Shown: in pieces, positions 1 through 64,000 of the stretch
How positions within the stretch are numbered: the first letter of the stretch is position 1
Layout of the letters: each line of letters opens with the position of its first letter
From: Sphingopyxis sp.
GTDB taxonomy: Bacteria; Pseudomonadota; Alphaproteobacteria; Sphingomonadales; Sphingomonadaceae
Direction of reading: 5' to 3'
Assembly: GCF_051861155.1 (NCBI RefSeq)
Contig: NZ_JBHYDE010000007.1
Span: 152,596-216,595 of the forward strand
Length of the DNA stretch: 64,000 nucleotides
Position numbers and translations under genes: made by a program
The notes under the pieces: model-generated
What the model was told of the DNA's origin: nothing
Seen by the model: only the letters and a program-made list of their open reading frames with translations
Database searches by the model: none

Positions 1-120
1 CTTGCCCCGGTCGCGCGCCGCCAGCGTCAGCGCGATGCCGGGTTCCAGCACCGCGCGCTCGGCCAGCCGGCTCCCGAACACTCCCGTCGCCCCGATCAGC
101 AGGACGCGCAGGTCAGCCAT
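1..120 (-). CDS. Saccharopine dehydrogenase-like NAD(P)-binding protein, N-terminal part (runs off the window)
   Basis: Read by hand, not in the ORF track: MADLRVLLIGATGVFGSRLAERAVLEPGIALTLAARDRGK. It has a Rossmann GxxGxxG motif, and its ATG overlaps the stop of the upstream DUF4166 gene. Confidence 0.7.
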   Translation of the reverse strand, partial: MADLRVLLIGATGVFGSRLAERAVLEPGIALTLAARDRGK

Positions 121-802
121 CGCGGAACAGTCCGTGCTGGTTGACCAATTCGCCCAGCCGCGGGTGCGTGACCTTGAGATCGAAGGCGAAGCAGCCGCTA
201 CCCAGATGCTGGTGCGTGACGACGGTTTGCCCCGGCATCAGCCAGCCGGGCAGCTGCAGCCGGACGCCGCCGCGCCGCCAGAAATAATGGTCGGAGGTGA
301 AAATCAGCGCATCGCCCTCGGCGCGCACGGTCAGCGCCATGCCGAATCCGCCGCCGATATGCTCTTCCAGCCCCGTCGCGCCCGAAAAGCTCTTGGCGCT
401 GTGGATCACCTGCGGATGCCCGCGCGCCCGGCCGTACAGCCGCGTCCAGCATTGCCCGCCGCTCTGCCGGTCCTCGCTGACCGCCACCGCGGCGGGGGCG
501 GGACCGCTCGCCGCCAGCGGCAGCGGCGCGCCGATCAGGCGGCACAGCTGGGCGAGGAGCCAGCCCGCACGCGACAACCGCGTCCACACGATCTCGCCGC
601 GATAGGTCGCACTCGCCATGCCCGTCAGCCGCTTGGAAAAACGCCGCTGCACATCCGCGGGCAGCGCGTCCCAGGCGGCACGTGGCACAAGGCGGCGAAA
701 GCGGTCGTCGGTGCGGGCTTCGCGGTCCTCTCCGCCCTGTTCGCGCGAACTGGGGGAGGGGGCTTTGATCCTGTGACTATAGCCCAATCGCCGCCCCATC
801 AT
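113..802 (-). CDS. DUF4166 domain-containing protein
   Basis: 229-aa ORF with W..LP..VQRRF, W.R.YG and LEEHIGGGFGM.L features typical of DUF4166; the true start may be downstream. Confidence 0.65.
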   Translation of the reverse strand: MMGRRLGYSHRIKAPSPSSREQGGEDREARTDDRFRRLVPRAAWDALPADVQRRFSKRLTGMASATYRGEIVWTRLSRAGWLLAQLCRLIGAPLPLAASGPAPAAVAVSEDRQSGGQCWTRLYGRARGHPQVIHSAKSFSGATGLEEHIGGGFGMALTVRAEGDALIFTSDHYFWRRGGVRLQLPGWLMPGQTVVTHQHLGSGCFAFDLKVTHPRLGELVNQHGLFRDG

Positions 803-809
803 TCGTCTC

Positions 810-1397
810 CTACCCGGCGTCCCTGCCGCCGTCTTTGCCGCGACCGGGGCGCCAGTTGATCAGCTTCGTCACCCCGGCGCCCAACTTGATCAGCCGCATC
901 AGCGCGGGTTTGGGAACGTTCAGCATCTCGTCGTGCCACCGGCTCATCGTCGTCACAAAATCGAGCATATCAGCGAGCCGCGCCTTGGCCCCGGCGCTCA
1001 GCTCGGGATCGCTCGCCGCGCGCGTGACGCACGCTTTCAGCGCCGCTTCGGCGGGATCGATCTCGCGCGCCTTGCGCCCCGCCGCGATCCGGGTCACCAT
1101 TTCCCAGATGTCGGTTTCGGCGGCGAAATGGTCGCGCCGGTCGCCCAGCACCGGCACCCGCTGGATCAACCGCCAGCCGAGCAGCTCCTTGATCGAGTTC
1201 GACACGTTCGACCGCGCTAGCCCCAGCATGTCGGCAATTTCTTCGGCATGCAGCGGGCGGTCGGACACGAACAACAGCGCATGGATTTGCGCCACCGACC
1301 GGTTGACCCCCCACTGCCCGCCAAGGTTTCCCCAATGGAGGATGAACTCGGTCGCGGCCGGGGACAGTTTCGACTCATGTTCGATAATTTCTGTCAT
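810..1397 (-). CDS. GbsR/MarR-family transcriptional regulator
   Basis: FILHWGNLGGQWGVNRSVAQIHALL...LARSNVSNSIKELLGW is the GbsR signature. Start placed at ATG 1397 because a promoter lies directly upstream. Confidence 0.85.
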   Translation of the reverse strand: MTEIIEHESKLSPAATEFILHWGNLGGQWGVNRSVAQIHALLFVSDRPLHAEEIADMLGLARSNVSNSIKELLGWRLIQRVPVLGDRRDHFAAETDIWEMVTRIAAGRKAREIDPAEAALKACVTRAASDPELSAGAKARLADMLDFVTTMSRWHDEMLNVPKPALMRLIKLGAGVTKLINWRPGRGKDGGRDAG

Positions 1398-1432
1398 AAC
1401 AGAAATATCAGGCATGAAGGATTGAATGTCAA
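1387..1432 (-). promoter_or_regulatory. Sigma70 promoter and palindromic operator of the GbsR-family gene
   Basis: TTGACA(1432-1427)-N17-GATATT(1409-1404)-N6-ATG. A perfect inverted repeat ATTTCTGT-N4-ACAGAAAT (1387-1406) covers the start codon. Confidence 0.65.
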
Positions 1433-1521
1433 TGGCGGCGGTGTGGCAGCTGCCAGTGCGTCGCTGTTCAGATGGAACTATAGCCCTGCGCCTGTCGAAG
1501 GGCGCTTCAACCGAATGTGCC

Positions 1522-1871
1522 CTAAAACTCGATCAAGATTCGGACCTTGTCGGGCGTGGTGCCGACGACGCGGGCGATGTGGGCGCGGCTTTCGGCGAGC
1601 ATGTCGGGCGAAAATTCGCGGCCGTCGCTGCCCAGCAGCTCGGCGACCGACACCCCGAGCAAGACGCCCAGCGCTTCGACGCGGCCATGGCGCGGCCGGG
1701 TGCGGTCCTTTTCCATGCCGAGACCGCGGGCACGCTGACATCGAGCGCCGCCGCGAGCTGCATCTGGCTGAAGCGGCGGGTCACCCGCAGGCGCCGCAGC
1801 CGGGCACCAAAGCTTTCGGTCCCCGCAGGGGTCGGTCGCGGTAAGTCCGCTGCTATTCGGTCACCGGGCAT
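1522..1871 (-). pseudogene. XRE-family helix-turn-helix regulator with a 1-nt frameshift
   Basis: SFGARLRRLRVTRRFSQMQLAAALDVSVPAVSAW is in one frame and EKDRTRPRHGRVEALGVLLGVSVAELLG in another. One extra G at TGG|AAAAG (1713-1714) gives a 351-nt intact gene. Confidence 0.75.
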
Positions 1872-1996
1872 CGGGCGGACGTTGCTTTCGCTCGTTATCC
1901 GCCCTTGGATACACCAGCGGCATTGCGATGCGCCGTGCTATTATGTGCGAGTACACCGACGAGCGGGCGACGCTCGCGAATGCGCCACCGCAAACG

Positions 1997-2030
1997 AAAA
2001 AGGGCGGCCATCCTTTCGGCGGCCGCCCCT
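1997..2030 (-). terminator. Rho-independent terminator of the rpsM-rpsK-rpoA-rplQ operon
   Basis: Minus strand GGGCGGCC-gccgaaaggat-GGCCGCCC followed by TTTTT, just after the rplQ stop. Confidence 0.8.
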
Positions 2031-2054
2031 GATCTTGTCCGGTCAGCGCGAAGC

Positions 2055-2477
2055 TCAGGCTTCGGCCATATCCTCGTCAAACTGCTCGACCGGGCCCGAA
2101 TCCTGACCCTTGGCATCGACGTCGCGATCGACGAGTTCGATGATCGCCATCGGCGCCGCGTCGCTGGCGCGGATACCGGCCTTGATCACGCGAGCATAGC
2201 CGCCGTTGCGGTCCTTGTAGCGCTCGGCGAGGGTGTCGAACAGCTTGACCAGCTGGGTGTCGTCCATCAGGCGGCTCATCGCGAGGCGACGGTTGGCCAG
2301 GCCACCGCGCTTCGCCAGCGTGATCAGCTTTTCGATATAGGGACGCAGTTCCTTCGCCTTGGCGACGGTCGTCGTGATCTGCTCATGCTTGATGAGCGAG
2401 GCCGACATGTTGCGGAACAGGGCCGTGCGGTGCGCGCTGGTGCGCTGCAGCTTCCGGCCACCCGATTTATGACGCAT
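2055..2477 (-). CDS. rplQ: 50S ribosomal protein L17
   Basis: [24 protein letters not shown]...[12 protein letters not shown]; follows rpoA. Confidence 0.99.
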
Positions 2478-2590
2478 GATAAATTCCTTCGTTTGTCAGA
2501 GGGGCCGTGCGAGGTACCCCAAGCCAGGTCGATTGCGGGCCGACCCATTCCCGTGGCGATGACGCCCCGGCGAACCGGGGCGCTATCTGA

Positions 2591-3649
2591 TTAACCGAGC
2601 AGCTCTTGTTCGAGCTTCTTGGCCATTTCTTCGATGTTTTCCGGCGGCCAGCCGGGGATGTCCATGCCCAGACGCAGGCCCATCGACGACAGCACTTCCT
2701 TGATTTCGTTCAGCGACTTGCGGCCGAAGTTCGGGGTGCGCAGCATCTCGGCTTCGGTCTTCTGAACCAGGTCACCGATATAGATGATGTTGTCGTTCTT
2801 CAGGCAGTTGGCGCTGCGGACCGACAGTTCGAGCTCGTCGACCTTCTTGAGCAGGAAGCGGTTGAGCTGGTTGACATCGCTCTCGTCGGCGGTGGTCGGC
2901 GATGCCGCCATGCCGATCATGCCGCTGTCGTTCATCGCTTCTTCGAAGTGGACGAAGACCTGGAGCTGGTCCTGAAGGATGCGCGCGGCATAGGCCACGG
3001 CATCTTCCGGGGTGATCGTGCCGTCGGTTTCGACGGTCAGGTTCAGCTTGTCATAGTCCAGTTCCTGACCGATGCGGGCATTGTCGACCTTATAGGCGAC
3101 CTGGCGCACCGGCGAGTAGAGCGAGTCGACCGGGATCAGGCCGATCGGCGCGTCGATCGGACGGTTGGCGGTCGCGGGGACATAGCCCTTGCCGGTGTCG
3201 GCAACGAGTTCCATGTTCAGCGTCGCACCATCGTCGAGGTGGCAGATGACGTGGTTCGGGTTCATCACCTTGATGTCGCCCGACACCATGATGTCGCCAG
3301 CCTTGACGGTTGCGGGGCCGGTCGCCGAAAGCTGGAGCCGTTTCGGGCCTTCGCCTTCCATCTTGAGCGCGATCTGCTTCACGTTGAGCACGATGTCGGT
3401 GACATCTTCGCGCACGCCGGCCAGGCTCGAGAATTCGTGGAGGACGTTCTCGATCTTGATCGACGTGATCGCCGCACCCTGGAGCGACGAGAGCAGCACG
3501 CGGCGCAGCGCGTTGCCAAGCGTCAGGCCAAAGCCGCGCTCGAGCGGTTCGGCGACAAAGGTCGCCTTGCGCTTGCCGTCGCTGCCAGCCTTGATTTCCA
3601 GGTTGCTGGGCTTCTTCAATTCCTGCCAGTTCCGGATATTGACAGTCAT
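2591..3649 (-). CDS. rpoA: RNA polymerase subunit alpha
   Basis: [22 protein letters not shown] and [15 protein letters not shown] motifs. Confidence 0.99.
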
Positions 3650-3756
3650 GGTCTTCCCTTTGCTTTTGGCGGGACGAATTGGGGGTCGACCAATTTGTCC
3701 GGCGTTAGGAGTTTGACGGATGCCGCCCCGGAAATGGGGCGCATCCGAAGCAGGCG

Positions 3757-4146
3757 TCAGACGCGGCGGCGCTTGGCCGGGCGGACACCATTGTGCGGGA
3801 TCGGGGTCACATCGCGGATCGAGGTGATGTGGAAACCGACGGCCTGCAGCGCGCGGAGCGCCGATTCACGACCGGCGCCCGGGCCCTTCACTTCGACTTC
3901 CAGCGTGCGGACGCCATGTTCGGCGGCCTTCTTGCCGGCATCTTCGGCGCAAACCTGCGCCGCATACGGGGTCGACTTGCGGCTTCCCTTGAAGCCCATC
4001 ATGCCGGCGCTCGACCAGGCAATCGCGTTGCCCTGGGCGTCGGTGATGGTGATCATCGTGTTGTTGAAGGTCGCGTTGACGTGGGCGACGCCCGACGAGA
4101 TGTTCTTGCGTTCGCGCCGACGAAGGCGCTGCGGTTCACGAGCCAT
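3757..4146 (-). CDS. rpsK: 30S ribosomal protein S11
   Basis: [12 protein letters not shown]...[14 protein letters not shown]...[12 protein letters not shown]. Confidence 0.99.
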
Positions 4147-4248
4147 GATATATTCCTAACCTAAATCCTGAATGGCCGGTGGCGGGCGATGCGCCGCTGC
4201 CCCGGCAGGGGAAATAAGGAAGCGCGCCCGGATGGACGCGCTCAAACC

Positions 4249-4617
4249 TTATTTCTTCTTACCGGCGATCGCCTTAGCCTTGCCCTTGCGGGTGCGCGCG
4301 TTGGTGTGCGTGCGCTGGCCGCGAACCGGCAGGCCCTTGCGATGACGCAGGCCGCGGTAGCAGGCGAGGTCCATCAACCGCTTGATGTTCATCGCCGTGT
4401 TACGGCGAAGATCACCCTCGACGGTCAGGTCGGCGTCGATCGTTTCACGGATCTGCAGCACTTCGGCGTCGGACAGATCCTGGACGCGGCGCGTCTGGTC
4501 GATCCCCAGCTTGGTGGCGATGTCGACGGCGGTCTTGCGACCGATGCCGTGGATGTAGGTGAGCGCGATGATCACGCGCTTGTTGGTGGGCAGATTGACG
4601 CCCGCGATACGTGCCAT
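4249..4617 (-). CDS. rpsM: 30S ribosomal protein S13
   Basis: [10 protein letters not shown]...[27 protein letters not shown]; start trimmed to ATG 4617. Confidence 0.99.
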
Positions 4618-4815
4618 TGGGTACTTTCTCCTGCTCCACAGGGCCGTAGGCAATCGGCCCCATCTCAAAGCGTCTGATTTCCAACGCAAAAAACGGACCA
4701 CGAATGCGCGCGATGCGCTTCGCCGTCCGGTCAGGCTGTCGGAATGGTCGCGCAACTACGGCGAGTCGGGCCGATTGTCAAGCCGACTGCGGTGGTTTGC
4801 CCGGCGTTTCGACCG

Positions 4816-5607
4816 TCAGGATGCGGATGTAAGAGCGACCGCGCGATCGTGCAAGCGATCGACCACCGCGGCGTGGATTCCGGGGGCGCAGGCGATGACG
4901 CCAAAGGCCTGCGCGCGCGGGGTGTTGAACTTTAGCGGCGCTCCGAACGCATCGGTGACGGTCGCCCCCGCCTCGGTCGCGATGAGCGCGGCGGCGGCGA
5001 CGTCCCATTCGAACCCCCAGCGCAGCGTTGCCACCAGATCGGCACGGTCGTCGGCGACCAGCGCCATGCGCAGCGCGATACTATTCGGCTTGGTGACGAT
5101 CACCAGGTCGCTGTCGACGCGCGGCAACGCATCGGCGGGGACGCGCGATCCGGCGAACTCGGTTCGGCGGCTGGCGTGCAGCGTCTCGCCGTTGAGCTGC
5201 GCACCCTGGCCCTTTTGCGCGACCCACAATTCGTCGAGCGCGGGGGCGTAAAGGATGCCGAATTCCGGGGCGCCATCGATCACCAGCGCGACCGACACGC
5301 ACCAGCCGGGGCGGCCGCGGATGAAGTCGCGGGTGCCGTCGATCGGATCGACGCACCACATCGCTCGGCACGCCAGCCGATCGGAATTGTCGGCGGTTTC
5401 TTCGGACAGCCACCCCGCTTCGGGCACCATCGCGCCAAGCACCGCCTTCAGCCGCGCATCGACCGCCAGGTCGACGTCGCTGACCGGATTGTCGTGCGAC
5501 TTGTTCCAGACATTGACCGCTTGCCCCTCGCCGCGCCAGCGCGCCATCGCCATGTCGCCGACCTCGCGGGTCGCGGCGATCGCGGCTTCGAGGTTGCGGC
5601 CGGGCAT
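4816..5607 (-). CDS. Inositol monophosphatase / CysQ-family phosphatase
   Basis: WLSEE, VDPIDGTRDF and WDVAAA motifs. Confidence 0.9.
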   Translation of the reverse strand: MPGRNLEAAIAATREVGDMAMARWRGEGQAVNVWNKSHDNPVSDVDLAVDARLKAVLGAMVPEAGWLSEETADNSDRLACRAMWCVDPIDGTRDFIRGRPGWCVSVALVIDGAPEFGILYAPALDELWVAQKGQGAQLNGETLHASRRTEFAGSRVPADALPRVDSDLVIVTKPNSIALRMALVADDRADLVATLRWGFEWDVAAAALIATEAGATVTDAFGAPLKFNTPRAQAFGVIACAPGIHAAVVDRLHDRAVALTSAS

Positions 5608-5617
5608 CCGTCGCTGC

Positions 5618-6961
5618 TCAGCTCGACGCGACGGTCATGCCGTCGATACGCAGCGTCGGTGCGTTGATGCCATGGCGGAATTCCAGGTCGTTCGCCGGGA
5701 TCAGCGCCGCAAACATGTCGATCAGATTGCCCGCAATGGTGAATTCGGCGATCGGCCCGGCCATGACGCCATCCTTGATCAGGAAGCCCGACGCGCCGCG
5801 GCTGTAATCGCCGGTCACCGGATTGACGCCATGCCCGATCAGCTCGGTGACATAGACGCCGTCGGCGATGCCCGCCATCAGCGCCGCGGGCGTCGCGCTG
5901 CCCGCCGCGAGGTGCAGGTTGCTTGCCCCCACCCCCGACGCGCCGCCGCCGCGGCTGGCATGGCCGGTCGGGGTCAGGCCAAGCTGCTTTGCCGACGCGG
6001 TGTCGAGCAGCCAGCCGGTGATCTTGCCATCGGCGACGAGATCGCGCGCCGCGGTCGGCAGGCCTTCGCCGTCGAAGGCGCGGCTGCGCAGACCGCGCGG
6101 CCGGTGCGGTTCGTCGCGGATGACGATACCGCTGTCGAACAATAGCTGGTCTTCCTTGCCGAGCAGGAAGCTGGTGCCGCGCGCGATCGCGGGACCGGCG
6201 ATCGCGCCGAGCAGATGGCCGACGATGCCGCCGCTGACGCGCGGATCGAACAGCACCGGCACCTTGCCGTTCGGTGCCTTGCCGGGGTTGAGCCGCGCGA
6301 CGGCGCGGGTACCGGCGCGCTCGCCGATGTCGGCGGCGCTTTCGAGGTCGGCCAGATGGTGCGCGCTGTGCCAGCCATAGTCGCGCTGCATGCTGGCGCC
6401 TTCGCCCGCGATGACGCTCGCCGACAGGCTGTGGCCGCTCGACCCGTAACCCCCGGCAAAGCCATGGCTGGTGGCGAGCGCAAAGCGCGTGCGGCTGTGG
6501 CTCGCGCTGCCGCCTTCGCTGTTGGTCACCCCGGCGACCGCGCGCGCCGCTTCTTCGACCGCCAGCGCGGCCGCGCGCAGCGCCGCCGGATCGGCGTCGC
6601 TGCCGTCATCGAGGTCGAAATCGGGCACCACGCCCTTGAACAGCAATTCTTCGGGGGCGAGTCCGGCATAGGGATCTTCGGGCGCCTCGCGCGCCATCGC
6701 GACACAGCGTTCGACCAGCTTGGTCAGCTCGCCCGCATCCATGTCGGCGGTCGACACGCTGGCGCTGCGCTGGCCGACAAAGACGCGCAGCGAAATATCC
6801 TGCCCCTCGGACCGCTCGACATCCTCGAGCGCGCCAAGCCGCATCGAAACCGACGTGGCGGCGTTGCAATAATAGAGCGCATCGGCGGCATCGGCGCCGG
6901 CCTTGGTGGCGGCGTCGCACAGCAACTGCGCGCGATCGAGGGCTTCGGAAACGGTCAGCAT
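5618..6961 (-). CDS. pmbA: TldD/PmbA-family protein (PmbA-like)
   Basis: FDGEGLPT and GVNPVTGDYSRGASGF...IAGNL motifs. Confidence 0.9.
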   Translation of the reverse strand: MLTVSEALDRAQLLCDAATKAGADAADALYYCNAATSVSMRLGALEDVERSEGQDISLRVFVGQRSASVSTADMDAGELTKLVERCVAMAREAPEDPYAGLAPEELLFKGVVPDFDLDDGSDADPAALRAAALAVEEAARAVAGVTNSEGGSASHSRTRFALATSHGFAGGYGSSGHSLSASVIAGEGASMQRDYGWHSAHHLADLESAADIGERAGTRAVARLNPGKAPNGKVPVLFDPRVSGGIVGHLLGAIAGPAIARGTSFLLGKEDQLLFDSGIVIRDEPHRPRGLRSRAFDGEGLPTAARDLVADGKITGWLLDTASAKQLGLTPTGHASRGGGASGVGASNLHLAAGSATPAALMAGIADGVYVTELIGHGVNPVTGDYSRGASGFLIKDGVMAGPIAEFTIAGNLIDMFAALIPANDLEFRHGINAPTLRIDGMTVASS

Positions 6962-7013
6962 CGCCGCGCCCTATACGGCGCGCGGCAGGGCGTCAAACTT
7001 CGTCGCGGCAGGC

Positions 7014-7412
7014 TTATTTGACGATCGCGGCAATCGCGTCGGTGGCGGCCATCGCGCCGCTGACCCACAGAAAGGGCAGCGTCAGCGCCGCAACCCACAG
7101 CCGGCGGACATCGCGGCGAAAGCGCGCGTGCAGGCCCCAGCTGGCGAGCGCCTGGCGGCTGAGGTGGTACCAGCGCCGCTCGGTCGAGCGTGCGACGGGG
7201 ACGGCGATGGCGAGCAGCGCGACCAGTGCGACGACGATCAGTGCCGACGAGGCGCCCGCGGCGATCGCGCTCGATACCAGCCATATCTGCAATGCGGCAA
7301 AGGCGACCAGCGCGGTCGCGGCGTGCCAGGTCATTCGGCGGCCAAGACTCCGTGCTGCCGGCACACTAGGTGACGTGCGCCGCCACAGGCGCGGTCCGAA
7401 TGCTGATGCCAT
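7014..7412 (-). CDS. Small hypothetical membrane protein
   Basis: 132-aa ORF with three hydrophobic segments; start uncertain. Confidence 0.6.
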   Translation of the reverse strand: MASAFGPRLWRRTSPSVPAARSLGRRMTWHAATALVAFAALQIWLVSSAIAAGASSALIVVALVALLAIAVPVARSTERRWYHLSRQALASWGLHARFRRDVRRLWVAALTLPFLWVSGAMAATDAIAAIVK

Positions 7413-7727
7413 TTTTCAGCCCCCTTAGGCTGGCGATTCCCAGAACGCCACGATTTCAGCCCAATATTCCCAAGTCAAGACAGGCTGGCACCGATTCGTT
7501 AACAATTCCGCTCAATTCACCCCGGATTCACAACCAAATCGCGCCGGATCGCGAAAAAAGCTGCAAATTTGGTGCGGTGAACCGATCGCCTACGGGCAAG
7601 GCGCCCCGGAAACGCGGCGGGCGGTGGTCGAACGCGCGGCGCCGTTCGTCGAAGCCTTGCATCCGAAGCGCCCCCCGGTAGCGTCTAGATCCAGTCTATC
7701 TGCTTCATGCAACACGGGGAATATTTC

Positions 7728-9665
7728 ATGCGCTATCTGGCCTTTCTCGCCGCCCTGACCTTGCCGCTCGCCGCCGCCTCGGCCGCCGAGGGCGACAAGC
7801 CGGCGGTCGAACCCAAGCCCGCGGCGCTGATCGCCGACGGGGTTCCCGAGGTGCCCGCCGAGCTGTCGGCAGCGACGCGGCCCTATATGGAAAATCGCGG
7901 CGCGGGTTTTGTCGGCTGGAACCCGGCCGACAAATCGATGCTGATCGCCACCCGGTTCGGCAACACCGCGCAGCTCCACCGCGTCGCGATGCCGATGGGC
8001 GCGCGCAAGCAGCTGACCTTCGAGGCCGAGCCGGTCGGGTCGGGCAGCTGGGCGCCGCAAAAGGCCGATGTGATGCTGGTGCAGAAGGACATCGGCGGCA
8101 ACGAGTTCTTCCAGATCTATGCGATGAAAAACGGTCGGCTCGACCTGCTCACCGACGGCAAGAGCCGCAACGGGCTCAATGCGTGGAGCAAGGACGGCCA
8201 GCTCGTCGCCTTTACCTCGACGCTGCGCAACGGCCGCGACAGCGACATTTACGTCATGGACCCGCGCGATCCCAAGACGCGGCGGATGGTGGCCGAGGTC
8301 AAGGGGGGCGGCTGGGGGCTGCTCGATTTCGCCGCCGACAAGAGCTGGGCGCTCGTCGGCAAATTCACCTCGGTGCAAAAGGCCGACCTGTTTCGCCTCG
8401 ACCTCGCCAGCGGTGCGATGACGCCGATCGGCGACCACAGCAAGACGGTGGCGCTCGGCGGTGCGACGTTTGCCCCCGACGGCACGATCTGGATGACCAG
8501 CGACGAAGGCGGCGATTTCCAGCGGCTCGGGACGCTCGACCCGGCGACGGGCAAGTTCACCCCCAAAGGTCCGGCGGAAAAATGGGATGTCGACACGTTC
8601 GACATCGCCGACGACGGCAGCTTCATCGCCTATGTCGTCAACGAAGCGGGGACGTCGAAACTGCGGCTGTTCGATCCAAAGTCGGGCGCGGTGCGCACCG
8701 TCGACAAATTGCCCGCCGGGATCATCGGCGGGCTTGAAATCGCGCCATGGGGCGAAATCGGCATCACCTTCACCTCGGCGCGCAGCGCCGCCGATGCGTT
8801 CAGCGTCGATCCCAAAACGCTGGCGATCACCCGCTGGACCGAAAGCGAAACGGGCGGGCTCGACGTCACGCAGAATGTCGAACCCCAATTGGTGAAGGTG
8901 AAAAGCTTCGACGGGCTCGAGGTGTCGGGGTTCCTCTATCGCCCCGATCCCGCCAAATTCCCCGGCAAGCGCCCGCTGATCATGAGCGTCCACGGCGGTC
9001 CCGAAGCACAGTCGCGGCCGGGCTTCATGGGGCGAAGCAACTATCTGCTCAACGAAATGGGGATCGCGCTTTTCTATCCCAACGTCCGTGGTTCGACGGG
9101 GTACGGCAAGACCTTCGTCAGCCTCGACAACGGGCCGTTCAAGCGCGAGGATAGCGTCAAGGACATGGGCGCCTTCCTCGATGTGCTGGCTAAAGACAAG
9201 GGCCTCGACGCGGCGCGCTTCGGGCTGACCGGGGGCAGCTATGGCGGCTATATGTGCTATGCCGCCGCGACCCATTATGCCGCCAAGCTGCGCGCGAACC
9301 TGTGCGTCGTGGCGATTTCCAACTTCGTCACCTTCCTGGAGAATACCCAGGATTACCGCCGCGACCTGCGCCGCGTCGAATATGGCGACGAACGCGTGCC
9401 CGAACAGCGCGCCAAGCTGACGGAAATCTCGCCGTTGACCCGGGTCGCCGACATCAAGAAGCCGCTGTTCGTCGTCACCGGCGCCAACGACCCGCGCGTT
9501 CCCGCCTCAGAGGCCGATCAGATCGTCGCCGCGATCCGCAAGAATGACGGCACCGCCTGGCATCTGGTCGGCACCAACGAAGGTCATGGCTTCGCCAAGA
9601 AGGAAAATGCCGACTATAATTTCTGGGCGTCGCTGCTGTTCTGGAAGCAATATCTGCTGAATTGA
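7728..9665 (+). CDS. Exported S9-family (prolyl oligopeptidase-like) serine peptidase
   Basis: Signal peptide (MRYLAFLAALTLPLAAASA), beta-propeller region, catalytic GGSYGG, GANDPRV and EGHGF. Confidence 0.92.
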   Translation: MRYLAFLAALTLPLAAASAAEGDKPAVEPKPAALIADGVPEVPAELSAATRPYMENRGAGFVGWNPADKSMLIATRFGNTAQLHRVAMPMGARKQLTFEAEPVGSGSWAPQKADVMLVQKDIGGNEFFQIYAMKNGRLDLLTDGKSRNGLNAWSKDGQLVAFTSTLRNGRDSDIYVMDPRDPKTRRMVAEVKGGGWGLLDFAADKSWALVGKFTSVQKADLFRLDLASGAMTPIGDHSKTVALGGATFAPDGTIWMTSDEGGDFQRLGTLDPATGKFTPKGPAEKWDVDTFDIADDGSFIAYVVNEAGTSKLRLFDPKSGAVRTVDKLPAGIIGGLEIAPWGEIGITFTSARSAADAFSVDPKTLAITRWTESETGGLDVTQNVEPQLVKVKSFDGLEVSGFLYRPDPAKFPGKRPLIMSVHGGPEAQSRPGFMGRSNYLLNEMGIALFYPNVRGSTGYGKTFVSLDNGPFKREDSVKDMGAFLDVLAKDKGLDAARFGLTGGSYGGYMCYAAATHYAAKLRANLCVVAISNFVTFLENTQDYRRDLRRVEYGDERVPEQRAKLTEISPLTRVADIKKPLFVVTGANDPRVPASEADQIVAAIRKNDGTAWHLVGTNEGHGFAKKENADYNFWASLLFWKQYLLN

Positions 9666-9684
9666 TCGCGCCCGCCAAACACAT

Positions 9685-9717
9685 CGCCATTACGAGCGTA
9701 GCGAAGCAATGACGGCG
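9685..9717. repeat. Internally deleted remnant of the CGTCATTGCGAG palindromic repeat family
   Basis: CGCCATTACGAGCGTAGCGAA-GCAAT-GACGG joins the left and right ends of the full element at 61339-61424. Confidence 0.6.
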
Positions 9718-9724
9718 TGCGGAG

Positions 9725-10330
9725 TCAGCCCTGCGGCGGGACCGGCAACGGCTCGGCGTCGGCCTCGTCGGGCGCCGTCGGCATCGGCGCCTGGCCGCTC
9801 GCCTGACGCTCCAGTTCCTCGGCGGCTTTCTGGCGCTCGGCGAGCGCGCGTTCCTCGGCCTGCACCGCGGCCTCGACCTCGTCCGACGCAGCATCGATGC
9901 CCGCAAGGCGCTTGGCGCGTTCGTCGGCGATCATCGCCTGCCAGTCGGTCTTGTCTGCCGCCTGCCGTTCGGCCTTGGCCCCCGCGACCAGCGCCTGGGT
10001 GCAGCCGGTGAAGCCGCCGAGCCCGGTCGGCGAGCAGCTGTCGGTGCCGAAACGGCCGATGCGTTCGACCGCGACGACCTTGTTCGCCCATGCTTCGTTG
10101 CGCACGTCGAGCGGATTGCCGCGCAACATCTCGGGAACGCGGTAACGTTCGCCCTCGGGCAGCTTGGCGCAGACCAGGATTTCGTCGGCGGCGCCCTTCG
10201 GGCATTGATCATTGCCATAAACGACGACCTGATTGACCTTTTCGCCATCGACCGTCGCTTCCTGCGCCATGGCGGGCAGGGGGACGGCACTACCGGCCAG
10301 GATCAGCGCGAACAGGGGCAGGCGGGTCAT
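9725..10330 (-). CDS. Secreted hypothetical protein with four cysteines
   Basis: Signal peptide MTRLPLFALILAGSAVPLPAMA, then CP...EILVC...ERYRVP and SCSPTGLGGFTGC, then an Ala/Glu/Pro-rich tail. Confidence 0.75.
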   Translation of the reverse strand: MTRLPLFALILAGSAVPLPAMAQEATVDGEKVNQVVVYGNDQCPKGAADEILVCAKLPEGERYRVPEMLRGNPLDVRNEAWANKVVAVERIGRFGTDSCSPTGLGGFTGCTQALVAGAKAERQAADKTDWQAMIADERAKRLAGIDAASDEVEAAVQAEERALAERQKAAEELERQASGQAPMPTAPDEADAEPLPVPPQG

Positions 10331-10412
10331 CGGATCTTCCTTCGTCTTGTCTGGTGCGGCTTGGCACCGCGACCCTGCATCGGTCATGAACGGACGGGCA
10401 GGCCCTTATCTA

Positions 10413-10928
10413 TCAGATACGCTTCGACAGCGCGATGGCTGCACGGCAACCGGCGCGGATCGCGAGGCTCAGCACCGGGTAACCCGGTGCGCTTTCGGCG
10501 CCCGCGGCGAGCGCGGCTTGCTTATGCTCCAGTTCCTCGGCGCGGAAATCGGCGACCGCGGCGCTGAGTTCGGGATCGCTGTCGCCAAGCTCGTCAAGCT
10601 GGTCGCGGTAGTGGCGGTCGATCTCGGTCTCGACCGCGGCGGTGCACGCCATCGCGGCGCGCGGCGCCATCGCTGCGGTCACCGCGCCGAGCGCAAAACC
10701 CGCGACGTTCCAGAACGGCTGGAGCGCGGTCGGGCGCACCCCGCGGCTGGCGACCATGCCGTCGAAAAATTTGCGGTGGCGCTCTTCCTGTTCGGCCATA
10801 TGCGCGATCTCGCGCGCCATCGGGTGGCGGTCGCCCATTACCGCGAGCTGGCCGGCATAGATGCGCGTCGCGCCATATTCGCCGGCCTGATCGACCCGGA
10901 TCATCGATGCGGTGCGCTTGCTCGTCAT
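10413..10928 (-). CDS. coq7: Demethoxyubiquinone hydroxylase (Coq7/CLK-1 di-iron family)
   Basis: IRVDQAGEYGA..IYAGQ, EERH, AVETEIDRHY and EELEH di-iron motifs; ATGA overlap with dsbB. Confidence 0.9.
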   Translation of the reverse strand: MTSKRTASMIRVDQAGEYGATRIYAGQLAVMGDRHPMAREIAHMAEQEERHRKFFDGMVASRGVRPTALQPFWNVAGFALGAVTAAMAPRAAMACTAAVETEIDRHYRDQLDELGDSDPELSAAVADFRAEELEHKQAALAAGAESAPGYPVLSLAIRAGCRAAIALSKRI

Positions 10929-11407
10929 ATGGTCGATGTGGTCTTCCGGCGCAGCAAGGTCAAGATAAGTGCCGCCGCGCCGAGCGAAAAGATCGCGTTG
11001 AACCCCGCGAGCGAGATACCGGCCAGCGTCCATTGCGCGGTGTCGCAGCGGATCAGCGGGGCGTTCATGATCGCGTCGAGCGACACCGGCCCGCCGCCGC
11101 CGGTCGCGCAGGTGGTGATGCCTTCCCAAAAGCCATATTCGACCCCGGCGTGGTAAATCCCGATCGCGCCGGAGACGGCGATGGCGAGCGCGGCGAGCAG
11201 CGTCAGGGCGCGCATCGCCCGGTCGTTGGCGCGCAGCAGCAGCGCGAGCAACGCCAGCACGATCGCCGCCTGATGCGGCCACCGCTGCCAGTAACACATC
11301 TCGCACGGATGGAGGCCAAAGCCATATTGCGACACGAGCGCGCCGCTATAGAGCAGCAGCGGCGCGGCAAGCGCGACGGCGGGCGCGGTCAGGCGCGATT
11401 TGGTCAT
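10925..11407 (-). CDS. dsbB: Disulfide bond formation protein B
   Basis: PCEMCYWQRWPH, YHAGVE and a second Cys pair; membrane helices. Confidence 0.9.
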   Translation of the reverse strand: MTKSRLTAPAVALAAPLLLYSGALVSQYGFGLHPCEMCYWQRWPHQAAIVLALLALLLRANDRAMRALTLLAALAIAVSGAIGIYHAGVEYGFWEGITTCATGGGGPVSLDAIMNAPLIRCDTAQWTLAGISLAGFNAIFSLGAAALILTLLRRKTTSTI

Positions 11408-11419
11408 GTCGGCGAACCC

Positions 11420-12820
11420 TTAGTTGCGCGCGGTCGGCTTGGCGGTCGGTTTGGCCGCGGGCTTGCTGCTCTGCGCCATGCGCGGCGCGGCCGGGCTGAT
11501 CCGCCCGATCGTCTGCAAAGCATAGTGGAGCTGGAAGTCCTCGATCCCCTTGGCTTTCAGGTCGGCGGCGGTCGCGGTAAAGCGCGGATCGGCCTTTTCG
11601 TCCTTTTCGAGCAACCCGTCGTCGACCTTCTTCTCGTTTATGAGGTGACGGCGGAGGTCGCTTTCGCGGAATTTCGGCCGCGATGCGTAGTCGGGATCGG
11701 ACAGCTGTGGCACGCGGATGTCGGGATCGATCCCGCCCTCCTGCACGCTGCGCCCCGACGGGGTGTAATAACGCGCGGTGGTCAGCCGCAGCGCGGTGGT
11801 GTCGGACAGAGGCAGCACCGTCTGCACCGATCCCTTGCCGAAACTGCGTTCGCCCATCACGACCGCGCGATGCTGGTCCTGCAGCGCGCCAGCGACGATT
11901 TCGGAGGCCGAAGCCGACCCCGAATCGATCAGCACGACCACCGGAGCGCCGCCCGCCAGGTCGCCGGGTTCGGCGAAATAGCGTTCGATGTCGCCCTTGC
12001 GGCGGCCGCGCTGCGACACGATTTCGCCGCGTTCGAGGAACAGGTCGCTGATCCCGACCGCCTCGTCGAGCAGCCCGCCCGGGTTCGAGCGCAGATCGAC
12101 GATCCAGCCGCGCGGCTTCTTGCCCAGCGACTTTTCGACCGCCATCATCGCAGCGCGCATGTCGGTGGTCGCGTCGGCCGAGAAGCTGGTGACGGTCAGC
12201 ACGCCGACATCGCCGCTGACTTCCCATTTTACGGGCTTCAGGTCGATGACTTCGCGCGTCAGCGTCATTTCGATCGGCTTGTCCTGGCCTTCGCGGACGA
12301 TGGTGACGTCGATCTTGGTGCCTGGACGCCCGCGCATCTGTTCGACCGCTTCGTCGAGCGTCAGACCAAAGATCAGTTCCTTGTTGATGTGGGTGATATA
12401 GTCGCCCGACTTGATTCCGGCCTTGTCGGCGGGGGTGTCGGCGGTCGGCGCGATGACCTTCACCACACCATCTTCCATCGTCACCGACAGGCCCAGACCG
12501 CCATATTCACCGTCGGTCTGGGTGCGCAGGTTCGAAAAGCCGCGCGCGTCGAGATAGCCCGAATGCGGGTCGAGGCTGGCGAGCATGCCGTTGATCGCGC
12601 CTTCGATCAGTTTCGAATCGTCGATCGGTTCGACGTAATTCGATTTCACCTCCAGATAGACGTCCATGAAACGCGAGATTTCTTCTTGCGTCTTGCTGTC
12701 TACGCTCGCCATCGCACCGGTCGCGAGCGGGATGAGCGCCAGCGTCGAGAGCGCGGCGGCACCCTGCCACAACGCAAAGCGGCGCTTCGGAGACACGGGC
12801 GTTTTGATCGAGTCGGTCAT
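11420..12820 (-). CDS. ctpA: S41-family C-terminal processing protease
   Basis: SLDPHS, PDZ region, DLRSNPGGLL, GSASASEIVAGALQD and FGKGSVQ. Confidence 0.95.
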   Translation of the reverse strand: MTDSIKTPVSPKRRFALWQGAAALSTLALIPLATGAMASVDSKTQEEISRFMDVYLEVKSNYVEPIDDSKLIEGAINGMLASLDPHSGYLDARGFSNLRTQTDGEYGGLGLSVTMEDGVVKVIAPTADTPADKAGIKSGDYITHINKELIFGLTLDEAVEQMRGRPGTKIDVTIVREGQDKPIEMTLTREVIDLKPVKWEVSGDVGVLTVTSFSADATTDMRAAMMAVEKSLGKKPRGWIVDLRSNPGGLLDEAVGISDLFLERGEIVSQRGRRKGDIERYFAEPGDLAGGAPVVVLIDSGSASASEIVAGALQDQHRAVVMGERSFGKGSVQTVLPLSDTTALRLTTARYYTPSGRSVQEGGIDPDIRVPQLSDPDYASRPKFRESDLRRHLINEKKVDDGLLEKDEKADPRFTATAADLKAKGIEDFQLHYALQTIGRISPAAPRMAQSSKPAAKPTAKPTARN

Positions 12821-12968
12821 CTGCGTCTTTCAGTCAGGCGGGATTTCCCATCCTATATACCCCGGCACTCCATCCTCCTACGCATTTGCGCGGGCGTCAA
12901 GCGGTGCATCCCGATAGGGGACAGCGCCCGAATGGGGGATTAACCGGCCCGAATCCCGGCAAGCGACG

Positions 12969-14183
12969 TCACCCGATCATCGCGACAATATCGACCGGGC
13001 GGCCGCCGCGGCGCAGCTCGACGGTGATGCGGCTGTCGTCGGACCCGGCGCGGCCGATCGGCGCCCCGTGGTCGAGCGTGTCGCCGACCGCGACCGATAG
13101 CCCGATCATGCCGGTGAGCAAAGAGATCCAACCGCCGCCATGGTCGATGATGACGATCTTGCCATAGCCCCGATAATCGCCGGCAAAGCTGACCCGGCCA
13201 GGGGCGGGGGAAACGACCTGTCCCCCCGGACGCGCCGCGATCGTCACCCCGCGCGACCGCACGCCGCTGTCGTTGACCTCGCCCAGTCCGGCGACGATGC
13301 GGCCGACGACGGGCAGGCGGTACGCGCCCTCGCTCAGCGCCGCTTCGGCGGAGGCAGGCGGCGCGGCGCTGGCGATATTGGCGGCCGGGTTGCGCGGGCG
13401 CGGCAGTGGTCCTGCGAGCTGCACCAGCTCGGCGCGCACCGCGCCGTCGGCTTCGAGCGAGTCCATCAGTTCGACGATGTCGCGGGCTTTCTCGCCCAGC
13501 CCCAGCGCGCGATCGGCCTCAAGCTGCGCGCTGCTCATCAGCTCGCGCGAGCGCAGCCGACCTTCATTCTCCAGCCGCGTCAACGCGCCGCGCCGCTCGG
13601 ACAGTTGGGCCTTGCTGGCCGACAGTGCCTTCAGCGCGACCGCCTGCTGGCGGCGCGTCGTCTGGAGCAGCGTCAATTCCTGGCGCACCCCCGCGGTGCG
13701 GCGCTCGATCACCGGCATCGCCGCATCGATCACCGCGCGCGCGTGGACCATGTCGGTGAGCGATCCCGGCTGCGCCAGCACGCTGACCGGCGGCTGGCGC
13801 GAGAGTTGCTGGAGCGAGGCGGCAAGTTCGAGCAAGGGTTGCTGCTGCTGCGCCAGCCGGGCGCGCTGTGCTGCCAAGCGGCGGCTGACCAGCGCGACGC
13901 GCGCTTCGCCGGCGCTGATGTCTGCCTCAGCCGACTGGATCCGCGCGGCCAGCGCGGCGCTGCGTTTTTTCAGCCGGTCGGCCTCGCTGCTCGCGGCCGC
14001 CGCCTGCGCCTCCAGCCGGGAGCTGCGCGCCATTGCCTCGGCCGATTGCTGCTTGGCGCCCAGCAACTGATTGCGCTCGCGCGCGACGATCGCTTGCGGG
14101 TCGAAAATATCGCTCTGCGCCAGCGCCAGCGCGCCGCCGGACAGCAGGGCAATTGCCGCAAGCGCCGCGAAGGCGCGCCTCAT
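12969..14183 (-). CDS. envC: Murein hydrolase activator EnvC family (coiled coil plus degenerate M23 domain)
   Basis: Signal peptide, long coiled coil, C-terminal GYGKIVIIDHGGG M23-like domain; directly upstream of ctpA. Confidence 0.85.
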   Translation of the reverse strand: MRRAFAALAAIALLSGGALALAQSDIFDPQAIVARERNQLLGAKQQSAEAMARSSRLEAQAAAASSEADRLKKRSAALAARIQSAEADISAGEARVALVSRRLAAQRARLAQQQQPLLELAASLQQLSRQPPVSVLAQPGSLTDMVHARAVIDAAMPVIERRTAGVRQELTLLQTTRRQQAVALKALSASKAQLSERRGALTRLENEGRLRSRELMSSAQLEADRALGLGEKARDIVELMDSLEADGAVRAELVQLAGPLPRPRNPAANIASAAPPASAEAALSEGAYRLPVVGRIVAGLGEVNDSGVRSRGVTIAARPGGQVVSPAPGRVSFAGDYRGYGKIVIIDHGGGWISLLTGMIGLSVAVGDTLDHGAPIGRAGSDDSRITVELRRGGRPVDIVAMIG

Positions 14184-14608
14184 TGCCGTCCCTCACGGTG
14201 ATAGGGGTGGTTCGCGACGATGCTGGTGGCGCGCCACAATTGTTCGGCCAGCATCGCGCGCGCCATCAGATGCGGCCAAGTGGCGCGGCCAAAGGCGATG
14301 ACCTTGTCGGCGCCCTTGCGTTCCTCGGGGGTGAAGCCATCGGCGGCGCCGAGGCAGAAGCGCGCTTCGCGGACTCCGCCGTCGCGCCAGTTTTCCAGCA
14401 ATTTGGCAAATTCAATCGACGACAACTGTTCGCCGCCTTCATCGAGCAGGACCGTGCGGCTGTTATCCGCTGCAGCAGGCACACGCCCGCCCGTATCCGG
14501 AAGCTCGGAAATCTTCTGCGCCCAGATCACGCGCTTCATATAGCGCTCGACCAGTTCGGCCTCGGGCCCCCGCCCGATGCGCCCGCGCGCGATGATGTGC
14601 AGCAACAT
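14180..14608 (-). CDS. rlmH: 23S rRNA (pseudouridine-1915-N3)-methyltransferase
   Basis: LDEGG..LSS.EFA, GAADG, TWPHLMARAMLAEQLWRA and HPYHR. Confidence 0.95.
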   Translation of the reverse strand: MLLHIIARGRIGRGPEAELVERYMKRVIWAQKISELPDTGGRVPAAADNSRTVLLDEGGEQLSSIEFAKLLENWRDGGVREARFCLGAADGFTPEERKGADKVIAFGRATWPHLMARAMLAEQLWRATSIVANHPYHREGRQ

Positions 14609-14641
14609 GACGCCCCGCCTACCCTTGGCAGGGCAGGGACG

Positions 14642-15040
14642 TCAATTTGCGGCTACAACCGGCGGCGCGTCGCCGAACGACCACATGCGCTCGAGATTGT
14701 AGAAGCTACGCACCTCGGGGCGAAACAGATGGACGATGACGTCGCCGGCATCGAGCAGCACCCAATCGGCATTGGGCAGCCCTTCGACGCGGACGCTGCG
14801 GCCCGCTTCCTGCTTGATTCGCTGCGCGAGCTTTTCGGCAATCGCCGAGACATGACGCGTCGAACGGCCGCTCGCGATCACCATATGGTCGGCGATGCTG
14901 CTTTTGCCGGCAAGCGGGATGGAAATGGTTTCCTGAGCCTGGTCCTCATCCAGCTGGTGGAGGATCAGTGCGTGGAGCGCGTCCACGTTGTCATTTGCGG
15001 ATGCGGCGCCATTGGCGGCATCCTGGGTGGCGGAGATCAA
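14642..15040 (-). CDS. rsfS: Ribosome silencing factor
   Basis: IADHMVIASGRSTRHV and WVLLDAGDVIVHLFRPEVRSFYNLERMW. Confidence 0.95.
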   Translation of the reverse strand: MISATQDAANGAASANDNVDALHALILHQLDEDQAQETISIPLAGKSSIADHMVIASGRSTRHVSAIAEKLAQRIKQEAGRSVRVEGLPNADWVLLDAGDVIVHLFRPEVRSFYNLERMWSFGDAPPVVAAN

Positions 15041-15690
15041 ATGCGTCCTTTCCTAGTCGGGTCCACAAGCCGCGAACGCGTCAGCGGATCGCGCAAAGCG
15101 CGACCTTCATAGCGTTCGAACCAGCGGGGGTTGGCCTGCCGTATCGCAGTTGCGGATCGCACATCGGGCGAAAATCGCAGGAACACGAGGGCGGGCGGTC
15201 TCCAGTCCGTCCAATGCAATTTCTGGTCCACGGGCCGGACGAAGCGCCGAAGCCAACCCATCGCACGTCTTGCATGGGCGCGGTCATTATAGCCCGGACG
15301 CGCGATAACCGCAATCGGCATGAGTCGCGCGATTCCCCGCCAGTCGCGCCATTGGGGCAGCTGGGCCAGATTGTCGGCCCCCATGATCCAGATGAACTGG
15401 CGATCGGGGTAGCGGCGGACGAGTTTTTTCAGCGTATCGATCGTGTAGCGCGTGCCCAGCTCGGCCTCGATTCCCGTCGCGCGAATCGGCGAACGCCGCG
15501 CCGCGCGCTGCGCCGATCCGAGGCGTAAGGGGAGCGAGGCCATGCCCGCTTTGGGCTTGAGCGGATTGCCCGGCGACACCAGCCACCACAGCTCGCCCAA
15601 CCCCAGCGCCTCGATCGCGTTCAAACTGATCGCGCGGTGCCCGCCATGCGCGGGGTTGAAGCTTCCGCCGAGGAGGCCGGTGGGGATCAC
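15037..15690 (-). CDS. nadD: Nicotinate-nucleotide adenylyltransferase
   Basis: GGSFNPAHGGH, PGNPLK, IMGADNL and W..W motifs. Confidence 0.92.
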   Translation of the reverse strand: MIPTGLLGGSFNPAHGGHRAISLNAIEALGLGELWWLVSPGNPLKPKAGMASLPLRLGSAQRAARRSPIRATGIEAELGTRYTIDTLKKLVRRYPDRQFIWIMGADNLAQLPQWRDWRGIARLMPIAVIARPGYNDRAHARRAMGWLRRFVRPVDQKLHWTDWRPPALVFLRFSPDVRSATAIRQANPRWFERYEGRALRDPLTRSRLVDPTRKGRI

Positions 15691-15974
15691 AGAAGGGATT
15701 GCCAGTCGCTGCGATTGTGGACGAGCCGAAGGATCATAAGCTGGCCATCGATCATTTCATACAAAAGAACGAAAGGCTGGTCCTTGATCATTAGTTTGCG
15801 TGTACCCGCATGAACGGGTGACCCAACGGCCGGGAATTGATCAAGATTTGCGATCTGATTTCTGATCGCCCGAATCGAACCGGCCGCCTCCTGCGGTTGC
15901 CGATATTCGGTCAGCCAATCGTTGAGCGCAACCAGATCGGCAACTGCCTTTTCCGACCATGTTATTCGGGGCAT
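15687..15974 (-). CDS. Type II toxin, RelE/ParE family
   Basis: ITWSEKAVADL...L..FPAVG...ILRLVH..DW; 95 aa; overlaps the upstream antitoxin. Confidence 0.85.
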   Translation of the reverse strand: MPRITWSEKAVADLVALNDWLTEYRQPQEAAGSIRAIRNQIANLDQFPAVGSPVHAGTRKLMIKDQPFVLLYEMIDGQLMILRLVHNRSDWQSLL

Positions 15975-16225
15975 CGGGCCTCATGACCGGCGATCATATC
16001 ATCCATCATCTTCAGGACATCGGCATGATCCACCGTCCGACCAGCGGAAATGTCGTCACGGCCTTCCTGAATGAACGCAGCAAAGCGAGCTTCCTGTTCG
16101 GCGGCGTGGCGAACTGCCTGCGCCACGAACCAAGCCCGGCTGCGTCCCTGTTCGGCGACGATCTTGTCTACCAGTTCCAGGGTTTCGGCATCGATACGCG
16201 CTGAAATGACGGAATGTTTTGTCAT
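15962..16225 (-). CDS. CopG/ribbon-helix-helix antitoxin
   Basis: VISARID...GRSRAWFVAQAV...FIQEGRDDISAGRTVDH; 87 aa; directly upstream of the toxin. Confidence 0.85.
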   Translation of the reverse strand: MTKHSVISARIDAETLELVDKIVAEQGRSRAWFVAQAVRHAAEQEARFAAFIQEGRDDISAGRTVDHADVLKMMDDMIAGHEARCPE

Positions 16226-16260
16226 GGGTCAAATGTATCACTTGTATACAAATGATTCAA
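16226..16260 (-). promoter_or_regulatory. Toxin-antitoxin promoter and operator (probably leaderless)
   Basis: TTGAAT(16260-16255)-N17-TACATT(16237-16232)-N6-ATG, with palindrome TGTATACA (16243-16250) in the spacer and no SD sequence. Confidence 0.6.
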
Positions 16261-17543
16261 GGCCGGACCTGTCCCGTGCCGCGCACCAGCCATTTATACG
16301 TCGTCAGCCCCTCCAGCGCGACCGGCCCGCGTGCGTGCAGCCGCCCTGTCGCGATGCCGATTTCGGCCCCTAATCCGAATTCGCCGCCGTCGGCGAATTG
16401 GGTCGAGGCGTTGTGCATGACGATTGCGCTATCGACGCCCGCCAAAAAGCGCTCGGCGGCGGCAACATCCTCGGTGACGATCGCGTCGGTGTGCTTGCTC
16501 GAATGCGCGTCGATATGCGCGAGCGCGCCGGAAAGGCCGTTAACCATGGCGATCGCGACTATCGCATCGAGATATTCGGTGTCCCAGTCGCCCGCCGATG
16601 CCGGGTCGACATGCGGGCTCAGTGCCGCGACCGCCTTGTCGCCGCGCACTTCGCAGCCCGCCTTGACCAGTCCATCGATGATGGCGAGGGGCGCGGGATA
16701 GGCGCGGTCGATCAGGATCGTCTCGGTCGCGCCGCAGACGCCGGTGCGGCGCATCTTGGCGTTGACGGCGAGCTCGACGGCTTTCGCGGGATCGGCGGCG
16801 CCGTCGATATAGAGGTGATTGATCCCGTCGAGATGCGCGAGCACGGGCACGCGTGCCTCGTCCTGCACGCGCGCGACGAGGCCTTTGCCGCCGCGCGGGA
16901 TGATGATGTCGATCAGCCCTTGCGCGCGCAGCATCGCGCCGACCGCGGCACGGTCCTGCGTCGGGACAAGCTGCGCCGCATCGGCGGGCAGGCCCGCCTC
17001 GACGAGCCCCGCCGCGAACGCCGCATGGATCGCGCGGTTCGAATGCACCGCCTCGCTGCCGCCACGCAGGATGACGGCGTTACCCGACATCAGCCCGAGC
17101 GCCGCCGCGTCGGCGGTCACATTGGGGCGGCTTTCATAAATGATCCCGACGACGCCGAGCGGCACGCGCACGCGGCTGAGCACCAGCCCGTTGGGACGCG
17201 TCACCCGGTCGATCTCGGCGCCTGCCGGATCGGGCAGCGCGGCGATGGCGTCGATCGCGTCCGCAATGTCGGCCAATCGCCCCGCGTCGAGCCGCAGCCG
17301 GTCGAGCATCGCGCCCGACAGCCCGTTCGTCCGCCCCGCCGCCATATCCTCTGCATTGGCGGCCAGAATCTCGGCGGCGCCGGCACGAATCGCCGCTGCG
17401 GCGGCGACCAGCCCCGCGGCCTTGTCCGCGGTTGCCGCCAGCGCGAGCGTTTTCGCCGCGGCGCGCGCGCGCGCGCCCATATCGGCGATCAGGGCGGCGG
17501 CATCGCCGGGCATCGGCGGCGCGGTGAGGGCTTCGGCGGTCAT
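16257..17543 (-). CDS. proA: Glutamate-5-semialdehyde dehydrogenase
   Basis: [24 protein letters not shown] and [29 protein letters not shown]. Confidence 0.98.
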
Positions 17544-17620
17544 GGCGCCGCCCTATCACGCTTTGCTTGGCCCGCGAAAGTCCCGTTGCGTCGCGCTTCG
17601 CCCGCCTTTAGGCAGGCGCG

Positions 17621-18757
17621 ATGAGCGGGGACATCGAAGGCATTGGGGCGGCGGTAACCGCGGGGCTGGCGGGCCGCGCGGTCGAGCCGCGGCATGGCGG
17701 ACGCACGGGCGGCGGGGGCGAATCATCGCCCGGGCTGCGCTGCCTGAATTGCGGCACCAGCCTGATCGGTTCGCACTGTCATCATTGCGGCCAGCGCGCT
17801 GACGTCCACCGCAGCTTCGGTGCGATCGGGCACGATCTGGTCCACGCGATCTTTCATTTCGAAGGCAAGATCTGGAATACGCTGCCGCTGCTCGCGTGGC
17901 GGCCCGGCGACCTGACGCGCCGCTATATCCATGGCGAGCGCGCGCGCTTCCTCTCGCCGCTCGCGCTGTTCCTGTTCGCGGTGTTCCTGACCTATGCGGT
18001 GCTGGCGATGGTCGGCAGCGGCGGCGGGGTGGGCGAGGATATTGCCAAGGCGGCGGAGGCGCAGACGCGCTCGAACGCCCTCAAGGAGAGTTTCGAGACC
18101 GAAGTCGATCGCATCGACGCGCGGCTAGCGGACAAGGCCCTGCCAGCGGCCGAGCGGCGGCAACTCGAGGAGGAGCGCACGACGCTTCAGAAAAGCGCCG
18201 GGTACCTCCGCATCGCGCGCCGCCTGACCCAGGCCGAACTCGACAAGGGGCCGCCGGTGCTCGACGATCCGGTCGATCAGGTAATGACCGGCGCCGATTT
18301 CCTGTCGCAGACCAAGGTCGATACCGGGGTGCCGTTTATCGATCAGGGGCTGCAAAAGGCGATCGCGAACCCCGCGCTGATGTTCTACAAACTTCAGGCG
18401 AACGCGTATAAATTCGCCTGGGCGCTGATCCCGCTGTCGCTGCCTTTTCTATGGCTGCTGTTTCCGTTCAGCCGCCGCTTCCACACCTATGACCATTTCG
18501 TCTTCGTCACCTACTCGATCAGCTTCATGCTGCTCCTGTTCGTGGTCGTGCGGCTGTTCAACCTGACGATCTTTGGCGACGTCGCGACCGCCTTTGCGCT
18601 GCTATATGTGCCGTTTCATATGTATCGCCAACTGCGCGGCGCTTATCGCTCGTCGAGGTTTGGGGCGCTGGTGCGCACCAGTCTGCTGCTCGTCTTCAGC
18701 CTCTATTCGGTAATGATGTTCATGTTCCTGCTGCTCGCGCTCGGGGTGATGGGTTAG
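17621..18757 (+). CDS. DUF3667 domain membrane protein with a zinc ribbon
   Basis: CLNCG...HCHHCGQ followed by RRYIHGERARFLSPL.LF; multiple transmembrane segments. Confidence 0.8.
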   Translation: MSGDIEGIGAAVTAGLAGRAVEPRHGGRTGGGGESSPGLRCLNCGTSLIGSHCHHCGQRADVHRSFGAIGHDLVHAIFHFEGKIWNTLPLLAWRPGDLTRRYIHGERARFLSPLALFLFAVFLTYAVLAMVGSGGGVGEDIAKAAEAQTRSNALKESFETEVDRIDARLADKALPAAERRQLEEERTTLQKSAGYLRIARRLTQAELDKGPPVLDDPVDQVMTGADFLSQTKVDTGVPFIDQGLQKAIANPALMFYKLQANAYKFAWALIPLSLPFLWLLFPFSRRFHTYDHFVFVTYSISFMLLLFVVVRLFNLTIFGDVATAFALLYVPFHMYRQLRGAYRSSRFGALVRTSLLLVFSLYSVMMFMFLLLALGVMG

Positions 18758-18829
18758 CCCAAATCCGGGCGGCGCCGAATCGTAACAAAGCCCGGGCAAA
18801 GAACCCGCCGGTCGAGGAGGAGATTTGCG

Positions 18830-20461
18830 ATGCACCACCATTGGGGCGAAATGGATCGGCGCCAGCTGATTGCGCTGGGCACCGCGGGCCTCGCGGCGCT
18901 GTCGCTGCCCGGCGCGGCGGCGGCGATGATGGCGCAGGGCTTTACCCATGGCGTCGCGAGCGGCGAGCCGGGGGCGAATTCGGTGCTGCTGTGGACGCGC
19001 TACGCCGCGGCGAACGACACGGTGCTGACCGCCGAATTGTCCGAAACCTCGGATTTCGCGAAAGTTTCCGGCGGCGGCAGCGTGACCGCGACCGGTGATC
19101 GCGATCATACCGCCAAGCTGGTCGTTTCGGGTCTCGAACCCGGCCGCTGGTATTATTATCGTTTTGTCGCCCCCGACGGGACCAGATCGCTGACCGGCCG
19201 CACTCGCACCTTGCCCGCCGGGCCGACCAGCGCCTTCACCCTTGCGCTGTTTTCCTGCTCGAACCTGCCGTTCGGCTGGTTCAACGCCTATGCCCACGCC
19301 GCTGCCCGGCAGGACATCGACCTGGTCGTTCATTCGGGTGACTATCTCTACGAATATCCGGTCGGCGACTATCCCTCGCTCAAACAGGCGGTGCCGGGCC
19401 GCGACATCCAGCCGGCGCACGAGATGGTGGCGCTCGCCGACTATCGCCTCCGCTACGCCGCCTATCGCAGCGACCCCGATCTGGCGCGGCTGCACGCGCT
19501 GTTCCCGATGATCGCCCAGTGGGACGATCATGAAATCACCAACGACAGCTGGAAGGGCGGGGCACAGAATCACAATGAGGGCGAGGGTAGCTGGCCCGAC
19601 CGCGTCGCCGCCGCCGAGCGTGCCTATCGCGAATGGATGCCCGTCGCCGATACGCGCTGGCGCGATTATCAGGTCGGCGACCTTGCGACAATTTTCCTGC
19701 CCGAAACGCGCCTGACCGGTCGCGACAAGCCCTTCGAGGTCGACGAGATCGTGGCGGGCGGCGGCAATACAGCGGCCAGGCTGCGGCAATTCGCCGAAAC
19801 TGCCTATCGTGATCCCGCGCGCCAGATGATGGGCGCCGAGCAGGAAAAGTGGCTGTTCGACGGCTTCGCCGCCTCGACGAAAACGGGCACGCGCTGGCAG
19901 GTGTGCGCGCAGCAGGTGGTGATGGGCAGCCTGTTCACGCCGCCCGAATCAAAGGACTGGTTCGGGGCCACCATGGCCGACAATGTCCGCCGCCGCATCG
20001 AAACCGCGCAGCTTGCCGCCCGGGCCAAGCTGCCGTTCAACTTCGACGCATGGGACGGTTATCCGGCGGCGCGCTCGCGGCTGCTCGCCGCGGCGCAGCG
20101 CGCCGACGCCGACCTCGTCACCCTGACCGGCGACACGCACAACGCCTGGGCGTTTGACCTCAGCGAGGGGGGCCGCGCTGCAGGGATCGAGATCGCCGGG
20201 CAGAGCGTCACCTCGCCGGGCTACGAAGGCTATACGCGCGGCATTTCGGACGACGCGCGGGTGTCGGCGCTGCGCGCCGCCTCGCCGCAGCTCAAATGGG
20301 CGAACACCCAGGATCGCGGTTATGTGACGGTGCAGCTGGCGCGCGAGCGCGTGACCGCGAACTGGCACAGTGTCGAAACGATCCGCACCCACACCCCGGT
20401 GCTGAAGGCGACGCACAGCATGACCGCAGCGCGCGGGCGGCGGAAATACGACGCCGCCTGA
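18830..20461 (+). CDS. phoD: Tat-exported alkaline phosphatase D family protein
   Basis: DRRQLI Tat signal; FTHGVASGEP, GDYLYEY, WDDHE and DAWDGY motifs. Confidence 0.92.
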   Translation: MHHHWGEMDRRQLIALGTAGLAALSLPGAAAAMMAQGFTHGVASGEPGANSVLLWTRYAAANDTVLTAELSETSDFAKVSGGGSVTATGDRDHTAKLVVSGLEPGRWYYYRFVAPDGTRSLTGRTRTLPAGPTSAFTLALFSCSNLPFGWFNAYAHAAARQDIDLVVHSGDYLYEYPVGDYPSLKQAVPGRDIQPAHEMVALADYRLRYAAYRSDPDLARLHALFPMIAQWDDHEITNDSWKGGAQNHNEGEGSWPDRVAAAERAYREWMPVADTRWRDYQVGDLATIFLPETRLTGRDKPFEVDEIVAGGGNTAARLRQFAETAYRDPARQMMGAEQEKWLFDGFAASTKTGTRWQVCAQQVVMGSLFTPPESKDWFGATMADNVRRRIETAQLAARAKLPFNFDAWDGYPAARSRLLAAAQRADADLVTLTGDTHNAWAFDLSEGGRAAGIEIAGQSVTSPGYEGYTRGISDDARVSALRAASPQLKWANTQDRGYVTVQLARERVTANWHSVETIRTHTPVLKATHSMTAARGRRKYDAA

Positions 20462-21382
20462 TCAATAAGGCGGCGTATCCTCGAACTCGGCGAACCAGGG
20501 ATAATCATTCGCAACGCTGACGGTGAAATTGGCGGGGCGTTTTTCGAGGAAGCTCGACACGCCCTCGGCGGCATCGGCGCTGCACCCGCGCGCGAAAATG
20601 GCGCGGCTGTCCCAGCGGTGGGCGCTCATCGGATGCGGCGCGCCGAGCATCCGCCACAGCATATGGCGGGTCAGCGCGACCGACACCGGGGCGCTATGCT
20701 CGGTCAGTTCGCGTGCTTTGGCGATCGCGGCATCGACCAGCGCGCCCGGCGCGTGCACCGACTGGACGAGGCCCTTTTCATGCGCTTCGGCGGCGTCGAT
20801 CAGGCGGCCCGAATAGCACCAGTCGACGGCGTTCTGGATGCCGACGAGGCGTGGCAGGAACCAGCTTGACGCCGCTTCGGGCACGATGCCGCGCCGCGCA
20901 AAGACGAAGCCGTAGCGCGCGGCCTCGCTCGCGAGGCGCGCGTCCATCGACAGTGTCATCGTCGCGCCGATCCCGACCGCGGCGCCATTAATCGCGCCGA
21001 GCACCGGTTTTTTGCAATCGAAGATGCGCATCGACACGCGCCCGCCCGAATCGCGGATCAACGGGTGCGACCAGTCGATCGTGCCGTCCTCGGCGACCGG
21101 GCTCGCCGCCATGCCATCGGGCAGGATCGCCTGCTTGTCGGTGCGCTTGGCATAGTCAAAAGTCGCGGCGCCCTGACCCAGATCGGCACCGGCGCAATAG
21201 GCGCGGTCGCCAGAGCCGGTGAAGATCACCGCGCGCACGCCGTCGTCAGCGTCGCACTCGTCGAGCGCGGCGACGATCTCCAGCATCATTTCGGTGGTAA
21301 AGGCATTCATCCGGTCGGGCCGGTGCAGCGTCAGCAGCGCGATGCCTTCGTGCTTATCGAGGCGAATCTGGTCGAAGCTCAT
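20462..21382 (-). CDS. Crotonase / enoyl-CoA hydratase family protein
   Basis: RPDRMNAF, YCAGADL, AINGAAVGIGATM and RRGIVPE; start trimmed to ATG 21382. Confidence 0.92.
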   Translation of the reverse strand: MSFDQIRLDKHEGIALLTLHRPDRMNAFTTEMMLEIVAALDECDADDGVRAVIFTGSGDRAYCAGADLGQGAATFDYAKRTDKQAILPDGMAASPVAEDGTIDWSHPLIRDSGGRVSMRIFDCKKPVLGAINGAAVGIGATMTLSMDARLASEAARYGFVFARRGIVPEAASSWFLPRLVGIQNAVDWCYSGRLIDAAEAHEKGLVQSVHAPGALVDAAIAKARELTEHSAPVSVALTRHMLWRMLGAPHPMSAHRWDSRAIFARGCSADAAEGVSSFLEKRPANFTVSVANDYPWFAEFEDTPPY

Positions 21383-21441
21383 CTGTCTCTCCCTTGGTTG
21401 CGTGCATCGTTGCAAGCGAGACAGGGGAGTGCAAGCTCTAG

Positions 21442-21457
21442 TTAACGTAAACGTAAG
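21442..21457. promoter_or_regulatory. LiuR-like operator upstream of the crotonase gene
   Basis: TTAACGTAAACGTAAG closely resembles the LiuR palindrome TTTACGTwwACGTAAA; about 60 bp upstream of the crotonase start. Confidence 0.55.
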
Positions 21458-21590
21458 GAGACCGTCGCGATGCCGGGGATGACGCGCCCGACCTTTGCCG
21501 CTATAGGCCGCCCGACCGCCCCGGCGCCGCGCTCGCTCTTGAGTCGCTTTGCCGGGGTCATTCATTTGGTTCCGGCAGAAAGTTTGCACC

Positions 21591-22370
21591 ATGTCCCGTC
21601 GCCGCCAGATCTACGAAGGCAAAGCGAAGATCCTGTACGAGGGCCCCGAACCGGGCACGCTGATCCAATATTTCAAGGATGACGCGACCGCGTTCAACGC
21701 GCAGAAAAAGGGCACGATCAGCGGCAAGGGCGTGCTCAACAACCGGATTTCGGAGCATGTCTTCACGCTGCTTGGCAATATCGGCGTTCCGCACCATTTC
21801 ATCCGCCGCCTCAACATGCGCGAGCAGTTGATCCGCCAGGTCGAGATCGTGCCGATCGAAGTGATCGTGCGCAACGTCGCCGCGGGCACGCTGTCGAAGC
21901 GGCTCGGCATCGAGGAGGGGACGCAGCTGCCGCGCACCCTGATCGAATATTGCTACAAGGACGACGCGCTCGGCGACCCGCTGGTCGCCGAGGAGCATAT
22001 CGCCTGCTTCAACTGGTGCAGCCAGGACGAGCTTCACGACATTCAGGACATGGCGATCCGCATCAACGACTTCATGTCGGGCATGTTCGCCGCGGTCGGC
22101 ATTCGTCTGGTCGACTTCAAGCTTGAATTCGGGCGCCTCTATGAAGGCGACTTCAGCCGCATCATCCTTGCCGACGAGATCAGCCCCGACGGCTGTCGTC
22201 TGTGGGACATGACGACGAACGAAAAGCTCGACAAGGACCGCTTTCGCCGCGACCTCGGCGGCGAAGTTGAAGCCTATCAGGAAGTCGCGCGTCGGCTCGG
22301 CCTGCTGCCGGAGGGCGGCGAGAATGCCGTGCTCGATCTGGAAAGCCACCGGAAGAAAAAGGGTAGCTGA
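21591..22370 (+). CDS. purC: SAICAR synthetase
   Basis: [41 protein letters not shown] and DKDRFR. Confidence 0.98.
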
Positions 22371-22376
22371 CCAGAT

Positions 22377-22466
22377 CGTCGCCCCCGCGAAGGCGGGGGC
22401 CGCAGTCGGTTTACGCGGTGCTGCTGAGCAAAGCCGCCAGCGGCCCCCGCCTTCGCGGGGGCGACG
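22377..22466. repeat. CGTC-tagged REP dimer, family 1, copy 1
   Basis: 27-bp perfect inverted repeat CGTCGCCCCCGCGAAGGCGGGGGCCGC (22377-22403 and 22440-22466) between convergent purC and lox. Confidence 0.9.
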
Positions 22467-22473
22467 CGCTGGA

Positions 22474-24462
22474 CTAGATATTGATGCTGGTCGGGATCAA
22501 ACTCGGCTGCAAATAGGGGTAAGGCTGCATCCGCTCCCCGTTGCGCGCTGCAATCTCGGCCTCGACCCCTACCAGCGCCGCCTGGAACCACGCCAGCGGC
22601 CCCTCGGCCGCGGTCACGCGCGGGTCCTGGAACCATGCGGGATAGGGGAAGGCGTTGCTGCGATAGTCGCCAAGCGGCCGATAATGCACCGACCCCAGCA
22701 GTTCGAGCACATTCAACTGTTCGAGCGCGAGCGCCATCGGCGGCATCATCGCGAGCCAGCCCGCCTTGTCATGGCCGCGCTGCCCATTCGGCGCCGCCTG
22801 CCACCCGGCGCCGGTCACCGCGGGCGCGAACGCCATGATGTCCTTTTGCGGAAAGTTCACCGCGGCATGCTGCGCGCTCGCGGTGAACATCACCATCGTG
22901 CAGATGTCGGCGAGCTGTCCGCGGCTGGTCACCGGCCCGAAGCCCTTGACCTTTGCTTCGCCCGCGAGGCAGGCCGACCATGCGGCGAGTTCGGTGTCGG
23001 CGACGACGTCGGCGTCGCTCGCATAATAAAGGTCGACATATTGCCGTGCCCATTCGTGGATCGCGTTCCACACCAGCAGCGCGTCGTCGCGATAGGGAAA
23101 ATCGGCGAGGGCGGAATCGACCCCGACGCCGCGCGCCGCCAGATCGGCGGGGAGCATTTTGGCATGAAAATCGAACGCCAGCCGCGCGTCGACCGCGGCC
23201 TGTTGGCTCGATGCGATCGTACCCGCGAAAATATGGTCGATCGGGCCATCGGCGGCGATCAGCGAGGTTGCCGCCTGGTCATTGATAAACAATGTCCCCT
23301 CGAAATGCGGGACGAGCAGCGCCCAGACCGGGTGCACCTCGGCCAGATGGCGGTGCGTTGCCACGGCGAAGGCTTCGATCACCAGATGCGTGCGCGCCAG
23401 ATGCGCGAACAATTCGTGATAATTGCCGTCGGCAACCTGCACGACGAGCTTCGCCATTTCCCAGCCCCACAGCCGGTCGGCGGCGGGTGATGGGGTGAAG
23501 ATCGGCCAGTCGGCCGGATCCTGCCCGCATTGGATCGCCACGGGAACCAGCGACGCGCCACCCGGCGGCACCGCGAACAGCGCCAGCGGCTGCCAGGCAT
23601 ATTTGGCCGCGCCGCCATAGGTGCCGGGGTCGAGCACGTCGAGCGGCTGGTAATCGAGCAGGAACAGGCGGCCGTCGGCGAGCGCCGCCGCCAGCGTGTC
23701 GCCGTTCACCACCGCCTGATATTGCGCCTCGGACAGCGGGAATTTGGCGGGCAGCGCGCCGGTGACGGCGGCGATCAGCATCGGGTTCGGCCCCTGCACG
23801 CGCAACCGCGCGAACTCGCTGTCATCCTGGAACATATAGCTGACACCGGGCACGGGCAGCGTGGCGAACAACGCGCGATACGCTTCGATGCTGCGCGGCG
23901 TCTGGCGGCCAAGGCCCGCGGCTTCATCGACCTTCATCAAATCCTCGAGCCGCTCCTTATAGCCGGTCAGCAGCGCGACATGCGCATCGCGCTCGGCCGC
24001 CGCGACAGCATTTTCGACGTCGCCGACGATGCGTTCAAAGATATTGCCGCCGCTGTGGACGCCATGCTCCACCGCGATTTTGGCGGTCGATAGCGCGATC
24101 GCGTCGCATTCGGCCAGCGCGGCTTCATATTGGGCGCGCGGGCTGTCAAGCTCGCCCTTGTCGACGCCGCCGAGTTTGACGGTCAGCGCGTTGCGGACGA
24201 TGTCGAGCCCGACCCCGATCAGGATCGCGAACCAGGCGATCGTTGGTTTATCATTCTTTGGCACGTCGTTGGCGAGCGGCACGCCGGGCAGCGTCGGGAC
24301 GTCGGTCGTCCACTGATAGACCGCCTGCGTTGCCGCCAGCTGCGCGGCGCGCGCCGCCTGCTCGGCGGGCGTGTCCTGCTGCGGCAGCGACGGGTCGGCG
24401 GACGGCATCGGCGCCGCGGGGGCGGGGGTGGCGGGGGTCAGCGGCGGCATCGCATAGGACAT
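22474..24462 (-). CDS. Bacterial lipoxygenase (non-heme iron)
   Basis: Iron-ligand motifs HELFAHLARTH and SAQHAAVNF, C-terminal PTSINI, and FARLRVQGPNP. Confidence 0.93.
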   Translation of the reverse strand: MSYAMPPLTPATPAPAAPMPSADPSLPQQDTPAEQAARAAQLAATQAVYQWTTDVPTLPGVPLANDVPKNDKPTIAWFAILIGVGLDIVRNALTVKLGGVDKGELDSPRAQYEAALAECDAIALSTAKIAVEHGVHSGGNIFERIVGDVENAVAAAERDAHVALLTGYKERLEDLMKVDEAAGLGRQTPRSIEAYRALFATLPVPGVSYMFQDDSEFARLRVQGPNPMLIAAVTGALPAKFPLSEAQYQAVVNGDTLAAALADGRLFLLDYQPLDVLDPGTYGGAAKYAWQPLALFAVPPGGASLVPVAIQCGQDPADWPIFTPSPAADRLWGWEMAKLVVQVADGNYHELFAHLARTHLVIEAFAVATHRHLAEVHPVWALLVPHFEGTLFINDQAATSLIAADGPIDHIFAGTIASSQQAAVDARLAFDFHAKMLPADLAARGVGVDSALADFPYRDDALLVWNAIHEWARQYVDLYYASDADVVADTELAAWSACLAGEAKVKGFGPVTSRGQLADICTMVMFTASAQHAAVNFPQKDIMAFAPAVTGAGWQAAPNGQRGHDKAGWLAMMPPMALALEQLNVLELLGSVHYRPLGDYRSNAFPYPAWFQDPRVTAAEGPLAWFQAALVGVEAEIAARNGERMQPYPYLQPSLIPTSINI

Positions 24463-24583
24463 GGCTTGGCTCCTGTCGGGCGCTTGAAATGGGCCGCCGC
24501 TTGTCGCCGGACATGGTTAATATTTCGCAAGCCATCGACCCGCTCCGTCCCCTTAGGTCCGTGATAAGACGCGGTTTCGATCC

Positions 24584-24599
24584 TTAACCGATGCTTTAC
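24584..24599 (+). promoter_or_regulatory. Candidate CtrA box
   Basis: TTAA-CCGATGC-TTTAC has one mismatch to TTAA-N7-TTAAC and lies just upstream of the diguanylate cyclase. Confidence 0.4.
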
Positions 24600-24615
24600 C
24601 CCTGCTTGCTATCCG

Positions 24616-25767
24616 GTGGCGATGACGGGGGTCTTTAACAGATTGATCACGCGGATCTTTCCGCCGGTTCCGGAGGATATTCGGGACGATGTCGCGATTT
24701 TGCGCGCCAATCGCGTCGAAACGCTGACCCCGATGCTGTTCCTGATGCTGGCGGCGACGACCCCGACCGCCATCTATGCCGGGGTCGCCACGGTGCATCC
24801 GGTGATCCGCATCGGTTTTCCGGCGATCCTGGCGATCGTCGGCGTCCTCGGTTTCCTGTTCCTGATGCACAATCGCGGTCGCCCGATGAGCCCGCGCCGC
24901 GCGCGGCGGATGATCCGCGAAACGAGCTGGGTGTCGGGCATCACCGGGCTGATGTGCAGCATCTGGACGGTGACCAACTGGCTCGCCGCGCCCGCCGCGA
25001 CGCACAGCTATTATGCGATGATCATGGCGATGGGCTCGCTCGCAACCGCCTATTGCCTGTCGTCGATCCGCTTTGCGACCTTTCTCAACCTCGGCGTCGG
25101 GCTGGCGCCGATCGCGCTGCTGATGCTGACGTCGGGGAATCCGCCCGAAATCGCCGCGGGGACCAGTCTGGTGATCGCGACCCTGTTCCTGCTCCGCATG
25201 GTGATCCAGCAGCATGGCCAGGTGATCGACCTGCTCGAACTCCAGCGTCAGATGCGTGAGCTTGCACACACCGATCCGCTCACCGGCCTTGCCAACCGGC
25301 GCGAATTCGACCTCCGGCTCGATCAGGAAATCGCCATGGCGAGCGTTGACAATCCGTTTGCCATCGCGCTGCTCGATCTCAACGGGTTCAAGCCGGTGAA
25401 CGACCAGCACGGCCATGCGGTCGGCGATCTGCTGCTCTGCGAAATCGCCGAACGGCTGCGCCGCGCCTGCGGCCAGCACGCGGTGGTGGCGCGGCAGGGC
25501 GGCGACGAGTTTGCGATCCTCGCCCCCGCCGGCTCGCCGTTGCTTGCGACGTCGCTCGCCGACCATATCCTGTCGGCGCTTGCCGCGCCCTATCGTATCG
25601 ACGACCGTCCGATCCGCGTCGGCGCCAGCATCGGGACCGCGCGCTGGCCCGAGCATGGCCATAGCGCACGCAAGCTGTTCGAAGTCGCCGACACTGCGCT
25701 TTACGCCGCAAAAGCCGCCGATCGCCTCCAGACGTCGTCCGTCGAAAGCGTCGGCAGGGTCGCGTAA
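24616..25767 (+). CDS. Membrane-bound diguanylate cyclase (GGDEF)
   Basis: About 6 N-terminal TM helices; TDPLTGLANRR, DLNGFKPVNDQHGHAVGD and RQGGDEF. Confidence 0.93.
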   Translation: MAMTGVFNRLITRIFPPVPEDIRDDVAILRANRVETLTPMLFLMLAATTPTAIYAGVATVHPVIRIGFPAILAIVGVLGFLFLMHNRGRPMSPRRARRMIRETSWVSGITGLMCSIWTVTNWLAAPAATHSYYAMIMAMGSLATAYCLSSIRFATFLNLGVGLAPIALLMLTSGNPPEIAAGTSLVIATLFLLRMVIQQHGQVIDLLELQRQMRELAHTDPLTGLANRREFDLRLDQEIAMASVDNPFAIALLDLNGFKPVNDQHGHAVGDLLLCEIAERLRRACGQHAVVARQGGDEFAILAPAGSPLLATSLADHILSALAAPYRIDDRPIRVGASIGTARWPEHGHSARKLFEVADTALYAAKAADRLQTSSVESVGRVA

Positions 25768-25809
25768 CCATCGCTTGACCGCTCGCGGGGCGGTGGCCAC
25801 ACCGGTTTC

Positions 25810-28707
25810 ATGACCAAAAGCTTCGTCCGGCGCGCTTCGACCGCCCTGTCGCCCCTCGTCCTTCTCGCCTTCGCCGCTGCGCCGGTCTTCGCCAGAGAAG
25901 CGCCGGGCCCCGCCGCCGCGGCAACGGCAGCGACCAACCCGCAGATCGCCGCAGCCAAAGCCTGGAACTTCGCCGCCAGCGATGTGCCGGTCGACCCCAA
26001 CATCGTCTTTGGCGTGCTGCCCAATGGGATGAAATATGCGCTGCTGCAAAACAGCACGCCCCAGGATAGCGTCGTCCTGCGCATGCGCTTCGACGTCGGC
26101 AGCTTTGCCGAGGCCGACGACCAGCGCGGGCTTGCCCATTTCCTCGAACATATGGCGTTCAACGGGTCGAAGGGCGTGCCCGAGGGTGAGATGATCAAGC
26201 TGCTCGAGCGCAAGGGGCTGGCTTTCGGCGCCGACACCAACGCCTCGACCGGGTTCGACGAGACGATCTACAAGCTCGACCTGCCCAATGCCTCCGACGA
26301 CCTGATCGACACCGGGCTGATGCTGATGCGCGAAACGGGCAGCGAGCTGACGATCGATCCCGCCGCGGTCGACCGCGAGCGCGGGATCATCCTGTCCGAA
26401 CGCCGCGCGCGCGACACCTATCAATTGCGCAGCGTCATCGACCAGCTCGATTTCCAGATGCAGGGGATGAAGGTCGCGAGCCGCATTCCCGTGGGCACCG
26501 AGGAGGTGATCCGCACCGCCCCCGCGGCGCGCCTGCGCGACCTCTACGACCGCTACTACCGCCCCGAACGCGCGACGCTGGTGATGGTCGGCGATTTCGA
26601 CCCGGCGGCGATCGAGGCAAAGATCAAGGCGCGCTTTGCCGACTGGCAGGGGCGCGGCCCGGCGGGCGCCGATCCCGACATCGGCAATGTCGATTATGCG
26701 CGCGCCGCCGCGGCCGACGATTTCATCGACCCCGCGATCCAGGATTCGGTAACGCTGACTGCGTTCAAACCCTGGGTCGAAGAGGCCGACACAAGGGCCA
26801 AGCGCGCCCGCACGCTGGCCGAAGATGTCGGCGAGGGGATCGTCAGCCGCCGACTGGCCAAGATCGCCTTGAACGAGGATTCGCCGATCCTCGTCGGCTA
26901 TTTCGCGGAAGCCGGCGGTTGGAAGGTCTTCGATCAGGTCACCGTCGGCGCGGTCGCCAAGGAGGGCGCGTGGAAAGAGGCGCTGGCGCTGATCGAACAG
27001 GAACAGCGCCGCGCTCTCGAACATGGCTTCACGCAGGCCGAAGTCGACGAGCAGCTGGCGAATCGCCGCACCGCGTTCAAAAATGCGGTCGCCGGGGTAA
27101 GCACGCGGCGCAGCGATGCGCTCGCCGACGCGCTGGTCACCGCGGCAAAGGGCGATTTCGTCTTCGTCCGCCCTGAAACGTCGCAAGCGCTGTTCGAGGC
27201 GACCGCACCGTCGCTCAGCGCCGCTGCGGTCACCGCGGCGTTCCGCACGCGGATGACCGGCTTCGGTGCCCCGCTGGCGCGGGTGACCGCAAAGGCGCCG
27301 ATCGCGGGCGGCCCCGAAGCGATCCTCGGCGCGCTCCGCGCTTCCACCCAGGTCGCGGTGGCGGCACCGACGCAGGCGGCCAATGCCGCCTTCGCCTATG
27401 ACAATTTCGGCACCCCCGGCACAATCGCCAGCGACGACCGGGTCGAGGATCTGGGCATCCGCCGCATCCGCTTTGCCAATAATGTGATGCTCAACATCAA
27501 GAAAACCGATTTCCAGAAGGACACCGTCTATCTGTCGCTGCGCGTCGACGGCGGCAACCTGCTTGCGACGCGCGACGACCCGACCAAGGTCGCGCTGGCG
27601 GGGTCGATGGTGCTCGGCGGGCTGGAGGCGCACAGCGTCGACGACCTGCGCTCGATCCTCGCGGGGCGGACGGTCAACCCCAGTTTTGGCAGCGGCACCG
27701 ACTATTTTGGCGGCACTGCGACCAGCTCGCCGGGCGACTTCGCGCTCCAGGCGAAACTGATGGCGGCGTTCCTGACCCATCCGGGCTATCGCGCCGACGG
27801 GCTCGCGTTGATCCGCCGCGTGCTGCCGCAGCAATATGCCGCGAACGACGCGACCCCGGCGGCGGTGCTCGGTCGCGACGCGGGGGGCATCCTCGCCAAT
27901 GACGATCCGCGCTCGCAGACCCCGCCGCTCGCCAAGCTGATGACCCTCGACTGGGGCCAGCTGAAGCCGGTGGTCGCCGATAGCCTGGCCAAGGGCGCGG
28001 TCGAAATCGGCGTTGTCGGCGACATCGACGAAGCGGCGGCGATCGCCGCGATCGCGGCCACCTTCGGCGCGCTGCCCGAACGCCGCGCCGCCTTCGACCC
28101 GCGCGCCGAGGCGCGCATCCGCGCCTTTGCGGCCGACCGCAGCGAGCGGACTTTGCTCCATAAGGGACCGGTCGAACAGGCCGAGCTGCGCGTCTATTGG
28201 CCGGCACGCGACGACAGCGACCTTGCCGAAGCGATGCGGCTCAACCTGCTGGCGCGGGTGATGCAATTGAAGCTGACCGAGGAGCTGCGCGAAAAGCTCG
28301 GCGAAAGCTATAGCCCCGGCGCTGCGGCCAGCCTGTCGGACGAATTTCCGGGCTATGGCCATCTCTTCGCCGCCAGCAATGTCGATCACAAGGATCTGGC
28401 CACCACGCGCGCCGCGATCTTCGCGATCGCCAAGGAATTGCGCGATGCGCCGGTCGACGCCGACCTGCTCGACCGCGCGCGGCGGCCGCTGGTCGAAGCG
28501 ATGACCAAATCGCGCCGCGAAAACGCCTATTGGCTGAACTATGTCGCCGAGGCGGCCAGCCAGGCCGACCGCCTCGACCGCAGCCGCAAGGGCATCGGCG
28601 AAGTCGAAGCCGCGACGCCCGCGGAGTTGCAGGCGCTCGCGCGCCGCTATCTGGTCGATGACAAGGCGCTGGTGATCAAGGCGGTGAGCGACAAGGCGGG
28701 GAAATAG
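25810..28707 (+). CDS. Exported M16-family zinc metallopeptidase (PqqL/insulinase-like)
   Basis: Signal peptide; GLAHFLEHMAFNG (HxxEH); NASTGFDETIY; duplicated M16 architecture over 965 aa. Confidence 0.92.
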   Translation: MTKSFVRRASTALSPLVLLAFAAAPVFAREAPGPAAAATAATNPQIAAAKAWNFAASDVPVDPNIVFGVLPNGMKYALLQNSTPQDSVVLRMRFDVGSFAEADDQRGLAHFLEHMAFNGSKGVPEGEMIKLLERKGLAFGADTNASTGFDETIYKLDLPNASDDLIDTGLMLMRETGSELTIDPAAVDRERGIILSERRARDTYQLRSVIDQLDFQMQGMKVASRIPVGTEEVIRTAPAARLRDLYDRYYRPERATLVMVGDFDPAAIEAKIKARFADWQGRGPAGADPDIGNVDYARAAAADDFIDPAIQDSVTLTAFKPWVEEADTRAKRARTLAEDVGEGIVSRRLAKIALNEDSPILVGYFAEAGGWKVFDQVTVGAVAKEGAWKEALALIEQEQRRALEHGFTQAEVDEQLANRRTAFKNAVAGVSTRRSDALADALVTAAKGDFVFVRPETSQALFEATAPSLSAAAVTAAFRTRMTGFGAPLARVTAKAPIAGGPEAILGALRASTQVAVAAPTQAANAAFAYDNFGTPGTIASDDRVEDLGIRRIRFANNVMLNIKKTDFQKDTVYLSLRVDGGNLLATRDDPTKVALAGSMVLGGLEAHSVDDLRSILAGRTVNPSFGSGTDYFGGTATSSPGDFALQAKLMAAFLTHPGYRADGLALIRRVLPQQYAANDATPAAVLGRDAGGILANDDPRSQTPPLAKLMTLDWGQLKPVVADSLAKGAVEIGVVGDIDEAAAIAAIAATFGALPERRAAFDPRAEARIRAFAADRSERTLLHKGPVEQAELRVYWPARDDSDLAEAMRLNLLARVMQLKLTEELREKLGESYSPGAAASLSDEFPGYGHLFAASNVDHKDLATTRAAIFAIAKELRDAPVDADLLDRARRPLVEAMTKSRRENAYWLNYVAEAASQADRLDRSRKGIGEVEAATPAELQALARRYLVDDKALVIKAVSDKAGK

Positions 28708-28736
28708 GGGGCGTCAGCTAACGACTGAAGCGAGCC

Positions 28737-28926
28737 GATCCTCCCCCGACGGGGGAGGGGGACCACCCGAAGGGTGGTGGAGGGGCACAGGAGGTTTACG
28801 CGACGCTAGAGGGGAAAACCCCATTTTCGCGAATTTGGTTGTGGGGGCACGACCTGACCGGCAAGGCAAACCGCCTGTGCCCCTCCACCAGCTTCGCTGG
28901 TCCCCCTCCCCGTGCCGGGGAGGATC
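28737..28926. repeat. Large palindromic intergenic repeat, family 3
   Basis: GATCCTCCCC...GGGGAGGGGGACC...GGTGGAGGGGCACAGG (28737-28791) and its imperfect inverse (28874-28926). Confidence 0.8.
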
Positions 28927-28959
28927 GACACCGCCCGCTCCCCACCCCAAACGCGCCGC

Positions 28960-29379
28960 TTAAACCCGCCCCGGCGCCCTCGCCCGGATGAAATTTCCCA
29001 GCGCGACGAAGATCATTTCGCGCGCATCGCTACCCAGCATCTCCGCAGTCAACCAGTCGAACTGCGCCCGGTCATGCTCCGCCGCGGCGCTCACCATGCC
29101 GGCGAGCAGCGCCTCGTCGAAACTGGCGCGCGGGCAGCAGGGCGGAGCGACGGCAAAGGGATCGGGCCAGCTGTGGCCGATCGCCTCGACCACCAGCCGA
29201 TACCGCCGCGCCGCCAGGATATTGCCCCAGCGACGCTCTAGCTCGGGCATCGGGTCGCGGTCGCTGCGGCGGCAGATGATGCAATAGCGCAGCGCAAGCA
29301 CCGCCCGCGCGGCTTCGACCGACAGGTCGCGGATCAGTGGTTGCTGGGTGATCCGGCGGATCAGGGTGCTGCTTTGCAT
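28960..29379 (-). CDS. Hypothetical protein with a PPCC motif (DUF6628-like)
   Basis: 139 aa containing WPDPFAVAPPCCPRASFDE; family assignment from memory. Confidence 0.65.
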   Translation of the reverse strand: MQSSTLIRRITQQPLIRDLSVEAARAVLALRYCIICRRSDRDPMPELERRWGNILAARRYRLVVEAIGHSWPDPFAVAPPCCPRASFDEALLAGMVSAAAEHDRAQFDWLTAEMLGSDAREMIFVALGNFIRARAPGRV

Positions 29380-29485
29380 GGCTCTATCGTCTCCCGGCCC
29401 GTGCCGTCCATGCTCCCTTCTCGAAAAAGATGCCGGTCGCCGCAGATGCAGCGACCGGCAGGAGGGGACTGCCTGATCTTGCTAT

Positions 29486-29500
29486 TGAGAATTAATCGCA
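29486..29500. promoter_or_regulatory. Fur-like box (TGCGA-N5-TCGCA type)
   Basis: TGAGA-ATTAA-TCGCA, one mismatch to the palindrome found upstream of bfd. Confidence 0.55.
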
Positions 29501-29651
29501 AATACAAGCGAAAATATTCGATGGAGACGCAATTGATCGAGCGGGCTCTGCGCGGTCATTCACCGCGACCTTTCCGCCTTAGTACACCGGCGCGGATTGC
29601 GGTCGGCGCGGCGACCGGGTGTGTTTGCTTGGCTATCGAGGAATTAAAGCC

Positions 29652-30200
29652 ATGGGAACTGCGAACCGGTATTTAGCGGCGGCGATTGCCGTCGCCATTG
29701 CGGCGTGCTCCATCCCGGTCGCCGCCGAAAACGGCTGCCCCGCGGGGTTCCAGCCTTGGCGTATACCGATGCAAGGGCCGGACGATTGCGTGCCGATTCC
29801 CGGCTATTATGACGAGCCGGAACATGAGGCTGGGCCTGCGCCACCCCCATTACCGCCCGAATGGTTCTCGACATCGTCTGCCGTGGCGTTTGGAAGCCGG
29901 AAGCGCGACGCGGCGTTCCCGACGGATTTTGTCTATTTCAAAACCTCATTCTCCGACGAGGAGGATGCCAGGCAGTTGGCGATGGCGAAATGCGCCGAAA
30001 AAGCCTTGTTCAATTGTGCGCTGGGGGGATCGATCACCAACGGGTTTATCGTCGTTTACAGCGACAAGCAGGGGCAGATCGCCGCGCATGGCGGAGCGAA
30101 CCGAGACCGGGTCATCCGCGAAATCCATGACAGATGCGCAGCCGCCAACCGGGTCTGCAAAATTCGTAAGGTTATCGATTCGTCGCCGATCTATATGTGA
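29652..30200 (+). CDS. Secreted Cys-rich protein, DUF4189-like
   Basis: Signal peptide, ENGCPAG...DCVPIPG, then A...AMAKC...C and a C-terminal C...C pair. Confidence 0.6.
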   Translation: MGTANRYLAAAIAVAIAACSIPVAAENGCPAGFQPWRIPMQGPDDCVPIPGYYDEPEHEAGPAPPPLPPEWFSTSSAVAFGSRKRDAAFPTDFVYFKTSFSDEEDARQLAMAKCAEKALFNCALGGSITNGFIVVYSDKQGQIAAHGGANRDRVIREIHDRCAAANRVCKIRKVIDSSPIYM

Positions 30201-30264
30201 TCGGACGGGATGAACCCGTCGCCGCGGGCAGCGACCACGGGTTCATGCTTGTCGGTTAGCGGTT

Positions 30265-30747
30265 TCAATCCTCGCCCGACGGCTTCGACTGCAGCTGGAT
30301 ATAATTCTCGATCCCCATCCGCTCGATCATCTCGAACTGCTTTTCCAGCTCGTCGACATGATGTTCTTCGCTTTCAAGGATCGATCCGAACAAGTCGCGG
30401 CTGACATAATCGCGCACGCTCTCGCTGTGCGCCATCGCGTCCTTGAGCAACGGGATCGCCTCTTCTTCAAGCGCGAGATCGGCTTTCAGGATTTCCTCGA
30501 CCGTCTCGCCGACGCGCAGCCGTCCCAGCATCTGGAAATTGGGCAGGCCGCCGAGAAAGAGAATGCGGTCGGCCAGCTGGTCGGCGTGCTTCATCTCGTC
30601 GATCGATTCTTCGCGCTCGAACTTGGCGAGCCGCGCGACGCCCCAATTGTCGAGCATGCGGTAATGCAGCCAATATTGGTTGATCGCGGTCAGCTCGTTC
30701 TTGAGCGCCTCGTTGAGGAAATCGATGACCTTTTCGTCGCCCTTCAT
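30265..30747 (-). CDS. bfr: Bacterioferritin
   Basis: MKGDEKVI...ELTAINQYWLH, EEESIDEMKH-type ferroxidase region (ESIDEMKHAD), and EEHH. Confidence 0.98.
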   Translation of the reverse strand: MKGDEKVIDFLNEALKNELTAINQYWLHYRMLDNWGVARLAKFEREESIDEMKHADQLADRILFLGGLPNFQMLGRLRVGETVEEILKADLALEEEAIPLLKDAMAHSESVRDYVSRDLFGSILESEEHHVDELEKQFEMIERMGIENYIQLQSKPSGED

Positions 30748-30848
30748 GGTGTCTGTCCTGTCATATGTCTTGGGAATGCGATGGGCGGCATTATACCGCC
30801 CCGAACCACATCAGGCCAAGGTCAAAAATGGCAGAAAACCAAGAAAAA

Positions 30849-31022
30849 TCAGGCGGTCGCGGCGACGTCGCTGATGATATTGCGAGCGAAAGGCAGGCAT
30901 TGTCCGCACTTGGGTTTGCGACCCAATTGCGCGTAGGCGGCCTTGGCACAGCGCAATTGGCCATCGCGCGCAACATCGCGCAGCTGGCTTTCCCTTATTG
31001 CGTTGCAGACACAGACGACCAT
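30849..31022 (-). CDS. bfd: Bacterioferritin-associated [2Fe-2S] ferredoxin
   Basis: MVVCVCNAI...KCGQC, 57 aa, upstream of bfr. Confidence 0.92.
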   Translation of the reverse strand: MVVCVCNAIRESQLRDVARDGQLRCAKAAYAQLGRKPKCGQCLPFARNIISDVAATA

Positions 31023-31023
31023 G

Positions 31024-31099
31024 TGCGAATCCTTCTCAACAAGAGTGATGTAGGGATAGTGCGAGCGATTCGCAACAGGAAAGATGCGACTGGTTCGCA
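31024..31099. promoter_or_regulatory. Three Fur-like boxes upstream of bfd
   Basis: TGCGA-ATCCT-TCTCA (31024-31038), TGCGA-GCGAT-TCGCA (31060-31074) and TGCGA-CTGGT-TCGCA (31085-31099). Confidence 0.65.
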
Positions 31100-31214
31100 A
31101 TCCGAGCGGCGGCATTTTTCGGCTGCGTCCGCCCTGGCCGCCCCTTGCCCCCAAAGTGATTCGCGGGCATAGGCGCGCCCATCCTCCCGCCTGCCCAAGC
31201 AAAGGTCCGCACCG

Positions 31215-31445
31215 ATGAAAGTGAATGTCTATGTGACGCTCAAGCCGGGGGTGCTCGATCCGCAGGGCAAGGCGATCCATCATGCGCTCGAAGGCCTGGG
31301 ATTTGCCGGGGTCGCCGATGTGCGCGCCGGGCGCTTCATCGAACTGGACGTCGCCGATGATGTCGCCGACGCCGATCTCGACGCGATGTGCGCCAAGCTG
31401 CTCGCCAACACGGTGATCGAAAACTACCGCATCGAACGCCCGTAA
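31215..31445 (+). CDS. purS: FGAM synthase subunit PurS
   Basis: [15 protein letters not shown]...[10 protein letters not shown]. Confidence 0.97.
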
Positions 31446-31459
31446 CAGGAGCCAGGCCC

Positions 31460-32125
31460 ATGAAGACCGCCGTCATCGTCTTTCCCGGCTCGAACTGTGA
31501 CCGCGACATGGCGGTCGCGCTCGAACAGGTTACCGGCCAGGCGCCCGCGATGGTGTGGCACCGCGACACCGACCTGCCCGCGGGCACCGATTTCATCGCG
31601 CTGCCCGGCGGTTTCTCCTATGGCGACTATCTGCGTTCGGGCGCAATGGCAGCGCGCTCGCCGATCCTGCGTAGCGTCGCCGACGCTGCGGCGCGCGGCG
31701 TCCCGGTGCTGGGCGTCTGCAACGGGTTCCAGGTGCTGACCGAGGCGCAGTTGCTGCCCGGCGCGCTGATGCGCAATGCAGCGCTCAATTTCGTCTGCCG
31801 CACGGTGCCGCTGACGGTCGAAAACAGCCAGTCGCTGTTCACCGCCAGCTATGACGCGGGCGAGGAGATCAACATCCCCGTCGCGCACCACGACGGCAAT
31901 TATTTCGCCGACGCCGCGACGCTCGACCGGATCGAGGGCGAGGGACGCGTCGCCTTTCGTTACGCCGACAGCGTCAACGGATCGGCGCGCGACATCGCCG
32001 GCGTGCTCAACGATGCGGGCAATGTGCTCGGCATGATGCCGCACCCCGAACGCGCGATCGACCGCGCGCACGGCGGCACCGACGGGCTACGCCTGTTCGA
32101 GGCGGCGCTCGGCGTCCTCGCCTGA
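31460..32125 (+). CDS. purQ: FGAM synthase glutaminase subunit PurQ
   Basis: [28 protein letters not shown] and GMMPHPER. Confidence 0.98.
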
Positions 32126-32482
32126 CATTTCGCTTACCATAACCGCAGCATGTTTTGCTCGCGGTTGCAGCCAGCGCCCGACGAGCAGCAGCACCGTCGG
32201 CCAGAAGATCGTGTTCCAGATGTCGTGCCAATGCGCCGCATCGGGCTGCATCGTCGATCGGCCCATCTCGCGCGTCATGTCGAGCCATTCGCCGCCGAAC
32301 GCCATGGCGACGACCGCCAGCCATGCCACGACCCAGCCGCCGCGCCAGCGCCACATCAGCCGGACGAGCAGGAACAGCGCCAGCCCGAAATAAATATGCA
32401 GCGCGTCCTTGCCGAGACCGCTCGCTTCAATAATCGAGAGTTTCCGTTCCTCGAACAACGAGGCAATTTCAATCAGCGTCAT
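32087..32482 (-). CDS. Hypothetical membrane protein
   Basis: 131 aa with 3 TM segments and KDALHIY, GEWLD and DIWNTIFWP. Confidence 0.7.
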
Positions 32483-32485
32483 CGA

Positions 32486-33274
32486 TCAGACCTTGGCCGC
32501 GAACGGCGTAAAATCGGTGCCTTCGTCGAACACATCGACACCTTCGCGGCGCTTCAACGCGCCCACCACCACATAGGTTGCCGGGGTCAGCGCCGCTTCC
32601 CACGCGACCTTCATCGCCCAGTTCGTCGTCATCACCAATACCACCTGCTCGGTTTCCCAGATGCCCAGAAAGGCCATGGGGTAAAAGATCAGGCTGTCGA
32701 TCCCCTGGCCGACGATCGTCGACCCGATCGTGCGCATCCACAGGAACCGCCCGCCCGTCGCGACCTTCATGCGGGCGAGGACATAGGAGTTCACGAATTC
32801 GCCGGCCCAGAAAGCGACGATCGAAGCCAGCACGATGCGCCACGCGCTGCCGAACACGCTGTCATAGGTCGCCTGGCATATCGCGCCGGTACCGCCGCTT
32901 TCGCCCGATTTCAGCACCAGGCTTTCGGTGCCGCTGCACCACCAATCATGCGCCGGCGGCATCGCCAGCACGATCCAGCTCATCACCGCCATGAAGATCA
33001 GCGCGCCGAACCCAGCCCAGATCACCCGCCGCGCGCGGGCATAGCCATAGACTTCGGTCAGCACGTCGCCGATCACATAGCTGATCGGGAAAAACAGGAT
33101 CCCGGCGCCAAAGGTCAGCCCGCCGACCGTCGACAGCTTTGACGCGCCGATGATGTTCGACAGCAGCAGCACCGCGACAAACGCCGCCATGACCAGATCA
33201 TAATAGCGAAAATGATGGACCGCGGCGGCGCGGGTGCGCGCGGGCTGGGCGGGAGGCATAGCGGATTCGGTCAT
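32486..33274 (-). CDS. Queuosine precursor transporter (YhhQ/VUT family)
   Basis: LLSNI...FPISYVIGDVLTEVYGY..ARRVIW, GEFVNSYV..RMK and RTIGSTIVGQGIDS. Confidence 0.92.
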   Translation of the reverse strand: MTESAMPPAQPARTRAAAVHHFRYYDLVMAAFVAVLLLSNIIGASKLSTVGGLTFGAGILFFPISYVIGDVLTEVYGYARARRVIWAGFGALIFMAVMSWIVLAMPPAHDWWCSGTESLVLKSGESGGTGAICQATYDSVFGSAWRIVLASIVAFWAGEFVNSYVLARMKVATGGRFLWMRTIGSTIVGQGIDSLIFYPMAFLGIWETEQVVLVMTTNWAMKVAWEAALTPATYVVVGALKRREGVDVFDEGTDFTPFAAKV

Positions 33275-33346
33275 CGGCACGCTGCTTAACCCGCTTTGCA
33301 GCCTACGCAAACCACGCTATTCGCGCAGGCCACAAGCTTGCCTTGC

Positions 33347-33423
33347 GCGCCCGTAGCTCAGCTGGATAGAGCACCCGCCTTCTAAGCGGGTGGTCGCAGG
33401 TTCGAATCCTGCCGGGCGCGCCA
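33347..33423 (+). tRNA. tRNA-Arg(UCU)
   Basis: Acceptor GCGCCCG/CGGGCGC, D-arm TAGCTCAGCTGGATAGAGC, anticodon loop CT-TCT-AA, T-loop GGTTCGAATCC and encoded CCA. Confidence 0.97.
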
Positions 33424-33525
33424 AAATCTTGTGAGACACAAGCCGTCGGCAATGGACCGGCACGGATCCGCGGTTCCGCTGATGCCCCCGCTCGGTGCGA
33501 TTCGGGGTCTGCCCGCCGCCGGCAA

Positions 33526-35325
33526 CTATCGCTTTTGGTGAACGATACGGCCGCGCAGCAGCGTCTGGACAACCTGCGCCTGATGAATTTGCTCGACCGG
33601 GATGGTCATCAGGTTGCGATCGAGGACGATCAGATCGGCGTCCTTGCCCGGCTCGATCGAACCCGTGCGCGCGTCGATGCCAAGCCCGTAGGCGCCATTG
33701 ATCGTGAGTATCTCGAGCCCGGTGATCCGGTCGATCGCTTCCGACCGCGCCACGAAACCGCGGTCGGGCGCCCAGGGATTTTGGCGGCTGATCATCGCCT
33801 GCAACGCCAGCCAGGGATTGGGTTCGGGGATATTGTCCCAGTCGCTGCCGTAAGAAACCGTGTCGCCCGCTTCGATCAGCGAGCGGATCGGCGCGACTTC
33901 GCGGACGCGCTTGCGCCCGATCAATTGCACCGCGCCTGCCAACAGGTCATTGGGGAAAAGCGTCACCGGCGGCGACACTTCGAACACCGTGTTCAGGCGC
34001 CCGGCGCGGCCACGGTCGGCGGCATCGATGCTGAAACCATGCGCGATGACGTGCCGCGGACCCTTGCCGCCATTGGCGCGCCGGGCGGCCTCGATCGCGT
34101 CGAGCGCCATGCGCACCGCAGCGTCGCCCATTGCATGGATCATCACCGACAGTCCCAAGCCGTCCATCCTGAGCACGGCATCGTTGAGCGCGAACGGGTC
34201 GATCGCCGCATGGCCGAAGGTCGGCGCCGCGGCATAGGGTTCCAGATAGGGTGAATTGGCGCCGATCGCGATGCCGTCGGCATAGATTTTCGCCCCGTCC
34301 GGATCGATCAGTTCGGTAACCGGCCCCCGTTCGGCGCGGGTGTCGAAGCGCGCCAGCATCTCGTCCGGCGACACGGGCGCGAGCGCGGTGTTGAAATCCC
34401 ATTGGGTGCGCAGGCGTACGGTCAGCTGTCCGGCCGCTTCGAGCGCGCGAAAGGCCGCAACCTCTTCGGCGCTGGCCTGCGCCGTCTGGATGCTGGTCAC
34501 GCCAAAGGTGTTGAGCTTGCCGAATACCAGCCTTGCTGCCCGTTCAATCATTGCGCTGTCGGGCTTCGGCTTGGCGTTGAACACCAGCCCCATCGCCGAT
34601 TCCAGCAGGACGCCGGTCAGCTCGCCGGTGGCGGGGTTGCGGAGCAGCTTGCCGCCTGGCGGATCGGCGGTGGTCCGATCGAGCCCCGCCGCCGCGAGCG
34701 CCGCCGAATTGACCCAGACGACATGGTTGGTGTTGTCGTGCAGATAGACCGGATTGTCGGGCGCCACCTGGTCGAGCATCGCCTTGTCGAGCGACGGGGC
34801 GAGCACCGAATTCCATTCGGCGCCCTCGATCCATTCGCCCGGTCGCTTCGCGCGCGCGCAGGCCCCGACCGCCGCTAGCAGCCGGTCGAGCGGCGCGTCT
34901 TCGGCGAATTTGCAGTAGGTCAGCTCGGCAAGGCCGCCGCGAACCGGGTGAACGTGCATGTCGACGATGCCGGGCATCGCCATCCGGCCTTTCAGGTCGT
35001 GGACGGCGGTCTCCGGGCCGACGCGGCGGCGGACCTCTTCGTTCGACCCGACCAGATCAAATTTGCCGTCGGTGATCGAAACCGCCTCGACGATGCTGGA
35101 AAAACTGTCGCTGGTGAAGATGCGGCCGTTGATCAGGACCATGTCCGCCGGTCGCGCCGCGGCGGCAGTGGGCGTACCCGCGACTGGGTCCGCCTGCGCC
35201 TGCGCGGGCACGGCCGCGGCGGTGATCAGCAACAGCGGTAGTCCCGCGCACGTGACGGCTCGGGCCATCCGGCCAGCAAAGGTCTGGCGGGCGCGGGGCG
35301 GCGCCGACGCATCGATCATGTGCAT
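33526..35325 (-). CDS. Exported metal-dependent amidohydrolase (Amidohydro_3, YtcJ/NfdA-like)
   Basis: PGIVDMHVHP (HxH), IHAMGD, VIAHG and GSDWD; signal peptide ending AQA; start at ATG 35325 with a GGAG RBS. Confidence 0.88.
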   Translation of the reverse strand: MHMIDASAPPRARQTFAGRMARAVTCAGLPLLLITAAAVPAQAQADPVAGTPTAAAARPADMVLINGRIFTSDSFSSIVEAVSITDGKFDLVGSNEEVRRRVGPETAVHDLKGRMAMPGIVDMHVHPVRGGLAELTYCKFAEDAPLDRLLAAVGACARAKRPGEWIEGAEWNSVLAPSLDKAMLDQVAPDNPVYLHDNTNHVVWVNSAALAAAGLDRTTADPPGGKLLRNPATGELTGVLLESAMGLVFNAKPKPDSAMIERAARLVFGKLNTFGVTSIQTAQASAEEVAAFRALEAAGQLTVRLRTQWDFNTALAPVSPDEMLARFDTRAERGPVTELIDPDGAKIYADGIAIGANSPYLEPYAAAPTFGHAAIDPFALNDAVLRMDGLGLSVMIHAMGDAAVRMALDAIEAARRANGGKGPRHVIAHGFSIDAADRGRAGRLNTVFEVSPPVTLFPNDLLAGAVQLIGRKRVREVAPIRSLIEAGDTVSYGSDWDNIPEPNPWLALQAMISRQNPWAPDRGFVARSEAIDRITGLEILTINGAYGLGIDARTGSIEPGKDADLIVLDRNLMTIPVEQIHQAQVVQTLLRGRIVHQKR

Positions 35326-35366
35326 CCTGTTTCTCCAAAGCAGCATGGGGCGGGTCGCCCCGGGGG

Positions 35367-35762
35367 TCAGGTGGGTGGCTGGTACGGCCGCAGCTCGCCG
35401 CCGGTGACGGGGGTAAAGGTCAGCAGCCGACCCGGCTCGACCACCTCCAGCCGATGCCAGAGGCCGGCCGGCACGACCGCCGCCTCGCCCGCGGCGATGA
35501 CGATTGGTTCCGCCGACTGGCCTTCCAGGTCGAGATACAGGCGGAGCCGCCCTTCGATCACCAGCAGCGTCTCGTCGCCGTCGGGGTGGCGCTCCCAATG
35601 GTCGGCGTGGACCGACGCATCGTCGTCGATGACCCACAGCGCCAGCAGGCTGCGCGCCGCGCCCAGGTGGCGGTCGCGCGGCGGCCAGTCGACGCGCCGC
35701 GCGCGATGGTCGCCGTCATAGACGATTTTGGCCGAAAGCATGGCAAAGGGCGCTTCGTGCAT
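35367..35762 (-). CDS. Cupin domain protein
   Basis: WERHPDGDE.L.VIEG and VPAGLWHRL cupin motifs. Confidence 0.8.
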   Translation of the reverse strand: MHEAPFAMLSAKIVYDGDHRARRVDWPPRDRHLGAARSLLALWVIDDDASVHADHWERHPDGDETLLVIEGRLRLYLDLEGQSAEPIVIAAGEAAVVPAGLWHRLEVVEPGRLLTFTPVTGGELRPYQPPT

Positions 35763-35774
35763 CGCAGCCGCTCC

Positions 35775-36311
35775 TCAGGCGCCGGTCGGAAGGGGCGCCG
35801 TTCGCGCGCCGCTGTCGATCGGCATTGCGGGCGAAATGCCGGGCAGGTCGGTGAACCGGTCGTCGTTCGGCTTCACGCCATTTTTCTGCAGCAGCAGCCC
35901 GGCGTTGCCGCGATGATAGGTGCCGTGGAGCGCCACATGCAGCAGGATGTCACCGCGCCGCATCTGAGCCTGAGTGCCACTGGTGAAGCGGAAAGCAATG
36001 ACCTCGTCGGCCTCCGCTGGCGCGAGCGTTGCGGCATAGCCCGTATACCAGTCGTCCAGTGCGCGCACCTGGGCGGCCAAAGTCTCGAAATCGGGGCGAA
36101 CCGGCGACCGCGCGCAGCCATAATCATGCGGCTGCGCCAGCAGATGGTGGCGGAAGATGCCATCCACCGCGTGCATATGGTCAAGGATCTGCATCAATAT
36201 CGCGCGGTCGTCGGCCTGAAGGCGATGAAGACTGTCGGCGACGACCGCATAAAGGCCCGCATTGGCCCATTGCTTATAGTCCATCAGCTGTTCGTATATC
36301 GAGGATGTCAT
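35775..36311 (-). CDS. DinB/YfiT-family protein
   Basis: YKQWAN, HMHAVD and HGTYHRG His triad. Confidence 0.85.
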   Translation of the reverse strand: MTSSIYEQLMDYKQWANAGLYAVVADSLHRLQADDRAILMQILDHMHAVDGIFRHHLLAQPHDYGCARSPVRPDFETLAAQVRALDDWYTGYAATLAPAEADEVIAFRFTSGTQAQMRRGDILLHVALHGTYHRGNAGLLLQKNGVKPNDDRFTDLPGISPAMPIDSGARTAPLPTGA

Positions 36312-36355
36312 GGGTGTCTCTCTGTGGTTTGGCGTCGGCGGACGGTGGGGCGTGA

Positions 36356-37078
36356 TCAGACGGGATCGGGGCGATCGGGCCGGACGGCGCGCCGCGCCGA
36401 CCGCGGCGTGATGCCGAACATCCGGCGCATCGCGCGGGTCAGATGCGCCTGATCGGCAAAGCCGCCGATCAGTGCCGCGGCGGCCAGGCTTTCATCGTCC
36501 TGCAGCGCGCGCGCGGCGCCCTCCAGCTTGCGCCAGATCAGCCAGGTGGAAAGGGGTAGTCCGAGTTCGCAGCGGGTCAGCAGCCGCAGGTGCGATTCGG
36601 ACAGGCCGCAATGGGCGGCGGCTTCGGCGATGGTCCGACTTCCTGGCTCCTCGGCGAGGAAGAGCAGGGCGGCACGGAGCCGCGTGTCGATGGCACGGTC
36701 GCTCCGGCCGGCGATTTCGGCGAGATGGCGGTTCCAGTCGGCAAGATCCTGACCCGCCGTATAGCCGAGCGCCGCCGGGTCGATCGCAGCGATGTCGCCG
36801 TCGCCGCAGGCGTCGGCGACGATGAAGGCCAGCGGCGATTGCGGTTCGATGTAGAGCAGGGTGACCGGCCCGGCAGCGCGCACATGATGTTCGACCAGCG
36901 GGCGGATCGCAAAGCCCGGCCCCGCGCTGGCGGAAAGGTCCGCCGACAGGATTTCCAGCGTCCCGGCGTCGGCGAAAACGATTTGGATGGCAGCATGGAT
37001 ATGCCCTTCCTGATCGGGCGCGTCACCGCGATAGATCGCCCAGCTGTCGCCGAACCACAGCGCATTTGCCGATCTCAC
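36356..37078 (-). CDS. AraC-family transcriptional regulator
   Basis: N-terminal cupin (HIHAAIQ); C-terminal LSESHLR and GFADQAHLTRAMRRMFGITP; GTG start overlaps the upstream stop. Confidence 0.85.
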   Translation of the reverse strand: MRSANALWFGDSWAIYRGDAPDQEGHIHAAIQIVFADAGTLEILSADLSASAGPGFAIRPLVEHHVRAAGPVTLLYIEPQSPLAFIVADACGDGDIAAIDPAALGYTAGQDLADWNRHLAEIAGRSDRAIDTRLRAALLFLAEEPGSRTIAEAAAHCGLSESHLRLLTRCELGLPLSTWLIWRKLEGAARALQDDESLAAAALIGGFADQAHLTRAMRRMFGITPRSARRAVRPDRPDPV

Positions 37079-37740
37079 CGGCCCGCCTTTTCGCCGGTCC
37101 ACAGCGTGATCGATCCGGTCGGGGTCGGCAGCGACCATCGGTCGCGGACAGCAATGAAACCCGCGGCCTCCATGAAACGTGGGATCAGGCCGTCCTTGTT
37201 CGCGCGCGTGTTTTCATAACCGTCGAGCGAGCGGACCTGGTTGAACAGGATGCGCATCAGCAGCGTCGACTGCACGCCATAATCGGCGACGTACAGGCGG
37301 CCGCCGGGACGGAGCATCGCATAGGCGTTGGCGAGCAGCGCCTGCTTTGCTTCCAGCGTGCATTGGTGGAGGACGAGCGAGGTGACGACCTTGTCCACCG
37401 CGCCATAGGGGAGTGCATCGATCCGGTCACCGCCCATTGCGGTCACCAGCGTGATCTTTACCCCGCGGTCCTGCGCCTTCGCGGCAGCAATCACCTGGAC
37501 ATCGGGGTCGGGGTCGACCGCAAAGATGCGGGCGTCGCCGCAGCGCGCCGCGAGCAGGACCGCTTGCGATCCGGTACCGCTGCCAAGGTCGATGATGACG
37601 TCGCACGGCGCCGGCGCGATGGCGTCGAGCAGCTTGCCGCGCCAGCGCCGCTCGCGCGTCATCACCGCAACGACCCGGTCATATTCGGCGGTCAGGCCCG
37701 CGTGGCCCAGTGCCGGGGTGAAATTTTTGACGTCGGTCAT
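37075..37740 (-). CDS. Class I SAM-dependent methyltransferase
   Basis: IIDLGSGTGS, VDPD, SLVLH and LRPGG. Confidence 0.9.
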   Translation of the reverse strand: MTDVKNFTPALGHAGLTAEYDRVVAVMTRERRWRGKLLDAIAPAPCDVIIDLGSGTGSQAVLLAARCGDARIFAVDPDPDVQVIAAAKAQDRGVKITLVTAMGGDRIDALPYGAVDKVVTSLVLHQCTLEAKQALLANAYAMLRPGGRLYVADYGVQSTLLMRILFNQVRSLDGYENTRANKDGLIPRFMEAAGFIAVRDRWSLPTPTGSITLWTGEKAGR

Positions 37741-37800
37741 GTCGCGATGATGCGACGTTCCGCGCCCGAACTCTTGAACAAATCGCTTGGCGGGCGTCGG

Positions 37801-38406
37801 TCAACGGGCAAAGGCGACCAATATGCGGTCGACATAGGCGGCCGGCCGCGACCAGGGAAATTCGCTGACCGTGATGGCCATATGCGCGATCCCTGTGAGC
37901 GCGCAGATCAGCGCTTCGGCCTCGACCCGGCAATCGGCATCGGGCGTTCCGCGTGCGGCCGCGATCATCGGTCCAAAGCGCAAATAGGATGCCGGGACGT
38001 CGGTTTCGTCGACGAACCAATTGACTTCGCCGTCTTCGCGACGGTCCTCGACCATGAACACCATGCGATAGCGATCGGGATGACGGATCCAGTAATCGAC
38101 ATAGATATGCGCCACCCGGTTCAGCCGTGCGACGGGATCGGCGATTTCATCCTCCGCCTGCCGCATCGCGGCGAACATGGGGGCAAAGGCAAAGGACCAT
38201 AGCCCGCGGATGATCGCGGTCTTGCTCGGGAAATAGCCATAGAGGGTCATGGTCGGAATCCCGACCCGACTCGCGATCGCGCGCATGCTGATGCCCGCGA
38301 CACCCTTGTCCTCGAAGAGCGTTCTCGCGACGTCGATGATCCGTTCGCGCATGTCCTCGCGCGAGATTTTATGGCGGGATTCCCGCGCGGTGGTCAGTCC
38401 GGTCAA
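37801..38406 (-). CDS. TetR-family transcriptional regulator
   Basis: ISMRAIASRVGIPTMTLYGYFPSK HTH; TTG start at 38406 preceded by AAGGAG. Confidence 0.88.
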   Translation of the reverse strand: MTGLTTARESRHKISREDMRERIIDVARTLFEDKGVAGISMRAIASRVGIPTMTLYGYFPSKTAIIRGLWSFAFAPMFAAMRQAEDEIADPVARLNRVAHIYVDYWIRHPDRYRMVFMVEDRREDGEVNWFVDETDVPASYLRFGPMIAAARGTPDADCRVEAEALICALTGIAHMAITVSEFPWSRPAAYVDRILVAFAR

Positions 38407-38419
38407 AATCGCTCCTTGA

Positions 38420-38461
38420 CGTATTCGTACGTGTACGAATACGCGTTCGTACACGTACGGA
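38420..38461. promoter_or_regulatory. Tandem palindromic operators between tetR and the amine oxidase
   Basis: Perfect CGTATTCGTAC-GT-GTACGAATACG (38420-38443) and near-perfect TTCGTAC-AC-GTACGGA (38446-38461). Confidence 0.75.
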
Positions 38462-38640
38462 CAGGCCTAGCGCAAAAGGCCTCCGGCGTCGATAGCTGGG
38501 GAGGTTGTCATGCGTCGAACGCGGCGGGTGCGGTTGAATATGGTCGCGACGCTGCTGTTGAGCAAAGCGCAAAACGGCAGCGACCGGCTCGCAGCAAGGA
38601 ATCGCCGCGCGCCGCGAAATTCTGAAAAAGGGAGGCAGGG

Positions 38641-40119
38641 ATGAGCAACAAGCAGAACGCGCTTTCGCGCCGCGAAGCGATGGCGATTGCCGCCGGGGGC
38701 GTGGCCGTCGCCGCCGCGTCGGCGGAGGCGGTGGCGGCGCCGGAGGGCGAGCGGATCGTCGATGTCATCATCGTCGGCGCGGGTTTCGCGGGCCTGACCG
38801 CGGCGCGCGAACTGCGGCTTGCGGGCAAGTCAGTGGTCGTCCTCGAAGCCGACGACCGCGTCGGCGGGCGCACCAAGGCCGCGACGCTGGCGGGCGAGAC
38901 GATCGACATCGGCGGCCAATGGGTCGGGCCGACGCAGACTCATTTGCTCCGTCTGGCGAAAATTTATGGCGTCGAGACCGTGCCCCAATATGCTGACGGC
39001 GAAAACATCATCGACATCGCCGGGCGCATGGCGCGCTACCGCGGCGAGACGCCGGGGCTGGCGGACGAGGATCTGGCGCAATTCGGCGCGGCGGTGGCGG
39101 CGCTCGACGCCATGGCGCAGCAGATCGCCATGCCGCGCCCCTGGCTCGCGAAGGCGGCGGCGGGCTGGGATGCACAGACCGTCGAGAGCTGGCTGCTCGC
39201 CAATGTCGCCGGCGAAGCGCCGCGGTCGCTGTTCAGGGCGCTCGTGCGCGGGGTTTTCTCGTGCGAAACGGGGGACTTCTCGTTCCTGTATTTCCTCGCC
39301 TATCTCGCCTCAGCGGGCGGGCTTGCGCCGCTGATCGCGACACGCGGCGGCGCGCAGGACAGCCTGTTCGTCGGCAGCGTGTGGCAGATCGCGGCAAAGA
39401 TGGCCGCCGAACTCGGCGCATCGGTCGTCGTCGATGCGCCGGTGACGCGGATCGAGCAGGATGCGACGGGCGCGACCGTGGTCACGGATCGCGGTCGCTG
39501 GCGCGCGGCGCGCGTCATCGTCACCGCGCCGCCCGCGCTCGCCGCGCGCATCGCCTATGTCCCGCCGCTTCCTGCGCAGCGCGATGGCCTGACCCAGCGC
39601 ATGCCGCTCGGCTGCGTGATCAAGGTCGCGCTGGCGTACGACCGGCCGTTCTGGCGCGAGCGGGGGCTGTCTGGGCTCGTGATCTCGGACAAGACCGAAT
39701 TTGGCCCCTGGTTCGATCGCGGCACGCCGCTGACCAGGGGCGGGGCGCTGGTCGGCTTTTTCGACGGCGCCCCCGCGCAGCGCTGGGCCGATCGCACCGC
39801 CGCCGAACGCCGCGCGTGCGTCCTCGACGATCTGGCGCACTATCTGGGCGACGATGCGCGCCGTCCCACCGGATATGTCGAGGAAGTCTGGACGCGTGCG
39901 CCCTTTCATCGCGGCGGCTATGTGTCGGTCGCGGGGCCGGGCGTCCTCACCGGCTTCGGCCCGGCGCTCCTCGAACCCGTCGGGCGCATCCATTGGGCAG
40001 GCACCGAAACCGCCGATGTCTGGGCCGGCTATATCGACGGCGCCGTGCGATCGGGCGAGCGCGCGGCGCGCGAAGTCGCGGCGACCATGCAATCGGTGAA
40101 GCGCGAAGCGGCCGCTTGA
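38641..40119 (+). CDS. Tat-exported flavin monoamine oxidase family protein
   Basis: SRREAM Tat motif; IIVGAGFAGL..A; RVGGR; GGQWVGPTQ; IHWAGTET...GYIDGAVRSGERAA. Confidence 0.9.
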   Translation: MSNKQNALSRREAMAIAAGGVAVAAASAEAVAAPEGERIVDVIIVGAGFAGLTAARELRLAGKSVVVLEADDRVGGRTKAATLAGETIDIGGQWVGPTQTHLLRLAKIYGVETVPQYADGENIIDIAGRMARYRGETPGLADEDLAQFGAAVAALDAMAQQIAMPRPWLAKAAAGWDAQTVESWLLANVAGEAPRSLFRALVRGVFSCETGDFSFLYFLAYLASAGGLAPLIATRGGAQDSLFVGSVWQIAAKMAAELGASVVVDAPVTRIEQDATGATVVTDRGRWRAARVIVTAPPALAARIAYVPPLPAQRDGLTQRMPLGCVIKVALAYDRPFWRERGLSGLVISDKTEFGPWFDRGTPLTRGGALVGFFDGAPAQRWADRTAAERRACVLDDLAHYLGDDARRPTGYVEEVWTRAPFHRGGYVSVAGPGVLTGFGPALLEPVGRIHWAGTETADVWAGYIDGAVRSGERAAREVAATMQSVKREAAA

Positions 40120-40251
40120 AGGCGCGGGCAGCGCCGCCGGGCGCATGCTCCCCGCTTCGCCTGCCCGAAATAGCGCGGGTGGCGGTCGAGTACCGCGCGG
40201 CGCCATAGCGCCAGATCGACCATCAATGCCGCCGCCGTGACAGCGACACCA

Positions 40252-41310
40252 TTATTGTCCCGGCGTCAGCTTGCCGCGCGCTTCGGCGATTGCGGTCACC
40301 AGTTGCGGTTCGGCGAAATGCGGCTGCGCGATTTCCATTACCGCGACGGCCTTTTCCAGCATCGCGCGGTCGGCGCCCGGCGTCTTGGCGCGGTAAAAGC
40401 CCCACATCGCGACCAGCGGGACGTCATATTGCGCCGGGTTTGCCGCCAGCTCTGCTCGCGCCTGCACCGCGTCTCCCGCCAGCACCCGGCCGATCAGCGC
40501 GATGCTGCGTTCTTCGGCCAATGTCTCGCGCGGCGCGACCTTGCGCCCCAGCGCGCGCACCACCGCTTCGGCGGTTGCGAATGTCGAATAGGGATTCTGT
40601 CCGGTCACGATGCGGCCGTCGGTGACGACATGGTTCAGCATCATCGGCGCTTCGCTGAACCGCGCCCCGGCGCCGCGCAGGCCGTCTTCGAGCAACACGG
40701 GGAAGGCGGCAATCCAGCCTTTGCCGAACAGCAATTCTTCCTCGTTCGAAAAGCCGGTGACCGCGCGCCCGGCGATCAGCGACCGGCCGTCCTTCATCGG
40801 CACGTTCATCAACGCCGCCGGCCCGTGGCAGACCGCGCTGATCACCCCGCCGGCGTCATAGGTCTGCGCCAGCAAGGCCTTGAGGTCGGTATCGACCGGC
40901 AGGTCGAACATCGCGCCCTTGCCGCCGACGACGAACACCGCGGCGTATTTCTGGTCGCGCACGCTGGCCAGCGTCAGCGTGGCCCCCAGCTTGCCGCTGG
41001 CAACCGGGTCGGCCGCAAACCGGCTGTTGAACGATTTTTTGGGGTCGAACCTGTCGGCAACGACCACGCCGCCCTTCGGGCTGGCGATGTCGACGGTCAG
41101 CCCATTGTCGGCGAACACCGCATAGGCCTGCGACAGCTCGTCCATCTCGAAGCCCGGGCGCGTCTTGCCGCCGTCGACGCCGTGGCCGCTGACGACGAGC
41201 AGCACGCGATCCGGCTTCGCGCCGCTATCGGCCTGCGCCTGTGCGGGAAGGGGGGCGATGATCGCCAAGCCCAACGCCCATGCGGCGGCGATGTTCGTTC
41301 GATTCTGCAT
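40252..41310 (-). CDS. Exported DJ-1/PfpI-family protein with a C-terminal extension
   Basis: Signal peptide ending AQA; FEMDE; SPKGG; GGKGAMFDL; nucleophile elbow SAVCHGP; VTGQNP. Confidence 0.85.
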   Translation of the reverse strand: MQNRTNIAAAWALGLAIIAPLPAQAQADSGAKPDRVLLVVSGHGVDGGKTRPGFEMDELSQAYAVFADNGLTVDIASPKGGVVVADRFDPKKSFNSRFAADPVASGKLGATLTLASVRDQKYAAVFVVGGKGAMFDLPVDTDLKALLAQTYDAGGVISAVCHGPAALMNVPMKDGRSLIAGRAVTGFSNEEELLFGKGWIAAFPVLLEDGLRGAGARFSEAPMMLNHVVTDGRIVTGQNPYSTFATAEAVVRALGRKVAPRETLAEERSIALIGRVLAGDAVQARAELAANPAQYDVPLVAMWGFYRAKTPGADRAMLEKAVAVMEIAQPHFAEPQLVTAIAEARGKLTPGQ

Positions 41311-41359
41311 TGTCCGGCTCCAAACCATTTCCTGATGGCGCGGGGTCTGGCACAGCGGG

Positions 41360-41400
41360 CGTCAGGCGGGCGTCAAAGCCGTTTTGACGTTATTTTGATG
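41360..41400. promoter_or_regulatory. Two oppositely oriented pairs of 11-bp-phased direct repeats (OmpR-type boxes)
   Basis: CGTCA at 41360 and 41371; TGACG at 41385 and TGATG at 41396; between divergent DJ-1 and response-regulator genes. Confidence 0.5.
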
Positions 41401-41454
41401 TTGCATCGCCAAGGATTTGCGGCGGAACAAGGCGCGCGTGGCAAAGGACATCGT

Positions 41455-42141
41455 TTGAACAAGGCGTTCGACATCCTGCTGGTCGAGGACAACGCCGATC
41501 TGGCGGGCAACGTCATCGACTATCTCGAGGCGCTGGGGCACCGGCTCCATTATGCCGCCGACGGCGAAGCGGGGCTGCGCGAGGCGCTGACGCGTTCGAT
41601 CGACGTCGTGCTGCTCGATCTAGCGCTGCCGCGCCGCGATGGCCTCAGCGTCTGCGCCGAGATTCGCCGCCGCAGCGATCAGCGCATCCCGATATTGATG
41701 CTCACCGCGCGCGATACCCTGGACGACAAGTTGGCGGGCTTTGCCAGCGGCGCCGACGACTATCTGGTCAAACCCTTTTCGCTCGCCGAACTCGCCGCGC
41801 GGATCACGGCGCTGGCGCAGCGGCCGCAGCTGGGTCAACCGCACAGCTTCGTCATCGGGCCGCTGACGATCGATCGGCAGCTGCGAAGCGCGACGCGCGC
41901 CGGGCAATCGCTCCGGCTGTCGCCGCTGCTCTGGGACATCCTGCTGCTGCTCGCCGAAGCGTCGCCGCAGCCGGTTGCGCGCGCCGAGATTGCGCGCCGA
42001 TTGTGGGGCGACGAGCCGCCGTCGTCGGATGCGCTGCGCAGCCACATCCACCTGCTGCGCCAGATCGTCGACAAACCGTTCGATCGGGCGATGATCGAAA
42101 CGGTGCACAGCGTCGGCTTTCGCCTGAGCCCGCCGCCATGA
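41455..42141 (+). CDS. OmpR-family response regulator
   Basis: ILLVEDN, LLDLALP, LTARD and GADDYLVKPF; winged-helix TVHSVGF; TTG start after AAAGGA. Confidence 0.92.
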   Translation: MNKAFDILLVEDNADLAGNVIDYLEALGHRLHYAADGEAGLREALTRSIDVVLLDLALPRRDGLSVCAEIRRRSDQRIPILMLTARDTLDDKLAGFASGADDYLVKPFSLAELAARITALAQRPQLGQPHSFVIGPLTIDRQLRSATRAGQSLRLSPLLWDILLLLAEASPQPVARAEIARRLWGDEPPSSDALRSHIHLLRQIVDKPFDRAMIETVHSVGFRLSPPP

Positions 42142-43430
42142 CGGCGCGGCGTTACAGTCTGCGCCGCCGCGTTATCGTGGCGCTGGTCGCCACCGTGCTG
42201 GCGACCAGCGCCGTGTTCGGCCTGACGACTTTCATTTTCGCCTACACACTCGAGGATCGCCTGTTCAGCACCGCTTTGGACAGCGAAATTGCGCGGCAGC
42301 AGCAAGGCTGGCGCCGGGATGGCCAGCTGCAGCCGCCCGAAGTCGCCTACATCAAAATCTATCCAGGCGCGGTCGGCTTGCCCGCCGACCTGGCAAAGCA
42401 GGTCGCGGCCAACCCTCAACAGCGCGAATTCTATGGCGCGGCGGGGCGACACTATCATATCGCGCATTTCGCACTCGACCGGCGCCGCGGTGCGCCGTCG
42501 GGGGGAACGCCAGCGGTCGCGGTGGCCGAGGTCAGCCGCTATCTGCTCGTTCGCCCGGTGCGCGACGGGATGATCCAGTTTCTCATCGGGCTCACCCTGT
42601 TCATCGCGCTGGTGATGGCGCTGCTCGGTTGGTGGCTTGCCAATCGCGCCATGCGCCCGCTCAGCCGGCTTGCCAGGGATGTCGCCAACGGCAGCGACGC
42701 GGTGCCCGTCGTGCGGGCCGAGGATTATCCGGCGAATGAAATCGGGGTGCTGGCGGGGGCGTTGGGGCAGGCGTTCCACCGCATCCGCGGCTTCGTCGAT
42801 CGCGAGCGCAGCTTCACCCGCGACGCCAGCCACGAATTGCGCACCCCGCTGGCGGTCATCAGCGGCGCCGCCGAGGTGATCGCGCTGCGCCGCGACCTGC
42901 CCGCGCCGGTTCCCGACGCGCTGCGCCGGATCGAGACCGCGACGCTCGACATGACGCAAACGCTCGACCTGCTGCTCGCACTCGCACGCGAGGGCGATGC
43001 GTTGCCCGCGCAGCCGGTTGCCTTGCGGCCCATGGTTGAAAAGGCGATCGCCGCAGCGGCGGTGCGTTTTCCTGCGAGCCGCCTCGCGATTGCGAACGAG
43101 ATTGCGGACGACGCCCATGTCCTGGCCGAACCGACGTCGCTGCAACTCGTCCTCAACAACCTGATCGGCAATGCGTTTCAGCACGCCGCCGCAGCGCATT
43201 TGCGCATCGATTTCAGCGCCGACCGCCTGACGCTCTGCGACGACGGCCCCGGCCTCGGCACCGTATCCGACCCGTTCGCGCCCTTCGTCAAAGGCGCGGC
43301 GAGCGGCGGCAGCGGGCTTGGCCTCGATATTGCGCGGCGGCTGTGCGCCGCGACGGGCGTCGCGTTGACCGGCGGGGCGGGCGCCGAAGGTCGGGGCACC
43401 TGCTTCACGCTAAAATTCGCCGATCGATAG
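42138..43430 (+). CDS. Sensor histidine kinase (HAMP)
   Basis: Two TMs; DASHELRTPL H-box; LIGNA, DDGPG and GSGLGL boxes; ATGA overlap with the regulator. Confidence 0.92.
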   Translation: MTARRYSLRRRVIVALVATVLATSAVFGLTTFIFAYTLEDRLFSTALDSEIARQQQGWRRDGQLQPPEVAYIKIYPGAVGLPADLAKQVAANPQQREFYGAAGRHYHIAHFALDRRRGAPSGGTPAVAVAEVSRYLLVRPVRDGMIQFLIGLTLFIALVMALLGWWLANRAMRPLSRLARDVANGSDAVPVVRAEDYPANEIGVLAGALGQAFHRIRGFVDRERSFTRDASHELRTPLAVISGAAEVIALRRDLPAPVPDALRRIETATLDMTQTLDLLLALAREGDALPAQPVALRPMVEKAIAAAAVRFPASRLAIANEIADDAHVLAEPTSLQLVLNNLIGNAFQHAAAAHLRIDFSADRLTLCDDGPGLGTVSDPFAPFVKGAASGGSGLGLDIARRLCAATGVALTGGAGAEGRGTCFTLKFADR

Positions 43431-43463
43431 AAAATCGCGCCGATATGGTCTAATCCGGCGGCC

Positions 43464-45740
43464 ATGGCCGACGCAAAACCACGGTACCGAACTTATACCA
43501 GCCCCGCCGGCGGCTGGGGCGCCGCCGCCGCAACCGCCAAGGTGCTGATGGAACAGAGCGTCGTGACCAAGGGATCGCGCGCGCTGCTAGCGATGAACCA
43601 GCCGGGCGGGTTCAAATGCCCCAGCTGCGCCTTTCCCGACGCGGCCTGCACCAAGAAGCTGGAATTTTGCGAAAATGGTGCCAAGGCGCTCGCGCATGAA
43701 GCGACGAAGTTTCGCGTCACGCGCGAATTCTTTGCGCAGCACAGCGTTTCCGAATTGATGGATCAGTCGGACTATTGGCTCGAGATGCAGGGACGGCTGA
43801 CCGAGCCGATGCGGTATGATGCTGCGACCGACCATTATGTGCCGGTCAGTTGGGACGATGCTTTCGCGCTGATTGGGCAGCATCTGCGCGCGCTCGACAG
43901 CCCGCACGGGGCCGAATTCTACACCTCGGGCCGCACCGCGAACGAGACGGCGTTCCTCTATTCGATCTTTGTTCGCGAATTCGGCACCAACAATTTCCCC
44001 GACTGTTCGAACATGTGCCACGAACCGACGAGCCGCGGCCTGCCGCCGTCGATCGGCATCGGCAAGGGCACGGTGGTGCTCGATGATTTCGAGCATGCCG
44101 AGGCAATTTTCCTGATCGGGCACAACGCCGGGACCAACGCGCCGCGCATGATGACCCCGCTGGTCGAGGCGCGCAAACGCGGGGTGCCGATCGTCGCGGT
44201 CAACCCGATGCCCGAACGCGCGCTGATCAAATTCACCGAACCGCAGGACATCGTCCAGATGGCGACCTTCGGCGCGACCGAGGTCACCAGCGAATTTGTC
44301 CATATCCGGATCGGCGGCGACCTGGCGCTGATCAAGGGCATGATGAAGGTGATGTTCGAACGCGACGCGGCGGGCGAGGCGGTGTTCGACCACGACTTCA
44401 TCGCCGCGCACACCGATGGCTTCGCGGCGCTTCAGGCCGACATCGCGGTGCAGGACTGGGCCGAAATCGCTGTCGCATCGGGGCTCGACGAGGCGCAGAT
44501 CCGGCGCTGCGCCGACATTTACATCGGCTCGAACGCGACGATCATCTGCTATGGCATGGGGGTGACCCAGCATCAGCAGGGATCGCAGCTGGTGCAACAG
44601 ATCGCCAATCTGTTGCTGCTCAAGGGCAATTTCGGCAAGCCGGGCGCCGGGATTTCGCCGATCCGCGGCCATTCCAATGTGCAGGGCGACCGTACCGTCG
44701 GGATCGATGAAAAGCCGAGCCAGGCCTACCTCGATAAAGTGCGCGAGGTCTTCGGGTTCGAACCGCCGCGCGGGCACGGCCATCACACGGTCGAATCGAT
44801 CGAGGCGATGCTGGACGGCCGTGCGAAGGTGTTCATCGGCCTTGGCGGCAATTTTGTGCGCGCGGTGCCCGATACCGACCGCGCCTATGCCGCGATGCGC
44901 CAGCTCGACCTGACCGTCGGCATCGCGACCAAGCTCAACCGCGGGCATCTGGTCCATGGCAAGGAGGCGCTGATCCTGCCCGTCGTCGCGCGCTCCGAAC
45001 GCATCGAGACCGCGAGGGGCGAACAGTTCGTCACCATCGAGGATTCGATGTCGAACGTCACCGCCTCGCGCGGGGTACTCGACCCGGCGAGCGAGCATCT
45101 GCTCCCCGAGACCGAGATCGTGTGCCGCATGGCGATGGCGACCTTGCCGGGCAGCAACGTCGACTGGGCGCGTTATATCGACGACTACAGCCTGATCCGC
45201 GACAAGATCGCCGCCGTCTATCCGGCGATCTACGAAGATTTTTCGGAGCGGATCAAGGCGCCAATGGGCTTCCATCTCGACATCCCGCCGCGGCGCCGCG
45301 CATGGGCGACCCCGAACGGCAAGGCCAATTTCCTGATCCTGCCGGGGCTTGCGGTGAACACGCCGGTCGCCGATCCGGCGATGCTGCGGCTCGCCACCGT
45401 GCGCTCGCACGACCAGTTCAACACGACGATCTACAGCTACAACGACCGTTATCGCGGCGTGTATAACGACCGCATGGTGCTGTTCATGAACGCCGACGAC
45501 ATCGCCGACCGCGGGCTGGCGGCGGGGGCAAAAGTCGCGCTCGAAACGATCAGCGACGACGGCGCGGTGCGGCGGGTCGAGGGACTGACGATCATTGACT
45601 ATCCGATGTCGCGCGGCTCGGTCGCGGGCTATTATCCCGAACTCAACCCGCTGCTGCCGCTTGGCCACTACGACAAGACCAGCGGCTGCCCGGCGGCCAA
45701 GGCGATCCCGGTGCGGGTCGCCCTGATGGCGGCGGCTTAA
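43464..45740 (+). CDS. FdhF/YdeP-family molybdopterin oxidoreductase
   Basis: GFKCPSCAFPD, EFCENGAKA, YTSGR, NFPDCSNMCHE, RGHSNVQGDRTVG and RSHDQFNTTIY. Confidence 0.93.
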   Translation: MADAKPRYRTYTSPAGGWGAAAATAKVLMEQSVVTKGSRALLAMNQPGGFKCPSCAFPDAACTKKLEFCENGAKALAHEATKFRVTREFFAQHSVSELMDQSDYWLEMQGRLTEPMRYDAATDHYVPVSWDDAFALIGQHLRALDSPHGAEFYTSGRTANETAFLYSIFVREFGTNNFPDCSNMCHEPTSRGLPPSIGIGKGTVVLDDFEHAEAIFLIGHNAGTNAPRMMTPLVEARKRGVPIVAVNPMPERALIKFTEPQDIVQMATFGATEVTSEFVHIRIGGDLALIKGMMKVMFERDAAGEAVFDHDFIAAHTDGFAALQADIAVQDWAEIAVASGLDEAQIRRCADIYIGSNATIICYGMGVTQHQQGSQLVQQIANLLLLKGNFGKPGAGISPIRGHSNVQGDRTVGIDEKPSQAYLDKVREVFGFEPPRGHGHHTVESIEAMLDGRAKVFIGLGGNFVRAVPDTDRAYAAMRQLDLTVGIATKLNRGHLVHGKEALILPVVARSERIETARGEQFVTIEDSMSNVTASRGVLDPASEHLLPETEIVCRMAMATLPGSNVDWARYIDDYSLIRDKIAAVYPAIYEDFSERIKAPMGFHLDIPPRRRAWATPNGKANFLILPGLAVNTPVADPAMLRLATVRSHDQFNTTIYSYNDRYRGVYNDRMVLFMNADDIADRGLAAGAKVALETISDDGAVRRVEGLTIIDYPMSRGSVAGYYPELNPLLPLGHYDKTSGCPAAKAIPVRVALMAAA

Positions 45741-46255
45741 CCTGGATCCTTCGCCAGCCGCGCCAGATCGTCGGCGCTGTTGATATTGGGCAGCGCAAAA
45801 TCGATCGCGACGCCGCGCGCGCCCACCCGCCGGGCAAAGGCGCGAACCGCATGGTCGGTCTCGCCGGTCAGCATCGCCTGCAAAGCGTCCAGCGCCGCGA
45901 TCGACCACAGGCCGACGACGGGCTGGCTCTCGACGAACGCCGATGCCGGTTCCAGCCGGGCGCGCAGGTCCGGCGGCAGCCGCACGCAATCGACGGGCGC
46001 GGTGAGCACTTGTCCGAACCCGTCCGCGACGGCGCGGCCCAGCGCGCCTGCGATGGCGCCCAGCGGCCCCATATCGGGGCGCGGCCAGTCGGCGATCCCT
46101 TCGGCGCGGCCGACGATCACCACCGCGTCGCAATGCGGACGCAGCGCCGCCAGCGCATGGTCGAGCAAGGTCTGGCCATCGAGCGTCGCCAGCGCCTTGT
46201 CCGATCCGAAGCGGCGCGATCGCCCGCCCGCCAGCACCGCGCCCAGCGTCCTCAT
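45737..46255 (-). CDS. mobA: Molybdenum cofactor guanylyltransferase
   Basis: VLAGGRSRRFGSDKA, GPLGAI, PVD and NINS; start trimmed to ATG 46255. Confidence 0.88.
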   Translation of the reverse strand: MRTLGAVLAGGRSRRFGSDKALATLDGQTLLDHALAALRPHCDAVVIVGRAEGIADWPRPDMGPLGAIAGALGRAVADGFGQVLTAPVDCVRLPPDLRARLEPASAFVESQPVVGLWSIAALDALQAMLTGETDHAVRAFARRVGARGVAIDFALPNINSADDLARLAKDPG

Positions 46256-47055
46256 GCGATCATCCCCCGCGCATCGCCGATGATCAGCGCCGCGTCGGTG
46301 CGCGCCAGCGCGACCAGCGTCAGCCCCGCCTGCGCCGCGCGCGTCGCCGCCAGGCTGGTCGGCGCTGAGACGGTGACGAGCATCGGACAGCCCGCGCGCA
46401 CCGTCTTTTCGACCAGCTCGTAACTGCACCGCGCCGACAGCAGGATAAAGCCGGTGGCGGGGTCGATCCCCGCGCGTGCCAACGCCCCGATCAGCTTGTC
46501 GAGCGCATTGTGCCGCCCGACATCCTCGCGCGCGCAGCGGATTGCGCCCGTCGGCGCACAAAAGGCCGCGGCATGGACCGCGCCGGTGGCCTGGCCCAGC
46601 GGCTGGTGGTCACGGAGCGCGGCCAGCGCCGCAGCGATCGCGGTGCGATCGGTCGCGATGCGCGCGGTCAGCGGCGGCAGCGGGCGCAAGACCTGTTCGA
46701 TATTCTCGATCCCGCACAGCCCGCAGCTGCTCTCGCTCACCCGCTGGCGTGCGCGCTCGATCGCGATCGCCTTGCGCTGCGGTGGCACCCAGATGCGCAG
46801 CGCCCAGCCGCCCTCGACCGGATGGACATCGACCCGGTCGACCTGATCGGGGGTTTCGACCAGCCCTTCGCTCAGCGCGAAGCCCAGCGCATAATCCTCC
46901 AGATCGCTGGGGGTCGCCATCATCACTGCATAGCCGATGCCGCCGACCTCGACCGACACCGGCGCTTCGATCGGCAGACTGCGGATCAGTGCGGCGTCGC
47001 CGGGGTCGGCCAAGCCCAGCCGCCGCACGGGAAGGTCGATCATCGCATCGTTCAT
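46252..47055 (-). CDS. fdhD: Formate dehydrogenase accessory sulfurtransferase
   Basis: MMATPSDLEDYALGF, SSCGLCG, TGAVHAAA, EDVGRHNALDK and SAPTSLA. Confidence 0.95.
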   Translation of the reverse strand: MNDAMIDLPVRRLGLADPGDAALIRSLPIEAPVSVEVGGIGYAVMMATPSDLEDYALGFALSEGLVETPDQVDRVDVHPVEGGWALRIWVPPQRKAIAIERARQRVSESSCGLCGIENIEQVLRPLPPLTARIATDRTAIAAALAALRDHQPLGQATGAVHAAAFCAPTGAIRCAREDVGRHNALDKLIGALARAGIDPATGFILLSARCSYELVEKTVRAGCPMLVTVSAPTSLAATRAAQAGLTLVALARTDAALIIGDARGMIA

Positions 47056-47137
47056 GGTCGCATCCTAGCGCATCGATCGCCGCTTGTCCCTGCCGGGACG
47101 ATTGCCATTTTTGGCGCGCGGCCTATCAATCGCGGCC

Positions 47138-47800
47138 ATGCAAACCGAAATCCTCGCCGTCCTGCTGGGCCAGGTCCGTCCCTTCCGCGGCGATGACGAA
47201 CCGAGCGCGATCGGCAAGCTGCCGGTGGCGCACGCAGTCGCGGTCGGGTCGATGGGCCTCGCGGGCGACGAACAGGCCGATCGCACCGTCCATGGCGGCA
47301 TCGACAAGGCGATCCACCATTATCCCGCCGATCATTATGCCTGGTGGCGCCAGCATCTGGGCGATGCGCCGCTGCTGGATGCACCCGGCGCGTTCGGCGA
47401 GAATATTTCAACGATCGGGCTCGACGAAAGCAATGTCTGTCTCGGCGATCGCTTCCGCCTCGGCACCGCGCTGGTCGAGGTCAGCCAGGCGCGGCAGCCG
47501 TGCTGGAAACTCGACCATCGCTTCCAGGCGAAGGGGGTGATGGCGACGGTGGTGAAGACGCGGCGGACCGGCTGGTATTACCGCGTCCTCGAACCCGGAC
47601 AGGTCCGCGCCGGCGACACGCTCGACCTCATCGATCGCCCGTGGCCCGACTGGCCGCTCGCGTCGCTGTTCGGCTTGCTGATCGGCGGCGAAGCCAAGCA
47701 CCGCCCGGCCGATCTCCGCGCCCTGCGCGACGTCCCGGTGCTCGCCGAAACATGGAAGGTGCGCCGCGCCAAACTCGCCGCGCAGTTCGGCGTCGATTAG
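47138..47800 (+). CDS. MOSC domain protein (YiiM-like)
   Basis: GDEQAD..VHGG.DKA, FGENIST, SQARQPCWKL and TGWYYRVLEPG. Confidence 0.9.
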   Translation: MQTEILAVLLGQVRPFRGDDEPSAIGKLPVAHAVAVGSMGLAGDEQADRTVHGGIDKAIHHYPADHYAWWRQHLGDAPLLDAPGAFGENISTIGLDESNVCLGDRFRLGTALVEVSQARQPCWKLDHRFQAKGVMATVVKTRRTGWYYRVLEPGQVRAGDTLDLIDRPWPDWPLASLFGLLIGGEAKHRPADLRALRDVPVLAETWKVRRAKLAAQFGVD

Positions 47801-48693
47801 GCGGTCATCGCATAGCGTTTGGGCGGCAGTCCGACATGGCGCGCAAAGGCGGTACTGAATGCGCTCGCCGAGCCATAGCCGACCCGTTCGGCGATGTCGG
47901 CCAGTCCGCCGACTTTGCGGCGTAGCAAATCCTTCGCCAGGTTCATTCGCCATCCTTGCAGATATTCCATCGGCGGCACCCCGACGGTGCGGGCAAAGCG
48001 ATCGAAAAAGGCCGATCGCGACAGCGCGGCTTCCTTCGCCAGGCCGGCAACGGTCCACGGGTGCGCGGGATTGTCGTGGATGCGCCGGATGGCCGCCGCC
48101 AGCCGCGGGTCGCGCAGCCCGCGTAGCAGTCCGGGCGGCGCGTCGTCGCCCTCGACCGAACGCAGCGCCTCGACGATCAATATTTCGACAAGGCGCGCCA
48201 GGATCAGGTCGCATCCTGGCCGATCGCCGCCCGCTTCCTCGCGCACCAGCCGGACAAGCGTCGAGAGTCGCTCGGCCCCGCGGAGGTGAATGAGCGCGGG
48301 AAGCTGCGACACGAGCAGCGCGGCATCGGGCGAATCGAAGATGAAATAGCCGCCGAGCATCCGCACGTCGGGGTCGCCATCCTGTCGGCCGTGGCGGATT
48401 TCCTCGGTCAGATCGGGCGCCGCGTGCGGATCGATCAGGACGGGTTCGGCGGGCTCGAACCCCGACATCATGAACCCCGGCGTCGCGGGCAACAGCACGA
48501 AATCGCCCGCCGCCAGCGTCACGGCGTCGGCGCCGTCGACCGTCAGACGGCAACGACCCTCGATCACCGTGCAAAAGCCGGGATGCCCGAACTTGGCATA
48601 GCGCACCGCCCACGCTTCGGCGCCGCTGATCCCCTTGGCGAACACGGCGCGCGGGCGCAGCAGCGCGATCAGGTCGGACAGCGGGTCGGGCAT
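47797..48693 (-). CDS. AraC-family regulator (cupin_6, RclR-like)
   Basis: DPLSDLIALLRP...; WTVAGLAKEAALSRSAFFDRF; VGYGSASAFSTAF. Confidence 0.9.
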   Translation of the reverse strand: MPDPLSDLIALLRPRAVFAKGISGAEAWAVRYAKFGHPGFCTVIEGRCRLTVDGADAVTLAAGDFVLLPATPGFMMSGFEPAEPVLIDPHAAPDLTEEIRHGRQDGDPDVRMLGGYFIFDSPDAALLVSQLPALIHLRGAERLSTLVRLVREEAGGDRPGCDLILARLVEILIVEALRSVEGDDAPPGLLRGLRDPRLAAAIRRIHDNPAHPWTVAGLAKEAALSRSAFFDRFARTVGVPPMEYLQGWRMNLAKDLLRRKVGGLADIAERVGYGSASAFSTAFARHVGLPPKRYAMTA

Positions 48694-48793
48694 ATATATG
48701 GACTATCGATAATGATTATTGGATTTTAGATTATAGATAATCCGAATCTCTTTGGCTAGAGGCTTTCCACCAACTTCGGAAAGGAAACTCCCC

Positions 48794-49537
48794 ATGAAAA
48801 CCATCCTCATCACCGGCTGCTCGTCGGGCTATGGTCTTGAAACCGCCCGTCATTTTCACGCACAGGGCTGGACCGTCATGGCCACTATGCGCAACCCCGC
48901 CGCGGCTCCTTTTGCAACGTCCGAAAAATTGCGCGCCCTTGCGCTCGACGTCACCGATGCCGCCAGCATCGCATTGGCCCTCGAACGCGCCGGGCCGATC
49001 GACGTCCTCGTCAACAACGCCGGCATCGGTCTGTTCGGCGCGCTCGAACATTCGCCGATGCAAAAGATCCGCGACGTCGTCGAAACCAATATGATCGGGA
49101 CTATCGCGATGACCCAGGCGGTGATCCCGCAAATGCGCGAGCGCGGTTCGGGGGTCATCGTCAACGTCACCTCGACGACGACGCTTGCTCCTTTTCCACT
49201 TGCGGCCGCCTACACGGCCTCGAAGGCGGCGATCCAGGGGTTCAGCCGATCGCTGGCGCACGAGCTGCTGCCGCTCGGGGTCGCGGTGAAACTGGTCGAG
49301 CCGGGCTATGGTCCGACAACCGCCTTCGCTCGGAACACGGACATCCAGCTCACCGACGTGTTGCCCGAACCCTATTGGTCCTACGCCGAACCGATCCTCG
49401 CTGCGATGGCCGAACCCGCATTGTTCACGACCGAATCCGATGTCGCACAAGCGGTGTGGGAAGCGGTCCACGACGACACGGGGCGCGCGCATTTCCCCGC
49501 GGGCGCCGACGCCCACGCGATCATGCAACAGACCTGA
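48794..49537 (+). CDS. Short-chain dehydrogenase/reductase
   Basis: TGCSSGYG, VNNAGIG and YTASK (YxxxK). Confidence 0.93.
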   Translation: MKTILITGCSSGYGLETARHFHAQGWTVMATMRNPAAAPFATSEKLRALALDVTDAASIALALERAGPIDVLVNNAGIGLFGALEHSPMQKIRDVVETNMIGTIAMTQAVIPQMRERGSGVIVNVTSTTTLAPFPLAAAYTASKAAIQGFSRSLAHELLPLGVAVKLVEPGYGPTTAFARNTDIQLTDVLPEPYWSYAEPILAAMAEPALFTTESDVAQAVWEAVHDDTGRAHFPAGADAHAIMQQT

Positions 49538-51035
49538 CCGCCCTTTCGGCAAGCCACGCCGCCAGCTTCGCCACCTCGTCGGCGCTGAAATGCAGCCCCA
49601 GCTTGCTGCGCCGCCACAATATGTCGTCGGTCGTCTGCGCCCATTCCTGGTCGACCAGCCACGCCGCCTCGGCGGCGGAGAGGCCGTGGGCGATTTCGCC
49701 GCCCAGCGCGTCCCAGTCGCCCGCATCGCCCAGCCAGCGGCGCGCGTCGGTGCCATAGGCCTTGACGATGCGATCGGCGGTCGCGGTGGACAGGAACGGA
49801 TGGGCGAGCTTGATTTCGGCCTTGAGCGCCGCGGCGCCGCTGGTCGGGAAATCGCCGCCCGGGAGCGGCGCCTTCGCGGTCCAGCGCGTGCCGGTCAGCG
49901 CCGCGACATGCCCCACCAGTTCGTCGACCGCGGCTTCGGCGACATGGCGATAGCTGGTGATCTTGCCGCCATAGATGGTGAGCAGCGGCGCGCCTTCGGC
50001 CAGATCAAGGTCGATGCGATAGCCGCGCGTCGCCGCTTCGGGCCGCCCTGATCCGTCCTCGATCAGCGGCCGCACCCCCGAATAGGTCCACACGACATCG
50101 GCGGGGGTGATGGCTTCGCGGAAATACAGGCTGGCGCCTTCGCACAGATAGGCGATTTCGTCGGCGCTCGCGCGCGCCTCATGGGCCGGGCCGTCGTGAT
50201 CGACGTCGGTCGTGCCGATCAGGGTGAAGTCGCGCTCATAGGGGATCGCAAAGAATATCCGCCCGTCGGGGAGCTGGAAGAAATAGGCATAATCGTGCTG
50301 GAACAACCGCCGCACGACGATATGCGACCCGCGCACCAGCCGCATCTGATGATCGGGCACCGCGTCGGCGCGCCCCAGCAAATCCAGCACCGCCGGCCCG
50401 GCGGCGTTGACGATCGCGCGGCCGGTGAACCGGTAACTATGGCCGTTGTCGCAGCTCGCCTCGACCACCCACAGCCCGTCTTCGCAGCGCAGCGCTTCGG
50501 CGCGGGTGCGGGTGCGGACCTTGGCACCATGCGCGGCGGCGTCGCGCGCGTTGAGCGCCACCAGCCGCGCGTCGTCGACCCAGCCGTCCGAATATTCGAA
50601 GCCGCGGGCATATTGCGGTTGCAACGGCTCGCCCGCGACATGGCGTTCGAGGTCGATCGAGCGCGTCGCGGGCAGCTTCTTGCGCCCGCCGATATGGTCA
50701 TACAGGAACAGTCCCAGCCGCAGCAGCCAGCGCGGTCGCAGTCCCGGCCGGTGCGGCAACACAAAGCGCAGTGGCCAGATGATGTGCGGCGCAATGCCCC
50801 ACAAGGTTTCGCGCTCCTTCAGCGCCTCGCGCACCAGCGCAAATTCATAATGTTCGAGGTAACGGAGCCCGCCATGGATCAGCTTGGTCGACGCCGACGA
50901 TGTCCCGCGCGCCAGATCGCCCGCCTCGAGCAGCAGCACCCGCGCCCCGCGCCCCGCGGCATCGCGCGCGACCCCGGCGCCGTTGACGCCGCCGCCGATT
51001 ACAACGATATCATAGGGGATGGGGGGCTCGGTCAT
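49521..51035 (-). CDS. glpD: Aerobic glycerol-3-phosphate dehydrogenase
   Basis: IGGGVNGAG.ARDAAGRG, TSSASTKLIHGGLRYLE, YSGVRPL and GGKITSYR. Confidence 0.95.
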   Translation of the reverse strand: MTEPPIPYDIVVIGGGVNGAGVARDAAGRGARVLLLEAGDLARGTSSASTKLIHGGLRYLEHYEFALVREALKERETLWGIAPHIIWPLRFVLPHRPGLRPRWLLRLGLFLYDHIGGRKKLPATRSIDLERHVAGEPLQPQYARGFEYSDGWVDDARLVALNARDAAAHGAKVRTRTRAEALRCEDGLWVVEASCDNGHSYRFTGRAIVNAAGPAVLDLLGRADAVPDHQMRLVRGSHIVVRRLFQHDYAYFFQLPDGRIFFAIPYERDFTLIGTTDVDHDGPAHEARASADEIAYLCEGASLYFREAITPADVVWTYSGVRPLIEDGSGRPEAATRGYRIDLDLAEGAPLLTIYGGKITSYRHVAEAAVDELVGHVAALTGTRWTAKAPLPGGDFPTSGAAALKAEIKLAHPFLSTATADRIVKAYGTDARRWLGDAGDWDALGGEIAHGLSAAEAAWLVDQEWAQTTDDILWRRSKLGLHFSADEVAKLAAWLAERAVRSVA

Positions 51036-51172
51036 TCGAGGGTTCCCTAAGCCAGCCGCCGGCGCTTTGCCAATGGCAAAGCTATGCAAACGTCAGGGGG
51101 GTCATCGCGGCGCTGGACAGCGGCGCGCCCCGCCGCGAGGCACCGGCGGAGCAACTGAGGGGGAGCGAGCGG

Positions 51173-52711
51173 ATGCGGCAGTCGTCGGTGGGATGGCGCG
51201 GGGCGGTTTCGGTGCTGGCGGCGCTTGCCGCTGCGGTAGTCAGCGCGCCCGCGGCAGCGCAGCGAGCGACGCTCGATGCGGCCACGCTGGAGGAATATAT
51301 CGCCTTCCTGTCGCTGCCCAACGATGCCGCGAACCCCGCCGACGCGCTCGCCAACGCGCGCTTTGTCCAGGCGATGATGCAGCGGCGCGGCATCGCGTCC
51401 GAACTGCTCTACGATACCGATAGAAAAGCGCCGCCCGCGGTGTTCGGCGAGGTGAAGACCCCCGGCGCGACGAAAACGATCGTCTTTTATGCCCATTATG
51501 ATGGCCAGCCGGTGGTCCCCGAACGCTGGGCGCCGGGGTTGGCGCCGTTTAGCCCGGTCGCGATCTCGCGCCCGATCGAACAGGGCGGCACGGTGCTCGG
51601 CCCCTGGTCGCCGGGCGCAAAATTCCCGCCTGGCTGGCGCATCGCGGCGCGTAGCGCCGCCGATGACAAGGCGGGAGTGATGGTCGCGCTCAACGCCTTT
51701 CGCGACCCCGCCGGCATCGCCGCGCAGCTCGGGGTGAACGTGAAGTTCTTCTTCGAGGGCGAGGAGGAAAAGGGATCGCCCAACCTCGCCGCAATCCTCC
51801 GCGCGCATCGCGGCAAGCTCGGCGGCGACCTGTGGGTGATGGTCGATGGACCCCGGCATACCGCGGGGTATCGCGCGATGGTACTGGGAGTGCGCGGGGT
51901 CGTCGACGTCGGCATCACCATCTATGGCGCCAACCGGCCGCTGCACGCGGGCAATTATGGCAATTGGGCGCCCAATCCCGCGCTGCGCCTCGCGGCCTTG
52001 CTGGGCAGCCTGAAGGACGCCGACGGGCGCATCCTGATCCCCGGCTTTTACGACGACGCGGTCCCGGCGACCGCCGCCGAACTGGCCGAGATCGCCAAGG
52101 CGCCGTCGATGGATACGACGCGGCAGAGCCTGGGGATCGCGCGGACGCAGGGCGGCGGCAAGCTGCACGGCGAACTCGTGCTGCAACCGGGGATCGAGAT
52201 CACCGGGCTGCGCGCCGGGGCCACCGGGGCGAGCGCCGCGAACGTCATCCCGACCGAGGCCGAGGCACGGCTCGACATGCGGCTGGTCAAGGGCGACCGG
52301 ATCGACCGCCAGCTTGCCCGGCTGGTGCGCTTTGTCGAAGGGCAGGGTTATCATGTCCTCGACCGCGCGCCGACCGCGGACGAACGGCTGGCGCATCCGT
52401 TGATCGCCAAAATCGTTGCAGGCTTCGGTTATGAAGCGCAGCGTACCCCGCTGGGCCAGCCGATGGTGACGCGCGTCAAGCAGCTGCTCGAAAGCGTGTC
52501 GCCCGACCGGCTGGTCGTCGTGCCGTCGACCGGGGGCAGCCTGCCGCTGTCGATTTTCGAGCGCGAACTCGGTGCCCCGGTGGTCACCATCCCCGTCGTC
52601 AACGCCGACAACAACCAGCATGGCGAGAATGAGAATGTCGATCCGGCCTTTCTCGCCGAAGGCATAACCAACATCCGCGCGATCATGGAGGATGATTTTT
52701 CGGAACGGTGA
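51173..52711 (+). CDS. Exported M20/M25/M40-family metallohydrolase
   Basis: Signal peptide; YAHYDGQP, RSAADDKAG, EGEEEKGS and NNQHGENE. Confidence 0.88.
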   Translation: MRQSSVGWRGAVSVLAALAAAVVSAPAAAQRATLDAATLEEYIAFLSLPNDAANPADALANARFVQAMMQRRGIASELLYDTDRKAPPAVFGEVKTPGATKTIVFYAHYDGQPVVPERWAPGLAPFSPVAISRPIEQGGTVLGPWSPGAKFPPGWRIAARSAADDKAGVMVALNAFRDPAGIAAQLGVNVKFFFEGEEEKGSPNLAAILRAHRGKLGGDLWVMVDGPRHTAGYRAMVLGVRGVVDVGITIYGANRPLHAGNYGNWAPNPALRLAALLGSLKDADGRILIPGFYDDAVPATAAELAEIAKAPSMDTTRQSLGIARTQGGGKLHGELVLQPGIEITGLRAGATGASAANVIPTEAEARLDMRLVKGDRIDRQLARLVRFVEGQGYHVLDRAPTADERLAHPLIAKIVAGFGYEAQRTPLGQPMVTRVKQLLESVSPDRLVVVPSTGGSLPLSIFERELGAPVVTIPVVNADNNQHGENENVDPAFLAEGITNIRAIMEDDFSER

Positions 52712-52732
52712 GCCGCATACCGCCAACCTCTA

Positions 52733-52819
52733 CCGTTCGCCCTGAGCTTGTCGAAGGGCTGCTCTTTCTTTGCGGCGTCGAGAGAAAAAACGGTGCTTCG
52801 ACAAGCTCAGCACGAACGG
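52733..52819. repeat. Palindromic repeat, family 2 (CTGAGCTTGTCGAAG), copy 1
   Basis: CCGTTCGCCCTGAGCTTGTCGAAG ... CTTCGACAAGCTCAGCACGAACGG. Confidence 0.85.
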
Positions 52820-52975
52820 CGGGTGGGTATCGCGCGACCCCATAGTTGATGCGTTGGGCGCCCGGCCACTGCTTGCCGAATGAAGCGGCTTACGTATGCG
52901 CGTTGCAATCGCGCCCCCGCTCCGCCATTTCCGCTGATGGGTATCCGAGGGGATTGGCGTGCCAAGGACATTATC

Positions 52976-54439
52976 GTGAGCGTGAAAGTCGAGACATTGG
53001 TGCTGTTCGGCGCGACGGGCGACCTGGCGCAGCGCATGCTCTTTCCTTCGCTCTACAACCTCCACCTCGACGGGCTGCTCGCCGACGCGCTGACGATCAT
53101 CGGGTCGGGACGCTCGGCGATGGACCGCGCCGCATTTCACACCCAGGTCCGCGCGGCGCTGGCCGAACATCTGCCCGCCGACCGTATCGATCCGGGCGCG
53201 GTCGATGCGTTCGTGGCGCGCATCGATTATTGTGCGATCGATGCCGGGGCGGGAACCGGCTATGACGATCTTGCCGCCCTGCTCGGCGACCGGATGCAGC
53301 GCCCGATCGGCGTGTATCTGTCGACCCCGCCGTCGATGTTCGGGCCGATCGCACAGGGGCTGAAGGCCGCGAACATCGCCTGCGCCGAATGCCGCATCGC
53401 GATGGAAAAGCCGATCGGGCAGGATCTCGCTTCATCGCGCGATGTGAATGCCCAGGTCGGCGACGCCTTCGCCGAAGACCGGGTGTTCCGCATCGACCAT
53501 TATCTCGGCAAGGAAACGGTGCAGAACCTGCTTGCGCTGCGCTTTGCCAATATGTTGTTCGAACCGTTGTGGAACGCGCAGGCGATCGATCATGTCCAGA
53601 TCACCGTCGCCGAAACCGTCGGGCTGGAGGGCCGCGTCTCCTATTATGACGGGGTCGGCGCATTGAAGGATATGGTGCAGAACCATATGCTGCAATTGCT
53701 CGCGATCATCGCGATGGAGCCGCCCGCGAGCGTCAGCGCGACTGCGGTGCGCGACGAAAAGGTCAAGCTGCTGCGCTCGTTGCGCAAGATGAGCGCCGCC
53801 GATGTGAAGGCGCACAGCGTCAAGGGGCAATATAGCAGCGGCGCGGTGAACGGCGGCGCGGTGACCGGCTACGCCGACGAACTCGGCCAGCCATCGAACA
53901 CCGAAACCTTTGTCGCATTGAAGGCCTATATCGACAATTGGCGCTGGAAAGGCGTGCCCTTTTACCTGCGCACCGGCAAGCGCATGCCGCAGCGCAAGTC
54001 GGAGGTGCTGATCCAGTTCAAGCCGGTGCCGCACAATATCTTCGCGCGCGTCGGCGCCGGCAAGCTCGACGCCAATATGATGATCATCAACCTGCAGCCC
54101 GAGGAAAATATCCGGGTGCGGGTAATGGCGAAACAGCCCGGGCTCGATCGCGACGGGGTGAAGCTGAAAGAGGTGACGATGGACGTCTCGCTCTCGCACA
54201 GCTTTGCCGGCGAGCGGCGGCGGATCGCTTATGAGCGGCTGCTGCTCGATTTCATCGAGGGCGACCAGACTTTGTTTGTGCGCCGCGACGAGGTCGAGGC
54301 GCAGTGGCAGTGGATCGATTCGATCCGCGACGCCTGGGCCGACGTCGACATGGCGCCGCAGAATTACACCGCGGGCAGTTGGGGGCCGTCGAGCGCGATC
54401 GCGCTGATCGAACGCGACGGGGCAAGCTGGCATGATTAA
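52976..54439 (+). CDS. zwf: Glucose-6-phosphate 1-dehydrogenase
   Basis: FGATGDLA, MEKPIG, RIDHYLGKE, DMVQNH and FYLRTGKR; probable GTG start after AAGGA. Confidence 0.97.
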   Translation: MSVKVETLVLFGATGDLAQRMLFPSLYNLHLDGLLADALTIIGSGRSAMDRAAFHTQVRAALAEHLPADRIDPGAVDAFVARIDYCAIDAGAGTGYDDLAALLGDRMQRPIGVYLSTPPSMFGPIAQGLKAANIACAECRIAMEKPIGQDLASSRDVNAQVGDAFAEDRVFRIDHYLGKETVQNLLALRFANMLFEPLWNAQAIDHVQITVAETVGLEGRVSYYDGVGALKDMVQNHMLQLLAIIAMEPPASVSATAVRDEKVKLLRSLRKMSAADVKAHSVKGQYSSGAVNGGAVTGYADELGQPSNTETFVALKAYIDNWRWKGVPFYLRTGKRMPQRKSEVLIQFKPVPHNIFARVGAGKLDANMMIINLQPEENIRVRVMAKQPGLDRDGVKLKEVTMDVSLSHSFAGERRRIAYERLLLDFIEGDQTLFVRRDEVEAQWQWIDSIRDAWADVDMAPQNYTAGSWGPSSAIALIERDGASWHD

Positions 54440-54446
54440 CTTGAAA

Positions 54447-54537
54447 CGTCGCCCCCGCGAAGGCGGGGGCCGCTATCGACCTTACTCTTCATCGCGGCAC
54501 AGACCCTCCAGCGGCCCCCGCCTTCGCGGGGGCGACG
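54447..54537. repeat. CGTC-tagged REP dimer, family 1, copy 2 (between zwf and edd)
   Basis: 28-bp arms at 54447-54474 and 54510-54537, same arm sequence as copy 1. Confidence 0.9.
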
Positions 54538-54546
54538 GGAATAGTC

Positions 54547-56388
54547 ATGACTGATCTCCACCCCACCATCGCTACCGTCACCGACCGCATCATCGCTCGC
54601 AGCGCCCCGCGCCGCGCCGCCTACCTTGGACTGATGGACCGCCAGCGCGAGGCGGGCACCAACCGCGGCAACCTGTCGTGCGGCAACTTGGCGCACGGCT
54701 TCGCCGCGGCGGGCGACGACAAGGCGGTGATCCGCACCGGCGGCGCGATGAACATCGGCATCGTCACCAGCTACAACGACATGCTCTCGGCGCATCAGCC
54801 CTATGGCCGCTACCCCGAACAGATCAAATTGTTCGCGCGCGAAGTCGCCGCGACCGCACAGGTCGCGGGCGGCGTTCCCGCGATGTGCGACGGGGTGACG
54901 CAGGGGCAGGCGGGCATGGACCTGTCGTTGTTCAGCCGCGACAATATCGCGCAGGGCACCGTGATCGCATTGAGCCACGCGATGTTCGAGGGCGCGTTGC
55001 TGCTCGGCATCTGCGACAAGATCGTCCCCGGCCTCTTGATTGGTGCGCTGCGTTTCGGTCACCTGCCGCAGATATTGATCCCCGCGGGGCCGATGCCCTC
55101 GGGCCTCGCGAACAAGGAAAAGCAGCGCATCCGCCAGCTCTATGCCGAGGGCAAGGCGAGCCGCGACGAACTGCTCGAGGCCGAAGCGGCGAGCTATCAC
55201 GGCGCGGGCACCTGCACCTTTTATGGCACCGCGAACTCGAACCAGATGATGATGGAGCTGATGGGGCTGCACGTCCCCGGCAGCGCCTTCACCAACCCCG
55301 GCACGAAATTGCGCCAGGAACTGACCCGCGCCGCGACGCACCGGGTGGCCGAAATCGGCTGGGACGGCAGTGATTATCGCCCGCTGGCGCGCTGCGTCGA
55401 CGAGAAAGCGATCGTCAACGCCGCGATCGGGCTGCTCGCGACCGGCGGCTCGACCAACCATGCGATCCACCTGCCCGCCATCGCGCGCGCCGCGGGGATC
55501 ATCATCGACTGGCAGGATTTCGACGAGCTCAGCCATGCGGTGCCGCTGCTCGCGCGCGTCTATCCGAACGGCGCGGGCGATGTGAACAATTTCCACGCCG
55601 CGGGCGGCATTGGCTATGTCGTGCGCGAGTTGCTCGATGCCGGGTTGCTGCACGGCGATGTGCTGACCGTCGGCGGAACGATGGCCGATTATGGCAATGA
55701 ACCGGTGCTGGCCGGTGATGCCCTGCAATGGCAGGCCGCCCCTGCGACCAGCCGCGACGACACGATGCTGCGCCCTGTCGCCGCGCCCTTCTCGCCCGAC
55801 GGCGGCATGCGCCTGCTCGCGGGCAATCTCGGCCGCGCGATCATCAAGACCAGTGCGGTGGCCGAGGATCGCTGGACGATCGAGGCGCCGTGCCGGATCT
55901 TCGACAATCAGGATGCGGTGCTGGCGGCGTTCAAGGCGGGCGAACTCGAACAGGACGTCATCGTCGTCGTGCGGTTCCAGGGGCCGCGTGCCAACGGCAT
56001 GCCCGAACTCCACAAACTGACCCCCGCGCTCGGCGTCTTGCAGGACCGCGGCTTCCGCGTCGCGCTGCTCACCGACGGCCGCATGTCGGGCGCCAGCGGC
56101 AAGGTGCCCGCGGTCATCCATCTGTCGCCCGAAGCCTTGCCGGGCCCTGACGGGGTCAGCGGCCCGCTCGCCTTCCTCGCCGATGGCGACATCGTTCGCG
56201 TCTGCGCGCGCCAGGGCGAGGTGCTGGCACTCGTCGATCCCGCGATCTGGGCCGCGCGCTCGCCCGCTGCCGCCCCGCCGCCCGCGCTCGGCGTCGGCCG
56301 CGAACTTTTCGCCTTGTTCCGCCACCACGCCGACGAAGCCGAAAAGGGTGGGTCGGCGGTGCTCGCGGCGATGGAAACGGTAATCTAG
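54547..56388 (+). CDS. edd: 6-phosphogluconate dehydratase
   Basis: [48 protein letters not shown] and [10 protein letters not shown]. Confidence 0.98.
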
Positions 56389-56389
56389 C

Positions 56390-56469
56390 TCGTCGCCCCC
56401 GCGAAGGCGGGGGCCGCTGGCGACCTTGCGCAACTCTGATAGCGGCCCCCGCCTTCGCGGGGGCGACGA
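56390..56469. repeat. CGTC-tagged REP dimer, family 1, copy 3 (between edd and eda)
   Basis: 29-bp arms at 56390-56418 and 56441-56469. Confidence 0.9.
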
Positions 56470-56479
56470 AGGAATAAAA

Positions 56480-57100
56480 ATGACCGACAATAGCATCGAC
56501 CAGATCATGCGCCTTGCCCCCGTCATCCCGGTGATCGTCATCGACCGGGTCGAACACGCGGTGCCGATGGCCGAGGCGCTCGTCGCGGGTGGGCTGACCG
56601 TCCTCGAAGTCACCCTGCGGACCCCCGCCGGGCTCGACGCCATCGCCGCGATGAAAGCGGTCAAGGGCGCGGTCGTCGGCGCGGGCACCGTGCTCGATCC
56701 CGCGATGCTGGCCGCCGCGATCCACGCGGGGGCCGAGTTCATCGTCTCGCCGGGCCTCACCGACAATCTCGGCAAAGCCGCCGTCGCCAGCGGCATTCCG
56801 TTCCTGCCCGGCACCGCCAACGCCGGTGACATCATGCGCGGCATGGACCTCGGCCTCGACCGCTTCAAATTCTTCCCCGCGGCGACCAGCGGCGGCATCC
56901 CGGCGCTCAAGGCGCTCGCCGGACCCTTCGGTCAGGCGCGCTTTTGCCCGACCGGCGGCATCAGCCTCGCGACCGCGCCCGACTGGCTCGCGCTCGAAGC
57001 CGTGCTGTGCGTCGGCGGCAGCTGGGTTGTCCCGTCGGGGCCGCTCGACCCGGCGCGGATCGAGACGCTCGCGCGCGAGGCTGCAGCACTGGCGTCCTGA
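56480..57100 (+). CDS. eda: KDPG/KHG aldolase
   Basis: EVTLRT, VGAGTV, FIVSPG, KFFPA and CPTGG; start trimmed to ATG 56480. Confidence 0.97.
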   Translation: MTDNSIDQIMRLAPVIPVIVIDRVEHAVPMAEALVAGGLTVLEVTLRTPAGLDAIAAMKAVKGAVVGAGTVLDPAMLAAAIHAGAEFIVSPGLTDNLGKAAVASGIPFLPGTANAGDIMRGMDLGLDRFKFFPAATSGGIPALKALAGPFGQARFCPTGGISLATAPDWLALEAVLCVGGSWVVPSGPLDPARIETLAREAAALAS

Positions 57101-57205
57101 CCGTCGCCTCGGCCTGCGCGGGGACGACGAATTGGGCGCATTGATAAACGCCATCTTTACTGCCATCGTGCAGAGAAAGGCGGCAATATAGCCGCCCGTG
57201 GGGAG

Positions 57206-58816
57206 ATGCGCGTGCCAAGACCGCAGCCGCATTTGGAAGAAGTGCTCGCGTCCGAACCCGGATCGCATATCGCCGCTTTGTTCGATTTCGACGGCACGAT
57301 CATCTCGGGCTACTCCGCCACCGCAATGCTGCGTGAGAAATTCCAGCGCCGCGAAATGTCGATGGAGGAAATCGCCGAAACCGCGCAGGTCATCGCGCAG
57401 CACAGTCTGGGCACCATCGGCTTTTCGGGGCTGATGTCGGGCGCCGCCAAATTCATGAAGGGCGTCGACGAGGAAAGCTTCATCGAGTTCGGCGAAGAAC
57501 TCTACAAAAAGCATATCGCGCGCAAAATCTATCCCGAAACCCGCGCGATCATCGAAGCGCATCAGGCGAAGGGCCACCGCGTCGCGATCATCTCGTCGGC
57601 AACGATCTATCAGATCGAACCGACCGCGCGCGACCTCGGCATCACCGACATCAAATGCTCGGCCTATGAGATCGAGGATGGGGTGTTCACCGGCGAGATC
57701 ATCCGCCCGCTGTGCTTCGGCGAGGGCAAGGTGCTCGCCGCCGAGGAACTCGCCGCCGAATATGACCTCGATTTGGGTCAAAGCTTTTTCTATTCGGACA
57801 GCGACGACGACATCGAACTGCTCGAACGCGTCGGCAAGCCGCGCCCGCTCAACCCGAATTTGAAACTGAAAGCCATCGCTGAAGAAAATGGCTGGCCGGT
57901 CCAGCGTTTCGGCAGCCGCGGCACGCCGTCGTGGGTCGACTACACGCGCACCATCTACGCGACGGGCTCGCTCGTCGGCGCGTTCGCCGCGGGGCTGCCG
58001 ATCTGGGCGCTGACGCGTTCGCAGCGTGAGGCCGCCAATTTCTCGATCGGGCTGTTCGGCGATTTCGCGACCGCGATCACCGGGGTCGAATTGGAGGTCG
58101 AGGACGAGAAGAATCTCTGGTCCTCGCGCCCCTGCGTCTTCATCTTCAACCATCAGAGCAAGGCGGACGTGATGATCCTCGCCAAGCTCATCCGCCGCGA
58201 CATGGGCGGGGTGGGCAAAAAAGAGATCAAGGACATCCCCATCCTCGGCAAGCTGATGGAATGGGGCGGGACCGTCTTCGTCGACCGCGCCGACGGCAAG
58301 AGCGCGATCAAGGCGATGGAGCCGCTGGTCGATGCCATCAAGGTCGAGGGCAAGTCGATCTGCATCTCGCCCGAGGGCACGCGCAGCCTGACGCCCAAGC
58401 TGGAGCCGTTCAAGAAGGGCGCCTTCCACCTCGCGATGCAGGCCGGGGTGCCGATCGTCCCGATCGTGATTCACAATGCGACCGACGTCGCGCCGAAGAA
58501 TGAATTCGTGATGCGCCCGGCGACGGTTCGGGTGACCGTGCTGCCGCCGGTCGACACGTCGGGGTGGACGCCGAAGACAATCAACAATCATGTCCGCGAC
58601 GTCCGCAACATGTTCCTGCAGACGCTGGGGCAGCCGGAGGAAAGCGCGGCAGAATCGGTGGCCAAGGAACCGGCGCCCGAACAAGCGGCGCCCGTGAAGG
58701 CTGAAAAGGCCAAACCGAAAAAGGCGGCGGTGAAGAAACCGGCGGCCAAGAAAAAGGCGCCGACGACAAAAGCGGCTACCAAGAAACCTTCCCCGCGAAA
58801 GGGAAGGGCCACCTAA
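57206..58816 (+). CDS. HAD-IB phosphatase / 1-acyl-glycerol-3-phosphate acyltransferase (PlsC) fusion
   Basis: N-terminal FDFDGT (HAD motif I), ISSAT, CFGEGK and YSDSDDD; C-terminal NHQSKAD (HxxxxD) and PEGTRS; Lys-rich tail. Confidence 0.9.
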   Translation: MRVPRPQPHLEEVLASEPGSHIAALFDFDGTIISGYSATAMLREKFQRREMSMEEIAETAQVIAQHSLGTIGFSGLMSGAAKFMKGVDEESFIEFGEELYKKHIARKIYPETRAIIEAHQAKGHRVAIISSATIYQIEPTARDLGITDIKCSAYEIEDGVFTGEIIRPLCFGEGKVLAAEELAAEYDLDLGQSFFYSDSDDDIELLERVGKPRPLNPNLKLKAIAEENGWPVQRFGSRGTPSWVDYTRTIYATGSLVGAFAAGLPIWALTRSQREAANFSIGLFGDFATAITGVELEVEDEKNLWSSRPCVFIFNHQSKADVMILAKLIRRDMGGVGKKEIKDIPILGKLMEWGGTVFVDRADGKSAIKAMEPLVDAIKVEGKSICISPEGTRSLTPKLEPFKKGAFHLAMQAGVPIVPIVIHNATDVAPKNEFVMRPATVRVTVLPPVDTSGWTPKTINNHVRDVRNMFLQTLGQPEESAAESVAKEPAPEQAAPVKAEKAKPKKAAVKKPAAKKKAPTTKAATKKPSPRKGRAT

Positions 58817-58832
58817 GCCATGACATTTTCCC

Positions 58833-58922
58833 CCGCTCGCCCTGAGCTTGTCGAAGGGCCGTTCTTCCTTTCAGACGGTGCAAAGGAAAAGAACGGCCCT
58901 TCGACAAGCTCAGGGCGAGCGG
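58833..58922. repeat. Palindromic repeat, family 2, copy 2
   Basis: 34-bp perfect inverted repeat at 58833-58866 and 58889-58922. Confidence 0.9.
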
Positions 58923-58979
58923 ACATGGGGGCTCGTGAAGGTCGTCATGGATGCGCCCCATTGACGGAGTGGGCGTAGA

Positions 58980-61319
58980 ATGGCCGACGGATCGCCCCGT
59001 ACCCCCATCGCGACGGAGGACGCGGCTGACCGGCTCTATATCATCGACGCGCGCAACGGGGTGGAGCGTCAGCTGCTGCTCGACTGGGTCCATGCCACGG
59101 CTGGTGACGATGACCCCCAATGGGCCAGCCTCGCGATCGAGGACGATGATCATGCGCTGCCGCTCGACATGCTGCGCGCGCGGCTGGGTGGGCTGCCGTC
59201 GCGGCAGGTGGTGCCGCTGCGCGTCGCGTGGCGCATTCCGGGGTTCGAGCGCGATCGCGCGCTCAAATTCCGCCACATCCTGTTCGGCGACCCGCGCCAT
59301 CCCGGCTCGCTGCGCGCGCGGCTGATCCTGCTGCGCGATCGGCGCCGGGCGCAGATATTGGTCGGCGAGGCAGCAACGCTCGACGCATTGCGCGACCGTT
59401 TCGCGGCCCAGACCGGCGGCGGCGACGCGGTTGGCGCCGACAGCGCCGAGTTTGCGGGTTTTGTCGCGCGGCAGGCGGGGCTGGCGCTCGACGTCGCCGA
59501 ACGCGGCATCCGCGGCACCCGCTACAAGGTGCCGCGCTTCGTCGCCGATGGCCTGCGCACCAGCCCCAAATTCCGCGCCGCACTCGCCGAATTGTCCGAG
59601 GCGACGGGCCGCCCGGTCGCCGACCTTTTCCGCGAAGCACGGCCGTTGATGAAAGAGGTCATCGCGCGGCCCAGCGCGCTGTTCCTCGACCTGCGCGCCC
59701 GGCTCGACCGCATGATGTTCGGTGGCTATGCGCCCGAGATGGAGGTCGACGCCGCCGAGCTGGCAAGGCTGCGCGCGATCCTGCGCGAGCATCCGACCGC
59801 GATCCTGTTCACCCACAAGACCTATATCGACGGCGCGACGCCCAGCCGCCTGACCTATGAGAATGACATGCCGATGCTGCACAGCTTCGGCGGCGCCAAT
59901 CTTGACTTCGCGATCATGGGCGAATTTTTCCGCCGCTCGGGCATGATCTTCATCCGCCGCAGCTTTCAGGACCAGCCGGTCTACAAGCTCGTGCTGCGCC
60001 ATTATATCGCCTGGCTGCTCGCCAAGCGTTTCCCTTTGAGCTGGGCGTTCGAGGGCACCCGGTCGCGGCTCGGCAAGCTGATGCCGCCCAAATATGGGCT
60101 GATGAAATATGTCCTCGACGCGGCGCATGCGACGGGGACGCGCGGGGTGCATTTCGTCCCCTTCGTGACCAGTTTCGACCTGATCCGCGATGTCGAGGAA
60201 TATGCCGCCGAACAGACCGGGCGCAACAAAAAGCCCGAGAGCCTGTCATGGTTCCTCGGCTATATGAAAAGCCTGAAGGAACCCTCGGGCCGCATCCGGC
60301 TCGACATCGGCAATCCCGTCGTGATCGACGAGGCGCCGGGCCCCGACGACAAGCGCGCGCTCGAGCGGATCGCCTTTGCGGTTGCGGTCGAGGCGAACCG
60401 CGTCACCCCGCTCACCGTCACCTCGGTGATGTGCCTGACCCTGCTCGGCATGGCGCCGCGCGGGGCGACCGCCGCCGAACTGCTCGGTGCGATCGGCGCG
60501 GTGAGCGACTGGGCGCGGGCGCGCGATATCCGGCTCAGCAGCGAACTCGCCAGCGGCGATCGCGCCGCACTTGCGGTGACGGTCGATACGCTGGTCGAAA
60601 GCGGGCTGCTGACGCGCTATGAAGCGGGCAGTGAGCGCGTCTATTCGATCGACCCCGCCAAGCATCCGATGGCGAGCTATTATCGCAACATCATCGCGCA
60701 TCATTTCCTCGACCGTGCGATGATCGAACTGGCGCTGTTCGAACTCCGCGATGCCGACAGCGGCGACGCGACCGCCGCCTTCTGGGCAAAGATCGATCGC
60801 CTGCGCGATCTGTTCAAATTCGAATTTTTCTATCCGCCGCGCGACGAGCATCGCGCCGCGATCGAGGCCGAACTCGCACGCATCGATCCGGTGTGGGACC
60901 GCCGCCTCGCCAGCGGCGACCGCGGCATCGCGCAGTTGCTGCGCCGCTGCCAGCCGGTCGTCGGGCACGCCATCTTGCTGCCGTTCACCGAGGCGTATTC
61001 GGTCGTCGCTGATCTGCTTGCGCGCGCCAAGCCGGGCGACGTTGTCGATGAAAAGGCGCTGGAGAATGCGGCGCTTACCGAGGGCAAACAGGCCTATCTG
61101 CTCCGCCGGATCAGCAGCGAGGCGGCGATCGGCAAGCTGTTGTTCGCCAACGGGCTGTCGCTGATGCGCCATATGGGGCTCGCCGAGGAAGCGACGCCAG
61201 CGAACCTCGCCGCGCGCCGTGCACTGCTGATGGAACTGCGCGGCCTCGCCAACGTCATGGAAACGATGCGGCTTTCGACGGTGGCACTGGCCGACCGGTT
61301 GCCGGGGTCGGGAGAGTGA
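58980..61319 (+). CDS. PlsB-type glycerol-3-phosphate acyltransferase (actinobacterial PlsB2-like architecture)
   Basis: HKTYID (HxxxxD), SFGGANL, IFIRRSF and FEGTRSRLGKL; 779 aa with an extra N-terminal domain. Confidence 0.88.
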   Translation: MADGSPRTPIATEDAADRLYIIDARNGVERQLLLDWVHATAGDDDPQWASLAIEDDDHALPLDMLRARLGGLPSRQVVPLRVAWRIPGFERDRALKFRHILFGDPRHPGSLRARLILLRDRRRAQILVGEAATLDALRDRFAAQTGGGDAVGADSAEFAGFVARQAGLALDVAERGIRGTRYKVPRFVADGLRTSPKFRAALAELSEATGRPVADLFREARPLMKEVIARPSALFLDLRARLDRMMFGGYAPEMEVDAAELARLRAILREHPTAILFTHKTYIDGATPSRLTYENDMPMLHSFGGANLDFAIMGEFFRRSGMIFIRRSFQDQPVYKLVLRHYIAWLLAKRFPLSWAFEGTRSRLGKLMPPKYGLMKYVLDAAHATGTRGVHFVPFVTSFDLIRDVEEYAAEQTGRNKKPESLSWFLGYMKSLKEPSGRIRLDIGNPVVIDEAPGPDDKRALERIAFAVAVEANRVTPLTVTSVMCLTLLGMAPRGATAAELLGAIGAVSDWARARDIRLSSELASGDRAALAVTVDTLVESGLLTRYEAGSERVYSIDPAKHPMASYYRNIIAHHFLDRAMIELALFELRDADSGDATAAFWAKIDRLRDLFKFEFFYPPRDEHRAAIEAELARIDPVWDRRLASGDRGIAQLLRRCQPVVGHAILLPFTEAYSVVADLLARAKPGDVVDEKALENAALTEGKQAYLLRRISSEAAIGKLLFANGLSLMRHMGLAEEATPANLAARRALLMELRGLANVMETMRLSTVALADRLPGSGE

Positions 61320-61338
61320 CTTTGGCATTTTTCAACTT

Positions 61339-61424
61339 CGTCATTGCGAGCGAAGCGAAGCAATCCAGAGCGAGTTTACGCCCACTCTGGATTGCCGCGT
61401 CGCCTTCGGCTCCTCGCAATGACG
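61339..61424. repeat. CGTC-tagged palindromic repeat, family 4
   Basis: CGTCATTGCGAGCGAAGCGAAGCAATCCAGAG ... CTCTGGATTGCCGCGTCGCCTTCGGCTCCTCGCAATGACG. Confidence 0.88.
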
Positions 61425-61442
61425 GCCGATTAGGAGGATAGG

Positions 61443-62996
61443 ATGCTCAAACAGCTCAGCGCGCAGGACGCCCAGTTCCTCTATACGCAGACCGCGAACA
61501 ATCTGACGCATATCATGGGTGTCTATATCTATGACCCCTCGACCGCGCCCGGCGGCTTCGTGCGGTTCAAGGATATCATCCGCCACGTCGAAAGCCGCGT
61601 CGACACATCGCCGCTTTTCAAGCGCCGCCTCCACCGCCTGCCGTTCGACATGGACCATCCCTATTGGGTGGAGGACGAGCATTTCGACATCGAGGCGCAT
61701 ATGAGCCACGCGCGGCTGCCCGAACCCGGCGACTGGCGGCAATTCTGCATCGCGGTGGCGCGCTATTTCTCGAAGCCGATGGATATGAACCGTCCGCTGT
61801 GGGACATTTATATCATCGAGGGGCTCGACCGGATTCCGGGCATCCCCAAGGGCAGCTTTGCGATGCTGCACCGCGTCCACCACGCAGCGGTCGACGGCGC
61901 GTCGGGCGCGCATGCCTTTATCGCGATGAGCGATATCGACGCGCAGGGCACCCCGGCGATCGCCGAACCGCCGCCGATCGAAGCGCTGGGTCAGGCACCC
62001 ACGAGCAGCGAAACCCTTTCGCGCGCCTGGTCGGCGTCGATGCAGTCGCCGGTCAAGTTCATGAACGCGCTGATGAAGATGTCGCCCGCGATCATCTCGT
62101 CGGCGCGCAAGGCGATCGAGGGCGGGATGACCGCTGGGGTCCCCGAAACGCGCTTCAACGTCCCCGTCGGCCCGCACAAGATGTTCGACGGCACGTCGGT
62201 CGCGCTCGCCGACGTGGCGGCGGTGCGCAAGAAGGTTCCAGGCGCGACGGTCAACGACGTCGTGCTGACCACGGTTGGCGGCGCGCTGCGCAAATATCTC
62301 GCGAAGCACAAGGAATTGCCGAAGGACAGCCTGGTCGCGGTCGCGCCGGTCAATTTGCGCGGCAAAGGGGGCAAGGCGAGCACGCCGGGTAACCAGGTGT
62401 CGGCGATGAGCGTGCCGATCCGCACCGACATCGCCGACCCGCTCGCGCGGCTTGCGGCGGTTCGCGATTATACGGTCGAGGCCAAGGAAGCGAAGGCGGG
62501 GGTCAGCGCGCGGATCATGACCGACCTGTCGCAGCATATTCCGGGCGCGACGATGGCGGCGGTCGCGCGGCTCGTGACCAGCGAGCGCTTTGCGGTGCGC
62601 GGCACCAACCTGTTCATCTCGAACGTGCCGGGCGCGCAGGTGCCGCTCTATCTGGCGGGCGCGCAGCTCGTCACGCAACATGGGATGGCGCCGCTCGCGA
62701 ACAATATGGGGCTGTTCGTTGCGACCCCCAGCTATAATGGCCGGATCGCCTTTTCGCTGATCTCCGAACGCGCGGTGATGCCCGACATCGCCTTTTTCCG
62801 GACCTGTATCGAGGAAAGTTTCGCTGAACTGATGACGGCGGTGCCCAAGCCCGAGAAAGCCAAAGCCGCTACGGCAACGCCGAAAACGGCAGCAAAGCCG
62901 AAGCCGAAACCGAAGGCCGTCCCAAAACCTGCCGCCAAGCCCAAGGTGAAACCGGTTGCCAAAAACAACGCAACCGGCAAGACTCGCAAAAAATAA
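61443..62996 (+). CDS. Wax ester synthase / diacylglycerol acyltransferase (WS/DGAT)
   Basis: LSAQDAQFLY, PLWDIYIIEGL, catalytic HHAAVDG, TVNDVVL, GNQVS and SNVPG; Lys/Pro/Ala tail. Confidence 0.95.
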   Translation: MLKQLSAQDAQFLYTQTANNLTHIMGVYIYDPSTAPGGFVRFKDIIRHVESRVDTSPLFKRRLHRLPFDMDHPYWVEDEHFDIEAHMSHARLPEPGDWRQFCIAVARYFSKPMDMNRPLWDIYIIEGLDRIPGIPKGSFAMLHRVHHAAVDGASGAHAFIAMSDIDAQGTPAIAEPPPIEALGQAPTSSETLSRAWSASMQSPVKFMNALMKMSPAIISSARKAIEGGMTAGVPETRFNVPVGPHKMFDGTSVALADVAAVRKKVPGATVNDVVLTTVGGALRKYLAKHKELPKDSLVAVAPVNLRGKGGKASTPGNQVSAMSVPIRTDIADPLARLAAVRDYTVEAKEAKAGVSARIMTDLSQHIPGATMAAVARLVTSERFAVRGTNLFISNVPGAQVPLYLAGAQLVTQHGMAPLANNMGLFVATPSYNGRIAFSLISERAVMPDIAFFRTCIEESFAELMTAVPKPEKAKAATATPKTAAKPKPKPKAVPKPAAKPKVKPVAKNNATGKTRKK

Positions 62997-63019
62997 ACCA
63001 TGTCTTGCAGGAAGACTAA

Positions 63020-64000
63020 ATGCTTTTCACCCCGACGCTCAGCGCCGACCGCGATCTCGTGACCGCGACCGATTACATCGCCTGGGCCAAGGCGGCGCGC
63101 GAACATGACCGGAAATCGGGCCTCCAGGCGTGGCGCGACGCCGACGAAAGCAGGTATTTCGATTATAAGGCCATTCGGGCAAGGCTCGAAAAGCTGCGCA
63201 AGCTGTCGGCGGCGGGCGACGTCAAGGGGCTGCTGTTCGTTCTGAACGAAGGCATCCACGGCAATATCGACGGCATGGGGCACGAGCGGCTGTATCAAAA
63301 GGCGCGTTTCGGCACGAAAAAGCTGATCGAGGATTATGTCGCCGAGGTCGTCGCCTCGCTGGACAAGATCGCGGCGTCGCGCGGCATCGGCCGCGAGGAA
63401 AAGCGCGATTTCTTCCGCCGCGCCCAGCATTGCTACGGCCGGTCGGCGCTGCTGCTGTCGGGCTCGGGCAGCTTCCTCTTTTTCCATATCGGCGTCGTGA
63501 AGGCTTTGTGGGAAGAGGGCGTGTTGCCCGCGATCATGTCGGGTGCCAGCGGCGGGTCGATCGTCGCCGCCGTTGTTTGCACGCGCAAGAACAGCGATAT
63601 CGGTGCCTTTCTCGCAAGCGATCGTCTGGCAAACCCGGCGCGTGATCCCGAACAGAAAAGATTGGCGCCCGACGAGGTCCGCGACCGGCTGGCCGAGCTG
63701 ATCCCCGACTTGACGTTTCAGGAGGCCTATGAGGTCAGCGGCCGGCACCTCAACGTCTCGGTCGCGCCTGCCGAAAAGCATCAGAACGGGCGGCTGCTCA
63801 ATGCGATCACCGCGCCGAACGTGCTGATCCGCGAAGCGGTGCTGGCGTCGTGCGCGGTCCCCGGCGTGTTCCCGCCGGTGATGCTGATGGCGCGCAACGA
63901 CAAGGGCGACCGGGTGCCGTACCAGCCCGACCGCCGCTGGGTCGATGGATCGGTGACGCACGATATTCCGACCAAGCGCCTCGAACGGCTTTATGGGGTC
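63020..64000 (+). CDS. DUF3336 + patatin lipase (SDP1/Tgl-like), truncated at the window end
   Basis: Read by hand, not in the ORF track: MLFTPTLSADRDLVTATDYIAWAKAAREHD..., GRSALLLSGSGSFLFFHIGVVKAL, SGASGG (GxSxG), SCAVPGVF and WVDGSV. Confidence 0.88.
   Translation, partial: MLFTPTLSADRDLVTATDYIAWAKAAREHDRKSGLQAWRDADESRYFDYKAIRARLEKLRKLSAAGDVKGLLFVLNEGIHGNIDGMGHERLYQKARFGTKKLIEDYVAEVVASLDKIAASRGIGREEKRDFFRRAQHCYGRSALLLSGSGSFLFFHIGVVKALWEEGVLPAIMSGASGGSIVAAVVCTRKNSDIGAFLASDRLANPARDPEQKRLAPDEVRDRLAELIPDLTFQEAYEVSGRHLNVSVAPAEKHQNGRLLNAITAPNVLIREAVLASCAVPGVFPPVMLMARNDKGDRVPYQPDRRWVDGSVTHDIPTKRLERLYGV

Follow-up and report, generated by a model that had tools for sequence, protein, structure and literature searches.

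Near its 3' end the window, a stretch of 64,000 nucleotides of Sphingopyxis DNA, contains four plus-strand open reading frames with intact catalytic motifs, which code for a HAD-IB/PlsC fusion, a PlsB2-type GPAT, a WS/DGAT and a DUF3336-patatin lipase (Table 1). The original prediction of four such co-directional genes in a probable Sphingopyxis is borne out by Pfam and NCBIfam matches together with the motif positions, and by the nearest homologues, which come from Sphingopyxis sp. and S. solisilvae R366 (95-97% identity). The prediction had also taken the four-gene cluster to be complete in the window; the four genes are real, but the patatin gene and three more genes extend past its end, by 3.6 kb, for a total of seven co-directional genes. 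The added genes code for a monoacylglycerol lipase (MGL) homologue, a PlaF/ABHD6-like membrane lipase (abh) and a second GpsA. The 159-aa open reading frame that follows them has no family match.

Table 1. Features of the cluster and its flanks, in window coordinates; positions beyond the window end are given as window equivalents, in square brackets where contig (C7) coordinates come first.
Feature	Position	Strand	Basis or remark
zwf-edd-eda (Entner-Doudoroff genes)	52880..57100	+	directly 5' of cluster, co-directional
Conserved upstream region of cluster	57141..57205	+	~70 nt at least 90% conserved, 15 Sphingopyxis loci
HAD-IB::PlsC fusion	57206..58816	+	536 aa; Pfam, NCBIfam, motifs
Spacer with long REP/MITE-like palindrome	58817..58979		fold energy, genome-wide copies
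PlsB2-type GPAT	58980..61319	+	779 aa; NF002886, HKTYID
Spacer with second palindromic repeat and weak terminator-like hairpin	61320..61442		fold energy, copy count
WS/DGAT	61443..62996	+	517 aa; TIGR02946, HHAAVDG
DUF3336-patatin lipase	63020..64471 window-equivalent (G000:C7:215615-217066)	+	483 aa; first 327 aa inside window
MGL homologue (Hydrolase_4)	C7:217138-218052 [64543-65457]	+	PF12146, GHSMG
PlaF/ABHD6-like alpha/beta-hydrolase lipase	C7:218205-219137 [65610-66542]	+	matches to 6I8W, 4OPM, 7OTS
Second, module-linked gpsA	C7:219177-220178 [66582-67583]	+	Pfam
159-aa ORF	67564-68043 window-equivalent	+	after gpsA
Strongest terminator-like hairpin, 16 pairs	68073-68108 window-equivalent (L002 11669-11704)	+	hairpin

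The fusion protein, whose real start may be the GTG at 57212, matches Pfam HAD (PF12710, 116 bits) and Acyltransferase (PF01553, 109 bits), as well as NCBIfam TIGR01490 (HAD-IB, 158.6 bits with a cut-off of 98.3) and TIGR00530. Its HAD-IB phosphatase domain (residues 23-235, with DFDGT at residue 27) and its PlsC-type 1-acylglycerol-3-phosphate acyltransferase domain (residues 293-470, with NHQSKAD at 316) are separated in the structural model by two long helices (residues 243-292), and the C-terminal tail (residues 490-536) is rich in Lys, Ala and Pro. Structure matches include T. maritima PlsC (5KYM, 6e-20), 3FVV (7e-16) and SerB. Sequence and fold matches alike place the HAD domain in the SerB-like HAD-IB class and not with the lipin-like enzymes: the best matches are 3FVV, a protein of unknown function, and phosphoserine phosphatases, histidinol-phosphatase models score below cut-off, and lipin is absent among the 50 fold matches listed for this domain. 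We know of no phosphatidate phosphatase in the SerB-like HAD-IB subfamily. Residues D27, D29, T31, S130, K175, D198, D201 and D202 are invariant in 10 fusion proteins (67-90% identical to the Sphingopyxis one), an invariance that is silent on which substrate is used.

The GPAT, which had been called PlsB-type, is indeed a GPAT (domains GPAT_C and Acyltransferase, HKTYID at residue 279, PDB GPAT matches 9VUQ and 8E4Y), but by its sequence it is of the actinobacterial PlsB2 type, with 942.7 bits against the NCBIfam equivalog NF002886 (PRK03355; cut-off 721). The E. coli PlsB type is ruled out, TIGR03703 giving 147 bits where the cut-off is 618.5. The enzyme probably acylates glycerol-3-phosphate at sn-1, and probably 2-acyl-glycerol-3-phosphate too; its acyl donor would be acyl-CoA, which mycobacterial PlsB2 uses at sn-1 (PMC10593935). 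The WS/DGAT (WS_DGAT_cat and WS_DGAT_C domains, HHAAVDG at residue 146) scores 397.9 bits against TIGR02946 (cut-off 309.95), with full-length structure matches to the Marinobacter enzyme (6CHJ, 5e-44) and Acinetobacter AtfA (7NXG, 5e-38).

The patatin gene, whose product contains DUF3336 and Patatin domains with GASGG (Ser177) and DGS (Asp309) motifs, begins 23 nt after the WS/DGAT gene (median 26 nt in 71 loci), and its product is a candidate triacylglycerol (TAG) lipase. The MGL homologue, which probably starts at the ATG at window-equivalent 64606, has a GHSMG motif and matches PF12146 (263 bits), M. tuberculosis MGL (6EIC, 2e-59) and human MGLL (1e-43). The PlaF/ABHD6-like lipase has an N-terminal membrane helix, MRIVLILLFAPLIALALMYFVF, and matches 6I8W (1.7e-62), which we take to be PlaF, a membrane phospholipase A1, as well as 4OPM (9e-39) and ABHD6 (7OTS, 4e-30). 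The likely substrates of all three, judging from these matches, are acylglycerols; the prediction that the locus leads to TAG 'and back' is thus strengthened by the two lipases downstream of the patatin gene. The module GpsA is 40% identical to the tsaD-linked GpsA of the host (C1:447074) and 59-81% identical to the PlsB2-adjacent GpsA of other families and classes, and may be a dedicated supplier of glycerol-3-phosphate. The host genome also contains PhaC, and it retains PlsY, three other PlsC-family genes and the tsaD-linked gpsA, so that the module constitutes an additional acyltransferase route.

Promoter-like elements precede the fusion gene (TTGATA at 57141, 17 nt, CATCGT at 57164), followed by a hairpin, GGCGGC-N6-GCCGCC (57179-57196), and a Shine-Dalgarno sequence, GGGGAG (57200-57205). 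Outside the conserved block, the spacer that follows eda is not conserved among the 15 Sphingopyxis loci; in locus L076 the hairpin keeps its stem with a different loop, and a RIP-seq RNA contig of an S. granuli-like organism begins 24 nt ahead of the ATG and some 6 nt past the predicted start site. The block may serve as promoter and 5' hairpin. The palindrome between the fusion and PlsB2 genes (~58830-58922; RNA fold energy -109.5 kcal/mol) has an arm that recurs 42 times in the genome, and is strain-specific, missing from most other Sphingopyxis spacers; the second repeat (~61339-61425; -51.2 kcal/mol) has 32-42 copies genome-wide, and in the same spacer the stop of the PlsB2 gene carries a weak terminator-like hairpin. 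The two long palindromes could interrupt transcription in this strain. In S. granuli-like organisms, RNA-derived contigs include each of the seven genes and run across the junctions HAD-PlsC/PlsB2, WS/DGAT/patatin, patatin/MGL, MGL/abh and abh/gpsA, these being strandless assemblies from relatives, partly of the metatranscriptome kind that can contain DNA.

The ten-gene order is identical in all 61 Sphingopyxis loci that are not cut by a contig end (80 were fetched), the cluster genes being conserved to the same degree (median 82-94%) as zwf/edd/eda (87-92%). The same genes are also found together, in altered arrangement, in other families and classes; together with the fixed order in Sphingopyxis, this excludes chance adjacency. 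Few genera have a PlsB2-type gene: 5 of 112 in the family and 4 of 308 in the class. Gene orders and orientations vary among 10 other proteobacterial PlsB2 loci, where the adjacent genes are HAD-PlsC (10/10), gpsA (9/10), the MGL homologue (7/10), WS/DGAT (4/10) and patatin (2/10). Loci of genus g130 have the identical seven-gene order, with a WS/DGAT 60% identical, and lack zwf-edd-eda upstream; the latter genes are neighbours of the cluster in Sphingopyxis only, and lie outside the mobile module. The trees of PlsB2 and HAD-PlsC match one another but depart from taxonomy, indicating that the module moves horizontally: Sphingopyxis sequences cluster with those of other proteobacterial classes, including a 'Pseudomonadales bacterium' MAG representative (48% identity), and not with other Sphingomonadaceae.

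Among known systems the nearest is the actinobacterial operon, atf9-plsB-plsC in Rhodococcus jostii RHA1 and Rv2484c (tgs)-Rv2483c (plsC, HAD fusion)-Rv2482c (plsB2) in M. tuberculosis, which has the same three families, including HAD-IB::PlsC and the PlsB2 type; the anticipated parallel with Rv2482c-Rv2484c and with the logic of the Kennedy pathway holds at the level of gene families (Pfam, NCBIfam, PMC10699116). The RHA1 operon is co-transcribed (PMC4850399) and was proposed to encode all four Kennedy activities (PMC4850399; PMC10699116). A lipase/esterase adjoins the actinobacterial operon, lipQ in M. tuberculosis, whereas in Sphingopyxis the block includes three lipases (DUF3336-patatin, PlaF-like, MGL) as well as a gpsA of its own. 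The Sphingopyxis proteins are 33-34% identical to a Nocardia PlsB2 and HAD-PlsC pair, with the order HAD-PlsC, PlsB2, WS/DGAT as against PlsB2 then HAD-PlsC in Nocardia, and the host is Gram-negative, with PlsX/PlsY and two WS/DGATs, the second encoded at C7:31697-33088, versus about 15 in the actinobacterial system.

The cluster is confirmed and turns out larger than it first appeared, and clusters of its type were already known from sequence analysis of related bacteria. The suggestion that it is under-described in this lineage, made with the proviso that the literature might already hold it, is half true: "a complete Kennedy pathway next to ws/dgat" was reported for Sphingomonadaceae, in Parasphingorhabdus halotolerans JK6 and metagenome scaffold S1-6153 (PMC10351704, PLoS One 2023), the same family and the same idea. 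Our HAD-PlsC shares 66-75% identity with homologues that carry the names Parasphingorhabdus or Sphingorhabdus. That study, sequence analysis without experiments, leaves Sphingopyxis unmentioned, has 'patatin' nowhere and 'plsB' once in its main text, and describes Kennedy and beta-oxidation genes in the sphingomonad locus, not the patatin/MGL/PlaF-like set or a module-linked gpsA. Its gammaproteobacterial Arenicella/Woeseiaceae clusters do combine GPAT, PAP/AGPAT fusion, WS/DGAT, gpsA and lipase, in another class and gene order, and are known from genes alone. The lipase set also resembles, in its domain logic, the eukaryotic cascade of ATGL/Tgl4/SDP1 (patatin), HSL or ABHD6, and MGL, the DUF3336-patatin architecture being that of Tgl3/4/5 and SDP1; the bacterial lipases differ in forming one block with the synthetic enzymes, and the likeness would be one of function, with no orthology claimed.

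We consider it probable that the seven genes form a module that makes and turns over acylglycerols, TAG most likely, on top of the ordinary PlsX/PlsY/PlsC phospholipid pathway. GpsA would convert DHAP to glycerol-3-phosphate, PlsB2 would acylate sn-1 with acyl-CoA, and the PlsC domain sn-2, giving phosphatidate; the HAD-IB domain of the fusion, which the two-helix linker would keep at the membrane, would cleave off the phosphate and so produce diacylglycerol, to which WS/DGAT would add the third acyl chain. The DUF3336-patatin, PlaF/ABHD6-like and MGL enzymes would then break TAG down, by way of DAG and MAG, into glycerol and fatty acids. The analysis itself establishes the genes with their motifs, the conserved and elsewhere rearranged gene set, its status as an extra set in this genome, its horizontal history and its transcription in relatives; the acyl donor, the phosphatase activity of the HAD domain, the lipase substrates, TAG as the product and the physiological trigger are inferred. 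The literature searched contains no lipid data for Sphingomonadales strains, a point against this reading. The homologous RHA1 operon was described as 'house-keeping', and under nitrogen limitation its expression drops 5.4-fold (PMC4850399), so that a pure 'lipid-droplet storage' role should not be assumed.

The same RHA1 behavior suits a role mainly in acyl-CoA-dependent synthesis and remodelling of membrane glycerolipids, which we regard as unlikely though worth weighing. Here exogenous or alkane-derived fatty acids, as acyl-CoA, would enter phosphatidate and diacylglycerol in a PlsX/PlsY-type bacterium, the task of the PlaF-like, patatin and MGL enzymes would be to recycle phospholipids and lysolipids, and TAG would do no more than buffer fatty acids for a time. 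HAD-PlsC, PlsB2 and GpsA make up the conserved core; the three occur in one 100% complete genome (G925) that has no WS/DGAT at all, and genus g73 has a cluster without an internal one, so that the core is not strictly bound to TAG. The nearest solved relative of the abh product is the presumed phospholipase 6I8W, and mycobacterial PlsB2 feeds all glycerolipids (PMC10593935). Against this, in the family sample WS/DGAT is present in every one of the 11 genomes with PlsB2, compared with 81 of 301 (27%) overall; WS/DGAT lies inside the block in Sphingopyxis and g130, 23-26 nt before the patatin gene; and a phosphatase fused to the phosphatidate-forming enzyme would drive flux to DAG, off the CDP-DAG phospholipid route.

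The cluster would encode all steps from glycerol-3-phosphate to TAG only if its HAD domain acts as a phosphatidate phosphatase. The SerB-like class and its best matches would also fit dephosphorylation of lysophosphatidate to monoacylglycerol, or of a soluble phosphoester, with the rest of the module working as above; in the former case DAG would arise by acylation of MAG, which WS/DGATs can perform. In plant GPAT4/6 a SerB-like HAD fused to a PlsC-type domain converts lysophosphatidate to monoacylglycerol, and the MGL homologue is the commonest accessory gene of the module. We nonetheless find this alternative improbable: domain order and pathway order suit phosphatidate to DAG, the HAD catalytic residues are invariant (if not substrate-discriminating), and PAP2 genes are absent from Kennedy/ws-dgat clusters in every phylum (PMC10351704). 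For RHA1 the fused HAD has been put forward as the phosphatase of the Kennedy pathway (PMC4850399), and the HAD-AGPAT fusion likewise for the Sphingomonadaceae loci (PMC10351704, 2023).

Wax ester, the other product named in the original prediction, is unlikely as the main one, and we give very little credence to a cluster making it instead of TAG. WS/DGATs are bifunctional, and the nearest solved relatives come from the wax-ester producers Marinobacter and Acinetobacter; yet the genome has no strong match to a fatty acyl-CoA reductase (best PF07993 match 34 bits), which favors TAG, an Acr1-type SDR reductase being still conceivable, and all other genes of the module serve glycerol-based lipids.

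The window (G000:C7:152596-216595, contig C7 of the source genome) carries four long open reading frames on the plus strand between 57206 and 64000, with families assigned by Pfam and NCBIfam, and the contig continues the cluster on the same strand past the window end. The original prediction of a HAD/PlsC fusion, a GPAT, a WS/DGAT and a patatin lipase is upheld by the reading frames, domain matches and motifs, and is enlarged to a block of seven genes (see table). By their predicted products, these genes combine glycerol-3-phosphate (G3P) supply, three acyltransferases, a phosphatase-like domain and three lipase-type hydrolases. The guess that the DNA came from Sphingopyxis was also correct; the fusion has its nearest homologues in Sphingopyxis, with 95-97% identity, the closest being that of S. 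solisilvae R366. Upstream of the cluster and in the same orientation are zwf, edd and eda.

Genes and other features of the cluster, with window positions and supporting matches
Feature	Position	Strand	Evidence
HAD-IB phosphatase-like domain fused N-terminally to PlsC acyltransferase	57206-58816	+	PF12710 and PF01553; TIGR01490 158.6 bits (cut-off 98.3); TIGR00530
PlsB2-type GPAT, 779 aa	58980-61319	+	NF002886/PRK03355 equivalog 942.7 bits (cut-off 721); HKTYID at 279
WS/DGAT	61443-62996	+	both Pfam domains; TIGR02946 397.9 bits (cut-off 309.95); HHAAVDG at 146 (HHxxxDG motif)
DUF3336-patatin protein, 483 aa	from 63020, passes window end	+	PF11815 115.5 bits; PF01734 78.6 bits
Hydrolase_4 protein, monoacylglycerol lipase (MGL) homologue	after patatin gene	+	6EIC 2.4e-59, 3HJU 1.5e-43 over residues 13-281; GHSMG
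abh, alpha/beta hydrolase with N-terminal membrane helix	after MGL homologue	+	best match 6I8W (1.7e-62), then a 'Lipase' and human ABHD6
Module-linked gpsA	after abh	+	PF01210 and PF07479 (NAD(P)H G3P dehydrogenase domains)
Terminator-like hairpin, strongest of the region	~500 nt past gpsA	+	

The fusion protein has the motifs DFDGT at 27 and NHQSKAD at 316, the latter of the HX4D type. The GPAT, called PlsB-type in the original prediction, shares a fold family with E. coli PlsB but belongs to another subfamily, the actinobacterial PlsB2 type, because it scores above the cut-off of NF002886 and far below those of the E. coli-type PlsB equivalogs (TIGR03703, 147.4 versus 618.5 bits; NF003441, 142.7 versus 610 bits). 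The patatin protein has DUF3336 at its N-terminus and then a patatin domain that contains a Ser-Asp dyad (Ser177 in GASGG, Asp309 in DGS); this is the architecture of Tgl3/4/5 and SDP1, and the protein is a candidate triacylglycerol (TAG) lipase. A sequence search for structurally solved homologues of this protein produced none, and a literature search for bacterial DUF3336-patatin lipases found no paper. The Hydrolase_4 protein, whose best solved full-length relatives are Rv0183 of M. tuberculosis (2e-59) and human MGLL (1e-43), is a putative MGL on the basis of full-length similarity and its GxSxG nucleophile. The best match of abh, 6I8W, is PlaF of P. aeruginosa.

Two of the acyltransferases end in Lys/Ala/Pro-rich tails that resemble histone H1, at residues 490-536 of the HAD-PlsC fusion (window 58673-58813) and 467-517 of WS/DGAT (62841-62993), each protein having 17 Lys and Arg among its final 60 residues. 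Similar tails are seen in g130 and g73, two other genera of Sphingomonadaceae, and in stand-alone WS/DGATs of further members of the family, and they are missing in several more distant homologues. Possible binding partners of the tails are anionic surfaces, for instance lipid droplets, membrane or DNA.

The module is an extra pathway beside the host's own set of acyltransferases and gpsA. The same genome encodes PlsY, three more PlsC-family proteins and a PHA synthase (PhaC), as well as a second gpsA in the usual tsaD-gpsA arrangement; the cluster gpsA is 59-81% identical to gpsA copies of other modules, across classes, versus 40% to the tsaD-linked copy. A second WS/DGAT (478 aa, 30% identical; G000:C7:31697-33088) lies 180 kb from the cluster copy, some 120 kb ahead of the window, and almost every Sphingopyxis genome carries this paralogue. 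Much is known of TAG storage from actinobacteria and a small number of Gammaproteobacteria; to our knowledge, it has hardly been studied in Alphaproteobacteria, which are regarded as PHA storers. The source genome has both PhaC and the TAG module.

Within Sphingopyxis, the full order zwf-edd-eda-HADPlsC-PlsB2-WSDGAT-patatin-MGL-abh-gpsA is found in 61 of the 80 loci, and the remaining 19, broken by contig ends, agree with it as far as they can be read. The cluster proteins match the adjoining Entner-Doudoroff enzymes in degree of conservation, and the cluster WS/DGAT is present in 32 of 37 genomes of the genus, the genomes without it being mostly small. In one of the small ones (G012, 2.9 Mb), the genes right after zwf-edd-eda are diverged homologues of MGL and abh (55-59% identity; L114:893-6837); HAD-PlsC, PlsB2, WS/DGAT, patatin and gpsA are all absent from this locus, and there is no WS/DGAT elsewhere in the genome. 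In this reduced genome, the locus has the appearance of a cluster remnant. Base composition gives no signal of recent transfer, as the cluster GC of 0.647 is ordinary for the genome (0.653; 26th percentile) and GC3 resembles that of neighbouring genes, which fits long residence in the genus. The Entner-Doudoroff genes were considered as part of the module and rejected, because the adjacency holds in Sphingopyxis only and because, at the S. granuli locus (L076), the depth of RNA-derived contigs, a weak measure, drops almost to zero across eda and recovers at HAD-PlsC.

A search for related loci with a 10-sequence alignment gave Sphingopyxis loci only, and wider sampling was done with genome samples and 50% representatives. 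Of the 112 genera of the family, 35 have WS/DGAT homologues, and PlsB2-type genes are far rarer (5 of the 112, with 4/308 genera in the class sample and 4/211 in the phylum sample). Of 20 loci from other genera, 18 have a solitary WS/DGAT with 40-48% identity, and among the 20 only genus g130 has the seven-gene block as in Sphingopyxis. The HAD-PlsC fusion adjoins the PlsB2-type gene in all ten proteobacterial loci outside Sphingopyxis that have such a gene. Other neighbours there are gpsA (nine loci), the MGL homologue (seven), WS/DGAT (four) and patatin (two), in varying order and orientation. By these counts, the conserved core consists of HAD-PlsC, PlsB2 and GpsA. In one g73 genome (G285), the locus L104:4428-12672 contains HAD-PlsC, PlsB2, patatin, MGL, abh and gpsA, with no internal WS/DGAT; the sole WS/DGAT of this genome is on a different contig.

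In the PlsB2 tree of 81 sequences, Sphingopyxis, g73 and g130 form one clade with support of 100, nested in a group with proteobacteria of other classes, one 'Pseudomonadales bacterium' representative and one of Ca. Microthrix, and two other genera of Sphingomonadaceae group with Nocardia on the opposite side of the tree. The HAD-PlsC tree is consistent with this. Judged by the trees, the module has travelled horizontally as one unit and has entered the family more than once; the core was transferred between classes, and WS/DGAT and lipases were gained in some lineages. Among plasmid records, no sphingomonad plasmid with a PlsB2-type gene was found, the only matches being from Nocardia and Mycobacterium.

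WS/DGAT is present in all 11 PlsB2-positive genomes of the family sample, compared with 27% of all sampled genomes, and three module-bearing genomes without WS/DGAT in the cluster carry one elsewhere. E. coli K-12, taken as a control, lacks WS/DGAT. One complete module-bearing genome, however, has no WS/DGAT genome-wide, so that the association of the module with TAG is strong but not absolute, and the core may instead serve a general acyl-CoA-dependent glycerolipid route, a reading at odds with the regular presence of WS/DGAT in the family sample. The search of the genome for a fatty acyl-CoA reductase gave no convincing match, the best PF07993 hit reaching 34 bits; the wax-ester route was therefore rejected, and TAG is the likelier product.

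The closest characterised system is the actinobacterial operon atf9-plsB-plsC / Rv2484c-Rv2482c, which has in common with the Sphingopyxis cluster a HAD-IB::PlsC fusion, an adjacent PlsB2-type GPAT and an adjacent WS/DGAT with the HHxxxDG motif. In RHA1, atf9 shows 'house-keeping' behaviour. Mycobacterial PlsB2 performs acyl-CoA-dependent acylation at sn-1 of G3P and of 2-acyl-G3P (PMC10593935). The original prediction had held that the locus may be under-described in this lineage. This is weakened by a 2023 paper (PMC10351704), which describes a full set of Kennedy-pathway genes beside ws/dgat in Sphingomonadaceae, and the Sphingopyxis cluster adds one more example to an arrangement already in print. 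Sphingopyxis is not named in that paper, which also does not describe the lipase set and the module-linked gpsA for the sphingomonad locus. A literature search for experimental reports or lipid data on TAG or wax ester in any strain of Sphingomonadales found none.

The suggestion that the locus is self-contained, leading from G3P to TAG and back, follows a sound pathway logic, and its completeness depends on the putative phosphatase domain of the fusion. Which enzyme forms diacylglycerol (DAG) in bacterial TAG synthesis is a matter of debate; in oleaginous Rhodococcus, PAP2 enzymes show hardly any expression, and since 2016 the candidate has been the HAD fusion. The HAD domain was proposed to convert phosphatidate to DAG in RHA1 in that year (PMC4850399), and the proposal was repeated in 2023 (PMC10351704); no published assay of this conversion by the HAD domain was found in searchable papers. 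By analogy, the domain is a putative phosphatidate phosphatase (PAP), which would take a role in the scheme like that of lipin while differing from it in HAD family. Its catalytic positions are invariant in all ten fusion proteins compared, which are 67-90% identical to the present one. The DxDxT motif of lipin/Pah1-type PAP is present as DFDGT, a motif that all of the HAD superfamily shares. By sequence and predicted fold the domain is closest to 3FVV (TM-score 0.80 on the target) and SerB-family phosphoserine phosphatases, and lipin is not among the 50 fold matches listed for the fusion model; the domain is a SerB-like HAD-IB and not a member of the lipin family. The model (mean pLDDT 63, pTM 0.44, the HAD domain being the best part with pLDDT 70-88) was used for per-domain fold matches only, as it is too uncertain for domain packing or a geometry of 'channelling'. 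It places two long helices (residues 243-292) before the PlsC domain; at the equivalent position, PlsC of T. maritima carries a two-helix motif embedded in the membrane.

It is possible, although we would put the chances somewhat below even, that the fusion is a bifunctional lysophosphatidate acyltransferase/Mg2+-dependent PAP, representing a third (bacterial) PAP class derived from the phosphoserine-phosphatase branch of the HAD superfamily, and that with PlsB2 and a dedicated GpsA it makes up a mobile 'DHAP-to-diacylglycerol' cassette, expanded in Sphingopyxis and Sphingorhabdus to a full cycle of synthesis and lipolysis by WS/DGAT and the patatin, PlaF-like and MGL lipases. If so, Sphingopyxis, with one PlsB2, one HAD-PlsC fusion and two WS/DGATs, would offer much cleaner genetics than actinobacteria for a proof of the fusion's role. 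A Gram-negative host, single-copy core genes, freedom from mycolic-acid complications and a compact conserved cluster would make the question of the DAG-forming enzyme directly testable. This system, together with the picture of a mobile three-gene core, is of main value here, and the comparative result is of use for annotation and for metagenome surveys of neutral-lipid potential.

Evidence on transcription comes from assembled contigs aligned with the S. granuli locus, whose seven cluster proteins are 81-92% identical to the present ones. RNA-derived contigs of S. granuli-like relatives bridge five of the six cluster junctions: those from a pure-culture RNA-seq run span WS/DGAT/patatin, MGL/abh and abh/gpsA, and those from a metatranscriptome span HAD-PlsC/PlsB2, WS/DGAT/patatin/MGL and MGL/abh/gpsA. 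Of the four runs used, two are metatranscriptomes. A RIP-seq contig of an S. granuli-like strain begins 24 nt upstream of the start codon, just downstream of a promoter-like TTGATA-17-CATCGT; the latter is contained in a 70-nt stretch at least 90% conserved among 15 Sphingopyxis, followed on its 3' side by a hairpin with a constant stem and a variable loop. These data are suggestive of a promoter of the cluster's own and of read-through over most junctions, and they are weak because the contigs are strandless, derive from relatives and could contain DNA. In the region of the conserved element and the 5' hairpin (window 57141-57212), the Shine-Dalgarno sequence GGGGAG abuts the ATG at 57206, so that translation of HAD-PlsC may actually begin at GTG 57212.

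Intergenic gaps measure 23-163 nt, and the two longest in this strain are explained by palindromic repeats, two different long palindromes in the HAD-PlsC/PlsB2 (58817-58979) and PlsB2/WS-DGAT (61320-61442) spacers with predicted RNA fold energies of -109.5 and -51.2 kcal/mol, respectively. The palindrome arms recur 32-42 times in the genome in the manner of REP or MITE elements, most other Sphingopyxis lack them in these spacers, and they might attenuate transcription. RIP-seq contig depth is in the thousands at L076:4404-5371 (5' part of HAD-PlsC) and 8276-8759 (3' end of PlsB2 and the spacer) and in the tens elsewhere; either an RNA-binding protein attached there or a repeat could account for the peaks, contig depth being a poor measure. 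At the far end of the cluster, a 159-aa reading frame (L002:11160-11639 of the source-strain locus, equivalent to window 67564-68043) overlaps the gpsA stop codon and precedes the strong terminator; like the other small reading frames after gpsA, it has no Pfam family match.

Follow-up and report, generated by a model that had tools for sequence, protein, structure and literature searches.

Disordered polycationic C-terminal tails on two enzymes of a Sphingopyxis triacylglycerol operon: candidate tethers to a polyanion, possibly nucleoid DNA

The window considered here, i.e., the whole 64-kb stretch of DNA that was analysed, comes from Sphingopyxis. Its HAD-PlsC fusion, glycerol-3-phosphate acyltransferase (GPAT) and WS/DGAT genes form a Kennedy-pathway triacylglycerol operon, an arrangement already in the literature (PMC10351704). 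The features are the following:

57206..58816, + strand: HAD-PlsC fusion gene, ORF of 536 aa (Pfam and NCBIfam matches)
58634..58813, + strand: C-terminal tail of HAD-PlsC, aa 477-536 (AlphaFold2 pLDDT, ortholog comparison)
58830..58925, no strand: REP-like 96-bp palindromic element (read from the sequence)
58980..61319, + strand: PlsB-type GPAT, 779 aa (NCBIfam NF002886, Pfam GPAT_C and Acyltransferase)
61443..62996, + strand: WS/DGAT, ORF of 517 aa (Pfam, NCBIfam, AlphaFold2 model)
62838..62993, + strand: C-terminal tail of WS/DGAT, aa 466-517 (pLDDT, PDB alignments, ortholog comparison)
63020..64000, + strand: DUF3336-patatin lipase, truncated at the end of the window (Pfam matches)

The 163 bp that separate HAD-PlsC from GPAT contain the REP-like element; the 21-nt core of its arm is found four times in the genome, i.e., there are two such elements. 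GPAT (NF002886, 942.7 bits for a cut-off of 721) ends in ...ADRLPGSGE and has no basic tail. The lipase, complete in the genome (483 aa, C7:215615-217066), ends in ...TAALKKAVR and has none either. The gene order HAD-PlsC/GPAT/WS/DGAT is found again both at Sphingopyxis loci and in members of other orders. Kennedy-pathway WS/DGAT operons have been described in R. jostii RHA1 (atf9-plsB-plsC-like) and as clusters in Parasphingorhabdus, Arenicella and Woeseiaceae (PMC10351704); like the window, they associate an AGPAT-HAD fusion, a GPAT and a WS/DGAT, in some cases together with GpsA and a lipase.

HAD-PlsC matches HAD (PF12710) and Acyltransferase (PF01553) in Pfam, TIGR01490 (158.6 bits) and TIGR00530 (114.1 bits) in NCBIfam. 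Three parts precede the tail: (i) a HAD-IB phosphatase-like domain (aa 23-232) with motif I DFDGT; (ii) a two-helix hydrophobic segment (aa 243-292; helices H243-270 and H273-292 in the AlphaFold2 model); (iii) an AGPAT acyltransferase domain (aa 293-476) with the NHQSKAD and PEGTR motifs. The three motifs are invariant or nearly so in the HAD-PlsC alignment (A2). The protein has the features of HAD-AGPAT («PlsC-like») proteins, i.e., DxDxT, HX4D and PEGTR, next to GPAT and WS/DGAT; its phosphatidate phosphatase activity is predicted. It ends in KAEKAKPKKAAVKKPAAKKKAPTTKAATKKPSPRKGRAT, with 14 Lys in 39 aa. The tail begins with a short acidic linker (PEESAAESVAKEPAPEQ), continues from about nt 58694 as a Lys/Ala/Pro basic stretch and ends in SPRKGRAT; its net charge is about +9, acidic linker included. 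Residues 484-536 have a pLDDT below 50 and no secondary structure in the AlphaFold2 model, and the alignment with the PDB PlsC 5kym covers residues 280-466, the tail being beyond.

WS/DGAT matches PF03007 (WS_DGAT_cat, 183.6 bits) and PF06974 (WS_DGAT_C, 102.9 bits) above the cut-offs, and TIGR02946 with 397.9 bits for a cut-off of 310. The catalytic and C-terminal domains occupy aa 1-465, with the active-site motif HHAAVDG (HHxxxDG), of which H146, H147 and D151 are invariant in alignment A1. The mean pLDDT of the AlphaFold2 model is 85 and the last helix spans residues 449-465; after residue ~470 the pLDDT falls to about 50 or lower, and the tail (~36-53) is modelled without secondary structure. 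The protein ends in PKPEKAKAATATPKTAAKPKPKPKAVPKPAAKPKVKPVAKNNATGKTRKK, with 16 Lys in 50 aa. The tail (16 Lys, 12 Ala and 10 Pro in 55 aa, net charge about +15) contains (K-P)n and AKPK repeats and an end motif conserved in the genus, KPVAK(G/N)NATGKTRKK. The PDB WS/DGATs 6chj (455 aa) and 7nxg (463 aa) align to residues 5-463 and 9-476, respectively, and stop where the tail starts, which places it outside the fold. The genome encodes a second WS/DGAT paralog beyond the limits of the window (C7:31697-33088), and this one is tail-less.

Both enzymes end in a disordered polycationic tail of 40-60 residues, outside the catalytic fold. The initial annotation had read these tails from the DNA, and its sequences and Lys counts (14 in 39 aa, 16 in 50 aa) are exact; the identities it gave to the HAD-PlsC fusion and to WS/DGAT are supported by Pfam and NCBIfam, and the domain matches bear out its remark that the biosynthetic enzymes themselves carry the tails. 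Its description of them as histone-H1-like agrees with their composition and with their disorder in the AlphaFold2 models. A sequencing or frame artefact is rejected, since most of 30 independent genomes have a frame that is open down to the conserved C-terminal motif.

The initial annotation had added the caveat that tails of this kind are fairly common among Sphingomonads. For this genome the caveat does not hold, because so few ORFs are found: a census of K/A/P-rich segments (30-aa window, at least 8 Lys, K+A+P at least 21) gives only 9 ORFs in 3.65 Mb, the two tailed enzymes included. The reading of the tails as a common sphingomonad decoration is thus rejected. The other seven ORFs are TopA, L21, trigger factor, an RluC-type synthase, DciA, a phasin and AtpD, the first five being nucleic-acid or ribosome-associated; the phasin, a granule protein (Phasin_2), has a K/A/P region of 75 aa in a PhaF-like layout. 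With a looser test (K-rich, net-positive) only 28 ORFs are retained genome-wide, many of them ribosomal proteins. Within the window, even a weak test retains no ORFs other than HAD-PlsC and WS/DGAT; CtpA, to which a short tail had been attributed, fails it. By these counts the tails are more than a product of chance. In a genome of 65% G+C, Lys codons go against the compositional bias and K-rich segments are rare. A search for the conserved end motifs of the tails elsewhere in the genome gave none, i.e., they are unique to the two enzymes.

Absence from close orthologs had been set as a refuting check, and the tails are present in all genus orthologs examined: that of HAD-PlsC in all 30 (8-16 Lys each), that of WS/DGAT in 30/30 genus genomes and in 17/17 GenBank Sphingopyxis loci. 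An ortholog of HAD-PlsC from another genus (69% identity) has a tail of 90 aa with 19 Lys; in orthologs of 37-40% identity the tail is absent. Among alpha- and gammaproteobacterial loci, a basic tail (at least 18 aa, net charge at least +6) is found in 61 of 78 WS/DGAT and 28 of 38 HAD-PlsC, and in none of 41 GPAT. Half of the 140 representatives of the WS/DGAT subfamily (clustered at 50% identity), i.e., 70, have a tail of at least 20 aa and at least +6. In the flanks of 80 loci (~1.1 Mb) only 8 other ORFs have a K-rich segment; the same test is positive for 38/78 WS/DGAT and 26/38 HAD-PlsC.

At two loci (L095 and L097) the HAD-PlsC tail has a charge of +40 and +32, respectively, and WS/DGAT is tail-less; Woeseiaceae loci show the reverse pattern. 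That one enzyme bears a tail where the other lacks it suggests that either tail can stand in for the other, which fits a shared job for the pathway. It is not universal that every operon has at least one tail: in 3 of 37 operons both enzymes are tail-less, and no K-rich neighbour ORF that could compensate was found in these three loci. As the sequence of the tails drifts, charge and composition are conserved; between clades the tails can no longer be aligned, but their positive charge is kept. Outside Sphingopyxis many tails are K/R/S/T-rich and not H1-like; the feature is a general polybasic (K- or R-rich) C-terminal tail, neither specific to Sphingopyxis nor strictly Lys/Ala/Pro. Clade-specific conserved motifs are present within the tails, i.e., KPVAKGNATGKTRKK and DGSVMYRRVSKTPRK.

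On the family tree of 207 taxa the trait undergoes no fewer than 43 changes of state. Since it is labile, the tail is accessory and not essential. It could be asked whether the tails are neutral low-complexity extensions without a function of their own, or general solubility aids only. The number of gains and losses and the poor sequence conservation between clades would agree with this, as would one ortholog with an in-frame insertion of a repeat element in its tail and several orthologs with replaced C-termini. Neutrality is nevertheless very improbable: (i) every Sphingopyxis ortholog examined keeps the net charge and the length of the tails although their sequence turns over; (ii) the tails are concentrated on two genes of the operon, GPAT and the flanks serving as references; (iii) K-rich segments are rare in this genome and go against its codon bias; (iv) the trait is phylogenetically structured, 43 changes being counted vs. 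a mean of 66 (minimum 55) in 200 shuffles of the labels.

Kept across the genus and recurrent on the same two enzymes elsewhere, the tails probably stick enzymes or droplets to a negatively charged surface. Judged from composition and comparison, the most likely reading is that of electrostatic tethers which bind a polyanion non-specifically. Nucleoid DNA is the preferred and most likely target, although we hold this choice tentatively, somewhat short of probable. The catalytic domains of HAD-PlsC and WS/DGAT would sit on the membrane or on the droplet surface, HAD-PlsC having a PlsC-type two-helix hydrophobic segment and tail-less WS/DGATs being known to associate with membranes and droplets; the H1-like tail would reach outward and bind DNA. 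Nascent droplets, or the enzymes at work, would thereby be held on the chromosome; spreading and partitioning of droplets would result, and protection of DNA may be a further effect. This would be the job done by separate proteins in other bacteria, i.e., MLDS in Rhodococcus and PhaM/PhaF on PHB granules.

DNA is favoured, within the same tentative estimate of the whole reading, by the other carriers of K/A/P segments in this genome, most of which are nucleic-acid-associated proteins and one a phasin. The K/A/P extension of AtpD, which has no evident nucleic-acid link, counts against it. So does the generic positive charge of the K/R/S/T-rich tails outside Sphingopyxis, which would suit lipid binding equally well. 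Besides, the clade-specific motifs hint at a specific partner and not at bulk binding of DNA. PHA accumulation has been reported for Sphingopyxis and wax-ester accumulation has not, according to a preprint; neutral-lipid droplets are unreported for this genus, a point to be set against a droplet-DNA tether.

The main rival, possible but doubtful, is an anionic lipid target: the tails would attach to phosphatidylglycerol, cardiolipin or phosphatidate, either in the inner membrane or in the phospholipid monolayer of droplets. The enzymes would thereby be concentrated where lipid is made, or the droplets stabilised and their size set. Membrane-bound lipids are the substrates of both tailed enzymes, and those of HAD-PlsC, lysophosphatidate and phosphatidate, are anionic. 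Lipin, a eukaryotic phosphatidate phosphatase of the HAD type, has a polybasic motif that binds phosphatidate and offers a parallel. Generic K/R-rich tails, as found outside Sphingopyxis, suit plain electrostatics. Moreover, lipid is as well precedented as DNA: the Lys-rich C-terminal repeats of HBHA (TadA/MLDS family) bind the phosphoinositides PI and PIP2 and are needed for the formation of lipid inclusions (PMC6176652). On the contrary, GPAT works on the same membrane and has a tail in 0 of 41 cases, and according to the census no other membrane-lipid enzyme of the genome has such a segment. HAD-PlsC already has its two-helix hydrophobic segment, so that it has no obvious need of a tail to reach the membrane. 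The characterised WS/DGATs 6chj and 7nxg work without a tail. Lastly, tails of 40-140 aa with a moderate charge density, rich in Pro and Ala and devoid of aromatic or hydrophobic residues, have a profile nearer to that of nucleic-acid-binding disordered regions than to that of short membrane-targeting polybasic motifs.

It is unlikely that the tails bind another polyanion or acidic partner (polyphosphate granules, RNA or ribosomes, acyl carrier protein), or that their clade-specific short motifs dock a specific protein. The basic tail of Ppk1 associates with polyphosphate granules (PMC3806658), as does the H1-like protein AlgP (PMC9239181), and L21, trigger factor and the RluC-type synthase are ribosome-associated proteins with K/A/P tails in the same genome. 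However, neither the operon nor its flanks showed a link to polyphosphate or RNA. Acyl-ACP is also a possible substrate of PlsB-type GPATs, and the GPAT of the operon is tail-less, which does not favour acyl carrier protein as the target. As to a specific partner, the end motifs are conserved amid fast-evolving tails and unique in the genome, but the conserved motifs are not the same across clades.

The positioning, sizing and inheritance of droplets in Gram-negative bacteria are barely known, and the only worked-out link between droplets and DNA, that of MLDS, is actinobacterial. Under either target, DNA or lipid, the observation is new: in a large WS/DGAT subfamily about half of the members have a tail, as do most of the partner HAD-PlsC, whereas GPAT never does. 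In the literature searched on WS/DGAT and wax ester synthase no description of tails on these enzymes was found; the paper describing the operons (PMC10351704) does not mention basic tails («lysine» is absent and the sole «C-terminal» concerns an SCP-2 domain). As the solved WS/DGATs (6chj, 7nxg) are tail-less, a widespread natural accessory has been overlooked, which may control the number and localisation of droplets. If enzyme-borne tails do position droplets, the engineering of oil-producing strains would be affected; if they bind anionic lipid instead, they would be a bacterial parallel to the polybasic membrane targeting of eukaryotic lipid enzymes.

The comparison with known systems must be made with the tails and the bodies taken separately. 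Both tails are Lys/Ala/Pro-rich, H1-like and predicted to be disordered, as are the domains of the PhaF/PhaM/MLDS tethers. The bodies are enzymes, without homology to the body of a phasin or of MLDS/TadA; exact PAKKA/AAKP repeats were not found, the exact PAKKA motif being absent from both tails of the window. Scanned alone against Pfam (E up to 10), the tails gave nothing meaningful, therefore no family membership can be claimed. By sequence they are not members of this tether family, though they may work alike. As in the C-terminal domain of the eukaryotic linker histone H1, there is ~30% Lys with Ala and Pro, AKPK/KPK repeats, an SPRK-type turn and disorder; unlike H1, the tailed enzymes have no globular winged-helix domain, and Pfam scans of the whole proteins give enzyme domains only. 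The likeness to H1 is compositional only, with no homology to PhaF, MLDS or H1.

The Ppk1 of Caulobacter crescentus has a basic C-terminal tail of 22 residues that localises the enzyme to the storage granule and is needed for normal granule production (PMC3806658). It is likewise a basic extension on an alphaproteobacterial storage enzyme, absent from the E. coli ortholog, just as 6chj, 7nxg and the paralog of the same genome lack the tail of WS/DGAT. The likely target of the Ppk1 tail is the polyanionic product of the enzyme; triacylglycerol is uncharged, thus the target here must be something other than the product. PhaM (Cupriavidus necator) and PhaF (Pseudomonas putida) keep PHB granules attached to the nucleoid through histone-like K/A/P domains; PhaM also forms a complex with the synthase PhaC and activates it, which links the synthesising enzyme to DNA (PMC13052382). 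They are adaptors or phasins of polyester granules with a non-covalent link to the enzyme, whereas here the tail is within the enzyme and the product is a neutral lipid.

The closest parallel in terms of stored product is given by MLDS/TadA (Rhodococcus) and HBHA (mycobacteria), which carry a Lys/Ala/Pro-rich C-terminal tail on proteins of triacylglycerol droplets; the PAKKA C-terminus of MLDS binds DNA non-specifically and brings it to the droplets (PMC5504291). These are structural, apolipoprotein-like proteins, whereas the tails described here are fused to two proteobacterial biosynthetic enzymes. Proteins of the HBHA/TadA/MLDS type are reported from Actinobacteria only (PMC6176652), so that these Proteobacteria would carry the tether within the enzymes themselves. 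A wider proposal, itself rather doubtful, is that in many triacylglycerol-storing Gram-negatives the synthesising enzymes themselves would be the tether between droplet and chromosome, droplets being nucleated and held on the nucleoid by the H1-like tails of these enzymes, with no adaptor of the MLDS or PhaM type.

Two enzymes of a neutral-lipid operon, i.e., the HAD-PlsC fusion and the WS/DGAT, carry conserved, disordered, polycationic C-terminal extensions, and within the pathway these extensions are particular to them.

Genes of the operon and on its upstream side
54547-56388, + strand: edd, immediately upstream of the lipid genes
56426-57100, + strand: eda, immediately upstream of the lipid genes
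57206-58816, + strand: HAD-PlsC, HAD-IB/AGPAT fusion, 536 aa (ORF and domain matches)
58980-61319, + strand: PlsB-type glycerol-3-phosphate acyltransferase, GPAT (NCBIfam NF002886, 942.7 bits, cut-off 721)
61443-62996, + strand: WS/DGAT, 517 aa (TIGR02946, 397.9 bits)
63020 to past the window end, + strand: DUF3336-patatin lipase (domain matches)

By its protein matches the window is assigned to Sphingopyxis. The catalytic motifs DFDGT, NHQSKAD and PEGTR of HAD-PlsC and HHAAVDG of the WS/DGAT are intact, and they are invariant in the family alignments. The genome sequence past the window end gives a full length of 483 aa for the lipase. It is followed on the 3' side by two alpha/beta hydrolases, then GpsA (contig C7, 217113-220177, just beyond the window). 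One hydrolase (...HEIYNEPEQ...) is presumably lysophospholipase- or monoacylglycerol-lipase-like, as judged by eye. The hydrolases and GpsA extend the neutral-lipid island, and its set of synthesis and mobilisation genes is complete. Family-wide, the operon is uncommon: the HAD-PlsC fusion is present in only 4 of 112 sampled genera of the Sphingomonadaceae. Of 41 Sphingopyxis genomes, 35 have the fusion. The arrangement itself is already in the literature: the AGPAT-HAD/GPAT/WS-DGAT cluster is known from Actinomycetota, Alpha- and Gammaproteobacteria, including Parasphingorhabdus, Arenicella and Woeseiaceae, and the atf9-plsB-plsC-like operon of R. jostii RHA1 is cited in the same paper (PMC10351704).

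Two inverted repeats are seen at gene boundaries. A REP-like, near-perfect palindrome of 96 bp (58830-58925) takes up most of the 163-bp HAD-PlsC/GPAT spacer and could, within the operon, stabilise the mRNA or act as an attenuator; the 21-nt core of its arm has only 4 copies genome-wide, i.e., two elements. The stop codon of GPAT lies within a terminator-like hairpin (61300-61327, 11 pairs then a TTTTT run) just 5' of the 123-bp GPAT-WS/DGAT spacer, so that transcription of the WS/DGAT and the lipase may be controlled separately, as a unit of their own.

On re-reading of the ORFs, the tail sequences and lysine counts quoted in the initial annotation are exact. Both tails lie beyond the enzyme folds. 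The solved WS/DGAT structures 6chj (455 aa) and 7nxg (463 aa) align to WS/DGAT residues 5-463 and 9-476, respectively, and T. maritima PlsC aligns to HAD-PlsC residues 280-466. The AlphaFold2 model of the WS/DGAT has a mean pLDDT of 85 and a last helix at 449-465, followed by a tail at pLDDT ~36-53 with no secondary structure. In the HAD-PlsC model, pLDDT is below 50 across residues 484-536; the tail of this protein consists of a short acidic linker and then the basic stretch. Two long helices of this model (243-270 and 273-292, between the domains) would correspond to the membrane-embedded two-helix motif of PlsC. The Sphingopyxis tails contain AKPK and KPK repeats and an SPRK turn, and ~30% of their residues are Lys, alongside Ala and Pro. 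This composition is truly H1-like.

Such segments are rare in this genome (3.65 Mb, 65% G+C, all six frames scanned). Only nine ORFs contain a 30-aa window in which Lys is present 8 or more times and Lys, Ala and Pro together 21 or more times: the two lipid enzymes, topoisomerase I, L21, trigger factor, an RluC-type pseudouridine synthase, DciA, a Phasin_2 protein and the ATP synthase beta subunit (TopA and AtpD being recognised by eye). Two of the nine segments are thus in one operon, 4 kb apart. A looser test (8 or more Lys with a net charge of +7 or above within 30 aa) retains 28 ORFs, and ribosomal proteins account for many of these. No further ORF of the 64-kb window passes even a weak test. 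The view that these tails are fairly common in Sphingomonads thus does not hold for this genome, and CtpA, to which a short tail had been ascribed, does not pass even a weak test. The GPAT and the lipase of the operon have no tail, nor does the second WS/DGAT of the genome (C7:31697-33088), which ends ...EEAAGINGK.

Two of the other proteins, both encoded outside the window, deserve a comment. The Phasin_2 protein (contig C4, minus strand, offset 167244 of the reverse-complemented contig) has a Lys/Ala/Pro-rich region of ~75 aa ahead of the phasin domain, following the logic of PhaF with the order inverted, and is a candidate for tethering the PHB granules of this organism to the nucleoid. The ATP synthase beta subunit (contig C1, + strand, ORF start ~154330) has an N-terminal Lys/Ala/Pro extension of ~40 aa (APAPEKKAPAKKAAAPKAAAPKKAAAPKAA), and it is the sole protein of the nine without an evident link to nucleic acids or granules.

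Within Sphingopyxis the tails are kept in all close orthologs, which the initial annotation had proposed as a check: 30/30 for the WS/DGAT in whole genomes (~49-67 aa, 11-19 Lys, most ending in KPVAK(G/A)NATGK(T/N)xKK) and 30/30 for HAD-PlsC (8-16 Lys). A HAD-PlsC ortholog of another genus, 69% identical, has a tail of 90 aa with 19 Lys, and homologs of 37-40% identity have none. Some WS/DGAT tails are rearranged. One ortholog (L022, G003:C9:670195-671715) contains an in-frame repeat element (…GPRLRGGD…) with the normal end motif persisting downstream, and in four others (L020, L025, L026 and L028) the C-terminus is replaced by …GKKKxSSSSRT. The tail region thus tolerates insertions and end replacement, yet stays basic.

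The comparison was extended to the best 150 WS/DGAT representatives of 50%-identity clusters, named members of which include Arenicella and Woeseiaceae. The domain end is alignable in 140 of them; 90 of these have a C-terminal surplus of at least 20 residues, with a net charge of at least +6 in 70 of the 90. One representative has 65 Lys within 279 aa. Moreover, 80 named genomic loci were compared, from Sphingopyxis, Parasphingorhabdus, Sphingorhabdus, Kordiimonadaceae, Lysobacterales and Xanthomonadales genome bins, Halieaceae, Woeseiaceae, Porticoccaceae, Steroidobacteraceae, Parvibaculum and others. The gene order HAD-PlsC/GPAT/WS-DGAT is shared by the Sphingopyxis loci and by loci from several further orders.

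Basic C-terminal tails (at least 18 aa, net charge of at least +6) in the 80 loci, by identity; the class of at least 80% is Sphingopyxis
WS/DGAT: 17/17 at 80% or more; 14/17 at 55-80%; 30/44 below 55%; 61/78 in total
HAD-PlsC: 16/17 at 80% or more; 10/19 at 55-80%; 2/2 below 55%; 28/38 in total
GPAT: 0/16 at 80% or more; 0/8 at 55-80%; 0/17 below 55%; 0/41 in total

A strict K-rich test is passed by 38/78 WS/DGAT and 26/38 HAD-PlsC, and by only 8 other ORFs in ~1.1 Mb of flanking DNA. Both genes are complete in 37 operons. Tails are present on both enzymes in 25 of these, on the WS/DGAT alone in 6, on HAD-PlsC alone in 3 and on neither in 3. In two Xanthomonadales/Lysobacterales MAGs (L095 and L097) HAD-PlsC has tails of net +40 and +32 and the WS/DGAT is tail-less; conversely, in an unclassified Gammaproteobacteria MAG (L107) and two Woeseiaceae MAGs (L118 and L119) the WS/DGAT tail has a net charge of +10 to +27 and HAD-PlsC is tail-less. 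This complementarity suggests that a pathway can do with a single tail.

On a FastTree phylogeny of 207 catalytic domains (tails removed, 122 tail-bearing), the trait requires at least 43 changes, whereas 200 label shuffles average 66 and never fall below 55. It is thus phylogenetically structured, yet often gained or lost. Between clades the tails cannot be aligned, and Lys dominates in certain clades and Arg in others, yet the charge stays positive; this is the mark of a disordered region under selection for charge and composition, not for sequence. A neutral, functionless extension is very improbable, since the pattern is gene-specific and recurrent. This comparative pattern is solid and, as far as the literature search reached, new: PMC10351704, which describes the operon, does not mention the tails, and no link between WS/DGAT and lysine-rich, polybasic or disordered C-terminal tails was found in the open literature searched.

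In some clades a short motif persists inside the tail, KPVAKGNATGKTRKK in Sphingopyxis and DGSVMYRRVSKTPRK in Parasphingorhabdus and relatives; neither clade's motifs occur elsewhere in this genome. In six loci, mainly of Parasphingorhabdus and relatives (L083-L085, L087, L089 and L093), and in P0121, the WS/DGAT tails are basic and variable except for a conserved motif, (D/N)GS(V/I/N)(M)YRRV(S/A)K(T/K)PR(K/R). The core of this motif is aromatic and hydrophobic, and a specific partner may dock on it. Other targets of the tails, among them polyphosphate, RNA, acyl carrier protein or a protein recognising the conserved motifs, are improbable.

The tails would bind a polyanion, and nucleoid DNA is tentatively favoured as the target for the following reasons: (i) the composition of the Sphingopyxis tails is H1-like; (ii) the same type of segment is found in this genome mainly on DNA- or ribosome-associated proteins, plus a phasin recalling the PhaF layout; (iii) both enzymes reach the membrane or droplet otherwise, HAD-PlsC by its two-helix segment, and characterised WS/DGATs are tail-less; (iv) GPAT, at the same membrane, is always tail-less; (v) there are close precedents, by analogy, in MLDS, PhaM/PhaF and Caulobacter Ppk1. 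The main rival, anionic phospholipid, appears rather unlikely but has arguments of its own: HAD-PlsC handles anionic lipids, the tails outside Sphingopyxis are generic K/R-rich, and in HBHA (TadA/MLDS family) the Lys-rich C-terminus binds PI and PIP2, and inclusions depend on it to form (PMC6176652).

No report of droplet formation in Sphingopyxis was found in the literature; triacylglycerol inclusions of Sphingomonas sp. EGY1 are cited in PMC10351704. As regards nucleoid DNA, the PAKKA C-terminus of MLDS binds DNA and brings it to droplets (PMC5504291). PHB granules are tethered to the nucleoid by PhaM and PhaF, PhaM being in complex with the synthase (PMC13052382). In Caulobacter, Ppk1 is directed to its granule by a basic C-tail of 22 residues, which is also required for normal granule production (PMC3806658). 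HBHA-related proteins are found in Actinobacteria only (PMC6176652), so a built-in tether would fill a gap in Proteobacteria. Unlike histone H1, the two proteins have no H1 globular domain (Pfam scan), and the exact PAKKA motif of MLDS is in neither window tail. The tails are not members of the PhaF, PhaM, MLDS or AlgP families, the bodies here being enzymes and the isolated tails matching no Pfam model, but they may, by analogy, act like the histone-like domains of these proteins.
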